A program made the translations under genes and the position numbers. The notes beneath the pieces are model-generated. The model had not been told where the DNA came from. It did not search any database and worked only from the letters and a program-made list of their open reading frames with translations. A DNA stretch of 63,132 nucleotides, counting the filler, from Platydemus manokwari (Eukaryota), in the NCBI GenBank assembly GCA_037951405.1. It is 6 parts of 6 records of this genome, joined end to end, with 100 filler letters (N's around TTAATTAATTAA, not from the genome) between each part and the next. Parts side by side here need not be neighbours in the genome. Positions count along the whole stretch, not along the records: positions 1 to 10,612 come from JBBMOY011119774.1; 5 more parts are not named here. One strand, given 5' to 3'. Shown piece after piece: positions 1-63,132 of this stretch (position 1 is its first letter; the number at the start of each line of letters is the position of its first letter).

Positions 1-2009
1 AGTATTGTTATCTCATAAATATTGTCGATGTCTAAAATTAAGGACGTTAATAAGTTCTGTACTTAAATATTGTGACGCACATCTTAGACAAATATTATTA
101 TCAGTGATGTCGTGAGAGATCAGAAATTTTCGTAGACTTTATGATTTCATTAGATTTCTTAATTGCACTAATTTTGTTTCTAAATGATTTATTAGTTTTA
201 TCAATAATATACATGTTTTATTCTATAATTTTCTCTGTGGACTTTCTTATGACGATTTTAAAAATTCTACATATCTTTCTATTTTCACTCCCTCTAGACT
301 CATTTGATACAGACTTCTATTTTCAAATAGTTTTTGAAAATTTTGGCTATTTCCATTAATTAAAACACAAAATCGCTTCTTAACGGTTGAAACACATCAC
401 TACCTACACAATGTCATAAGGTGGGTCGCAAAGTCTATTCTCAAGTTCATCTAAGGTCTTTATTATATTGTGTCGTGGTATATTGTATTATACTTCGACA
501 ATGTGGTTTAATAATACAATAATGTAATAATATGATTATAGCTAATACCTAATGTTTTAATGAGAATTGGTTAGAGATCATTATTACAAGAGGTTCGTTT
601 ATAACACGAGTTTCTGTCGAAAACTACACCTTTATGATGCAGAGCACTCAAAAAATATTTAACCGCCTCCAGCCATGAGATAATATTTCTTTAAGGAAGT
701 AGAATTGCACAAATTACCTAATTTTTCCTACTATATCAATTTTCGTCCTTCGAATTAATAATTGGTGCCTGGATAAAAATGTCTAAAATAATATTTGCTT
801 AAGAAGCATAAGAGGCATATTGTCAACAGTCTGATTAACCAGTATCATATTTTCGATAATAATCTTTACGAACCATGTTGATTTAATTATTTACAAATAT
901 CGTTATCCAGTACATATCTTTCAGTTTTTATCGGATGAAGAATTTCGTATTGAGTTATTCACTACATTCTTTTATATCATCATCAACATTATCTAGATAT
1001 TGTTTTACAATAATTTTTTACCCATGTTAATGAAGTCATAAATTAATCATTTCAGAGATTTTCACTTCATTTCCTAACCAATATAGCGAATTTTGATTGG
1101 TTCCCATTGAACGCTTAGTAATACATTGAAACAACATTTAAAATCTGAAAATCTTTAATCGCATTTGTATGTAATTATTAATTTCTTGACAATTTTTAAC
1201 ATAATTAGACCAATCTATAAATAAATAATCACAGTGGTATCTCAAAAGATCTATACGATTTTTTTGTGTTTTAATAATAACCCATTTAGACAAAGACAAA
1301 AAAAATCAAAGAGATTCCTTATCAGCCTAACCGATCGAAGCTCCCAAAACACGAGCTGTAAAAATATCAGGAATAGCCAACTCAACATTCAAAATATCTT
1401 GATATAAAATTATCGATTAATTTTGTTACTATTTTTATAAATTTTTGTAACGAAACTATACATTTCTGTGACTTCAACCATAGTGATGTGAAATGACACG
1501 CCTAAACTTTCTACTTACAATGCCACTCTCATAGAATATATTTAATAATCTTATTTTCATCACAGTCCATTGATTGGACGATGATTTTCCAGAAGATGAC
1601 AATGAAAATTGAAAAAAAAATGGTTGTAACAATAACTGGCTAGTGTTTAAAATGGAGGTGGAACTATATTAGTCGGTTTTTTTATCATATTTGTATTGAT
1701 AAGCTCTAGATACAAATCATCGGCTATTTAATTATTATTGAGATTTTGATCGTGATGATGTGCTTTGATTTTAGATGCGATCAATATCAATATATTTTTT
1801 TAAATAATATAAACAAAATGAATAATTTTAGAAAAATAATAAAGTGAAGTAATAGTTAAATAAATAAATGTGTGTATATATATGAGTGCGTGTGTGTGTA
1901 TAATAAAGATTTTTAAGCATTGTTCATTTAAATAAATCCGAAATCTAAAATTGAAAACTTATTATTTTTATTTATTAAAACAATAAAATCGATATATCTA
2001 AATTCTTAC

Positions 2010-3757
2010 CAAATCCAGTACCACAGACAGCGGTTCCAGTGGACAATGGACGTTTTTTATCAAAATATTGAGAAATTGTAATCAAACCAGCCATATAAAC
2101 CATTCCCAAACCCATTCCTAGAATTAGGAGATTTTAAATTCACCTGCAAAAATCAAAATTTACCATTGATAATTCCATAAAATATATAAAATATCCAAAT
2201 ATTTGGTGGAGCCAAAAAACAGATTATATAACTGCAACAGCTTACAAATCCACCCACAATTGCCACTGGACGAAATCCATACTTTTGGCCCAAAAATGAG
2301 GAAATAGGACCTATATATATCTCATTAAAAATATTGTATATTGTCTCTAAAAATTGAATCTTAATAATGGAATAATAATAATATAAGAATCAAAAAGAAT
2401 CAAATCCCCGTATAGTCGGTTGATTGATAATTCTCATGATTATCATTTAGTAGTTAATTTATCATTCTCTGTAACTGCCAGAGGTCATTTATTTCAGCTT
2501 AAATTAAGAAACTCATTTCGATGTCAATGTGTTATGTAATAATCGATATTTACTTTACGGTTTATTAGATGAATAAATTTTGTAGAGATAATTTCTGAAG
2601 ATTAATTCTATTTTGATGTTTAAATTAGAGTTGCAATATAATTATAAATGGTCACTTGTTTATTCAAGATTTTTCGATATTTATAGTTGAAACTATTTTT
2701 AGGAAAAAGCGTCCAGTGTGATCAACTTGGTATTTAATCCGTGAATGAGCTTAAAATAATATGGAAATTTTAAAAATAATAATTGTCATAATCCCAATAT
2801 TTAGTTTTATTCAAAATCAGATCTCATTGTAAATCAAAGTCCAGATAAAATATAAATAAATAAATTGACATCGTAGAACGTCTAAAATAATATATTAACA
2901 TTTCTGGAGAATTAATATTTGTAATAGAAATTCAAAATCGACAAACTAATATCTGATAAACATCTCTTATAAGAATCAAGATTGACTAATATGCATGATA
3001 ATTTCTATTAGGTCAGGTAAATTTCCTGGAGATTTCAATGGGACAAAATAAACGAAAACGTGATCATTTTGTCAATCAAATAATTCAATATTTATGCTTA
3101 TAAATTAATAACTGAAAAATGTCGGAAAAAATAATATTTATAACATTTATATAAGAATCAAATACACTTGAAAGCCAAAAATTATAATTTTAACAATCAT
3201 ATAATAAATAATTTTTTTGACCTTTATATACAACTGACATTTTAAATTCAATTTTTTGTTAACGTTTTTTTTCATATAAATAGATGTTGACTGATATAGG
3301 AAAATCAGTAATAAATTTTTCCTCATTTTTCAAACTAATAAATTATTCAATTCGATTTGTTTGAATAATAATCACATTTCATCTTTCTTATTATCGATTA
3401 TCACAATTAGGCATATATTATTATGGATAGTAAGGATAATGATGAAAGTTCAGCATGTTTTTAACAGATATTATGTAATTTGTAATAAAAATAAAATAAC
3501 AAACCACTCAACAATGGAAATGACACTTGCAATGCCCCAATCCAGTTTATGGCAAAGGATGCTGATTCCATGGGAGGTAAGTATTCATTCAACAATGGTC
3601 TTATCAATCCAAACGAAAAAAACATTCCATCAATCAGAGCTGAATTCATGAAAGCCGCGAATACTGTCCACCATCCATAACCCCCGTCAGGAATGATCAA
3701 TTTGAAGTTTGATTTTTTATAGTAAACGATTTCTAAATCTTCCGTACTATCTATCAT
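2010..3757 (-). CDS. Monocarboxylate transporter (SLC16/MCT family, MFS), 5' partial: exons 3757-3505, 2310-2164, 2117-2010
   Basis: Exon 1 has the MCT N-terminal motif PDGGYGW. Joining GT-AG introns in frame gives ...LLSG|PISSFLGQKYGFRPVAIVGG...YGIING|MGLGMVYMAGLITISQYFDKKRPLSTGTAVCGTGFG, which contains the family YFxKxRxLxxG motif. No downstream exons were identified before the contig end. Confidence 0.88.
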
Positions 3758-6700
3758 GTAGTCGGAATGCTAGGCGAGTTATCGTTTTTAGTAGCTGATA
3801 TTTTTAAAGTATCAATTATTCGCTGATGTTTAGTGTTTATACAATTGATGATCAATAATTATACTTGCATAATATGCATTCTTTGAGTCAGAAAACGGGA
3901 GAAACTGCGAATAAGGTCAAAGATAGAATAAAAAACTCTTCAATACAATAGTCTGTGTGTACTTGACAAAAAATATGTATGTGTGTATTTTCGTCTCTGC
4001 TTACGGCACACACGGCTTATTTCTCGAAATATTTTGTAGTCAATTTAGATCGCGTATTTCATTGGAATATTGATTTAGAAAATTCGTCATATTTTTGACT
4101 TCATTTCTAAACTCATAAGCTAACACTTGTTGATTTGAAATTTACTATTTTTCTTGTAGCCATTGAAAATGCATTTGATTTCCAGTTTTTAGTGCGATGA
4201 TTTCAATTAATACGGTTTTATAACAGATTTCACATCTGTAATTACGTGTTTTTTCTATTCAAGAAATTTTTGGCGATATTTTCTACCCATATGTATGATA
4301 TATTAGATATTTGTCAAGTTATTAAAAGCTAGTTTTACATGTCGTAGAAAATCAATTTTGGTTAGGAGTTGTTGCATAATACTAAATATGCTTGTTGAAA
4401 TTATTAATGGGAGCAAAAAATAATTCGTGTGCACGTGTTTGGAATTATCTAAATTATCTTGAGTTATTATTGAATATTTACATTAAAATATATAAATGAA
4501 TACTTAATAACCCGTGATAATAAAATAGAATAATATGATATGATAATAATAATAAATAATATTAATGATAATGGTTATGTTAAGATGGCAGAGACTTTAT
4601 TGGAATTTATTTTTACATCAGCATAGAAGAATATTTTTGAAATATTTGTAGGAAAATTGATTATGAAGTGGTAACCGATAAAATTCGCTTGTCAAACAAG
4701 ATGACGAAAAAAGTTCTTATGGAAAACAGAATTATAGTGTCAGAATTTAAAGATGGTTGTTGTCGATTTAGTCGATGATTTTAAGCAAGTATGATATTTT
4801 ACTTAGAAATACCTGGAAAAAAATGTTATATGTAAGAAACAAATAATAATGCAAATGAACGCAGGGAAAATATATTTTTTCAATTAAGCAAAATACAAAT
4901 TTTATATTACTCAAGACAATAGCATATTAAACCATCGAGGTAAACACTTTATAGAATGTTTCTCAGGTAGTCGGAAACTTCTCTCAATAAAAAAGAAAAG
5001 TATGGAACAATTACCTAGGAGCTTAAATGATTTTAGATTATCACAAGTTAACATTGAATACAAATTTATTCATCATGTTTTTGTTGATAAAAGGCAAATG
5101 ATCCCTTCGAATAATAAATGCAGAATTGTTTGTGCGTGTAATTTTTTGTGAATGAATTCGCGTAAATACAAATCGTGATTGTTGCGATCGGATGCATTTA
5201 ATTCCATCAAATATAAAAATAAATCAAAATTCCAATTTAAACCCTTCACATAGAAATAGATTTAAATAATAATGGAATTCCAAAACGAAAATTATACAAA
5301 AAATAATTAAAAATTTAAAGAGTAAAAGAAAATCGCAAATATGGAAATTTGAATTTCTATCCGCAGAATTCAAGAATACAATGTCTGAAATCAAAAAGAT
5401 GCCAAAAGAAAATATAGAGCTAACGAAAAGCAAATCAAACAATAAATTGATCATCAATTACGGAATAATAAAAAATTGTACAGATAAACATCTTCACACA
5501 TTAAAAATAAAGACACATGAAAATAATTTGTGATATGCTTTGTTAATGAGTAACATGCGTTTATTCTTTAAACAAGTCTTTGTGTTTACCAATCTATTAA
5601 CAAAGAAACCTCAAACAAAGTACAAAGAAACACCTACAACGAATTTCATATAAATAAAACTCCAAAAGCAAGTCATCGCACATCAACTATAGCGCGCTAT
5701 ACTAAAGTGCGTTGTTACTATACAAGAAAAGGAACCTTTTTTCTATAACGTATAGCAGTACATTACGAAGACATTAATGACTAGCAAGATTTGATCTATC
5801 ATTTTCAATTACATATTTTGCTTATATATCGGGAAGATATTCCCTAGTTTATTAAATAGATTGGCAATTAATAACCGGACGGATCACTACCATTTTAAAC
5901 ATTCACAAAGGTAATTTATTAATTTTACAGTAAGACATGGTAGTACTCACGAGATTATGTTACCGATTTTAAATGGATATAAACTCTTAAATACAGGTCT
6001 CTCCACCACTTTATTTTTTCCCAAGGTGTTCATCGGCCATTAAGAGGATCACGACGTAAGATAATTTTATTTTGAAGTAGTAGTGTGTTTTAAATCTATT
6101 ATTTTCCTTTAAATAAAATTTGATTTAGCCTAATCATGTTATTTATACCCTAATCATCTTACTAATATAAAAATTTGCACTACCTTCTGGAGCCGAGTAG
6201 TCTGTTTAAGTTTTTACTATCTCAACTTAATTTTCATTTGTATTTAGAAATATGAAATTTTAAACTCTAGTTAAAACATCAGTTTAAACATGTTATTAAA
6301 ACTCGTGTAAAGGGTGAATCTAATTCGCTGTTATTTACTATTTTAGGAATAACAAGTTTGTATATGTTCTTTGTCAGTGAGGTACTGTGTTTAGAAATCT
6401 TTATTTCCATTCTTAGCTATATTTCTGTTTTGACAACAGTGTATTATACTTAGCAACATATGTTAATTTCAGAGAATAAATGTTGGTACTTGTATCTAGC
6501 TTCGTGAATTTGAATTTTTCATACTTCTTTATTTCAAAATTTTGAAAATTTTAGATATGGATGTCTAATTTTTTTTAAATATTATCTATTTTTTAGTTTG
6601 TATGCATTTTTTAATATTTTTTGTTTCTATTTTGAAAATTTTGAAATTCTAATTTTAGTTGTCTATGGCTTTATTCAAATTTATTAATTATTATTTATAT

Positions 6701-8330
6701 TTTAGCACCTTTAGCTTAAGTTTCCTATAGAAATGTTAATATTTTGAATTTTATCAGTCAATGAAAAAAATCTAGCCTTTAAATAATTGATTGTATTATG
6801 CTATATATTTAATGTGTTTTCCAAACAATTAAAAGGAGATTTTTGATATTAATTTTCTTCCTTTATTTAAATATTCTTTGAGAAGTCTTCTTTCATAATG
6901 ATTGATTTAGATTTTAAAACCTAATATTTCAAGTTGTAATCGTAAAAAAACTCAAAAAATCGTAATTCAAAGTTTCTCAGAAAACAAACTTTCCAAAAGA
7001 CAGCACCTGAAAGATATAAACAATGACAGTGGTTACCCACCAAAAAAAGGTTGGCAGTTATCTTCGAGATTCAACTATTTTTATACACTTGTCACCGGTT
7101 TTGATTAGTTGTCTTGCACCTTTGCTTTTCATTTTCATGAACCACATTTAAACTAGTCCATTGACAGGCTTTCTTCTATCTTCCATGCGCATTTTGCGTG
7201 TGCTAATTGACGATCGAAATCTATTTGTTGATTCATATTTCGGTAGAGTCTACTTGGATACTGGCACTTGCTTTCATTTTGCTTTTGTGTTTAGCCAATT
7301 TCAGTGTTATTCTAATGTTCTCCATAGTTAATTTGATTGACTCTGTTAAATACTTTGCAAACGGATAAATTTTGAGACAAGTACATATTCAATGATAGTA
7401 ACCTAAACTCAAAAGTGAAGTTTATACTTCTAAAATAAGGGCTGCTGCGGTGTAATAAATAATAATAAGATAATAAGATTTGAGTGAATCATTAAGAAAG
7501 TAAGATACTGGAAAATAATTTATTCTGATGTTTTTCACACATACCACACAAAATCCGATCAACTCTTCGAAACATATAGATTAGGTTAGATAATTTAACT
7601 AATGAAACATTTTAGTAATAAAACATATTATTAGGATATTTAAAGTATTAATTAGACAATAGATTTGTGGAAAGTCAAGCGGTTCGTCTTTATCATGCAA
7701 TTAAGGAATTATATTTCAAAATTATACCAATTTTTGTGTTTACACTTCTATTTTCTGATTATATGGGTTACAAAAAGATAGAATAATTAAATAGATTTCG
7801 GGAAAAATTACTGGTCGAATGAATTTCGTAAAATACTTAACTAATTAAATTTATTTATTCATCATTTTCCCTGTAGCGTTAATTTGTAGAATTTCCATTG
7901 ATCTTAAAATTGGAATTGACCTGAAAACCCTTAATAATTATTTTTGTAGCTCAAATAAATTAATTGTAGATCATTATTCTCCATTATTCTCAATAAATTT
8001 TGGTGAATTGATTGTTCTTCATTACTAAGACAGTGATTTAGTTTTCCACAAGTGAAAATTTGTTTTAATAAATCAATAGTTTACTCTTGATTTGGAATGG
8101 CATAAAATTTTTATTTTTAACTTTATTCAATGTGACCTGTTAGAAAAAATTATAAAATTTCAAGCATTATAAAGTTCAAAAATTCCAATTTTAGTTTGTT
8201 CGAATATTTGGTGAAATAATCAATGAAGCTTTCAATTTGTATTGATAAAATAGAGTAACTCAATATTCACTCAAAATCAAAGAGTAATTTAATTATATAT
8301 ACACATATATTTCAATAATAATACACTAAA

Positions 8331-8540
8331 TTATGTGCATCTGTTTCTACAAGTTTCAACTGGATATATACATGCAGTATAACAAGGCTTTCTTAAATCG
8401 CTTGTTCTATATTCTGTAAGAAGACAATTTCGAAAACATTTATAAATATCTTTCTGGCATAAAATAATACAATCAATATAATCACCATTCCCACTATTCA
8501 TAGCAGAAGCCAAAAGAATGATGATCGATAAACACTTCAT
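8331..8540 (-). CDS. Small secreted cysteine-rich peptide (signal peptide + 8-Cys mature region, CX3CX6CX3CX13CX3CX6CX3C)
   Basis: 69-aa ORF with hydrophobic N-terminus MKCLSIIILLASAMNSGNG and symmetric Cys spacing. An upstream 5'UTR intron has good sites (donor G|GTAAGA at 8919, acceptor TTGCAG|G at 8560). Confidence 0.75.
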   Translation of the reverse strand: MKCLSIIILLASAMNSGNGDYIDCIILCQKDIYKCFRNCLLTEYRTSDLRKPCYTACIYPVETCRNRCT

Positions 8541-10005
8541 TTTCCTATCTCAACTGAACCTGCAATAAATAAATAACAAGGTTTGTTCTGCAATTAATTA
8601 AGTCAATTTCTCGAAATGGGGATATAAGATTATAATTCACTTATTCAAATAAACGATTGTAAATTTATGTGGGTGTTCATATATAAATAATAATTACTTA
8701 ATAATTTGATTTTTATTGTGCTTTATTTTAGATATTTTTAACTTTAATATTGAAACTAAAAATTTCCAAAAAAATATTTTCATTTAATATGAATTAAAAA
8801 TTAAATTTCAAAATTAAAAACAAATCAATAACAATAAAACATACGCAAAATAATTCTAAACCTTAGGAAAAAATTTGTTTGTTAATAAATGATTTAAATA
8901 CACAATAAATTAATCTTACCAAATTGTGAAATAAATTATTCATAAGATTATATTAAAAATTTCTCAATCAATATTTCGATATTTTTATTTATTTATAATG
9001 GAATTTCATATTATAGCATTTTTGGCATAACATGGATATAATTAAATGAATCAATGAAAACATTTTGTGATTCCATTCTGAAAAATTCAGTGGATAAATA
9101 AATTACTGGAAAGAAATTTTATCATAAGTAAGATATCACAATATTTATTCTACTTAGAACATAGCAATTCGCTTAGTGTTCATTGATTTACAAATTATGC
9201 TAAAGTTAAGAAAAAGAATCCTTAAATATAATTTTAATTTTGTTGAGTTTATTTCAAAAAATTATATCGTTTAATTAATTATTTTTTATCAAAGATATTA
9301 TATTTCAGTGGATTCTCTAATCAAACCAGTTTTGAATCCAAATATATCGACTTTGGGGAAGCATTTAATGTACGCCTTGATGAAATGATATTTAAAATGA
9401 TAAAATTATATAAATACAATACGAATTTTAAAATCTAAATATTTATAGCTCTCTCAAGGGCGAAGTAATTGGATTAAAAAGTTATCTGATTAAGAAATTA
9501 TTTGAAAAGTTATTTAGAATAATCAAATTTTAAAATTTTAATTGATGTAAAAATTATCAATTGATATTCTTAATAAAGCTCATTAATGGTAATTTATTAA
9601 ATAGTTTTTATAAAGATTATTTGAAAAATGATAAAATATTCAATGGATCTATGTTGGAAAAGAAGTATTCATAAAAAATAAAAACGGATGAAAAATATAA
9701 AATCAATCAACCAAGTATATTTATGGAGAATAAAAGCGTTATTTTTTTCATGAAATAATTAAAATATTTCTTTAAAATATTTATTGTACAATAATTTTTG
9801 AAATTTTACATAAATGTTAGATATGATTAATTCAAATTTAAAACAATTTTGACTAATTAATTTTATTAATAATTTTAAAAAATTCTAACATCAGCTTCAA
9901 TCATTTACATAATTCGGTCATCAAAATCTATGTTTACACTTTAGTAGAGTTGTTAAGTAGTCAAGATACAAAAAATAGATAAACTACCTTTTGTTGAAAA
10001 AATTG

Positions 10006-10063
10006 GTCCTATTTCGGCATTCCATTGGCCTCATCAGTATCCCGGTTCAGAGATATATAGGAC
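10006..10063 (-). ncRNA. Type III hammerhead ribozyme, copy A
   Basis: Minus strand reads GTCCTAT-A-TATCTC-TGAACC-GGGATA-CTGATGA-GGC-CAATGGAAT-GCC-GAA-ATAGGAC. Core CUGAUGA and GAAA are intact, stems I, II and III all pair, and the AUA cleavage triplet predicts a cut between 10056 and 10055. Confidence 0.9.
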
Positions 10064-10130
10064 AATCTCTCGGAGCCTTCAAGAATGATGGTAGCAATGA
10101 TGATGATGGTAGTTTTATGATACAGATAGT

Positions 10131-10188
10131 GCCCTATTTCTGCCTTCCATAGGCCTCATCAGTATCTCGGTTCAGAGATATATAGGAC
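10131..10188 (-). ncRNA. Type III hammerhead ribozyme, copy B (G10.1-C11.1 pair mutated to G-A)
   Basis: Minus strand reads GTCCTAT-A-TATCTC-TGAACC-GAGATA-CTGATGA-GGCCTATGGAAGGCA-GAA-ATAGGGC. It has 5 differences from copy A in 58 nt, and the predicted cut is between 10181 and 10180. Confidence 0.82.
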
Positions 10189-10299
10189 TAAAAGAAATAT
10201 AGAAAATAACCATCTGTTTATATTAAAATTTTGAGACTAATTCATCAAGTAACTCAAAATCTAGGATTACTATATTATTGCTAAAAATTCACGCAGAAT

Positions 10300-10369
10300 C
10301 GACAGGATTTTAAAGCGCTGACAGGCAATAAATTTCGAAGCACTATTGCCGTCAGGATAAATTCTGTCG
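10300..10369. repeat. Long imperfect stem-loop
   Basis: CGACAGGATTT pairs with AAATTCTGTCG (one G-U on the + strand), and CTGAC(A)GGCAATA pairs with TATTGCCGTCAG (1-nt bulge). Confidence 0.7.
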
Positions 10370-10400
10370 TAGAATGAAAAATTTAATTCGCAATGGATGA

Positions 10401-10443
10401 CAGATTGAGCTACGTGTATGATCTATGATCGTAGCTCAATCTG
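10401..10443. repeat. Perfect 14-bp inverted repeat with 15-nt loop
   Basis: CAGATTGAGCTACG ... CGTAGCTCAATCTG. Confidence 0.85.
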
Positions 10444-10612
10444 ATAATTAATTGAAAACAATCATTATATTATAATGAATTATAATTATTATATAAAAAG
10501 TACATATTATCAACTAGTATAAATAATTGAAAAATATTATACAAAACAAAAAAATAAAAATTTTCTGTTCAAATTTAAAAAATTATTAAATTACATTAAC
10601 GATATTTTATTT

Positions 10613-10712
10613 NNNNNNNNNNNNNNNNNNNNNNNNNNNNNNNNNNNNNNNNNNNNTTAATTAATTAANNNNNNNNNNNNNNNNNNNNNNNNNNNNNNNN
10701 NNNNNNNNNNNN
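10613..10712. other. Artificial contig linker (N44-TTAATTAATTAA-N44)
   Basis: 100-bp spacer with stops in all six frames, identical at five sites. Confidence 0.98.
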
Positions 10713-10757
10713 GATTTTGATAGCTTATGAATAGAGCTTCAAAATGACGTGTATGTT

Positions 10758-10832
10758 AATGATTTGCTACAGCACACACACAAGTGTTTGCATCTGGTGT
10801 CAAATTCCGGTTATTAAGTTTTAGACCCAATA
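10758..10832. repeat. Interspersed repeat end (probable DNA transposon/MITE terminus), copy 1
   Basis: Reverse complement of 53608-53682 with 2 mismatches in 75 bp. Both copies sit at or near contig ends. Confidence 0.8.
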
Positions 10833-12999
10833 ATATAGATCATTATCATTTAAAAATAGGTATAAAACAGAATACAAGCGGCAGCTAAAATCGGTTAAAA
10901 CAACATTTTCAAAAACACACTTTTGGAGATAACGTAAACCACTTTGTTAAAGAATCAAATGAACCAATCTTCGAACTCACAACAGCTCTCATCCTTATTT
11001 GGAAACCTCATTTATTAATCAATCTTCTCAAACATGTTTAAATTAATCATTGATTTTGTAGAATTACTCTAGTAAAACTAGTGTGCAAGCACATTTATTA
11101 TAGTTAACATATATTTCCATTTCCGTTTAACAATTCGGTTGAGTTGACATATTATAACAACAGGATGAACCACCTCAAATACTATTTATTCTTACTTTGA
11201 TTATTGTAATCATTAATAAAAGTATAATAACTGAACTTCCACATTCTTATTTTTTTCAATCATTTAGGTCAAGTCAATGGAAATGAACAATGTTATAATT
11301 ATAGATTTAAATTTAAATTGTATGATTCAAAATAAAATTTATGTATTAATCAATAAATAAATATATCTTATTTTTACTATTTGCTAACACAATTGAAAAA
11401 CTCTTTAACTCAAAAAACTTAAAGCGTTTATTAAATCTACGCAATAGATATGAAAATTATTATTATTATTCACAATTCTGATTACGTAGATTCGAAGAAA
11501 AAATAATTATTTGCACTTTTATTTTATAATTATAACTTTCTATTCAGAAGTAAATTCAATATAGATTATCTTCTATCAAACTGTATACTGTTATCCAAGT
11601 ATTCCGCAGGTATGTTACCCTCTGTTTCAAAACCCGACATAATATTGTTCAGCTGAATAAAAAATCTTTTAATTATGAATTATCAAAAATAAACGTTTTG
11701 CTCAAACCTTGATTTTAAAAACTTTGGAACGAGTAACTCGTAAACTTCTTTCTCCGAATTACCCAAAAAGTATAATTTTTTAAACACTATCAGTGCAAAG
11801 AAAGATACATAACTAAAGATGAGAGAGCACGTTGTGAATATTATCGAAGTAAAGTATAAATGTTTTTTATATGATAGAGTTTAGCCTGGATTGAAGCATT
11901 TGTGATTGTGGGTTATTCGAAGTCGTATTGATCTATATTCACCTTCCAAAGTAAGAGAAAATTTTGTTCTAACTTTGTTCCAGATCACATATTATCGTGA
12001 TCAGTGGAGCCTTGGTGAAACTTATTTTTGTTATTTCATTGTTTGATATTATGCTATAATTGATTGTATTATTTCATTTATCTGTGGTTTGGATTTTCAA
12101 AAATGATTTCAGGATCGATTATACAAACTGGACTAATAATATATCAAACAATTCACTGTATTTTTTTATCATTACCAAACAAAGTGTTAAATCCTCATTA
12201 AACAAGAATCATAAATCGAAACTGCTAAGATATAAAATTGCAAATAGCGATTTGATTTTATTCATTTGGAAAATACTTATAATAGTCATCAAACTATCAA
12301 AAAAGCATTTTATAAAAGACCACATAACCAGTGAAAATTCAACAATTGAACGTACACAAAAATTACAAAAACAACAATTATACAAGGCACAATTTTGATT
12401 ATTATATCTTTCAAAAAGAAGTACAATTATATTTCATTCCATATTTTATAATAAATATTTAGGTTTAAAAATTCTCGTAATAACTGATCATTTGTGAAGA
12501 ATAATTTAATTTTAAAAAGAAAAGAATAAACAAATTTTTGACACGAAATGAAAAGGACAAATCAACAAACAAAGATGATTTTATAATAGTAAAGAAAACA
12601 AAACTCAATATGCAAAAAACAAAGAAATAGATAACAAACAAGACAAAGCCTATTAAGAATAAACAAAATTTAAATAAAGGCACGTACCAACTGACTCATC
12701 ATAAAGACATTAAAAACAAAAGAAACAAATATTTAAAATATTCATGCATATCTCATTCTTCTCGCACTTCCATTCCTAAATTTCCATTTGCATAATCCTT
12801 GTGATATTCATTGAAACAGCTTCATTTATTTTTATTTTACTAATTTTATCTGATCATTGAAACGCTATCAAGTAATTATTTTGATAGGTATTTTGTTTCC
12901 ATCCAAGACCATGCAAACGGTTCTGTGAAAAAGCATTAATTATTTGATTTTTCTATTTGGATCTACTTCTGATCGACTGAATAATTACTGACTCAAAAT

Positions 13000-13440
13000 C
13001 CGAAGGTTATGAACATTATTTATAATCCGAGTTCTAATCAGTACGACTCACAGAATAACATAGGTACAATCAAATTTGATTCACGACTAATACTCATACT
13101 ACTCAAAAACGTAACCAAAACCTGACTTCCAACTGGCAGTTGGCCATTTTGTGTTATGTTTGTATCATATTTTTATTTGATCTTTACTTTCCCATGTTCC
13201 TATTGGGTTTACTAGTTTTACTAGGTTTACTAGTGAGTGTTATTTGTCAATTCCTGTGTGTGCTGTTGTGGGGCTGTCTCTTGTTCCAATTTTCATTTAT
13301 CATCTATCTTCACTATGATTGGGTGATTACCATGCCTGTATGGTTGTGTAGGCATGCAAATCTATGAAGTGCTAAAACAAGGGTTCTAAAGTGCAAATCC
13401 ATTTTTCTTTTGCAAGATTTCATGTCGTTCAATGTTTCTA
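13000..13440 (-). mobile_element. Highly decayed Ty3/Gypsy integrase C-terminal remnant
   Basis: Broken frames give LALHRFA...HTGMVI and PVGSQVLV...FDCTYVI, resembling the integrase FAY..T.H..TG.TP and GPY/F modules. Many stops; boundaries approximate. Confidence 0.3.
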
Positions 13441-16187
13441 ATTTACAATTATATTATTAAAATATTTTTGTAAGATTGTAAATAATGAGTCAGGACTTTC
13501 TTAAGGTACAGGCAACTGCACATTTGATAATTTAATTTGTAATTACTTCTAATAATTATATTAATTTTATGAATAAAATTGTATATCATTGTCTGCAATA
13601 TTATTCGATTATAACGCAACTTTATCACTGAGAATGAGAACAAATATTTAGAATGTAGTAGAATGAGTCAACTAAATTATCGGTTTAATATCTTCGGTGT
13701 CAGATACTATAATATATATTTACAATGGTGCAGTAGTAGAAACGAAAAAAATAATTTAAATATAAATAAACAAATAGGGATAAATGAAAATATATAATTA
13801 TTAAATCAAATATGGTACAAATAATATTTGCCAATTATAATCGATAGGGACCTGGTTATATAAGAGTTTTTGACTTGAATGACAGAATAATGTCGCCAAT
13901 GCACTGTTTTCGTAGAATAGTAGAATTATCACTTAAGAATAGACTTCTTAAAATAGTTTGTGGGTGTTTATAACATTGCTTCTTAAAATTAATAAAAAGA
14001 TTGATTTCATGTTTATCCTAATAGTGAACTTTTTGTAAAATCGTATCGAGCATTGTCCGACTAATGTATTTCTATTATATTGTTTCTTTTCTTCTTTTTT
14101 GGGGAATTTATCTTTTTTATTATTTTTATATTTTATTTAATCTATTTTTAGGTTCCCACACATTTTGTTCTAATTTTAGTAAGCTATAATTATTTTATCT
14201 ATTTTTGGAATTATTAAATGTATTTCTATTTTTTTATTTTTAAGATGGTTTCGATATCTGGTTTTTTGAAAAAAATTATATATATTTTTATTAAAATTTA
14301 TTTTTTGGTATTTCGGAACCCAACATAAATAATATTTCACCACGAAACTCCTGTCAGAGATTAATGAGAATATGTTAATAATAATAATGTTTACCATATT
14401 TTAATAAAAAGTTGAATTTTGAATCGATTAGAATAAATTTCTTACTTGAGATTACGAAATAATAACGGAATAATTCTGTTTGCAAATGGTTAGTGGTACT
14501 TATTACGCTGCTTGCGAAAGCTTGTTGAATTGAAAATCTCGCATGAACTATCCTAAAATAAGTGTATAATCGGTGTGAGAAGTCTGTATGAGTTTTGTGC
14601 TTATGAGCATGTATAGGATTTGTTGCAAGAGATTATTGTGCATCACTAATTTGTGATACTGGTTTATATATGATTTGATTTTGTGGGCAGAATGATTCAT
14701 TTTTGCAATATTTTGTTATTTTGATTTACTACATTTCCATGGTGATATGAATTTTAATGCAAAATCCATGGTATTTTATGAAATCATCATAACGACGGGT
14801 TTTCCTCCGAAATAATCATTTCTGATTTTAAAATTATAGTTTAAATGTTTAGACCTCAACGTATAGATTATTTTGTAATTTTATATATTTTATAGGTTAT
14901 GTATTTACATATTTTATACTTATTATTTATATGTTTAAACCCTTTGTGAATATTACAATAAAGAAATACCCAAATCTAAGAGATCAATTATAAATCTTAT
15001 AAATAATATGCAAAATATGAGATTAACAGGTTTCAATTTTGGAAATGGAGAAGTTTCGCTTAGTGACTCCATGGAGTTTAAATCCACGTAGAGTGGTACA
15101 ACTAACAAGTGATAATAAATGTTGAGTTTTTAAATTAAAGTTTTAAATAATAAAAAAAGTATACTCTAAATAATTAAAAGTAATTAAATCTTTCTTGACT
15201 TTCACGAAACAAAAATTCGAATTATTTTAAAAATGATAATCGTTAAAACAACATTATGAAATTTGAATTCTAATTGTAATTTCGTTTCGGATATCCAAAG
15301 ATAAATCTTTTAATAATCTTTTTAAATTAAATAAAATTTATACAACTTCTGAAAACTTATATTTAATTTCAAATTCAATTCTTATTTTAATTTATTAGAT
15401 TTTAACTTATGAACGAATATCTTAATTGCTATTGAGTCATTTCTAAAATAACATAGTCCTCTTAAAAGTACATGATGCTTGTTAAAGTAGTTTCGATTTT
15501 TTATAGCACAATATGAAGGGTATTTAAAATAGTATAAATGTTCAGCCCACGAATCCTACAATTTTAAAGAAGCTTTAATCATTAAAATAATTCTATTTCG
15601 GATTAATTTGGTGAGATTTTATGATTTTGCCTTGACTTTGCTATATTCGAACTTATACCTAACATATATTGTAATAAGAAATTTTAAATTTGGTCTATAT
15701 TTTAGAACTTTGCTAGAATTCTTCTTTATGCAAAGAACGTTTTAACAATTAATCTACTCATAAACAAACTTTGTCAAATAAATTTAATTCGATATTCACT
15801 AATCCCAATATTGATAAAACGAAACCCTTCATGCAAATTTTGTTGTTAAAACCAAAGTTTTCTAGAATTCCTAAGCGTTACAGGACAACCTATTCTCACT
15901 TCAGTAATCAACCAAAATCGAATTAACCACTTACAGATCATCATCAAAAAACAAAAATCAATTATTGCTCACATTGATTTGTGAAAACCCGAATAATTAA
16001 AAAACCAAAATTCATTCAAAATCAAAACACTAATATATATAAATGACCACTGTCATAAAACTTTAATCAACTGATGCATATAATACACATATTGAAGATT
16101 GAACAAAGTTACAGCTTCAATTTATTTATTGAAAATATTGATGTCTGCAATCAGTCGAGCAACAAACATTGAACATAAAAGAGCGCA

Positions 16188-19100
16188 TCAATCAATCATA
16201 TCCTCTGTAATCTCGTGAGGATTTAAAATGCCAGGAACAGAAGCCTTTACACGCTGTTTCTCTTCTTGAGCCCTCTTGATTTCGCTGTCCTTCTCTTCCA
16301 AATACAAATCTGATAAATCATCACCAGCGAATTCCCGAATTTGGACGAGGAAATCTCTCATGTTTTCACGGAAAGCCGCCAAATCCTGATCGAACGAAAA
16401 CAATCCTTCAATGAAAACCTTAATCTGTGGATCTTGTAGTTGGGGAAATGCTTGTTTCAGAAGAGATGCTAAGGAATTTTGTACAAATAACACATTATCG
16501 TGCGGGCTCGTGAGAATTGGCCCATTCTGAATGCCTGACAAATCGATAGTGATCTTACCATCTTCTAGACACTTGAACATATAGCTCAGGATTGTACACT
16601 GAAGTGTGAGATCTATATCCATTCATATTAACCATTCATATATAATAATAAAAATCAATTACTTCCTGCGTGGGAAGAATCAGTAACAACAGAGAACATG
16701 TGATGCAAGACTTCCATGAAAAAATTTTTATAGAATATTTGTTTTGCATCTCTTTCCATGATGTTCTCCACATTTTGTAGAAGAATTTGTAGAATATTCA
16801 AACCAGTTTCACTGACCTACATCATTAAAAATAATGATAAATCCTCTAATAATATTAATTTGATCTCTCGTTTATAAATTTGCAAATATTTTTTTATCCT
16901 TTTTTTATTGGTCAGAAAATAGTCGAATGGAAATTTTTTATTATATTATCATTAAAATTAATTGGTGAAAAATATAAAATGTGTGATAAATATAATCTAT
17001 ATGCCCTCGCACTCGTGTTATTTAAAGAATTAGTTGATATATTTGTAAACACTATCATATAAATCACATACCTGTCTCATTGTGTGTTTCACTGCCCATA
17101 TAATTGAATCTAAAAGCAATTTGAATTTCTCAGCTGGCAACACAGCAAATGCAATGAAGCTCTTTTGATTTACAGCTTCAAGAAGCGTGAAAAAGTTGGT
17201 TCTATGTTCCGGATATTCTTCCATATCCTTGTTGATCATATCGAGTGTACATTCAAACACAGCATCCAGAATGGCTGGCAAATGATCATTAATATGTTGA
17301 TGCAATCTATTGATAATGGTTGCAATTGAGCTCAATACTTCTGGCTCTCTTGCAGGTGCTATATTGCGTTGATAATCATAAAGTACAGCATCAAGCATGG
17401 GTGGAATAAAATTTTCCGCCACCATAGCTGGATCCACAGATCTCTGAACCCAACTGGAAATTATTTTTAAAGCTTCTTTTTTCACTGCTCGCATGGCTCG
17501 AATGACTGGTTGTTTGGCGACTTGTTCACCATGATTAGTGACGGCGATATTGATATTTTCGGATATCACTTTGTAAACATTTAACATGTCCATATAAATA
17601 TGACTCAATTGTTGTACGTAAGCTGCTCCTAATGATTTACATGCACTGTAATTGGTTTTCAAAATATTCACAATTTGCTTGACAACATCCGGATTTTGTA
17701 AGATTTCTATCTTTTCATGGGCTTGGGTAATGATATCATCCCAAACTTGATTTGGAAGATAAAATAATTTAGTAATCAGTTCCGTTTGCGTCACCGTTTC
17801 CGTTTCTGCAGCCACAACCATTCCCATTGCTTCATAGAACGTATGGACTTGTTGTGGATGTAAATCACTGATTATGTTATTGATTCCTTCTAGAATTTCA
17901 TCGACAAATGTATACATTTCTCCGGATTGTAGCGTAACGAATTGTCGACGGCACTTGACTGCAATTTTGATAAATGTATCACAAGCCATATCTTGAACAC
18001 CATCATGTGTTTCATGCATAAATTCAAACAATTTTGTAATTACGGTTTTCAAAAATCTCCAATGTGCTTTCAAAAATCGTGGATATTGACCAACAACGTA
18101 CATAATATTACTGGCTACAATTGCCTTATTGTCTTTACCACGTTTTTGTTCACACAAGCTCAACAGATCACGAATAGCAACGACAAGAAATCGTCTCTCA
18201 TCATCTTCATGCATCGAACCAGAAATACTACCAATGGCCCAACACAATGTATTCAAATTTTTCCATGACCATTCAGAACCATCCATTTGTCTGCCTAATT
18301 TTTCGGTCATGATTGTATCTGTATCCTGAATACAATGAATCCAAATAAACAATTCAATCAACAGATCAAATACAATGAAAAGAAAGTATAATATTGACGA
18401 ATCATATTGCAATATATTGTAATCAATGAAAAATGATTGGATGGGTATTGAGAGATATTATTCTGTTGATAATGATATGAAAAATGGACAAATAAGGAAA
18501 CCGAATCGATAATTTTTCTTAATGTTTTAATTTCGATTTAATATTTATATATTAATTGATAAATATAGATGAGAACTGCTTAGATTACTCAGCCAGCAGA
18601 ATCAACAATTTAGATCAAATGAAATCCTAATCGCTACAAATATGATTATAATCAAGAAAATGTTATATATATATATAGATCCATATCGCCAGAAATATTT
18701 CAATAAAATATTTGTGATATATTTGTCACGAATATGACCAATGTCATTTCACACATACAGTTTCGTACATCAATTTATAATGATAGAGAATTAGTATCAA
18801 GTTGATCCATTCTTTATAAATCATGGTCTACATTCATCAGTCAAATGCATGATTGTATAAATCGCGTGATTTTATGTTTTACAATTCATATTTCGGGATA
18901 CCGTTGATTATAATCAGTACACAAATAAAATCATATCAATTCTATGACAACTATATTAGGATAAATAAAAATAAGAAGCCTTTCTCCCCCCAAGATTCCA
19001 GTATTTTTAATAAAATCTTTAATAATAAAAATCTCGTGGATAAATTGATAGCCAGGTATTCAGAAATCAATAAAATCTCCAAGAGCCTGATGGAATTCAA

Positions 19101-21101
19101 TTTTGACAGATAATTAATGCTTCTAATTTTATTAATTTTGGAAAAATCAAATCAATATATTAAAATAGAAAACAATTTAAAGTTAAATTTGGGGGGGGGG
19201 AAATATTCATAAAATATAAATAATCAACTCACATGATAATCCAAATGAGTTAAATAAACAAGACATTCTCTCATATTCTTGTATAAATTGATGCTATCAG
19301 TATCTTTCATGAATTCCCGGACAACTTCACCCTGTTCGTTCTCAACAACGAGAACTTCTTCTGGTCGAGCCATACGAGAAATCATTATTTTTCTCAACTA
19401 AACATCAATGACAGTAAATATCCCATGAAAGATGCCATGCAATCACGTTCTTACCCTACTCAAAATCGATGCATAAAAAGCATTTCTCTGTGATATATCT
19501 ATGTTATGAGCAAGCATATTGTAACTCAACTCCTGATTTTGTCTGTATAAATCTGCAACAATATGATTCCACAATTCAAGGCAAATTTTAAATATTTCCG
19601 TCTCTTCCACTTCTGATATATTTAACATGTATTCAAAAGCATCATTCAGGTGAGACTGTAACTCTTCCTTGGACTCGATGAGTTGTAAATGATTCATGAA
19701 TAAACTCGAATAGAACAACGACATATTCTGAATGAATTTCTGTTCATCATCTTGTCCATACATATATGCTTCTTTGATATTCGTTTGAGGTGCAAGCATC
19801 TGTGAAGAATAAAGATCATATGCGATTATACGACACAAAATTCAATATCGTCTCACTTCTTTCAAGACGTTCGTTGTGTTTTGAAAAATATCAATAAACA
19901 CGTGTGCATATTCGCTACCAGATACGTTTGCTAAATGATATTATAAATGATAATAACAAATCAATTCACAACATTAACTACAATATATACAAAACCACTA
20001 AACAATTATCGACAAAAATATCATTAATTATTTTTATTTTATTAATTAAATTTAATAAAAACCAATTGGAATTAATTTATTATAATTATTTGTTAATGAT
20101 TCGGTTTTAATTTCAATATAATCACTATTATAAACTATTATTCAAACAATTAATACCCATTTCAGTTAAACATTGCAAAGTAACATTTCTAAACATAGGA
20201 ACGTTGAGAAATTTCGTTATCAATGTCTGATTAAGATTAGTTTCAAAAATGTAGCCTAATGGAATCCAATGCATAAATTTCAGTAAAGTTTCCAAAGTTG
20301 ATACGACGAGCATGGCATTTTGTGAATGAAACAAAACATATTGGCACAGTTGGAAAATGTGCGAAAATTCACTACACATCGAATCTTTTAAATGCTTGAT
20401 TTTGGTTTGTGTCATTTGACCGAGTGAAAAATCGAAAACTTCTTCACTTAGTAACTTCATGATAACCATATTGTTCTGACACAATGCTTCGTTACTACGA
20501 CTACTTCCAACAATGTCTTGAATGAAAGTAGGCCAGTTTTTTGGCCATTCGTGCTTTAAAATCTGTAAAAAAAATCAGATCAGATTTCAAAGCAATAATA
20601 ATTTTATAGATATTAAATTACGAAATTCTCTAAATAATAAAATAAATAGAAATACCTGAACTAAGATCATATTTAATTTTCCTAAGTATACTTTTTCACT
20701 ATCTAGCATCTGCATATTACTAGATGTTTTAATAATCAAACCCACAATGTATTTTTTAATCCCTAATAATTTTTAATATCCGTAATTGAATTACAATCTT
20801 TATTACCTTCACACTGTACTCTAGGTAAAACTTTCCACTTGCATTTAATTACATTCTCCAAGATTTGTAGAGCATAATATTTTGTCTGTTGATTATTACT
20901 ACACTCAAGAATTGAATCAACTCTTATCCACGCATCAGGATGTTCCTTCAAAGTAGTTAATATCTTCTCGGCCATTTTTTGTTCCGTTCCAGTCCCAGAA
21001 TACATACAATCGACAACAGCATCAAGCAAACTAATATCAAGTTTCTGACTAAAATCCAATAACTGTGTAGCTGTATTTTCATTAATTGCCATAGGTGACA
21101 T
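16188..21101 (-). CDS. XPO1: Exportin-1 (CRM1); coding exons 21101-20807, 20762-20656, 20562-20157, 19930-19857, 19799-19455, 19397-19233, 18325-17072, 16816-16663, 16612-16188
   Basis: All introns are GT-AG and the joined CDS is 3225 nt (1074 aa). Hallmark motifs: [98 protein letters not shown]. Alternative ATG at 21092; probable 5'UTR exons upstream (acceptor ~21121, donors ~21186 and ~21480). Confidence 0.97.
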
Positions 21102-23079
21102 TTGATTCAAATCCAATAATCTAGAAAAAAAATATTTTTAATAAGTAGAAATAATTAACGAAAAATTAAAAATAATTAAATCTTACTTTAAAAAGTCTTA
21201 ACTTATCAAAAAATATGACTTCTAGATAGCTTAAAAATAATGATAATTTAAACAACCCTAATTAATTAAAATCATATTTATAATTTTTCACTGTAAATTT
21301 CCTTTAAGATCCTTGCTGTGAAATCTATTTTTTATTTACAATAAAAAGTGAGAATGTTTCTAAGATTATTTTTGAATTGAAATTTTTTTCAAAAAAATTA
21401 GTAAAATACTTTAACAATTTCCTGTTTTAAATAATAATTAATATTTTAAAATTAAAGTTTTTTTTAAAATCAATTCTCACCTAGAAACGGTATCACTTTA
21501 TCCACTTTTAGCAATCGGTGACAGATTAGAGCAATCTTAGAATATAAATTGAAATCAACATGCAAAGATGCAATTTTAAAAAGGGTAAATTTTAAAATAC
21601 ATACAATTTAAACTTAAAACTTATTAATTGCACAATTTTATTAATATTCATTTTGACATTATTCAGATCATCTATTTTTGACCTCAGGAAAATAGTGGAT
21701 GAGTCTTCTTTTAAAAAACCCCAGATCACTTGTTGTGAGACCAAAATTTTTATTTTATTGTTATAAACATAACCAAGTTTTCATTATTTTTTTATTCAAA
21801 AAATAATTCAGTTAGTCATTTTATTACAAAATATTTGTTCGTATTTTCAAAGTACAGTGTACCCTTAAAGAATCCGAATTTTTAATTTATGTTCTGAGTA
21901 ATATTTTAAATAATTATTTAAAAAATGTTAAAAATATTCTCAATTTCATTTAAAATTTAATAGACTGTGAAAGTTCTTTTTATTGGAAAAACCAAGTTAA
22001 CAATATTAACAATCAGAATGTTCTAGAATGGTTAAAATTTAGAAGATCCATTACATTAATAACTTTTAAATGCGATTGTAATGTGAACAATGTTTCTGTA
22101 TCAAAGATTATAAATTTCAAAAGGAAGTTTAAAAATAAATTACTTAGATTTTAATTCATAATAGCTTGACTTTATCAAAACAGAAGGAAATGCAACCACG
22201 TGATAGCGCATTTTAAAGCTAACAAAATTAAAGAACTGTGTATTGTAATTAAATTCTAAAGCATATACTTAACATTTCGGTCCATTAGTTCGTGGTGGTT
22301 AAATTCATAATCCTGTTTTTTATTGATGAGATTTTGAATTTGGTGTTTGATGAAAATTGAGAAATGCTTAATTGAGATATATCACAGGTTGATAGTGTGT
22401 GAATAAATCTCCCCAATTCCTGATTTGTAAGAGAACTATGAGCGAGTGTAATATGGGTCTGTTTTTAATTAATTATACTAACAATTATACGCAAAACTGA
22501 GCAAGATCTAAATAACAAATTTTATTCGAATGCTACAATAAATAAATCTTTTTAATTATGATAAATATTAACAATATCAAATGAGCTTTGATATTGGGAA
22601 AGAGAGTTTGCTTCGAAAAGAAATCGATATTCTTAAAATTCCACCATTATTACTCCAGTATTTATAATAACTGTAATTCGTTTGTACTGCTTCATAATAA
22701 ATTTTAGAATAAATGTAATAAAATTATTAATTAAATTAAAATTATTTATTGGAAATGCGATGATGTTTTTATATTTGATTCTTTTGTTGGATTTTCCTCT
22801 CGTTTGTCACTTTGAAATGTGAAGTTTCGATTGTCAATCTATATTTTGATTGGATGACAATCGTTTATAATGCACTTTTATCTTTTTTACTATTAGGTTA
22901 CCTTGTCAAATGGCTCTTTGTTATGGAGACATGATTGTTCATGTTTCTTGCTAGAAAATTTTATTATGGTTTGGTAATATACAGGAACTTACCATCTTAA
23001 TTCTTAACCTGTGTTCTTGAAAACTATTAACATAATATAAAGTGATTAATAACTTTCATTATATAATCCTTAAGTAATG

Positions 23080-23179
23080 NNNNNNNNNNNNNNNNNNNNN
23101 NNNNNNNNNNNNNNNNNNNNNNNTTAATTAATTAANNNNNNNNNNNNNNNNNNNNNNNNNNNNNNNNNNNNNNNNNNNN
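23080..23179. other. Artificial contig linker
   Basis: N44-TTAATTAATTAA-N44. Confidence 0.98.
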
Positions 23180-23372
23180 AAATTTTTTAATTATAATTAT
23201 AAATATAGTATAATATCATTTATTTTTAAGCTTTATATTTAACTATTAACATTTTGTTGATTTATTATATACTATTTATAATTTTTTATACATTAATGTT
23301 ATATAAAAATGAAAATATTAAAAAAATTTGTTTGTAAATAATAGTTTATTAATTTTAAATTACTGCTAATAT

Positions 23373-24047
23373 ATGAACCTAAATTTTCTAATATCCGCCT
23401 TATTGGGTGTCCTATTGCTAGATATGTTCGAAGCCTGTGTTCGAGGTGATGGGCTTAAACGATCTATCGGGGGTTCATTTCGGTTACATGCAACTTTCCC
23501 CGTTGAAGAATTTGAACAGTATCCTTTTGAGATTGATTTCCAAAATGTCACCGCTATAAACAAAAAAGACGTTGTTGTAATATTTTTAGTATTTACTGAT
23601 AAATTACAAAGTTCCGTAAGCATTGTTAAAGAAGAATTAAGGGCGGATATTTTAGACGAAAAGAAACTGATCAAAGTCATTACATATGAAAGATCTGAAA
23701 CAAATATCACGGGTTTGATGAGGTTTTCTCGGTTTGCTAACAATATGAATTTCCAAGTGATTATCTTTGAACGAGATGAAGAATTAGGAGACTATGTGCA
23801 TAACAAGTGGTTGCACGAGAAGTTGATCACATACCACCATTTAATAATATATCAAACCATTTTGAGAGTGAATGAACCGACATTGTTCGGTTATATCAAA
23901 AACATATTACATAAAAATATAGGGTATCTAGTATTGTTATGCGTTGTAGCCCTAGTGATAGCCGCCTTAACTATTTTTTCAATTACCAGATTTATCATTA
24001 GAAATTCCAAAGGGAAACATGAGGAAGTTATTAGAGAATCAGTGTAA
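23373..24047 (+). CDS. Uncharacterised single-pass type I membrane protein, possible degenerate fibronectin type III-like ectodomain
   Basis: 224-aa intronless ORF in very AT-rich DNA with a signal peptide, N-glycosylation sequons NVT and NIT, TM helix IGYLVLLCVVALVIAALTIFSI and a short cytoplasmic tail ending ESV. Confidence 0.72.
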   Translation: MNLNFLISALLGVLLLDMFEACVRGDGLKRSIGGSFRLHATFPVEEFEQYPFEIDFQNVTAINKKDVVVIFLVFTDKLQSSVSIVKEELRADILDEKKLIKVITYERSETNITGLMRFSRFANNMNFQVIIFERDEELGDYVHNKWLHEKLITYHHLIIYQTILRVNEPTLFGYIKNILHKNIGYLVLLCVVALVIAALTIFSITRFIIRNSKGKHEEVIRESV

Positions 24048-27000
24048 ATTTATCAACTTAATTCCACATATTTATCAGTTTTGTGATTTGCAGTATAAAT
24101 AGAATTTTCTATTCTCTCATTTTTTGTGTTTGTTGCATATTTGTTAGAGATAAAATAAATTTAATATTTACAAATCATCCCATGCTATGGAATCCATCAA
24201 AAAGTTTTATTTTAATTAATTGAGAAATAAAAAAAATGAATAAAAATAGTTTCCCTTCATGAAATAAATCGATAAATGAGTAAAACTGTTTCCGAAATGT
24301 AAATCGTAATAAATTAAGAATAAATTATTAAATAAGCAGGCTATAGCTCTCGTTGTTAAATTTTTAATATGAATATTTACAAATCTCATTGTTTCGGCAA
24401 GACGCTAGGAAAAGGAGAATAAACCAATAAAAATTAACAAAAAACAAAATTAATTTTAAAATACATTAGAAGATGTTTTTGTAACCATCTGTAGAATCAT
24501 AAGCACATTAGATATATTATTTTTTGATTATTTTATGCAAACCGCCAGTGATATATTGGTGGAATCATAAGCTATAAGGTCATCTATATCTTTGCCTTTA
24601 AAATCAAAACACGTCCATTTCTTGTTTGTTTGGGGTCGGTACTTATCATTTGAAACCACTTATCGGTTTAGATAATTAATATATTATGTCAAATCTGTTA
24701 GAAGATTCTTTGATCACGATTTATAATAGATGTTCTGTATGATGTTTAAATTTCGTTTTAAAAGTAATAATAAAAAAAAAGTTAAAATATTTCAGATAAT
24801 TAGCCAACTTGAATTATTTTACAAAACATATTCAATTATTACCGCGAGATACACAGTAAATATTTTCACAGAGGTTGATAATTTAACCCAAACGATTGAT
24901 CTTTTAGAAAAGCAATTGAGTGATTATCTTTTGAAGATGAAGAGATGATGGAAGCGCGATATTTTATCTTTTGTTATATTTTGTAAGATATGGCATTAAG
25001 ATATAGCTGACCAATTATTGTTAGTCTATAATATGAATATATTGTGCATGTCGCCTTTTTTTGAATAATGTCGTTAGTTGATTTAATGAGATTCTTGCAT
25101 AATGAGATTCACTATTAGATTTTATAGTTGCAGACTTTCTATATTGTTTCATAATCATAGTGATTTTTTGTTTATTTTTTTCCATTTACTTTTCGTATAA
25201 CAATTGTTCTTTTATCAGCACTTTAACAAGTGTTAAGCTTATTCATTATATTTCTCATATTATAACTAATTTAATTCGATTTATCCTTTCCGCTCAATTA
25301 AAATGGTCTCGGAATTTTCGGCGACCACAATTTTATTGTTAATTTCAAGTTTCTGTTTCCAATATTATCAAACAAGTCTTCTCATTGTATTTTGTCAACA
25401 GCAGAAATCTAAATATACTACTTCACTCTTATTTACTTCCTCATTGTCTATGACAAGAAATCTATCTGGATGTTCATCCTTGCTTTTTCTGATCAAATAG
25501 AATTCTCTGAACTAATCTCCTTCTTTACTTCTTACTAAGTATTTATCTTAAAGAGAGAAATGAAGCTATTCTGATTGTAGCTAAAGTATGATTCGGGGTT
25601 CAAAAGTTGTAGCTTTGGTTTTACACTATAAGGATTGTAAAACCTGGAAGCCATTATCTTCATGTATTATTGTTGTATGCCGTTTGGTTCTTATTTGGAT
25701 AAAGATTTTAATATATACATCGTGACATATTTTACTTTCCCCGAAGAGTTTTTTGATGGCATCCGTCTGGTTGAGATCTCTTTCTGCTCAATGACATTTA
25801 CATGTTTAACAGAAGTAATTCTTTCCAAATTAATGACTACATCTCGTCTTCTTCGATTTTTGATTGTCAGATCCAATATGAAATTTCATGGAGATCTTTT
25901 TCTTAGCAGTTCTTGCAGAAAATAGTCCTGTAACTTCCTCTATTAATATCTTTTGTCAAATATATTAGTGGTCAGTTCGAATACAGGCAGCTTATATCAT
26001 ATATTGACTCATTACCTACTTACTAACAATTCAGTAATGTTATCACATATCTTTTAGGCATTTGGAAAAGTTTGACTAAGCCATAGGTTATTTGCAAAAA
26101 CTTCCTTCGTGCTACTAAAATACTCCAGAGTGCTTTAGCATTTCCTTGTAATAACCTATCTGCTCACTCGTAATTTTACGTTTGTTTCCTGAGGCGAGAA
26201 ATCGAAAAATGTTGTTCTTGGAACCCAAATTTTTAATGTTTTCTGCAACCGATTAAAAATAATTTTTGGTTTTCTTACCGTTTTGCTAGTGTTAGTGAAT
26301 TAATTTAGCTGTGGTCACCAGTGGAAACACAACATCAAGTCATAATTCTTATTCAATTGAAGCCCGAGTTATATATTTATTTATTCGGTATTGATTTGCT
26401 TTAACACTGAACTCAAGTTCATCGTTATTTATATTTGTTATATTGATGATTTAATAAAATCCAATCAACAATATCATCGGAATCAAATTATTGATAAGAT
26501 ATAACCTTAATCTGGTAATCCATCAATATCAAATAAAACTCCATAATATTTTCATTTTTTAAAAAAGATTCTATTTTTATTCAAAGTCTTAAATATTTTT
26601 CTATCTTTATCCCGCAAAAAAATCTTAAGTTGGGCTCATAAGTTGCTGCATGATTAAAAAGAATCTTGTTGACGAGAAATAACGGCTTAGCCGAAAAAAA
26701 ATTATTCGAATGAATAAACATCAAAGTAATTAGAACAGTGAATGGTGTTAAACTTCAAAATCCGTGATGGCTTTGGGCAATAAAAATATTTGTAAATAAC
26801 ATTCAATATTTAGAATTATAACTGTAAATCAAAATTAACTCTGGTATCATTTTGACAAGCAAGATTTATTTGATTAATAAAAAATTTACAAAGATATAGA
26901 TTTATTTAATTTAATAGTTTTTTCTTGTCAATGTTTATCAGTGGTGATCTTATTAATAAAATTCGAAGTGTATCAGTTATGGGAATAATTAATAAATCAT

Positions 27001-29704
27001 TCGATACATTAATCTGAATCAGTGAATTTTAGATTTGTCATAAATAAGATCTTAGAATGATTTGTTTTAACATTTGTTATGCATTTTAGCAATATTCAAA
27101 GTAGTATAGTTTGTTATTTGAAATTATCAAAGAAAGTTTTAAATTCTCGTAAATGTACATTTCCATATTATTTAAGTTTTTAAAGTTAAATAAATCGCTT
27201 ATCGAGAACATCATTTCATTATGCACAACATATATCGAATAAATAGATTTTTATGACAAGTTTAAAAATTTAATTAACTTAACATCGGAAAACAATTACT
27301 ACTGTAACACAATATTAGTAAATGATGTAGCATATTATTTGCTAATATAATATTTGCTGTTAACATGCAGTAACCTATTACAGTTAAAAACTGCAAATAA
27401 TTTTTATGCAACATGATATTTAGGTTTCTCACTAAGTCACGAACCTCGATTAAAAACCAGTGAAATTTATTTGAGATTAATTTATTATCGAGCTTTGCTA
27501 GGAAATAATTAATTAAAACAATTCAATTTGTATTTTTTCTTCGATTTTATTAATGACATAAATTCAGATAAAATTTAATATAAAGAATTTATTTCCAAAA
27601 TAAAGAAATGTCATTCGAACAAATTTTTTATATTTTACTATTTGATAATTAAGTAAAAAGACAATCAATCAAATGTATGAGAAAATTAGTTAATTACTAA
27701 CTTGCATCGCTGATGATGTTAGAATAAATTATGTATGTAAATATTTGTATATGCCGAAAAATAACCTAAAGAAATCAATAAAGATCAAAAGGTTTATAAG
27801 TTAAGAGATTTAACGCCACAATTTTAACTATACCCAATATTTTTTAAATTAAGTCGAAGTAATTTTTTCTTTTATTGAACGTCATCTTTTTTATATTTTT
27901 AATATATTTTACTATTTTTACTATATCTAAATATGAGATATACTATTAATAATTTTTATCCACAAATACAAGTCATAGATGAATCAAAATTTTCAAATTA
28001 AATCTGTTTGACTTTTCTCTCATTGTAGCAAATTAATCAGCTACCAAAATAATTGAATTAATCTAACAAATTAATTTTTTGTTAAAGTACACGTTTTAGT
28101 ACATCTATCATTGGATACAATCCTGATTAAAATCCAATTAATTAAAATGAAATAATCAAGTGATAGAATTGTGGACACATATAACAGGAAGTTTTTCTAA
28201 GTTTTCCATCTGTTGGTAGATAGACAGAACCTAAAAATAATAAAATAATAATATTGAGAAAATATAAATAAAAAAAATTATTCAAGATCATTAACTTAAA
28301 CCTAGGGTATGAAACATACTCGAAGAAAACTAATACCTTAAGAAAAATCAAGATACCCCAATTAAGTATTTGTATCGCTAATCAGCTACCTGAAAACATT
28401 GAATGGTGCGATGCTTGAAAAATATGATGAAATGGAGTTTGAGGAACCTACAAGACAATTAAAATTGAACATTTACAAGCAGAGGGTAAAGCAAGAAAGT
28501 ATCTGAGTAAATAAGCATAAAAGAAAGCCGCTAATAATGTTGAACAAAAAGTAGCAAAGGAAGCATGTAGTCAAGAGAACAAAATAAAAATGGAAACAAA
28601 CATTAAAAGAGTGAGTTAGAACTGAATTCAATAAAAAGAAAACGAAATCACTTAAAATATAAAATCAAGGTAGCAATAGAATGGAGAAATTCCAGAAATT
28701 AGAATATGATAGCAAGTCATTGGAATCAAATTCAAACCTGGGAGGTCAAATGACGACAAAGAATAATTCTCCAAAAAATGTAGATACGCAATCTAGACCT
28801 TTAAGTAATTTAAACAATCAAACTACAGATGAAATATATAAAAAATTACTTTCAGACCAGATAGTAAAAAGATGCGAAGGAAGAAAACAAACTGACGAGA
28901 ATTTGTTACACTTTGAAGGACATTAATACATGGAATTTGCCTAGGCAGTGCGAACTCTCATTAAAATTTTCAAAAAAATTGATAAATTATTCTCAAATTA
29001 ATTGTTGCCACATAAATAAATTTATAAATTATTTTATTTATTTGTAGAAAGACTGTTTCTGTTAGATCTGGAATACCCGGAACTTAACTCAGTTATCTTA
29101 TGTAATAGTTTTATATATAAGAATAAATCTAAATCTTTTTAATAAAATTGTGCAGAATGACCTTGTTCCAAAATTATCAAATTAAATAATGGTGTAACAC
29201 CTGATTTGCTATTGCTATAAATGTGAACATATTATTGTAATAGATTTTATTATTTAATTATACAAAGTTGACAACAAGGTAAACTGTATAAGACAATCGA
29301 ACTTCCAATGTTGGACTTCATGATCAAATAATTATTCCTCATTTATTGACAGAACCAAATACAGTTATAGGCATTGAGTGTCATTTGATGATTTTAATAT
29401 TCTTTCATTGTACCGATTTTTAAGAAATTATACACAATTCAATTCATTATCTACGTAAGCTAGTTGTTAATGATTTCTTGCAAAGTGTTGTCCTGTTTCA
29501 TCTAGCGTTGCGTCGTTTTTATCTTTTATCTTAGAAGACTTATCTTTCTCCAGGAACTTATTTCAATGGTTTTGACCAAAATGCTTTCTAAACTCTGACT
29601 TCACAGTTCCGATTTAAACAAACTCTTACGAAAGAACTCTCTTTTATTCGATAAGTATTGTTTTAGCTGGAATTATTTAAAGGTTTATCAAGTAAAGCCT
29701 TTTA

Positions 29705-29780
29705 TCAATAATTAATTAATTAATTAATTAATTATTAAATTAATTTTAAGTTAATTATTAATTAATTTTATATTAATTAT
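29705..29780. repeat. (TTAA)n-like AT-rich simple repeat
   Basis: attaattaattaattaattaattatt... run. Confidence 0.7.
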
Positions 29781-30690
29781 GTTCTTTAATAATAAATTTA
29801 ATTTTTTTAATTTCTCTTTTCATTCATTCCTTGACACAATACAAAATAAACTATTCTAGCTGTAACATGATGTTTAAAAACCAGGATTTCAAAAGAAACC
29901 AATACCGATAATATTTAGGAAAATAAATTAGACAGATCCGATTATTTAGCAAAATTAATATTTTAAATTTTTATAATTACATGTTATCGTAAAATGAAAC
30001 ATAAAGACTTTCGGAAATATAAGCGCTTTGTCGTTTAGAGAAAACATGTCGCTTAGAAAAATAATGAAATCCATGAGATATGTATATTGATTAGAATAGA
30101 AAATATTTCTGACAACATGACAATGGCTGTAGTTCCTTAATAACATCGAATAATAATGAATAAAGGGAAAAAATATATTATTATTAAAACAAAAGTTAAA
30201 TTTTTTTTTAAATGTTTCAAATTATGAAACAATTCTGAGGAACAATTGCAAAATATAGGAAAAACAAGCTTTGAAATTGATGACAAATACAGAATAGTTC
30301 GGAAACTTTTCAAAAATATTTTTTTGAAGACTAATTCGATAATAAATGAACAATTAAATTATATTTCGTATTTAATCAGTAAGGAAATGAGCTACAGGAA
30401 ACACTAATCTGTTTTTTATGACGTTACCATGGAATGGAATGGTTATGATTAATTATTGTTTGCTTAATGGTCGATATAATAATGAAAATATTAAAAAATA
30501 ATATGCTGGTATTAATTATAATAAAAGTGACGCAATATTAATAAAAATAATTTTTAATATTCAATTCGTGATAATATGGCTCAATATAATATAATATACA
30601 ATGCCACGTGGCATTATATAAATAATATAAAATGCAAGATATTATAAGATTATTTATAATATAATATTCAACTGTGCTCTTCTATTATTA

Positions 30691-31190
30691 TTAAACGGCT
30701 GAAAATAATTTGTCCGTATTCTTTAATATCATTATTCGAGCATATCTTGAAATAAGAACTCCTTTGGAAATTGTATTAACGTCATTTAATTTATAGCTAC
30801 CAATATCTTCAAATATAATTTCGTCATATATTCTGCATGTGAAAAATACATGTGTAATATAGGATTTCTGAAACATTAAATGAAAATCATTTCGATATTA
30901 ATGAAAATTATCTCAAAAATTCCATCATTGTGAATCATGAATAAGTTTAGGTGTGTGCAATATCAAACAATCTTTTATGACATCATCCGGCTCCTCAGTC
31001 CTGGCGTTTCTAACTCACTTCAATTTATGAGTCTTGTATTGTCAATTAAATAATGCAAATATGTCTGTGCATCTTTTTAAATTTGTTAACATAAATGGTA
31101 ACACATCAATTTTAGATGAAAAATAAATATTTCCACGAGTACACCACCATCAATCCCATTTCCATCTCATTACAATGAGAGCAAAGACCG
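30691..31190 (-). pseudogene. Probable C-type lectin domain pseudogene
   Basis: Fragments HCNEMEMGLMVVYSWKYLFFI (helix 1/2 pattern), EEPDDVIKDCLIL..HD (EPx/DC pattern) and FFTC are spread over different frames with several TGA stops. Confidence 0.4.
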
Positions 31191-32033
31191 ATTATATTTA
31201 TTTATGAAATATATTCAAAATATCATTTTTTATTTTACTGAGTAGATTTTATTCATATCTAAAAATATAAAGTTTATTTTCGCCAATGAAATCTGAAATG
31301 TTTTGATTTTATTTTTAATTTAAATTAGATATTAAATTAGATATTAATATTTGAAACCGATTTGATCAAATAGCTTACAATCCAAACGATTCATTAAAGA
31401 AATTTATCTAAAATAGAATCACTATATTTGACAATATAAAATTATGGCTTAATCATATCGTAATCGAAATAATTAGTGTAAGTTGTTTAAATATATTGAC
31501 AAAATTAAAATTCGTTTCATGGATTTTTAAAATTGGTGTTTCTTGCTGCTATGAAATAATAATTTCAATGGCAGAAAATTTTTCAAAAATATCGATTAAC
31601 ACAAACTAAAACTTGCATACATATATATTTGTTAACCCATTAAAAGAAATTTTCTCCACATTGCTGTTCAATTCAATCCACTTTGGATATCCGCTTGTCA
31701 AGCTCGTAAAATACTCACAAGAAAAAAGCGGCTAATACGAAAAATGAAACCGATGCATCATGATGGATATCAAGATATAGATTCATCAATTTCATTGCCG
31801 TTAGTGATTAATCTAATTGTTTATTTTGAAACTAAATATAAAATAATTCTGTTGTTCGGTCAAATCGTCAGCAATGATTTCTGTATTAAAATGAGAAGAG
31901 AAAATTATTCATTACAAATTTTCATACCAACAATGAACATAGGTTTTAATATCACAGGAAATGTTAACAGGAAAATGATGAAATTATAGTTAAATTAAAA
32001 TAATAATAATAAATGTGTGAAAAATGAATTAAA

Positions 32034-32133
32034 NNNNNNNNNNNNNNNNNNNNNNNNNNNNNNNNNNNNNNNNNNNNTTAATTAATTAANNNNNNNNNNN
32101 NNNNNNNNNNNNNNNNNNNNNNNNNNNNNNNNN
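32034..32133. other. Artificial contig linker
   Basis: N44-TTAATTAATTAA-N44. Confidence 0.98.
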
Positions 32134-32305
32134 ATTTTCTTATGAGTTATGCTTCTTCAAATATGTGCATGAAAATCGGACATTTCATATGGGACAACCT
32201 AATAATTATTCTTTTTAATCATGAACCGCATTTGATAGGGGTTTCCCTAATCATGTAATCTCCATCCAAATGAATTGTATCAGAATGAGAGAAAGATGAA
32301 TTTAC

Positions 32306-32400
32306 CGTATCCCTGAAATGAGTCATTTCTCTGAATTTGAATTTTAAAAGACATCCATTCAATGGTTTTGGAAAAACATAATGTCCAGGAGATCAATTAG
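32306..32400 (-). pseudogene. Exon-like remnant resembling the start of an apextrin C-terminal (ApeC) domain
   Basis: AG/GT-bounded 95-nt segment encoding N*SPGHYVFPKPLNGC..F.....RDT, compared with the ApeC pattern WPxGxYxLPxPxxGCP. The Trp codon is TGA. Confidence 0.35.
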
Positions 32401-35272
32401 CTTTTAAAAGTAATTAAATATTTGATATCACATTAGACGTTGGAATTAAGAAGGACCTTGTTTAATAAATGTTCAATAATTTCAGCGCACGACTATCATT
32501 ATTACTGTGACGAGACAAATCATGAATATAGAAGGATGTAGTTAATGAACTTTACTTAACTTTTAAATTTTAAGGTGATATCTTGAATTTTTTAAAATAA
32601 GTGATAAGAAATATAATTCTAAATTCATGGATAACTGAAATATCGGACTAATAGGCATAAGAAATATCTAACGAACATACCTAAAATTTCTTTCAAATCA
32701 TGGATAAATGAGGGGTTTTTAATATTTTTCAGAATTTATAAAAATAACATTAGTTTATGAATAAAAATCACGTAAATCCTGCCGAAATATGCTGTTTAAA
32801 AGTTTTTATGAATATTTTTCTGTATTTCCTCGACAAATTATAGTGGCAAAAGGTTTTATATCTGAAAGATGGTTGGAAAACACTTGTTCTTTTCTGAAAG
32901 TTCATATGTAACAATAATAATTGAAAATTTCTAGTATTTTTTGCATATTGCTATACTTGATTTAGTTAATGACGTTACCTTTTGTATCAATCAATACCAT
33001 TAAAATGTTGTCGTCAAGATCTCGCGAATCATAGTATCGAAATAGTCGAATGTCTCAAATAATTGGTTTTTAATAGCTTTATCTTTAGAGTTCAGAATCT
33101 TTTGAAAGCCAAATATATTTTGTATTTTTCATTTCAGTGAGTTAAAAGAAGTACAATAACTGTAACTCATCTTCTGAAAATTTAAATATAATTTAAATAA
33201 TTACAGGATTTGTTATAAAGATCGAGTTAAAAATCACAACTAGTCATTACCACTGTTTGCTAGCTTCAAACTCGCCATCAATGAGATCTTTAATATGAGC
33301 TTCTGGCAATTCCGATGCCGTATAGTAATTATCTCGTTTTATTGATGCTTTATCATAATTGTATACAAGAAAAACAGGACAAGTCTACGCGTATGGTAAC
33401 AAAGAGAACCATTTCATTTCATTGACTCACCCATCAGTTGTATATTAAGATTCCATTGTTTAATTTAAAATCGATGTTGGACAACAGATTACTTGTTGTT
33501 TCAACCGATAGTTAACAAGGTTTTAAGTTGAAGGATACTTCGTTGTACATGGTGAACAGTAATTACCAGGTGGAGTTCTATCGTTAAAGTAGACTTGACA
33601 ATAAGGAATATATTTTTTAGAAGTGTATGTCATCCGAAGGAACTGATATAACTTTTCACTTTATAACTGCAATCATTAGAAATAAAGACAATAGGTATTT
33701 GAATGGAGTTATCTTAAAGGAATATAAATATAATCTAATTAGCTGTAGTGCAGAAACGGAAATATAATGGAAAATGATAGTTAATAAATAAAAAGCTAAT
33801 TTTGCAGATTTATTAAATTAATTTTGCTTTCATAAATATTCACGATGGAGTTATCAGAACTTTCATAAAAATAATTTTCACTAGAAAATTCGTGAGGATA
33901 AAATTTCATGTAACTGAACGAAATAATAAAAATATTGATTATGTCATAATTATTTAATTTTTCACTGCCTTAAAATATTCCAGTGCATTAAAACATAAGC
34001 AGAATAATAAACAAAAATTTGCAGAAAATATCGGCGAATGAGTCATCACTGCTTATATAAGGTAGTGACTGCAATTGATAAACTACACAATAGCATAATA
34101 ACAACAGTAGGACAGCAACATTGTGGGTGAATCGAAGCATAGTTATTTATTTAAAAACGCGGTAATACATCCACCAGCATTATGATACGGGGGAAAAAGA
34201 TATGCCCAGATTTATCTGGTAGATCAGTTTTAATAGTTGATATTCAATTTGTTCGAGAAGAAGTCCAAGAATCGAGTAACATCACCCGCATATTCTTCCT
34301 ATTTATAGGGTTAAACCCAAAGCCCTTGTATAAACGGTTCTACTTCTCTTGGAAGCATTGTTAACCGGAGCTTTTGCCAGAATTGTGCTAAAATATTGAC
34401 GTTCATGTGTATAGAAGTATTTGTAAAGTCTAATTTTTATTAATTGTATACAAGTAGTAATTTACAAGTTTATTGTATCGTCATATAACTGTAGTAATTT
34501 ATATTAATAAACTTTTTATGAAAGAAATTGGTTTTGATATTGAATAGACAAATGCCATTGGGTTCCACAAATAATTTTCTGTAAATATTATCATTATCAA
34601 AAATCATCTCATCACCTTTATGGCAAGATATAGTTAAAGTAGTTAACGGTCAATAATGATATAAATCATAATAGCAATATAAAGAGCCACCCATCCCGTC
34701 TTCATACGCGGATTGGTGTGATCGAGGCTAAACAACATCAAAAATATTAGGTTTTGTGATTGATTACCTGTGGGTCATACGGACCCAAAGAGTTGATTAA
34801 ACTCTGATTAGATATTGACAATACAAGTAAAATTCAAATTTTATAAATGAAAATAAAGCAAAACGATAGACCGCAAACTCATCAATGATAATATAACGAC
34901 AATATAACTAATTTTGCCAAATATAAAAAATTCAATGCGTGAAGCTAATACCATAAAGGTAAAAAATAAAGATATGAAAAATAAATCGGGTTCTTATTTT
35001 GGCTTGCAACTCACATAAATTGTAAAAACTGTTTTTGCCAAATCTTTTTGTTAAATCACTCAAACATTTTCACCCTTTAAATCAATTAATTTATAATATA
35101 TTGATTACATTTTATCAATTCCTTGGTGAAAAAGCATTTTTTTGTAATTGTTTCGTGCAGTCTCAAATTTACTTTTAATATTCTGGTTTTGCATTAAAAT
35201 AATTCCCTTACAAAAATTCCGAAACTATCATTCTTCGATTCATCAAACCAAGACGCTGAGAAATGGTTCCAA

Positions 35273-38200
35273 ACAACCAAAGATTTCGCAACTTTTAATA
35301 AAATGGAACTATCATTTGCATTTGACATGCTTTTGAGAGATAACGCTAATCAGCTGCTGCAAGAATTCAGCAGTTTCAAAGAGACTGTTTCAAATGAAGA
35401 AATTGAGAAATGGTTTTTAGAAACATTTTCACATGCCAAAACAGTTCAAGACAAGATACAGGATTTGGTAGCAATGCAACAAAGACCAGATGAAAAATAT
35501 CGCAGTTTTGAACTTCTGGTATAGAAGCTAGTTTTGGGAATGTGTTTTACAAGAAAAACACTCCTGAAGAAATTTCAAGATTATTATTTCTGCAAGGTCT
35601 AAATAGCAAGAAATTGAAAGAGTCATTTACTTTCGACCTTGCAATGTCCGGTAATAGAAGAAGAGAGCTAGCTTTCAACGTTGAGAAATTAACTCCGACG
35701 AAGTCCATAAACGCCATCAAGAAGACATGCTCAGTAGGTATTTCAAAGTGAACCAAAAAGACGTTTCAGAGGGAGCCGTCGTTCACAAAGCCAAGTCTAA
35801 TTGTGCAAGAAAGAGATTTTGGTGTAAAAGATTATCATCAAACATCAGTTTATCGCACTCAATCTCCAAACAATGAGAGACCAACAAGATTAATGAAGGC
35901 TATTGCTTCTAAATTCTACAACGATTGTAAAGGAAAACCCACACAGCGTGGTGATTATTTGAAACCAGAAGCCTGTTTTTGTCGTGGTGGGCTTAGACCC
36001 CGGAATTTTGAATTTCTACTGCGGCATAAATGTTTGATATGCGAAAAAGAAGGACATTCTTTCAGAAAATGTCATTTAGCCAGAAAGCTCAGTTTCAATA
36101 GTCCGAGGAGAATACTATGCATCCATGACAAAGACGATGAAACCGATATTCAAACAGAAAGTGAAGCAAGTGATTGTGTAATACGAAAAAACTGGAATAA
36201 ATTTCCTGCACCTACGTCGTCAGTAGGATTGAGTCAATAGGACATATATCAGATAGATATAGAAAAGAAGTAAAGAAGAATAACGGCAAGAGGAAGAGAA
36301 AGTATTCACAGATGTATCAGAAAGCAGATGATAGACAGTGGAGTAAAATTGAGTGCAACGGTACACATACTGAAATGTTATGAGATTCTGGTGCATCAAT
36401 AACAGTAATGAACGAGAGCAATTGGAAGCGTATTGCAGCACCGCAGTTTAAAAGCTCTGATGTTCGATTGGCTGACGTATTCTACAATATACGCAAATCT
36501 TGTCTATGGAAAATAAGGATCCCAATAGTTTGAAATAACAAAATTCTAGTAAAGGAGATCATTGTAGCAAAAGAAATTTCACCAGGATTTATCGTAGGAG
36601 TTGATATGATGAAGACTTGTGGAATGTTCTTTGCAGGGACAAAATTAATTGATGCCACCTATGTGGGAAAGAAATACAACGACCAAGACGGAATCGAAAT
36701 GGCACTGAAGAGTATTGCTAAACAGAACGATATTTCATTGAATAGGTGTATAAAAAATGGCTCAATTTTTATGGCTTCTCTGTTCAATTTGGGATTAACA
36801 GATTTGGTAAAGCACGAAATCCGTACAAAAGGGGAACCTATTGCTCAAAATCCTAGAAAGCTGCCAATAAATTTAGAAACCAAAACTCAAGAATTGATAG
36901 AAAATCTTCTGGAAAGTAATGTTATAACACCTTGCAAGAGCTCTTGGAACTCTCCTTTGGTCGTGTTTCCTAAGAAAGATGGATCGATCAGGATGTGTTT
37001 AGACTTCAGAAAATTAAACGAACAGACTGAGAAGTTTTCGTTTCTCGTGACATTCAAACATTATTGAACTCAGTGTATGGAGCGATAGGTTTAGGCCAAG
37101 CATATTATCAGGTTGAAGATTCTAAAATGAAAACGTCGTTCAGCATCAGAACTGAGCAGTTCTGTTTTAACAGACTACTTTTTGGATTGTTTAGCGCGCC
37201 ATCAACGTTTCAGAGTCTAATGAATACTATATCCAAGCACTTGATTTACAAAGGCGTTCTGGTTAATCTGTACGATATTTTAATGTATGGAAGAACAGTA
37301 AAAGAACATACTGAGAAATTGGACAAGATATTCAGGTTAATTAAATCATCAAGTTTGAAAATCCATCCCGAGAAATGCACTTTTGGCACTAGAAAATTGA
37401 ATTTTCTGGGTCATACGGTCAGTGCCGAAGTTATACAAACTAATGACGATAACGTAAAGAAAATTAAGGAAGCAATAAAACTTGGTTGAATCACTCAGTT
37501 GAGGTCGTTCCTACGATTATGTAATTATTACAGAAGATATATCAAGGATTACGCATAAATTATAGTTCCATTATATGCGATGATGACTGAAAGTGACAAG
37601 AAATTGGAGTTGAATGCAGAATGTGAGGAAAGTTTTAGAATCCTTAAAGAATAATTATGCACAGCTCAGATTTTGGCCTTTCCGGATCCAAACAAAGAAA
37701 TGATTTTAGACACTGACGGTAGTTTCTGAGAAATTGGAGGCATTCTAAGTCAACTGGATGACAATGGAAAAGAGAAAGCAGTGGCTTATGGTTCTAGAAC
37801 TCTTAACAACCATGGAAAAGGTTGTTGCGTCACTAGGAAAGAGCTTTTGGCAATACATGAGTTTACTATGCATTTTAAACATTATTTGTTGGGAAAGAAA
37901 TTTGTGACTCGCACTAATCACAAAGCCTTGACGTACATAAAGAAAACTAACAAACCGATGAGCCCTTAGTTTCAAACCTGGTTTGCAAACTTATCCGGAT
38001 TCAATTTTGAACCGCAATATCGGAAAGGATCAGATCATGGAAATGCGGATGGACTCTCAAGGATAGGTGAAGCATTTTGTTCACAATGCTTAACTCAGCA
38101 CCAAGATGCTAAAGAAGGTAAACCAAAAAGTCGGTTTATTAATGTTGTCGAGCATTCAATTGCCAATAATGACGAACTAAGAAAGATTTAAGAAGAAGAT

Positions 38201-38870
38201 ACTGTTGTTGATTCCATCTGAAAATGGTTAGGAAAAACAGAAGCAGAAGTCAATTCAGCGGTAAAGAAAAGCAAATATTTTAACAGTTTAGAGAAATATA
38301 AATTGTTTGAAGATATGGTGGTGTATAATGAGCATGAAAAGAAGCTAATTGTTGTGCTAGAGGTTTATTCGCGAAAACTTACAAGATACCTTCATGAAGA
38401 GTTGGTGCCCCAAAATTAATGCTTACTGAAAGAATGGAAATGAAAGAATCAGCAACACGATTTGGAATAAAACAAGAATTTACATCCCCATACCAACATC
38501 AGGCAAATGGCTTAGCCGAAAGGATCAGAGACATGGTGGTAACAACGATGGCATCAGAGAAACAGGCTTGGGATAAATTAATACCGCGGATAGAATTCAT
38601 TACCAATGAAACATATGAATGTTCAATTCAACACTCTCCTTTTGAAATATTGTTTGGACGAAGAATTAATAAATAGAGATTGCGACTAATAGAACCAAGC
38701 CATAACGACCAGATCATCAAAGAAACGGAAAACCAGCCACATACCTAAAGAAATTTGATCCAAAATGGAGTTTGCAGAATTTTCACAGTTGGTGAAGAAG
38801 TTTTAGTGAAGAAAGAACCACATAAGATAAAGAAGAACGGAGATATCTGAAATTAATTATTTCGACCAGA
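35273..38870 (+). mobile_element. Decayed Ty3/Gypsy LTR retrotransposon internal region (gag-PR-RT-RH-IN), many frameshifts and stops
   Basis: Gag zinc knuckle CLICEKEGHSFRKC; protease DSGASIT (~36384); RT SSWNSPLVVFPKKDGSIRMCLDFRKLN, FGLFSAPSTFQ, NLYD in place of YLDD, LNFLGH; RNase H ILDTDGS, ELLAI, NADGLSR; integrase SPYQHQANGLAER and SPFEILFGR. The domain order is Gypsy-type. Confidence 0.93.
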
Positions 38871-40304
38871 AATCTAGCTAGAATAGTAGTGACAAAAAAA
38901 AGAAAAAATTCTAGACAATAATTTTAAAAGATTCAGAGTGCTATTGAAGGAATTAAGAAGATAAATTTAATTTGAGAATATTCCGAAAGGAAATCATTCT
39001 TTATAATTATTTTTTTATTTTTTATTTAGATTGAATTAATTGAGGAAATTGTTTCCCGAATATTCGATTTTCTAAAGAGTTTAATTGTTGGATATTCGAG
39101 CACGTTGCTTCTGGATATCGGTAAATAAGCGAAATAATTAGTGTTGTGCGTCCATAATGTGTTTTTCGAATGTGTTTATATTATCATTATACATAAAATC
39201 GTCATATATTTTATGATGTGGTTCTACAGACTTACATTATTACTGTCGATGTTAATATTGAATGAAAAAATGTAAAGAAAAATATTGAAAATAAACATTA
39301 AGTCAAAATAGGGTTGTATAAGGATATTCTTTATTACTTATTGGTTTGAAATAAGATTCCACCAATAAAATGAAAGAAATGCCAAAGTCTCTATAAAAGA
39401 GAATTGTTAGAAATATGTTAAAAACATCAAAGGTCAAACTTATTTCATAATTTAGAAATTCATAAAATATTTTCATGAAAATAAATCCATTGTGTTGGAA
39501 CTGATAAAGCCATGAATTAACAATAATAATAATTCATATAAACAATTCTGAATTTGATCAGTGTTTTGAATTGTCTATCATTTTGGATTGAAAGTACAGT
39601 TGAACTTTTTATCGACTATTTTGCTACCTGGATTTTAAGATAAATTTTAAGAAGGCATTTCATCTACGTCATTCAATTACTGTTCATAATAAAACAGTTA
39701 TCATTCTTATCTCATCTTCAGAGCATGAGACATCTGATGAATTTCTTAATGCTGAACTAAAAAGACAATAATCCCCTTCAGGATAATTATTGATGTTTTG
39801 TTTTCTTGAGGTCGGTTTGCTCTCCATTGTTTCTTATCAGTTATGTGAGTTCGGTATAATATCGAAACGAATATTTTAGAAATAAACTTTATTCATTTCA
39901 ACACACGAATATTCACAATGTAATGCACAATTATAATGATACTAAAAAATTGGTGGAAATTAGAGTAAAATCTCACTACTAAAACGGATTACCAGATTAT
40001 GCTATCTTTTTAATACAAGAATTTTATGCAAATATTTGCTTTCGAAAGATTCACATGACGCTATCGTTAATTCTCACATTGTAGTTATCCACAAATTTAT
40101 CAATAAGCATTCTCCATTTCAAAGTCCCCCTTATGAAATAACTGTTCAAGATAACAATCTCTCCCTAATATCACTGATTATTTACCAACAAGATAAAATT
40201 CTGTCTATGCACAACCATGTAGTACTGCATTCATACCATGCGCTGTTCATTTAAGGAGAATTTCAAAACGTGACTTAATTTATTTTTAATCATTACTAAT
40301 TTAT

Positions 40305-40330
40305 TACGAGGGTCGATTGATAAATAAGGT
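40305..40330 (+). mobile_element. Possible mariner-type TIR remnant
   Basis: TA|CGAGGGTCGATTGATAAATAAGG resembles TA-flanked CGAGGG-start mariner termini. No partner TIR was found. Confidence 0.25.
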
Positions 40331-41230
40331 CTTGTAATTTTACATTACCAACTGTTGTTCTACAAAATGAAATCATTAAGTTTCAAAATCATGAATGCAG
40401 CTTGCAAGAAGTTTCAGATTATTTCAGTATCTTTTATCGAGTATTTTGAGAATTTTTTCTACATTTTTTATGCTATCTTTAAATTTTAATAAAATTATCA
40501 TTTACCTTGGTCATTACGAAATGTTTTGTTCCTTTCATAATCGATGAAGCTTATTAAATAACAATTTTGCTTTATTATATACTCATATACATATCTTATT
40601 GAAAACCGAATGGCCAAGAATGAGTTTTATGCTAATAAAAAAGTAATATATTAGTCACAATATTGACAATAAGTTATTTGCATCATGGGAATAGAATGAT
40701 AGAAGATGTTATCCGCGAATTAATCGATTACATATCTCGTCAATTAATTTCTTATAAAAAGATATAAATAAGCACTTGCACATTGCAATTGATTTTTAGC
40801 TCAGAAGTAAGATTACCAATTACAACAGGATTTGAAGTTAATAAACATGTTATCAATTTATTAATAAAATAACTAAAAGGGTCATAAATAGGATCAATTA
40901 AAGAAAATAAGGTACTAAATTTTCCTGATATTTTATAATTAAATATATTATATTATTTATTTATCATTATCAATTATAAGGATTACAAAATTAGTTGAAA
41001 ATTAAATTTAATCATATATTTTCAGTACGAATTTACTACTTACTATGGTAAATTGATAATTTCAAAATATTTTTCTAATTACAATAAATTTTTGAAGCTT
41101 TAAACGTGAATATCTTTCGATTATTATTCCAATTTTAATCTAATCTTTATTTTAAAAGAAGTTAAATAAATCTGTAATATGCTATTTGTTGAAATTTCCT
41201 GAGAATTAGATTTTGTGTGTTTATCTTTTA

Positions 41231-41330
41231 NNNNNNNNNNNNNNNNNNNNNNNNNNNNNNNNNNNNNNNNNNNNTTAATTAATTAANNNNNNNNNNNNNN
41301 NNNNNNNNNNNNNNNNNNNNNNNNNNNNNN
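41231..41330. other. Artificial contig linker
   Basis: N44-TTAATTAATTAA-N44. Confidence 0.98.
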
Positions 41331-41745
41331 GCACTGACATAAGATCTTCTATCAGTTGGTGTTCCAAATCTTCTTCATTTGCGAAATTTTCAGTTTTTCG
41401 AAAATTTCGATTTTTTGGCCCTCTCAGACCTCGTTTATCAGATCTCAGATCGGTTTTATATGAGCGTTCCTGGGGACTGGAGGTATAGAACCTGTCATCC
41501 TTGTCGGAGAACTCTTTTTTCCTGTACAACCTTCGCGATTGCTTAGCCTGTCCGGAAAAGTTTGGTTTTTCCCGCCAGGTAAGTTTAGATTTTCCATTAG
41601 AATAAAACTTGGGTTCTTTCGAAAATCGCTTATCTGAGTGTCTCCTGGGACTGGGGGCATAATTAAGCCCGTCATCTCGCTGAGAATACTCGTTTTTAAG
41701 ACCTTGATAAGAGTCTAACATAAAGTTTAGTAATTCCAGAAGCAT
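41331..41745 (-). CDS. Truncated basic, low-complexity ORF, possibly the start of a retroelement ORF
   Basis: Open for ~138 codons into the gap, richer in GC than its flanks, R/K/S-rich, with no recognisable domain. Confidence 0.3.
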
Positions 41746-43349
41746 TATAGCGTTTAATTTAATGTAATAAAATTACATAATCCCAGTGGCTTGTAACAAT
41801 TCAAAGTTTCACGTGGGAGACTTGATTCAAACAAAAATTCTTGTTGATAATTAATTTATTTTTGTCTTGAACAGATTTATCACTCTTAAGCACTATTACA
41901 GTACATCCAACCATGTAGAAGAAAATCACAGCGTAAATGTCTGTATTCTTTTATCAATACTACATATGAGGAGACTGTTCTTGTTATTTTGTTTGGGATT
42001 TCCTCCATCACATCTGTCATATAGTCGCCTTCACATTACCTTTCGATTTTACGCCCTCCCCAAAACAAATAATATATAAAAGAAAATTAAAGGTTATATA
42101 AACTATATTTACAATAAAAAGTAGAATCATTTAAGTATAATCTCATATTTTCAATAGTACATTTACTCTAATAAACACTAATGTACGTGTGAACATTCTT
42201 AAATCTACCAGACAGGCACATACATTCTGGATACTAATACATATCGTATAAATTGATATTACAGAATTTATCTTGCATATGCATGATTTGCCTCTACCAA
42301 TTTGCTCTACCGAACAAACTGATTTCATTTATTTGCCGCATATATCTGTAAAAGGGTGGTACAGCATTTTGGACATTTTCATTCCGAGTTCCTTACAATT
42401 CAAAAATATAAAACAATTAAATGACTATTAGCGTTTAGATGCAACTTCTTATATAGTTTATAAAAATATATTGTTCATATCATACATGGAAATAAGAATA
42501 AATCTGTAGAATTAATATACATTATAAGCTATTTAAGGATAAAACAAAAATTAGAAAAATATTCATTAAAAATTGTCCAAACAACAAAATAAGAACTTGA
42601 TGAAACCAAAGATATTATCGATGAACTTGAATTCGGAGATTGAACCCTCTGATCTATTATTATCCTTCTGTTAGCTCCTTAACGGAATGAGCAAATAACT
42701 TATATTAATCGTTTCACTGCCTATAAACTGATAACCACAAAAGATATTAACATGATATTGTGTGCTTATAGCAAATAACGTATCTCCTCAGTGATACATC
42801 GGTGGCCGCGAAATATTCCATTTTGTCTTACCATGTAACACCATTAAAAGAAAAAAAATCGAAAACAAAGTCAAGCTCTTATTTCAAAATGGGGGATTAT
42901 GAGTGATTTTTCTTTAGAAAATGTTTCAAACAACTAAAACTCTGAACTCAAATAATCACTGAGAACATAATTGGTTTTAATAAAAATTTTGAATTAATTA
43001 TAATTCTTTTCAAACACATTTACGATATTTTAACAATTAAATCTTAGTTATAGCAGTTCTTATATAAAAGATCAGAGTAGAACAAGAATAACTTGTAAAA
43101 TATCAATAACAAGCGAATTAATGAAAAACAAAAAATCAATAAAATACAAAAAATAGTTTTCTATTTATAACCGTCCAATGAAATTTGACTAAATATTCAA
43201 ACCATATAATCAACGAAAATAAATAAAGCACTGACAAAATAATTTGTATAGCCGACCAATCATAATTGGCCATTATTTTAAATTAAGAAAATGCTTGTAA
43301 AATACAATGTTTTTAATTTAAAACTGAAAGTGAACACAAGAGAGCGAAT

Positions 43350-44877
43350 TTATTCATAGTTCTCAGTGACCATATCATTCAACCCGAGGAGCTCGTTTTC
43401 TTCGAATGTCCTTTCGTAATCTTCAACAGTCAATCTGGGATCGATTTCTGGGATAAAAATATCTTGTATGTAGCTGCCTCCGGCTGGATCTTCGATGATG
43501 AAAGTCACTCCGAATCGTTTTCCATCGGCAATGTCGTGGAGTGATTTGACCAAATTTCTCAAAATATTCTCCGCATCCGTGCCGGTAGCGCTGTCTCCTT
43601 TTAGAAATGGATTTGTTTCCTCCAGTTTTTCGGCCATTTGATGGAGAATGCCTTCAATTGTTGTAAATCGTCCTCCAAGAGACCCAGCCTCGGTTTCGAT
43701 GTCTAGATCCGGTATTCTCATAGCAGCAGTGTCCGATTTGAGAAAGTCTCTCGTCAGATCCTCGGGTGTTTCGATTTGCAAAGTGATACGACGAGCTTTC
43801 TCAGCAATACCACATCCACCTTTGACCTCGTTCTCTTTGAAACCGCAAGCATCGCAGGAGCTTGCCATCACGATTACTTCTTTGAAATGCGGAATGTCCA
43901 ACATCTTCATTCGGCCTTCCATTGGAGCATTGCATTCGGGACAGTTTAAATTAAAAATCAATACTTCATTTTTCGGATTGAATTCTTCTTGAGCTTCTTC
44001 AACATAATTTTTTTTGCCCGCACCTTCTTCGGGGAAACTTTCTTCGTTGATAGCGAGAGATTCGTTCTCTTCTTTCGATCGTTTATAATGTTCGACGCTT
44101 AATTTTGGGTCAACTTTAGGAGCGCATAGGTTTTCAATAATACTATTTCCGGCAGGATCAATTAATTCCTGTTTTTTAAAGATTTGTTTGTTATTTATCT
44201 AGGAGACGAAAATATAATAGAAAAGCTTACAACAACAAAGCTTGTTTTTAATTCCAAAAGCTCTTTCATTTTTGATATAAAATCATCCAACTGAGAAGCT
44301 AATTCAGGTTGAACTTCCTAAAAACATAGATTTTGTGTCATACACAAACGGTTTAATTAATTAATTACCCTTCGTTCATTTTGAAGAGCTTCAATATTTT
44401 CAATAATTGATGTGATAGTGCCTTCAATGGTGGTTAAAGCTAAAAATAACAAATTATTGAAGAAAATAACTTGTTAGCATTTGTCTTACATCCTTCTTGC
44501 ATGGGAAAAGAAGCGTCGAGTTGAGGAATATTAAAAGTCGATGTTTTACTTTTGACCATTCGACGATTTAAGTCGTCTTTGTTCGTCACTTGCAATGTAA
44601 ATTTGACACCTTTATCTTGTATAACACCACCTGCGTCGATATTTCTGTTTTGATAATGACATGCACTACATTCAAAAGATGAAATGACAACATCACGAAA
44701 AAATGGAATTTTTGTCAATAATAATTTAGTAGTTCCCTATTCATCGTATAATTATTTATAATATATAATGAAATAAAATACGGTTTCATAGCAGTTTAAG
44801 CATAAACTTTCAATTTCAAGAACTTCTGGTAAATCATCTGCGTGCAAATCTCTGAATAAAACATCAGTGTGTGACAT
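43350..44877 (-). CDS. ZPR1: Zinc finger protein ZPR1; exons 44877-44782, 44736-44490, 44439-44369, 44317-44231, 44168-43350
   Basis: Joined CDS is 1320 nt (439 aa) with two ZnF-A/B modules: IESLCLNCYE|GTTKLLLTKIPFFRDVVISSFECSAC, LTTIEG, DPAGNS; then NCPEC..IPHFKEVIVMASSCDACG, GGRFTTIEG, DPAGGS, C-terminal LGLNDMVTENYE. Confidence 0.96.
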
Positions 44878-46162
44878 CTCGAAGTTATAAACTATTATTT
44901 AAACAAAATTACACATTTTTAAATTATTCATAGATAATAATTTAAAAATTATATTTCGATTGTAACTTAATAACTAAATAAAAATAATTAAATTATTTAA
45001 CATCAAGATATTATCTTTAACTTTTTAATAGTGAATTTTAAAGTGTTTACTCTTAGTATTTCATAAAAATATATTAAGTTTATTATAAATAAGACTTGGT
45101 ATAATCAGTTCAGCAGTAAAAATTAAGTGAAAAAACCGCTTTTGTCAGCATAATAAAAATATCATATGAGGAGCTTAAAAACCCAACCTCAATATGATAT
45201 CTACAAATTTCTAATCAACACTACTCATTCAAAATATTTGTGATTATTTCAAGATTTTATATTTGTGAACATTATTCGATTTTATATGCACATAAAATAT
45301 TAAAATATGTGGATTTTACAAATATATATGAGTAATAAGATAGGTCAGTCTTTGATTACACATCCTTCAAATTATAAATAATTTTTCGATCATCACCAGT
45401 GTCACCCCAAGACAGCTGAAAAAACCAAAAAAATACCAAAATATGATGTTTATGAAAATGTAAGATAACCTCAACGAGAAATGGGTTATTTACAGACATA
45501 TATAAAATTATTTTTATCATAATTTTTAGTATATTATATTTTTATTATGAATATTTACTAAGATTATGAATTGATATTAGATAGTATTACTAATGAAAAA
45601 GATAATCTAGAAATCAGGATTTGAATACCTTTAATATTCTAGAATAAATATATAATTTTGTTTTTATCAATTCATTTCATTTTTTATGAGTGCTGCTTCA
45701 TTTTGGTCTCGGGCACAAATTCCAAATCCACGGAAGTTGTCACTAGAACCTGGGAAATCGATATTACACAAGTCTTAAAGAGGATCATTCCATAATCGTT
45801 CTTTCTTATTTTATTTTTAGAAAATTTTACTTGATCGTTTATCGGCTCTTGGTCAAATAAGAAATTGAAAAAAACCTAGGTTCAACGAATCCCCGTATTG
45901 GCTCATCTCATATAAGGGTGATCAGCAAGAATAAATCTTTTGAAATGACGTATTTGAGGTCTATTTTACTGATACTTTTTCAAATGTCAAGTCTATGTAT
46001 TACAAAGTTAATGAACAATTAGATCATTAAATTTGAAAGAATTGCAGTGGTTAATAATGTAAATATCGTTGAGTAGCGCTATTCAAAAGTCATAACGAAA
46101 AGTCAAGAGACAAACAGATACTATCAAAACGTAGAGCAAAAATAGAAAACACAAAAAGATAG

Positions 46163-46201
<39 letters not shown>
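46163..46201. repeat. (CA)n(TA)n compound microsatellite
   Basis: acacacacacacacatatatatat... run. Confidence 0.9.
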
Positions 46202-47459
46202 AATAATTGTGAATTGAAAGATATAGTTATAACATCTAAAAATTGAATAAAAATAATATTTTTAGCATAACAAAATATAAAATGCTATGACTATTTTATA
46301 AAACAAGTAGAACGAAAAAATAACTAAATAAACAATAATCAAACAGCCATAAGCAAATCTCAGTGAAATATACTAAACAGAGAATTTTATAAAAATAGTG
46401 ACTGAAAACAGAAAATCACCGAAAAATGTGTAAACGCAAATTCTCAGTACAGTTGCTCCGGTTAAGAATAAATTTTATACTATAACTTCGAGTTGGTAAA
46501 TTTTGATGACAACACTCTTATTTACAATCAAGGGAACATTCAAAAACTATGAATAAATTTTGTTCTTTTAATTTCTATTATAATGTCGGTTGAGGAAATT
46601 ATTGTCTATTCATCAACATCGACAAAGTTCGTAACGAGCATTTGACAGCTTTCTAAAATCAATTATATTCTAACGATTTTTTCCTTCAGAGTTGGGTTGC
46701 ATTAGTTTTCAATTCTAGTTATTAACCTCTGTAAGACATTACAGCTTATAACATTAAAACTTATAGCATAACACATTTATTATTTGTAAATATATTGAAT
46801 AGTACAAAAATATTTTTCAACTTCATTGTTTTATTTATGATATACACGTCATTTATGCTTCGGTATTGCTAAGATTTAGATATTAGTAGAATTAGCTAAT
46901 TCATGTCTCAGGTTCTAGCAATGTAAATAAAATTATTAATTTAAGTTATCGACTAGCAATTTAAGCTAATTTGAATGTGGGTCACATCATTTAATTCACT
47001 CACGATATAAAACATTATTGTTAAATTAAATATAGTCTAAATATTCTAAAGTTATAATTATAATTATTCATTTTTCGTCTATTTTATAATACAATTTTTA
47101 TTATTTTAGTTTTCTGAAATTAGTTTTAAACGTGCACATTCTAAGATTTTAAAGTTGATTTTTAGATAACTAAAAATTTTACTTTTGAAGTTTTAATTTT
47201 TAAAAAAGTGAAATTGAGCTAAAATTGTCATATAAACGATCGTTTTTTAATTGAAATAAATGTGAAAAGGAAAAGGTTTTCAGGATTAAAAATTTTTTAT
47301 TACACTTAGAATTTAAAACATTATTTAAATTTTTTTTAATTATAGACATCATTATTTGGACGATATTATGTAACAATATTCATAACGAGTTTAATTACAT
47401 AAATGATCTTAATTTTCTTTTTTATTAATTGTTTAAATCAGTCATTAACTCCAAATTAA

Positions 47460-50400
47460 ATGATTGATAATTTTTATTATTGCTACCAAATATTTTATTT
47501 GTATATCCGAATTAATGTATCATTATGCAAAAGTTATCTTCCATTTCTTTTATCATTTGCTATTTTCAATCCATTAATGATGGTCAATTTCAAAAGTATA
47601 TTGATTCGAATCAAACCGGAATTCAGACCATTAACAATGGAAAACGTATTCCCACGGCCAAAACTTTACATTTTGTATGCTCCGGAAAATCCTATACTGG
47701 CCAAAATGTTGAATGGTTCCAAATTTCCAAGAGAACTGAAAGCGTTTGAAAAACGTCAAAGTATCATCCCGATTCTTGACAATTGGAAAAAGTTGGAAAT
47801 ATTCAAATTCACTTATTTATCCATTGAAGTTGACAATTTTAATTTGTTGGAGCATGTCAATATTTCCCAATTATCAATTCATAATATGTCATTCACAAAC
47901 TATCACATCCTAAACATCACATATATTTCATATGTTATTGGGAGATATGGGGATGAGATTTATCTTTCCAAAGATCTTAAATCGCCTTATTTTTCTTTGA
48001 TGTATGTCATGAAATGCTCATTGTATTCCATGTATCCCGATGAATTAATGCCAGAAGTGACACTGGGGAGTTTACCTAATTCTCTGCTTTATTCCATCCA
48101 TTGGCCTTGTATTCAATTATTATTCTATTATATGATATTCGGTTGTATTATACTGCATATCAAAACCGTTCGTCGGTTGAGCCGGTTTTCATTGATTCCA
48201 CAGAAAGGCTGGTATACAATTGCCAATTATTTGACCATTGGTGTGCTCTATCAATCGGTGTGTTTTACAGTTTTTATTTTCACCGCTTTAAGTTTGTGTA
48301 CCAATTATTTCGGTTCTCCAATCATTCAAATTGTCCCATGGACGGTTTTGCTTTTGACGTTTTTAATCAATACGAATACCATATTATTGTTTGGTATGGT
48401 TTTATCTGAGTTCGATATCAGTACGTACAATGAAATATATTTCCTTGGAATGATAATGGCTCCGCAGTTATTGTATATATTTTCTTTCGGTCAAGATAAT
48501 GGTGTCAACTGTTATTTTCAATATTTAACAAGTGTGTCTCCTTTTTTCGCTATTGGTTGGTCTTTGACGAATTTGGAAACATTAAATACCGAAGAACGAT
48601 ATTTCGGAGTCAGTCCATCAATATACAACCAATTTACAACTCATTGTTTTAGTTTCTTAATGACTTTAAGATTTCAAATAGGCCATTCAGTTGTTTATGT
48701 TTTATTTATCATTTATATGAACTTTATTAATGATTGGGTTGTTGATCGAATATCACGATTTCGAAAACCAGTAAAAGTTCCAAAAGTCCGCCGTTCAACG
48801 AGACATAGGCCGAAAAAAGCAGAATCTGTTTATTCAACTGAGGATACGGGAGACAGATATCTTCGTGATCAGTTTGTTTTTCCAAAATCCGAATATATTA
48901 TTTCAATGAATAATGTTGTGAAAATATTCAACGTTGATGGATGTTTGAAAAAAGTTCTTAAAGGAATATCGTCGAAAATCCGTAAGAATAAAGTAACGAC
49001 AATTCTTGGACCTAATGGATCAGGTAAAACGACTTTCTTGGAAGTGATTTGTGGCTCCCAGTCAATAAACACTGGTAGTATCTCTATAAATGGAAAAAAT
49101 ATTAGATATAATAGGAAAGCAGCTAGTGATCATATCAGTAAATATATCGATGAAACTAGAATTATTAATTTTCTAGAAGTGAAGGAATATTTTGAACTGA
49201 CAATCAGTAAAAATGAATTTAAAAATAATTCTGCAATTCTCAAGCAAAAATTGATGGATTTAATTGAAATATGTGATGTTAAAGATTATCTCAGACTTTC
49301 AGTTAAATCTTGTTCGGAATCTGTAATAAAGATAATCAAAATTATGTGTACTTTTCTTTCCCATAAATCAATTGTGATACTAGATAATCCAATGGAAGGG
49401 CTAGATTATGAAAAAATGCAAAACGTTTGTTCTCTATTCCATAATCAAAAATCGTCGAAAACTATTATTTACACCAGCTGCAACTCAAATACTATTGAAT
49501 ACATATCGGATTCAGTTATCGTACTTATTAATGGGCATAAAGTATCTCAAACCGATGTCGAAAATTTTCATACAAATAACATGCTTTATAAATTGCTGTG
49601 TTCAATGGAAAAGGAAATGAGTGATTACACTCTCACTCGTTATATGAGACATACTTTTCCTATGATTCGATTTGAGGAAACCTTGGATGATATTGCTTAC
49701 TTTAGTGTTCCGAAAATGACTATCAATGATATTTGGCATTTATTGAATTCATTGGATCATTATGGGAGTAAACTTGGTATTTGGAGATACAAATTCATCG
49801 CTATTGGTATGAGGCATTTTCTGTCCAATGCGTACGATCGTTATTTGAAAAGTCGGAAGAAAAAACGAATAGATTTTCACAATTTCGATATTATTCCAAA
49901 GAAAATCAAAGAACGATCAGTTTTATTTCGACGATATTTCATTTTATTGTTATCACAGAGATTATTCTTCATGTGTCGATATCCAACAAAATTAATTATG
50001 CGATTCTTGATTCCTATTCTTGTCTTAATAGTATGGATAAATTCAACAAGTTTGAGTCATCCAACTATATTATTCATGGATAACGGATTCTTTTTACCAA
50101 ATTATCAAGAAGGAATCAATTCTGAACATCAAGTATTCATTGCTTGCAAAGGTTCTTCAAACGACTGCGAGAATCTCTATAAGCAACTAAATCCAAGGAT
50201 TACCTTTATAAGTAATGTTTATCGTTTCGATTATAGTAATCAAAACAAAAATTTCCAGACTTTTGAAACGTTTTTGTTCAACGAAGGGGAGAAAAATTAT
50301 TTGCTATACAACAATTTGACTTTGTTCGGCATTTATTTTGCTCTTAATAGAAAATATGGTCCGAAAGCAGTTGTATTAGCTAATGATTACAAAAGTCAAT

Positions 50401-52163
50401 TGCTGGCTTACAATTTGGCTGAAAATATAATGATGTCACCAAAAAATATAAGTATTTATCGATTTGATCGCTTGGATTTGTTAGTACAAACTGAAGTAGT
50501 TGAAATAAATTATCTTTTGAGGCTTATTATGGTGGTACTTTTTGCTTATTCTCTGTCGACTTATCGTTATATTTCTCAACGTGTTAATCAACAATTTATG
50601 AAGATCCATCATTTAGCTGGAATACATTTCTCGATATTACAATTACCAAACTTTCTAGTAAATATTTTACTCTATCTATTGATAATGTGTTTCATGATTC
50701 TTCTTTTGTACGTAATGGAAGATTATCAAATCACCAAAGTAAGAGGCAGTATCATGGATTTGATTTCAGTATTTACCTGGTTTGTTTTCGCGGATTCTTC
50801 TTTAAAATTGTTAGTACAATTTTGGGCCAATTATACTCCACTAGTCGATTTTGTGATGAATTGCATCGATCTTTTTTTAATTTTTTTCTTAAATGTCGAT
50901 TACATGATCGATTACATCACCAAAATCCAAAAATACAGCTTTGGTGGATTGCGTGGAGCTTCATTGAAAAAGTTTTCAATCGATAAAATACTAAAAATTT
51001 TCTTTCCATCTGGAAATTTGAATATCGCTTTTGAATTTACCTTGGAGACGGCACGAGGTTCCATAATAGGAATGTTGATATTGCAAACACTTACTTATCT
51101 GATGTGTTTGTTTGTCTGGCAACAAGAATTTTATAAAGTGGAAGAATATATACACAAATTCAAAACAGCATCATTAACTTCCAAGATGCCAAAAGTGAAA
51201 TACGTTGGAACTGACAATTCATTTCTGTATTTGAACAATATCAGTTTCATTCTTAATCGACGTGTGTTCTTTCAAGATATCAACATTGAGCTTAAACAGG
51301 GGAATGTGTGGGGCATTATTGGCCCAAATAATTGTGGTAAAACACATTTGGTTAATATTCTGATTGGACAGGCTTTACCAACAACTGGAGAAATCTATCT
51401 ATATAATCAATTAGCGCGACCGAGAAATTTCAAAGAAAAAGGTGTAAAAATCGGATTTTGTTCAGAATGTGAATTTTATATTTCTGATTTGACGGTTGAA
51501 GAAACATTATTGTATTGGAGTCGATTGAAATTATTACCTGAAGAGAATTTGAAGAATTTTATCGAAGAAATTCTGAGTATTTTATTTCTTAATACTGACC
51601 AAAACCAATGCGTCAAAAATTTGACCAAAACAAACATTAAAAAATTAGATATAGCAATAGCAATTATCGGATATCCTCAAATTATAATATTGGACGATCC
51701 ACTATCGTGTCTGGATTCTTTGTCGAGACAAGGGGTTATTAATCTTATTGAAAGAGCCAAAAACAAGAACAGTGTCGTACTTATAACGGCTTCAGAAATT
51801 TCAGAATTGAGACATATTTTAACACATATTGCAATTTTTGGTAAAGATAAAGCATTGTTTCATGGTAAATTTGTAGACGCCATCTTACAGTCTAAAATCG
51901 GTTATTACTTAACTATATTTTTGGTTGAGAAAGATCTTTCTGAAACCTCAATAAAAAATATAACATCTTTAATCACGAAAAGTTTCAAAAACTCATTTCT
52001 TTTCAAAATTTATTCTTCCAATGTGGTGTATTTTTTACCTTTTCAGAATCTAACCGATCCAAATACTACGAAAATTCTTTTATTTATGGAAACTATCAGA
52101 ACGAAATTGTACTTCGAAAGATATTTAATTAAATATGATGCATTATTTTCCGATATAGAATGA
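47460..52163 (+). CDS. Intronless full-size ABC transporter, subfamily A-like (TMD-NBD-TMD-NBD), divergent
   Basis: 1567-aa ORF with Walker A GPNGSGKTT and GPNNCGKTH, an ABCA-type second-half start (FILLLSQRLFFMCR...FLIP), a single TM followed by an ectodomain and a TM bundle in each half, and a post-NBD GYYLTI regulatory-type domain. Confidence 0.9.
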   Translation: MIDNFYYCYQIFYLYIRINVSLCKSYLPFLLSFAIFNPLMMVNFKSILIRIKPEFRPLTMENVFPRPKLYILYAPENPILAKMLNGSKFPRELKAFEKRQSIIPILDNWKKLEIFKFTYLSIEVDNFNLLEHVNISQLSIHNMSFTNYHILNITYISYVIGRYGDEIYLSKDLKSPYFSLMYVMKCSLYSMYPDELMPEVTLGSLPNSLLYSIHWPCIQLLFYYMIFGCIILHIKTVRRLSRFSLIPQKGWYTIANYLTIGVLYQSVCFTVFIFTALSLCTNYFGSPIIQIVPWTVLLLTFLINTNTILLFGMVLSEFDISTYNEIYFLGMIMAPQLLYIFSFGQDNGVNCYFQYLTSVSPFFAIGWSLTNLETLNTEERYFGVSPSIYNQFTTHCFSFLMTLRFQIGHSVVYVLFIIYMNFINDWVVDRISRFRKPVKVPKVRRSTRHRPKKAESVYSTEDTGDRYLRDQFVFPKSEYIISMNNVVKIFNVDGCLKKVLKGISSKIRKNKVTTILGPNGSGKTTFLEVICGSQSINTGSISINGKNIRYNRKAASDHISKYIDETRIINFLEVKEYFELTISKNEFKNNSAILKQKLMDLIEICDVKDYLRLSVKSCSESVIKIIKIMCTFLSHKSIVILDNPMEGLDYEKMQNVCSLFHNQKSSKTIIYTSCNSNTIEYISDSVIVLINGHKVSQTDVENFHTNNMLYKLLCSMEKEMSDYTLTRYMRHTFPMIRFEETLDDIAYFSVPKMTINDIWHLLNSLDHYGSKLGIWRYKFIAIGMRHFLSNAYDRYLKSRKKKRIDFHNFDIIPKKIKERSVLFRRYFILLLSQRLFFMCRYPTKLIMRFLIPILVLIVWINSTSLSHPTILFMDNGFFLPNYQEGINSEHQVFIACKGSSNDCENLYKQLNPRITFISNVYRFDYSNQNKNFQTFETFLFNEGEKNYLLYNNLTLFGIYFALNRKYGPKAVVLANDYKSQLLAYNLAENIMMSPKNISIYRFDRLDLLVQTEVVEINYLLRLIMVVLFAYSLSTYRYISQRVNQQFMKIHHLAGIHFSILQLPNFLVNILLYLLIMCFMILLLYVMEDYQITKVRGSIMDLISVFTWFVFADSSLKLLVQFWANYTPLVDFVMNCIDLFLIFFLNVDYMIDYITKIQKYSFGGLRGASLKKFSIDKILKIFFPSGNLNIAFEFTLETARGSIIGMLILQTLTYLMCLFVWQQEFYKVEEYIHKFKTASLTSKMPKVKYVGTDNSFLYLNNISFILNRRVFFQDINIELKQGNVWGIIGPNNCGKTHLVNILIGQALPTTGEIYLYNQLARPRNFKEKGVKIGFCSECEFYISDLTVEETLLYWSRLKLLPEENLKNFIEEILSILFLNTDQNQCVKNLTKTNIKKLDIAIAIIGYPQIIILDDPLSCLDSLSRQGVINLIERAKNKNSVVLITASEISELRHILTHIAIFGKDKALFHGKFVDAILQSKIGYYLTIFLVEKDLSETSIKNITSLITKSFKNSFLFKIYSSNVVYFLPFQNLTDPNTTKILLFMETIRTKLYFERYLIKYDALFSDIE

Positions 52164-52739
52164 TTTTATGAAAGTTTCCAAACCAATAAAAAATTATGGT
52201 ATTTTAATTTATCAGATATTAATATTTAGCAATATTAAATCAGTATCTTTTGTCTTGCTTAATCAAAAATTATAAAATGATTTTCTGTTGTTTATTCACG
52301 AAATTCAAAAATGATAATTCATAAAATGTTGAATTAAACTTTGACAAACATTTGTGATTTTTAGTTATCGAAGACTTCGTAGATGTCCTATAAACGGGGT
52401 TTCATTCCCTTAAATATATAAAATTAATTACAATTATAAAAATTATTATTAATTAATACAAGTTAAAATTAATTTTTTAAAAATATTCACTGGCCGAAAA
52501 AAAAACAATATAAATTACAAAATTGTTTATTTTAGTGATATTAGGTTTCTATATACTCGATTAACCACTTAATTCTTATTATAACTCTAATAAAACAAAT
52601 ATTTCAATAAAACCGAGCGAGATAAAACAATAATAATACAAATACTTAATAAAATTATGGAGAGTTACTATATAAACAGCCAAGAAAAACTTAAATAGGT
52701 TTAATCGAAGTTATAAGGCAGCACACAACAACATAAGTG

Positions 52740-53272
52740 CTCAAAGCATTATGAAGAAAGACACAATGTTTATTATTCGTTTACTGACGTAGCTGCTGAA
52801 TGTAAAATTTATATCGAGTGAGTTCTTGTCTGAATCTATTTGTAAATAGACCATAGTCTTCGCTCTCTAAGGAATCTGCTGAGATAAACAATACATAGAA
52901 ACAAAAAATTCCTTACTAAGAACTTACATAAGTTAGAAGAGTGTGTGTCTATCTTACGATTAATTACAACTAAATATCAGAGTTTTGGAGAAATACTTAT
53001 CTAATTACTCAATTGAAAATACCACTAGATATTCTCATATAGAAAACAATCAGGATCACGCCAATGCAAAATCGTCTTATGCAAATTTTGTGAAATCTGT
53101 GAGTTGCAAGGATGGTAATAGTAACAAGACTCAAAGCATACGGAGATCAAGTGATAACATACTCAATTTGAATTTGAACACAAAACAAAATTCCATTACA
53201 CTCGATAATGAAGGTTTCAAAGTGATAAAGAGGAAATCAAGACGAAACTTCTGGGTTATCCCCTCGGTTTAA
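52740..53272 (+). mobile_element. Possible decayed LINE ORF1 remnant
   Basis: SSYANFVKS and DNEGFKVIKRKSRR resemble the SYAxV and GFxxVxRK features common in LINE ORF1 proteins. The region is broken by stops. Confidence 0.3.
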
Positions 53273-53607
53273 TTCAGAAAATAAAAAAAAACTATTATAA
53301 ACTCATCACTTACTGAACCTACAAGAAAAATTGAAGAAAAAATGATATGCATTTCAAGAAAAAACGGAGATTCCTTATCTCTGATAATACTAACTACCCG
53401 ACAAATCAAGTTGAACAGCAGCGCAAGGCAACCTTAGGTGAATTCAGAAAAATTATTGGGGAAAAAGAGAACAAAGTGAAGCAAACAAACATGAAAACAA
53501 GTCGTAACTGTAACTCTAATAATATTCCAGGATTAAAGAATAAATTTGTATTGATTCAATTCAAAAATAATCTTCGTGGAAACCATAAAAGATATATTTC
53601 TGCCAAC

Positions 53608-53682
53608 TATTGGGTCTATAACTTAATAACCGGAATTTGACACCAGATGTAAACACTTGTGTGTGTGCTGTAGCAAATCATT
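53608..53682. repeat. Interspersed repeat end (probable DNA transposon/MITE terminus), copy 2
   Basis: TATTGGGTCTATAACTTAATAACCGGAATTTGACACCAGATG..., the inverted match to 10758-10832. Confidence 0.8.
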
Positions 53683-53782
53683 NNNNNNNNNNNNNNNNNN
53701 NNNNNNNNNNNNNNNNNNNNNNNNNNTTAATTAATTAANNNNNNNNNNNNNNNNNNNNNNNNNNNNNNNNNNNNNNNNNNNN
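53683..53782. other. Artificial contig linker
   Basis: N44-TTAATTAATTAA-N44. Confidence 0.98.
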
Positions 53783-53925
53783 TATTATCATTATTGTAAT
53801 TATAATTGTTAATAAGATTATTATTATCATTATTATTGTAACTATTAGTGTTTTTAATATTATTATCATTATTGTAATTATAATTGTTAATAATATTATT
53901 ATTATCATTATTATTGCTAATATTA
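53783..53925. repeat. (ATT)n-rich low-complexity tract with a ~55-bp unit duplicated at 78-bp spacing
   Basis: tattatcattattgtaattataattgttaataa... occurs at 53783 and 53861 and reads as poly-Asn on the minus strand. Confidence 0.75.
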
Positions 53926-56900
53926 TCTATAAAATATAAAAAAAACAATAGTCTATGCACATTCGTCAATGAAATCGACGTACGAATATTAAATGAAAAA
54001 TTCAAACAAGAACAATTGTTTCCCGTTTGAAATATTGATTTATAATTTTTCAGAATTGTCTAACAGAGTTCATATTTTCTTTATTATTATTACTATCTCT
54101 CCATCTCAATAATTGGAGATCCTCGTTTTTGTTTGTGACAGTATCAGCATTTAAACATCAACTACAACAATTAATATTTCAATAACGTTTTGTATTATCC
54201 TTGATGGAATTATAGATTTGATAGTGACGATGATATTTAACTGTCACCGTATTACATGCCATTTTATAATACTGCATTTATTACCAAACCCATTACCATT
54301 GAAGAAAACAACATTGTTTCTCATTGGATCATTCTTCTTCCACATAGGGTTATAAATAAATATCATGAAAATTACAATGATAAAAGGTCAACAGTAATGT
54401 CATTGAAAGTGAAATCAATATTGAGTCGATACTTACATCTAATCCCCAAATAATATTTAACGGTTTTTTATTCGTGATATTTTTACGAACAACATTCACA
54501 TTTTTTCAAGTGGACGTACTAATTATGATGTGCCGAAAATACGGAACTATGACAATTCGATTAATAGTAGGGTGATTTATTATTTCATTGGTAAAACACT
54601 ATTCATCGTTTTGCGGCTAAAACTTGATCAGATTTTTACAGGAAGTCCCATAATTTAATCAATTCACGAGAAATAATTTTTAAATATCAATATAAATGAT
54701 TAATTAAATTTGTTTGAATATGTTGATTGAACATGCATTTGTGGTTTGAGTTTAACGAACTAGGAACAGTAGACATGGATACTGTGCATTTGGATTCGAC
54801 TATGAGAAGATCGAATAATAAAAAATACAGAAAATGTATTGAATAAATAGAGATTCGTATGTATATATATAGAGAGAGAGAAAGAGAATTCCATGGAGAT
54901 AATATAAAGAATATATAGATTATTTCAGATAGAGAATATATAAAATAAATAGAGTCCAACAACAACACATGTTAAGAAAATTAAAGGTTTATAGAATCAT
55001 TTGAAAATTTTATCATTACTCATTCATTGTTCTAATTATTGATATTAAAAAATATAAATAATCTATTTAATTGATTTTGAATACTTTGATTAAATATACT
55101 TTTGTGGGTTAATGTTCTTAAATACGATTTCAATTCGTTTTTAATGAAATAACAGCAGATAACAATCATCAAACGTATTTTACTAACAAGAATTGTTTGG
55201 CAATCTCGAAACACAAAAATTAGAACCATAAAATGAGTTATAGTAATGAAATGTTATTGAATGCGAATTCGTCTAAAATTACTTCTTATATTTCTTCAAA
55301 TTCGTTACAAAATTATCGTTGGCACTGCCAATGGTCCTATATCACATCTGACAACGTAATGAAACGATGATATATATTTTCAAGAATGGCGTTAAGTCTG
55401 GAAAGTTTTCAGAATTTTTTTAATTGCTTCGCAGGATTCTTGGATATTCACCTAGTTGATATCTATGTAAACATAAATGATCAGAGAAAAGAGATCGCAC
55501 AGATTTCACTACACACTGATTGTTTCAGCCATTTTCTGTCATGGATTCGGACCATTAAGTATATCATTTAAATTTAAAAATGAAAATGTTAAAAAGGTTC
55601 GAATTTACAATGGTTTGATTACAGAATTTTTATTTTAAACGACATAATAATATGATGCCAACGATAACTCGGTTAATGGTTTTCTCATATTTTTACGCAT
55701 GGCTGCAAATTATTATTCATCTTCATCATCATATCTCTGCTTTCACATTGAGCCTATTGGGAAACAAATGAAAAGTAATAAATCTGATCTTAAGGATTAT
55801 ATTGTGATAAATAAATAAATTCAACTTTTATTAGTGTAAAAAATATTTTATCCAAAAAATTGCTTTATTTATTTAGAGGGAAATTCCAAAGAAAAATTAT
55901 TCCGCAAAAATAAAACTCAATAATAAAATTGTTGTTGTTGTTTTTTCAATTAATTATAGAGTATTGTTGTCATATGTGAGTGTGCCAGAATAATCTCAAT
56001 TTGAGATCAACAATTAATCTATTAATGTCAATAATATGAATGATAATTTCTTTAAGTTCACAATAGCAGAATACTAGTTCCATTGTTAATTCGTTTTTGC
56101 GGATTTTGAAACACAAACCATTTCAATTGTAGTTTTGATATAATTTTTAACGATTAAGTCAGAAGCCTGATGTCATGCAATAAAGAATTCTGAAAATCAA
56201 TTATTGATAAAAAAAAACTTAAAAAATTTAAAAATACATGTCAAATATACGAAAGAAAATATTCAATCGATAAGAAAATGGGCAAAAATATTGATTTTTT
56301 TTAATAAATAAATAAAAATAAAATGAATGGATATAGAATGAAAATATATAATAATTATTGAAGGTCAAATAAATAAATAAATGGAATTATTTAAAAGAAA
56401 ATAATAAGCCGATAAAATTAATAATCATAACCTAATAACGAATGACCTCAAAACTAACTCGTCATCTTCAAAACCATATTATAAAATGGTTTGATAGATA
56501 ATAATTAATTGGAATAATTCAAAAGCTAAGTAGCAGTAATGCAGATACAACATATATTGATCATGATGTACTGGCCAGTAAAAATAAGTAAAACAATAAA
56601 GATTTCATCGAAAACGAAATCTGGACAATTAGGAAGTAAAGTTATTTTTAGTAATTTTCAACAACCAATCAAAAATTGGATGGAATGAAACTTTGGAAAA
56701 AATAATAATTGAGTTTTATAGATTGCTATGAAAAGCAATCAGATCCAAATAATATGGAATACGTAGAAAATATTAAAATGGAAAATAAATCATGCATATG
56801 ATTAATAAGAAAAAATAGATATTATTTTTGCATAAAGGGTACGTGATTCAGTATGTTGAAAAATGATAATAGTTTTGTGAGATAATTATATTATCAGACA

Positions 56901-57434
56901 AAGTGGACAATATCTTAGCAGAAATTTCAACAGTATTGAAAGATGCTTAAAACCAGTATTAAATTAATTGATAACGATTTCTTTTAATGTTTTCGGAAAA
57001 GAAAATCCCAAAACAAATGGGGCAAGCAAACATATTCTTCATCGGGTTTATTCATCATATTTCAATCTGAGTTGAGTAAAGCTTTGGTTCAGAATTGGAA
57101 AAAACAATGAACAATAGAACATCCATAAAACCTCAAATTAATAATCGGATATATTAGATGTCTCAAATACATTACGAATTTCATCACGGATTTAATAGCA
57201 AAAGACACAACAATCTTCCATCAATAATGGATTTGTTTTAAACGACTATTTCGGGCTAAATTTAAATGCAGAATTCTAAAAAAACATTACACTAAAAATA
57301 TCGAAATTCAGCTGAAAAAACATTTAGATTTAATCTACAGATCAGACGAAAATATATCTTTATCTATCTATTAATACATACATGGGAAGCATTGAAATAG
57401 ATATCACGGAAAATTAAGAACCCAGAAATAATAT

Positions 57435-57437
<3 letters not shown>

Positions 57438-57467
<30 letters not shown>
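57438..57467. repeat. (AAT)n microsatellite
   Basis: About 10 AAT units. Confidence 0.9.
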
Positions 57468-60400
57468 CCGCTTGAAACCATATATGAAAAATTTAGTGTA
57501 ATCAATACAGTAAAGTCTGTCTGATTCGTCAAATTGAGATAATTAGAGATTTTAGTATTTGTAGAGAATTTTGGAAAACGAGAAAAAAATATGATTCAAG
57601 CAATAAAAAAATTTCCTAATACTTGTGAAAATGGCGAAATATTGTTGTAAAGAAAAACACTGGCAAAATTGAATAGCGAAACCAAACAGACCACACTATT
57701 CTTTTGTTTGACAAGAAATTCACGCGTGGATTTTATATTAATTCTACAGAGTTATTTCTCAATCAAACGTGTCAAAATTCTCAATATAATTATAATACCG
57801 TTAATAGATGATAATAAAACTCTTCCAAATACTGATTTGGTTTGATGTTGTGATTCGGTTTGTTTTAAATAACGATAGAAGAAAGTACAGAGATTCACAA
57901 CAATAAATTCAACCCAAAATCCGTGTGATAAAAAATCCATTGCCTCGTTTATAATTTGGAATATTTATCTATGGTAAGACATTCCCAACGCTTCAAACCT
58001 TTACCAAATCATTTATAATAGATAAATCAATGACATTTTATAATCAATAATTGATTTCATTAAGATTATTTATATTAATTAATATTAAAAAATCCAGATT
58101 GTTTTAATGTGTGCGATCGAAATTTCCTTTTTTTTTAAATTACAGAATTACACGGTAAAAAAAAACAAAAAAAATTAAAAGAAAAAAGAAAATTAAACGA
58201 AAAAAAAATTTTTGTTTTAAATTCCATTAGCATCAATTTGTCAATGATAATTATAAATAATAATTGATGTTAATTATCGCTGATTAATAATTAATTGAGC
58301 AATTAAATCATTTATTAATTCATTAATATTAATTTAGTAGAATTATATTAACTATTTAGTTCATTGAAATGAATGTCAGGCGAATTGGATTTGAAGAATC
58401 GTATTTATCGTTTCGATTTGAAAAAGGGTAGACATTTTAAGAACAGGTTTCGGCTTGAATATGTTTTTTTCGTAATTCAGAGCATTTGTAGATCAATTAT
58501 AATTGTTAATCACCTCTCAAATACCACTCCATTCCGAACCAATTGGAATGACATGAGTGGTTATATGAACTCATAAACACACTATTCATTGGTTTATCGA
58601 GTTACAGTTCGACATTCGTGTGATATTAAACCATAAAAAGTATTCATATTTAATAACAAACAGAAAAAGAAAACATTGGTAAATGGTTCTGCTTCAATGA
58701 CATACAACACTTTTGTTTTGAATCACTAGATACCATGTGTTTTACAGACAAATTAGTATTTTGTATTTTCATAAATAAACTTCTCTTTATTCTATCAGGA
58801 AGTATCGATGAACTAAGACAGTCGTTTCAAAGATCCACTACTTAACACACATTAAAAAGTCATGGAAAGAAAATATTTCGGAAAATCAAGAGAGAAAACA
58901 ATATAAAACTTATTGTTTATTCGAATCTTGTAATTGTGATGAATATTATCCCATTTTAATCTCAATAATTCCTTGGATTATGTGAATCAAACGAGAAAAG
59001 TAGTCAATTTTTGATTGTATTTGTTTTTCCATGCAAAAGAAATCACTTTCATAAAGGATTACCGATGAGAAACAAATTTTCTTTTCCAATGGATTCTTGG
59101 AAAAGCGTTCTGAAAATTTTCTAATAAAAAAATGGATTTACAATTGCAAAAAACAATACCCTACCAATAAAAAATGAAATAATACAATAACAATGGTGGA
59201 AAAAATGAGCATCATTAATCTCTTTATTCATAAACGACCCAATGAAAAACCATCATAAAAATATGAAGCATAAAAAAGAGGTAAAAAAAAAAACTTCTGT
59301 CAATATAAAATCGCAGTAATATTGAAAAAATTTTCAAAGACGAAGAAAAAAATTTGTTTTCGTCTAACAGGAATAAAATACAATGAAATCAATAGAGGAT
59401 TAAGATGGGGAAAGAATAATAATAAAAAAAAACAACAACAACAACAATGTATGAACGCAAACATTTTCAATGAAAAATTGTATAACTTCTTTTTAAATAA
59501 TAAAACGAATGACATCAAAAGAAAATTTCAACTTTAAAAGGAATTGATTGATTTGAAATAATGAAAAACAAGAAGATTCTCAACTTCAAAAAAAAATACA
59601 GAGCAGAAAACACTGAAAAAATAAACAATCTGAAAACATTTGTTTATAAAATTAGTTCGAGAAACACATAAAAATAATCATAGTGTTTGTCTTGCTATTA
59701 ACCAACCCGAAAATAACCAGAATCTTGCACTACCCATGAAATTATTCCCAACTTTATATTCAGGGATTAATAAAGAGTCTTAAATTCATGCACTGACTTA
59801 TCCATATTGTTCATTTGAATCGTATTGAAAATGATCTTACGTAAAATGAATAAAATTTTTAAAGAATTAATGTTTTAAGTGTAGTGACTTTTCAATTCGT
59901 TTTCAATCCGAACTCTATAACATAGTAGTGGCTTTACAATACTAAAATAACATCTTATTTGCAGAGTCTTGATTTCAAGGGAAGCTTAATCTCGGTTTCA
60001 ATATAAAAGCTATTTCATATGCAACAAAGTTGATTCAGTTTGTTAATATTAAACCTCATCACTTGTCTGAGATCAGATTTTATAAAAAGAAAATTAATTT
60101 AATGAAGACCAGATGACGTTACTACGTTTTCTGTTATAACGGGAGATAAAGGATTTGGTGCATAGAATTTCTGAATTTGGAATTATCATTATCGGTTATA
60201 GGAATTTTGCATCACATCTTATCTCTCTGCAATGACCGAAATATGAACACTTTACTCTGTCAGTGCGACATTTATTTGAAAACCATTATCACCCGAAAAA
60301 ATACAGTTTATTCTTTTAAATTGTGGATGATCTGTTAAGATCCTATCAAGTTTAAATATAAATTAAGTGGTAATTAAATAATAATTAAGACCTTTCAACT

Positions 60401-63132
60401 TATACTTTAAAATACAGAATCAAATCATCGAATATCTACCTAACTACGTGAATCATATACAATTGATATACTTATAAATTATTATGAACCTTATTTATAC
60501 TTATAGCTGGCAGGAAACACATAAATCAACAACACATGACAATCTTCCAAAATGTCTATCTATATTTGGAAACCACCCTCAATTTGCGAGAATGAAACAA
60601 ATTATATGTCATCGTAAATAATAAAAATCATTTCCAAACATAAAATTAAAAAGAATAAAAACAGATCAAAAGAATAAAAACCTAACGGAATTAAAAATAG
60701 ATATTTTTTAAAAAAAAAATTGAAAAAATAAACTTTTTACAACTCATGTAATTAAAATTAAATTTCCAACCAAAATAAACATTCCATTTTCCGAGTTAAA
60801 AATAAACCTCATATTTTAACACTGAAATAAAATTAACCCGTAAATAACTTTGAAAAAATAAACCAATAAGAACAAGTTTCAAGTGTTGAAATGAGAATAA
60901 TCAGTGGAAAAATACCCCACTAAATAACATTTTAAAAAAATGTCTCATTTGTTTAAATATTACAATGAAATAAAATTCAGTTCATTTTCAAATTGTGATA
61001 CACACATCAAATTTCGTTGTTCGGTGATTTAATGTGCCGTGTTCGCTGGACGATTGAAACCCACTCATTAATAAATAAAAACTACCAAATTGTTCATTGA
61101 TCTAATGGAATAAAATGCCATTGATAATTTTATTGGTTTATTTTTGTTCACTTTCATGTATTTTTGATCCAACAATTTGTAACGGAAAGTACGATCAAAA
61201 TTGGTTGTATTGAAAAGTTAATTAATTAGCCAAATGAGTAAATTTGATTTAACCATTGATATATATTCCAGAGTTAATGATTTATTTACGCCAGTTTGCA
61301 ACTTTATTAAACATAAGTCATTATAATTATCGAACACATCTATTGGCCACTGTGATTAATAACATCGATACTTTATTAGAACATAGTAATTAAAAACAGA
61401 CCAATTAATATTCACAATGCAGTCTATATGGCACACTATATAAAAATCCAAATTTGATTGACTCTAATAATAAACAAAACAAAATTCATAATCTTACTAA
61501 TAAAGAATCAGTTCACAAGTTCATTTAAAAATAGAATAGCCTAATTGTAGAGACAGTCATTAATGGAAAGTCTTTCGACGTCGTAAACCAAATTAATCAT
61601 AACAAAACGATTTATTTATAAAAAACAATTTTAAATAACTCACTGAATTCTTTTGTAGAAATTTATTAATTTAATTTTCACTTAAAATTGCTAATCTGAT
61701 TTTTTAAGATAGTACGCAAAAGTAAGTGCCAATCAACAGATAACCACACAAAAAATAAATTAAACTCTAAATTTTACGATGTCTAATAATGGTATAATAT
61801 AATTAATATCATAATAAATGATTACAAACTTTAATTATACAATAACATCATAACAATTAGAAAAACTTACATTTTTATTTCAATTGAAAATGATTGAAAT
61901 TCATTTCTAAAATTAAATCAATTTAATTTTTTTTTAAATTAGGACAAATGATATTTTACATACATTTAACAATTTACCATACATAAGTTTACTCTAACAA
62001 TATAATTAAGTTTTTAAACAATTTCAAATTCATTGACCTTAGATTTAGATGTTTAAAAGTATTCCATTTAATACATACTTTTAATATATTCAAAATAATT
62101 CTAAAATGATCAAGTTTGAATTTTTCAAATTGAGCCATGTGAAAAATTTTTTGCTTTTAACTTAGTAAAATTTTTGAATCTAAGATTGTATATGCTTCGA
62201 ATTTTAAATCTAGAGATATAATTCAAATAGTACAGATTTGTATTTAAGTATGTGTATATAGCAATAATAAAGTTTTATAAAATTACTTAAAATATAAGGC
62301 TTTATGATTTATGAAATTATCTTTACCTCTATTTTATAGTATCGAATTTCATATATTGTAAAATCAATAATTTCAAATTACAGCCTTTTCATTTTTTCAA
62401 TATTTTCTACATAATATTTTCTGGTAATCTCATGCATAAATAATTGTGTTTATCTTTTCATTTCAGAAAATAAAAGATCGTCATAAAACTTATACTCTCA
62501 CAATTTGATAATAACTTTACTTAGAATGATGTTAGATTATTGTTATAGTTGTTAACAAACAGATTCACGTTATTGAATAGAGGTATAATTTAATTGATAC
62601 ATAGCTACCAGAACACAACATTTGTTTCGACAAAGTGTATGGAAGTAAAGGATTACAGAAAACAAAAAATATTTTTATAATCTATTGCTTTTATTAAATT
62701 AATCAATGAATATCGACTAATTTTTCATTAATTATAGAAATGGTTGAATCTCCTTCATTTTTAATAACGGATAAGCTCTGAAAGACTCCATATATTTTGG
62801 TATTGCTATTTTTTCTTCAAATATACTCTCTCAATTTGGATCGCATTTCCACAACATACAAATTAGTCAAGATGTGTGAAAATTTCGTTCATATCTCTGA
62901 TTGTCAAATTCTCAACATTGAGTTTGGTGGATTTTGTGTTACATTAAAAAGAAATAACTAAAAACATTATGAAACATTGATTTATCAAAAATCAGTGATT
63001 TTATTCAAAAATTATTTATACCCAAATTGTGACATTATTTCTCTCCAAATTCGATAGTTAATGGGAATTATTTTTATAAGATAATTTTACCACAAGTACT
63101 TCAAAATTAATCATGTTTTATAAAAGAAATAC

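What the first reader, a model, noticed from the sequence alone, without database searches (positions are those of the whole stretch)
10006..10188. Tandem type III hammerhead ribozymes delimiting a 125-nt unit: candidate minimal retrozyme / self-processed circular RNA
Seen: two 58-nt direct repeats on the minus strand, 125 nt apart. Each folds as a complete type III hammerhead: stem III GTCCTAT/ATAGGRC, AUA cleavage triplet, stem I TATCTC/GRGATA with loop UGAACC, core CUGAUGA...GAAA, and stem II consensus GGCC-WAUGGAA-GGCC. The repeat boundaries coincide exactly with the ribozyme, and the two differences in stems I and III are G-U-compatible, which suggests structural constraint. Established: double-hammerhead units release a monomer that can be circularised (plant LTR retrozymes use type III; the classic animal tandem arrays in newt, Schistosoma and cave cricket are type I). 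Inference: transcription would release a 125-nt non-coding monomer (10180-10056) that re-forms a ribozyme on circularisation. That would be a very small type III retrozyme-like element in an animal-type genome, presumably mobilised by a host RT.
Basis: partly seen in the sequence, partly recalled or inferred. Interest (0 to 1): 0.93.

Follow-up and report, generated by a model that had tools for sequence, protein, structure and literature searches.

The report
Twin hammerhead ribozymes inside LTR-like repeat
The two hammerhead-ribozyme-shaped repeats are real, but they are a fixed part of an old ~840-base LTR-like mobile element present in hundreds of decayed copies, and not a free-standing 125-nt mini-retrozyme.

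Summary
Two 58-nt repeats lie 125 nt apart on the minus strand. Both have the type III hammerhead (HHR) core and three helices.

- **The 125-nt unit is not a repeat or a mobile unit.** In every copy seen, the HHR pair sits at the same place near the 3' end of a dispersed non-coding element of about 839 bp.
- **Element features.** Its ends are TGTTA...TAACA. A 4-bp target-site duplication is perfect in 7 of 18 complete copies. Flanks are unique. There are at least 154 close motif hits, and probably 300-800 copies.
- **What was not found.** No array has more than two HHRs. No copy of the unit lies outside the element. No second LTR, internal region, PBS or PPT was found.
- **Two paralogues.** Family-wide, the upstream HHR (AUC site) and the downstream HHR (AUA site) differ. 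One compensatory G-C/A-U change in helix I separates them, and their flanks share no similarity. This suggests past selection on both ribozymes.
- **Present copies decay neutrally.** About half keep the core, and no sampled element keeps both HHRs intact. In the window the downstream copy looks competent. The upstream copy has a G·A mismatch next to the core.

Rfam's Hammerhead_3 threshold is not met. No RNA data exist, so cleavage and circularisation remain untested. My best reading is solo-LTR-type copies of a retrozyme-like LTR retroelement in a non-plant, probably invertebrate, genome.

The parts
9951..10612 (-). 3' 662 nt of one copy of a ~839-bp dispersed non-coding LTR-like element. Its 5' ~175 nt are cut off by the contig end at 10612. 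It ends ...CTTAACA at 9951.
   Evidence: Family alignments and BLAST boundaries. 3' end pattern hit at 9951-9965. Contig depth in run X1 jumps from about 7-285 to about 1600-6600 at the boundary.
10131..10188 (-). Upstream hammerhead motif (position A). The core is intact, helix III has one G-U, and the G10.1.A11.1 mismatch probably impairs it. Its sequence is mostly of the downstream (B) type, which suggests conversion by its neighbour.
   Evidence: It fails the strict descriptor.
10006..10063 (-). Downstream hammerhead motif (position B). It has a complete type III core, a 6-bp helix I, a 3-bp helix II plus a C.U mismatch, and a 7-bp helix III.
10064..10130 (-). 67-nt spacer between the two motifs. 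It is conserved in the family as part of the element and has no marked structure.
10056..10180 (-). Predicted 125-nt RNA between the two cleavage sites (after A10181 and after A10056). This is a prediction only.
   Evidence: Positions read. Spacing is exactly 125 in 27 of 35 copies.
10217..10224 (-). TATA-like box (AATATAAA here, TATATAAA in most copies), 29-36 nt upstream of the first hammerhead. A possible promoter element (inference).
9997..10002 (-). T6 run starting 4 nt after the second hammerhead (T4-T6 in other copies). A possible Pol III-type terminator (inference, in an AT-rich genome).
10401..10443 (.). Perfect 14-bp hairpin inside the element, conserved across copies. Function unknown.
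9947..9950 (-). ACTC, the flank next to the element's 3' end. It would be one half of the 4-bp target-site duplication. The other half lies beyond the contig end.
   Evidence: TSDs in other copies.

Best explanation
The two motifs are genuine hammerhead ribozymes of type III topology, active at least ancestrally. They are built into a ~839-bp non-coding retroelement unit that looks like a long terminal repeat: TG...CA ends, a 5-bp terminal inverted repeat, a 4-bp target-site duplication and a preference for AT-rich targets.

The genome holds several hundred old copies, about 80% identical to each other. All are single units, like solo LTRs. The window holds one such copy, cut by the contig end.

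Inferred mechanism:
- A master element is transcribed, possibly from the TATA-like box about 35 nt upstream of the first ribozyme.
- The RNA is cut by either or both ribozymes.
- That circle is copied by the reverse transcriptase of an autonomous LTR retrotransposon and inserted by its integrase.
- Single-LTR cDNAs would give the dead-on-arrival single units that are seen.

Cutting at both ribozymes of one unit would also release a 125-nt by-product. That RNA is not the unit that multiplies.

Shown: the motif, family membership, element boundaries, TSDs, copy decay and the difference between the two paralogues.
Inferred: transcription, cleavage, circularisation and the LTR-type route.
For: - **Motif.** It is present and far beyond chance: 0 descriptor hits in 20 Mb of matched random sequence, and 154 genomic hits against 0 control hits for a 30-base ribozyme pattern.
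- **Folding.** Natural copies that match the majority sequence fold to the hammerhead as the minimum-energy structure.
- **Pairing.** 90% of stem cells pair in 73 copies, against 36-45% when the partners are slid.
- **Paralogues.** The upstream and downstream ribozymes differ at 9 of 58 positions. None of these is in the core, and all keep the pairing, including a G-C to A-U swap at pair 10-25 (28 versus 35 sequences). The sequences next to the two ribozymes show no similarity.
- **Element boundaries.** They are sharp, with TGTTA...TAACA ends.
- **TSDs.** The 4-bp TSD is perfect in 7 of 18 complete copies and matches 3 of 4 bases in 5 more. A chance 4-base match has a probability of about 0.01.
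- **Flanks.** They are unique on both sides in more than 60 copies. ATAT is a frequent target.
- **Literature.** Plant retrozyme work reports 4-bp TSDs, many solo LTRs, and single-LTR cDNAs expected from circular templates (PMC4918200, PMC11722881).
Against: - **No full-length element.** I found no copy with two units, an internal region, a PBS or a PPT. The assembly is very fragmented, at 1.99 million contigs.
- **Rfam.** The Hammerhead_3 score is far below threshold.
- **Loop 2.** It is 7 nt (5 nt in the downstream type) rather than the usual 4 nt, so the tertiary contact is uncertain.
- **Fate of the pair.** If both ribozymes always cut, a circle-derived copy would carry one ribozyme, not two. 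The model therefore needs incomplete cleavage.
- **No intact element.** None of the 38 sampled elements keeps both ribozymes intact.
- **No RNA data.** No RNA data exist for this organism.
- **Host.** It is not identified.
Confidence: 0.6

Rival explanations
1. The 125-nt unit is itself a minimal retrozyme: it is released by the two ribozymes, circularised, reverse-transcribed and re-inserted as an independent mobile element.
For: Two ribozymes in direct orientation are the arrangement that active retrozymes need. The spacing is strikingly constant, exactly 125 nt in 27 of 35 copies. Helix III strands are the same in both ribozymes, so a ligated circle would re-form a ribozyme.
Against: - The unit never occurs outside the ~839-bp element, and never in arrays of more than two ribozymes.
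- Homology and TSDs define the 839-bp unit as what moved.
- The circle is not more structured than shuffled sequence, with a mean z of +0.5.
- 125 nt is below the 170-400 nt reported for animal retrozymes (PMC7229834).
Confidence: 0.04
2. The twin ribozymes form a small expression cassette carried by the element: TATA-like box, ribozyme, 67-nt insert, ribozyme, T-run. Its product is a 125-nt RNA with 5'-OH and cyclic-phosphate ends, possibly circularised by RtcB, that serves the element or the host. This may hold together with the main explanation.
For: The TATA-like box lies 29-36 nt upstream of the first ribozyme, and a T4-T6 run starts a few nt after the second, in most copies. Both ribozymes were kept while their flanks diverged beyond recognition. 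The spacing is constant.
Against: - AT-rich sequence gives TATA-like and T-run strings by chance, and T4 runs also lie between the box and the first ribozyme.
- These motifs are no better conserved than the rest of the element.
- The spacer shows no structure or recognisable motif.
- There are no RNA data.
Confidence: 0.2
3. The ~839-bp unit is a non-autonomous DNA transposon moved by a retroviral-type (DDE) integrase/transposase, for example Ginger-like with TGT...ACA ends and a 4-bp TSD. It happens to carry ribozymes.
For: All copies are single units with TSDs, and no LTR pair or internal region was found. The ends form a short inverted repeat, TGTTA/TAACA.
Against: The inverted repeat is only 5 bp, which is typical of LTR ends and not of DNA-transposon TIRs (my own knowledge). 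Self-cleaving ribozymes have so far been tied to RNA-mediated elements (PMC7936874, PMC7761336). Solo LTRs are a known majority form for retrozymes (PMC4918200).
Confidence: 0.12
4. Chance resemblance. The repeats are an ordinary internal duplication of a transposon that happens to look like a hammerhead and never cleaved.
For: Rfam's curated threshold is not met. Genomic copies show no purifying selection.
Against: - All invariant core nucleotides and all three helices are present in the majority sequence of both paralogues.
- There were 0 descriptor hits in 20 Mb of matched random sequence.
- The repeat boundaries coincide with the motif in several copies.
- All 9 differences between the paralogues avoid the core and keep the pairing.
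Confidence: 0.03

Closest known systems
Plant LTR retrozymes (Cervera, Urbina & de la Pena 2016, PMC4918200)
   Same: Type III hammerhead embedded in an LTR-like unit. Helix I of 6 bp with a 6-nt loop. Non-coding. TG...CA-type ends. 4-bp TSDs, including CTAT-like AT-rich targets. Many single-LTR copies.
   Different: Here there are two ribozymes 125 nt apart within one unit, rather than one per LTR 600-1000 nt apart. The unit is ~839 bp rather than 300-400 bp. GC is about 26% rather than above 55%. No full element with PBS and PPT was found. The host is not a plant. Loop 2 is 5-7 nt rather than 4 nt.
Metazoan non-LTR retrozymes (Cervera & de la Pena 2020, PMC7229834; bioRxiv 10.64898/2026.07.22.740005)
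   Same: Low-GC, non-coding repeats with hammerheads in direct orientation in an invertebrate-type genome. The predicted small RNA would have ribozyme-made ends.
   Different: Those carry type I ribozymes in tandem arrays of 150-450-bp units. They have no LTR features, have larger TSDs or none, form highly self-paired circles, and are linked to Penelope-like elements. None of this holds here.
Solo LTRs of Ty3/gypsy-type retrotransposons
   Same: TG...CA ends with a short inverted repeat, 4-bp TSD, AT-rich target preference, a size of several hundred bp, and single units with unique flanks.
   Different: No internal gag-pol region or partner LTR was found for this family. Ordinary LTRs are not known to carry hammerheads.
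Atypical type III hammerheads of HDV-like circular RNAs and dipteran genomes (PMC7936874)
   Same: Type III topology in animal-associated sequences.
   Different: Those have unusually long helices I and II and pseudoknot contacts. The motif here has the compact viroid/retrozyme-like geometry.

Membership tests
Hammerhead ribozyme, type III | Conserved core: C3-U4-G5-A6-N7-G8-A9, G12-A13-A14, the A15.1-U16.1 pair, and H17 not G | tested here: met
   Both window copies and the majority sequence of both paralogues have it. About half of the sampled genomic copies keep it (21 of 44 and 23 of 48).
Hammerhead ribozyme, type III | Three helices around the core, with helix III open and helices I and II capped by loops | tested here: met
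   The minimum-energy folds give exactly this. 90% of stem cells are paired in 73 copies.
Hammerhead ribozyme, type III | G10.1-C11.1 pair at the base of helix II | tested here: inconclusive
   Met in the downstream window copy and in the family majority. Not met in the upstream window copy, which has G.A.
Hammerhead ribozyme, type III | Score at or above Rfam RF00008 gathering threshold (48.5 bits) | tested here: not met
   No hit on the window at E<=10. Family members score 16-26 bits.
Hammerhead ribozyme, type III | Loop 1-loop 2 tertiary contact that gives activity at physiological Mg2+ | not testable with these tools
   Loop 1 is 6 nt, which is typical. Loop 2 is 5-7 nt rather than 4 nt. 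A 2-3-bp CC/GG contact is possible by eye only.
Hammerhead ribozyme, type III | Site-specific self-cleavage | not testable with these tools
   This needs in vitro transcription of natural copies.
LTR retrozyme | Type III hammerhead inside a long terminal repeat | tested here: inconclusive
   The ribozymes lie in a unit with LTR-type ends and TSDs. That the unit is an LTR is inferred, because no repeat pair was seen.
LTR retrozyme | Two direct LTRs flanking a non-coding region with a PBS and a PPT | tested here: not met
   All complete copies are single units. More than 60 flanks on each side are unique, with no recurring PBS or PPT. The fragmented assembly limits this test.
LTR retrozyme | 4-bp target-site duplication | tested here: met
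   Perfect in 7 of 18 complete copies, 3 of 4 bases in 5, and 2 or fewer in 6. This is about what roughly 10% decay per site predicts.
LTR retrozyme | Expressed as a circular RNA delimited by the ribozyme sites | not testable with these tools
   No RNA runs exist for this organism.
Metazoan non-LTR retrozyme | Type I hammerhead in each unit of a tandem array | tested here: not met
   The topology is type III. There are never more than two ribozymes per locus.
Metazoan non-LTR retrozyme | Monomer RNA with a stable, highly self-paired fold | tested here: not met
   Circular folds of 35 natural 125-nt units give a mean z of +0.5 against shuffles.

The most novel reading that the evidence does not exclude
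This would be the first LTR-type retrozyme family with type III hammerheads outside plants, in an invertebrate (possibly flatworm) genome. Its LTR would carry a natural 'ribozyme-insert-ribozyme' cassette that releases a 125-nt RNA with ligatable ends, comparable to engineered twin-ribozyme circular-RNA expression systems.
Probability: 0.15. Interest if true: 0.75.

Novelty: new variant of a known kind. Interest (0 to 1): 0.5.

Why it matters
The current picture is that type III hammerheads go with LTR retrozymes of plants, and type I hammerheads go with non-LTR, Penelope-linked retrozymes of animals. The literature I could read adds only a hint of unpublished type III elements in insects (PMC7761336).

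A family of several hundred LTR-like units carrying two type III hammerheads, in a genome that is not a plant's, would blur that division. It would also bear on the proposed horizontal origin of plant retrozymes.

The twin arrangement, 125 nt apart within one unit, is unusual. It poses a concrete question: how can an element keep two self-cleaving sites and still be copied whole?

The family looks extinct, and nothing is known about its RNA. The immediate value is therefore as a lead, not as a demonstrated system.

Tried and rejected
- **Rfam.** I scanned the whole piece and then the 281-nt region. There was no hammerhead hit. A weak MIR845_1 hit (22 bits) on the element's hairpin and several snoRNA-like hits are taken as chance.
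- **tRNA scan.** Four full-length copies gave none, so a tRNA-derived SINE is rejected.
- **Bacterial promoter/terminator scan.** Uninformative.
- **Metagenome and viral contig collections.** The ribozyme pattern gave 0 matches in each.
- **Sequencing runs.** Only two DNA-type runs hold the stretch, and none is RNA.
  - Laying their contigs gave copy depth and boundary information only.
  - Apparent 'go-back' joints are explained by the downstream-type ribozyme of other copies aligning to the window's converted upstream copy. They are not trimers.
- **Shared 3' flanks.**
  - Three contigs share a flank after a CATGACCACTTAACA string. They turned out to be an unrelated repeat.
  - Two other copies share a flank and lack the downstream ribozyme. 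These are a duplicated deleted copy or an older subfamily.
- **Internal LTR-like repeats.** Within the 839-bp unit only the ribozymes repeat. Other matches are short AT-rich strings.
- **Covariation in genomic copies.** Only the difference between the two paralogues is real. Four single-copy double changes are about what chance predicts.
- **Host identification.**
  - Arthropod cuticle-protein family: 1 hit on a 271-bp contig.
  - Insect odorant-receptor family: 0 hits.
  - Atlas search with a ribosomal protein: uninformative.
- **A fuzzy-regex script.** It timed out and was replaced by BLAST.

Full report
**1. The observation**

On the minus strand the window holds two 58-nt repeats, at 10188-10131 (upstream, position A) and 10063-10006 (downstream, position B). 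Their starts are 125 nt apart.

Each reads as follows:
- helix III 5' strand GUCCUAU
- cleavage nucleotide A
- helix I UAUCUC / GRGAUA with loop UGAACC
- CUGAUGA
- helix II
- GAAA
- helix III 3' strand

Each folds to the three-way junction as its minimum-energy structure.

- The copies differ at 5 of 58 positions.
- Neither has a perfect helix II. The downstream copy has a C.U mismatch at the loop end. The upstream copy has a G.A mismatch at the core-proximal 10.1-11.1 pair, which is normally G-C.

A strict type III descriptor that I wrote finds only the downstream copy in the window. It finds nothing in 20 Mb of random sequence with the window's dinucleotide composition.

Rfam's Hammerhead_3 model reports nothing on the window even at E<=10. 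It gives only 16-26 bits on other family members, against a threshold of 48.5 bits. By that curated test, membership is not met. By the defining core and helices, it is.

**2. What the pair belongs to**

A search of the window's own genome (911 Mb in 1.99 million contigs) with the 183-nt pair gave 377 candidates. All 40 that were scored are 81-87% identical over the whole pair. A 30-base ribozyme pattern with up to 2 mismatches gave 154 hits against 0 for the reversed control.

Aligning the flanks showed that homology runs far beyond the pair. Longer contigs then defined a unit of about 839 bp with sharp ends. In that unit the ribozymes sit at about 600-657 and 725-782, followed by a 60-70-nt tail.

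The window copy spans 9951-10612. It lacks about 175 nt at its 5' end because the contig stops there. In a DNA run that holds the locus, summed contig depth rises from about 7-285 in the flank to about 1600-6600 inside the element. This suggests some 300-800 copies.

The unit begins TGTTA and ends TAACA. Of 18 complete copies:
- 7 have a perfect 4-bp direct duplication of the flank,
- 5 match at 3 of 4 bases,
- 6 match at 2 or fewer.

A chance match of 4 bases has a probability of about 0.01 here. The spread is about what roughly 10% decay per site predicts. ATAT is a frequent target.

More than 60 flanks on each side are unique. I found no recurring sequence after ...TAACA that could be a primer-binding site. 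I found none before TGTTA... that could be a polypurine tract. No contig carries two units, and none carries more than two ribozymes.

Inside the unit nothing but the ribozyme is repeated. No tRNA-like part is found.

**3. Is the ribozyme shape maintained?**

In most copies the two ribozymes are different paralogues:

| Feature | Upstream (A) | Downstream (B) |
|---|---|---|
| Cleavage triplet | AUC | AUA |
| Helix I | UGUCUC / GAGGCA | UAUCUC / GGGAUA |
| Loop 1 | UGGUCC | UGAACC |

Their majority sequences differ at 9 of 58 positions.
- None of the 9 is in the core.
- All keep the pairing.
- One pair is swapped on both sides: G-C in 28 sequences and A-U in 35.
- The sequences immediately beside the two ribozymes show no similarity, and the repeat ends coincide with the motif in several copies.

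I take this as evidence that both ribozymes were kept by selection in the lineage that gave rise to the family.

Present copies, in contrast, decay like any dead transposon.
- Divergence from the majority is 5% in the core, 7-8% in stems and 8-10% in loops. The core figure is biased low, because part of the sample was picked with a core pattern.
- Four single-copy double changes in helices I and II are about the number expected by chance.
- Only about half of the ribozymes keep the core.
- About one in six also keeps the 10.1-11.1 pair with at most one stem mismatch.
- None of 38 elements with two ribozymes keeps both.

The window's upstream ribozyme is unusual. It carries mostly downstream-type states. 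Its closest relative (L037) shows a shorter tract of the same kind. This points to conversion between the two neighbours. It also makes the window's two repeats look more alike (91%) than is typical for the family (84%).

**4. The 125-nt unit**

It is never found outside the element or in arrays. The spacing is exactly 125 nt in 27 of 35 copies. Folded as a circle, however, the unit is no more stable than shuffled sequence, with a mean z of +0.5. Described retrozyme circles are highly self-paired (PMC7229834, PMC4918200).

A few contigs of the DNA run lack just this unit and keep a single chimeric ribozyme. Recombination between the repeats explains this as well as an RNA-level excision would.

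**5. Most likely mechanism**

TG...CA ends with a 5-bp inverted repeat, 4-bp duplications and AT-rich targets are the marks of insertion by a retroviral-type integrase. The single units look like solo LTRs.

Plant LTR retrozymes have the following reported features (PMC4918200, PMC11722881):
- type III hammerheads in their LTRs,
- 4-bp duplications,
- many solo LTRs,
- circular RNA templates that are expected to yield single-LTR cDNAs.

I therefore read the family as the solo-LTR-type remains of a retrozyme-like LTR retroelement.

A TATA-like box lies 29-36 nt before the first ribozyme, and a T4-T6 run starts a few nt after the second. Transcription could thus start just before the pair. In an AT-rich genome this is weak evidence.

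The twin arrangement needs incomplete cleavage. Molecules cut at only one kind of site in two successive units would keep a full unit with both ribozymes. Cutting at both sites of one unit would release the 125-nt piece as a by-product or as a product of its own.

No step of this RNA pathway could be tested, because no RNA run exists for the organism.

**6. Host**

The organism is hidden, and the assembly is mixed. It holds four full-length mitochondrial COX1 genes.
- One reads AAA at positions that are asparagine everywhere else, which is the flatworm/echinoderm code.
- Two look gastropod-like and one looks arthropod-like, judged from my own memory of such sequences.
- Arthropod marker families are nearly absent.
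- Some HSP70 matches carry in-frame TAA codons.

Contigs that carry the element are 25-30% GC and hold ordinary nuclear genes that use standard stop codons. A flatworm with prey is my guess, no more.

**7. Comparison and novelty**

The motif works like, and looks like, the compact type III hammerheads of viroids and plant retrozymes: a 6-bp helix I, a 6-nt loop 1 and a 4-5-bp helix II (PMC7936874 for the typical geometry). The element works like an LTR retrozyme in its ends and duplications.

It fails the retrozyme definition on the two-LTR/PBS/PPT architecture, which I looked for and did not find. It fails every feature of the animal non-LTR retrozymes.

Type III hammerheads in animal genomes are known only as atypical long-helix forms (PMC7936874) and from a remark on unpublished insect elements (PMC7761336). 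I rate it a new variant of a known kind, of moderate interest. The family is real and unusual, but old, apparently inactive and without RNA evidence.

**8. Limits**

- Only about 70 loci were read, and they were chosen by similarity to the window copy or to the ribozyme pattern.
- Counts are lower bounds.
- The fragmented assembly could hide full-length elements.
- I used 58-nt majority strings of the two ribozymes as search probes, and I built no consensus of the element.

Noticed in passing
L031 (G000:C1153215:4691-4747, minus strand): A canonical type III hammerhead: helix III GAUUGA/UCAAUC, a 6-bp helix I and a 4-bp helix II. It scores 44.6 bits, just under Rfam's threshold. It is single-copy in the genome and unrelated to the family studied.
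   Followed up: partly
L032 (G000:C1699800:796-850, minus strand): Another canonical type III hammerhead with a GUC site and an 8-bp helix III, in a GC-rich context (43.6 bits). It may come from a different organism in the mixed assembly.
   Followed up: no
L073-L076 (four COX1 contigs of G000): The assembly holds four different full-length mitochondrial COX1 genes, 62-87% identical as proteins. One (L076) uses AAA where asparagine is universal, which is the flatworm-type code. The 'genome' therefore mixes several animals.
   Followed up: partly
G000 contigs C298669, C687763, C1377747, C1114853 (not fetched): HSP70 matches with 1-4 in-frame TAA codons and no other stops. This hints at an organism with a ciliate-type nuclear code in the mix, or at pseudogenes.
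   Followed up: no
window 10401-10443 and about 10318-10355: Two hairpins inside the element are conserved across copies. One is a perfect 14-bp stem, and the other is an imperfect 12-13-bp stem (CUGACGGCAAUA / UAUUGCCUGUCAG). The first gives a weak MIR845_1 match (22 bits, E 0.75), probably by chance.
   Followed up: partly
L081 (852-1623) and L082 (24-558): Two copies about 75% like the reference lack the downstream ribozyme (reference positions 713-784). They share about 350 nt of 3' flank. They are either a duplicated deleted copy or an older one-ribozyme subfamily.
   Followed up: partly
L083 (G000:C1199655:1-3684): The whole contig is a perfect palindrome of itself, with the element present in both arms. 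This is most likely an assembly artefact.
   Followed up: no
family alignment A1, columns 20-21 and 47-48: CpG positions in the ribozymes (CCGG, CCGAAA) are the most often mutated, to TG or CA. This suggests cytosine methylation in the host genome.
   Followed up: no
run X2 (organism B), laid on window 10133-10300 and 10460-10546: A run labelled as another organism holds one piece of the element that is 82% alike and an 87-nt piece that is identical. The family may be shared with a relative, or the samples may overlap.
   Followed up: no
L034 (G000:C1519122:1-329): A tandem array of ~26-nt units, each containing CTGATGAG. It rang the Hammerhead_3 model at 26 bits and is a false positive of the motif search.
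   Followed up: no
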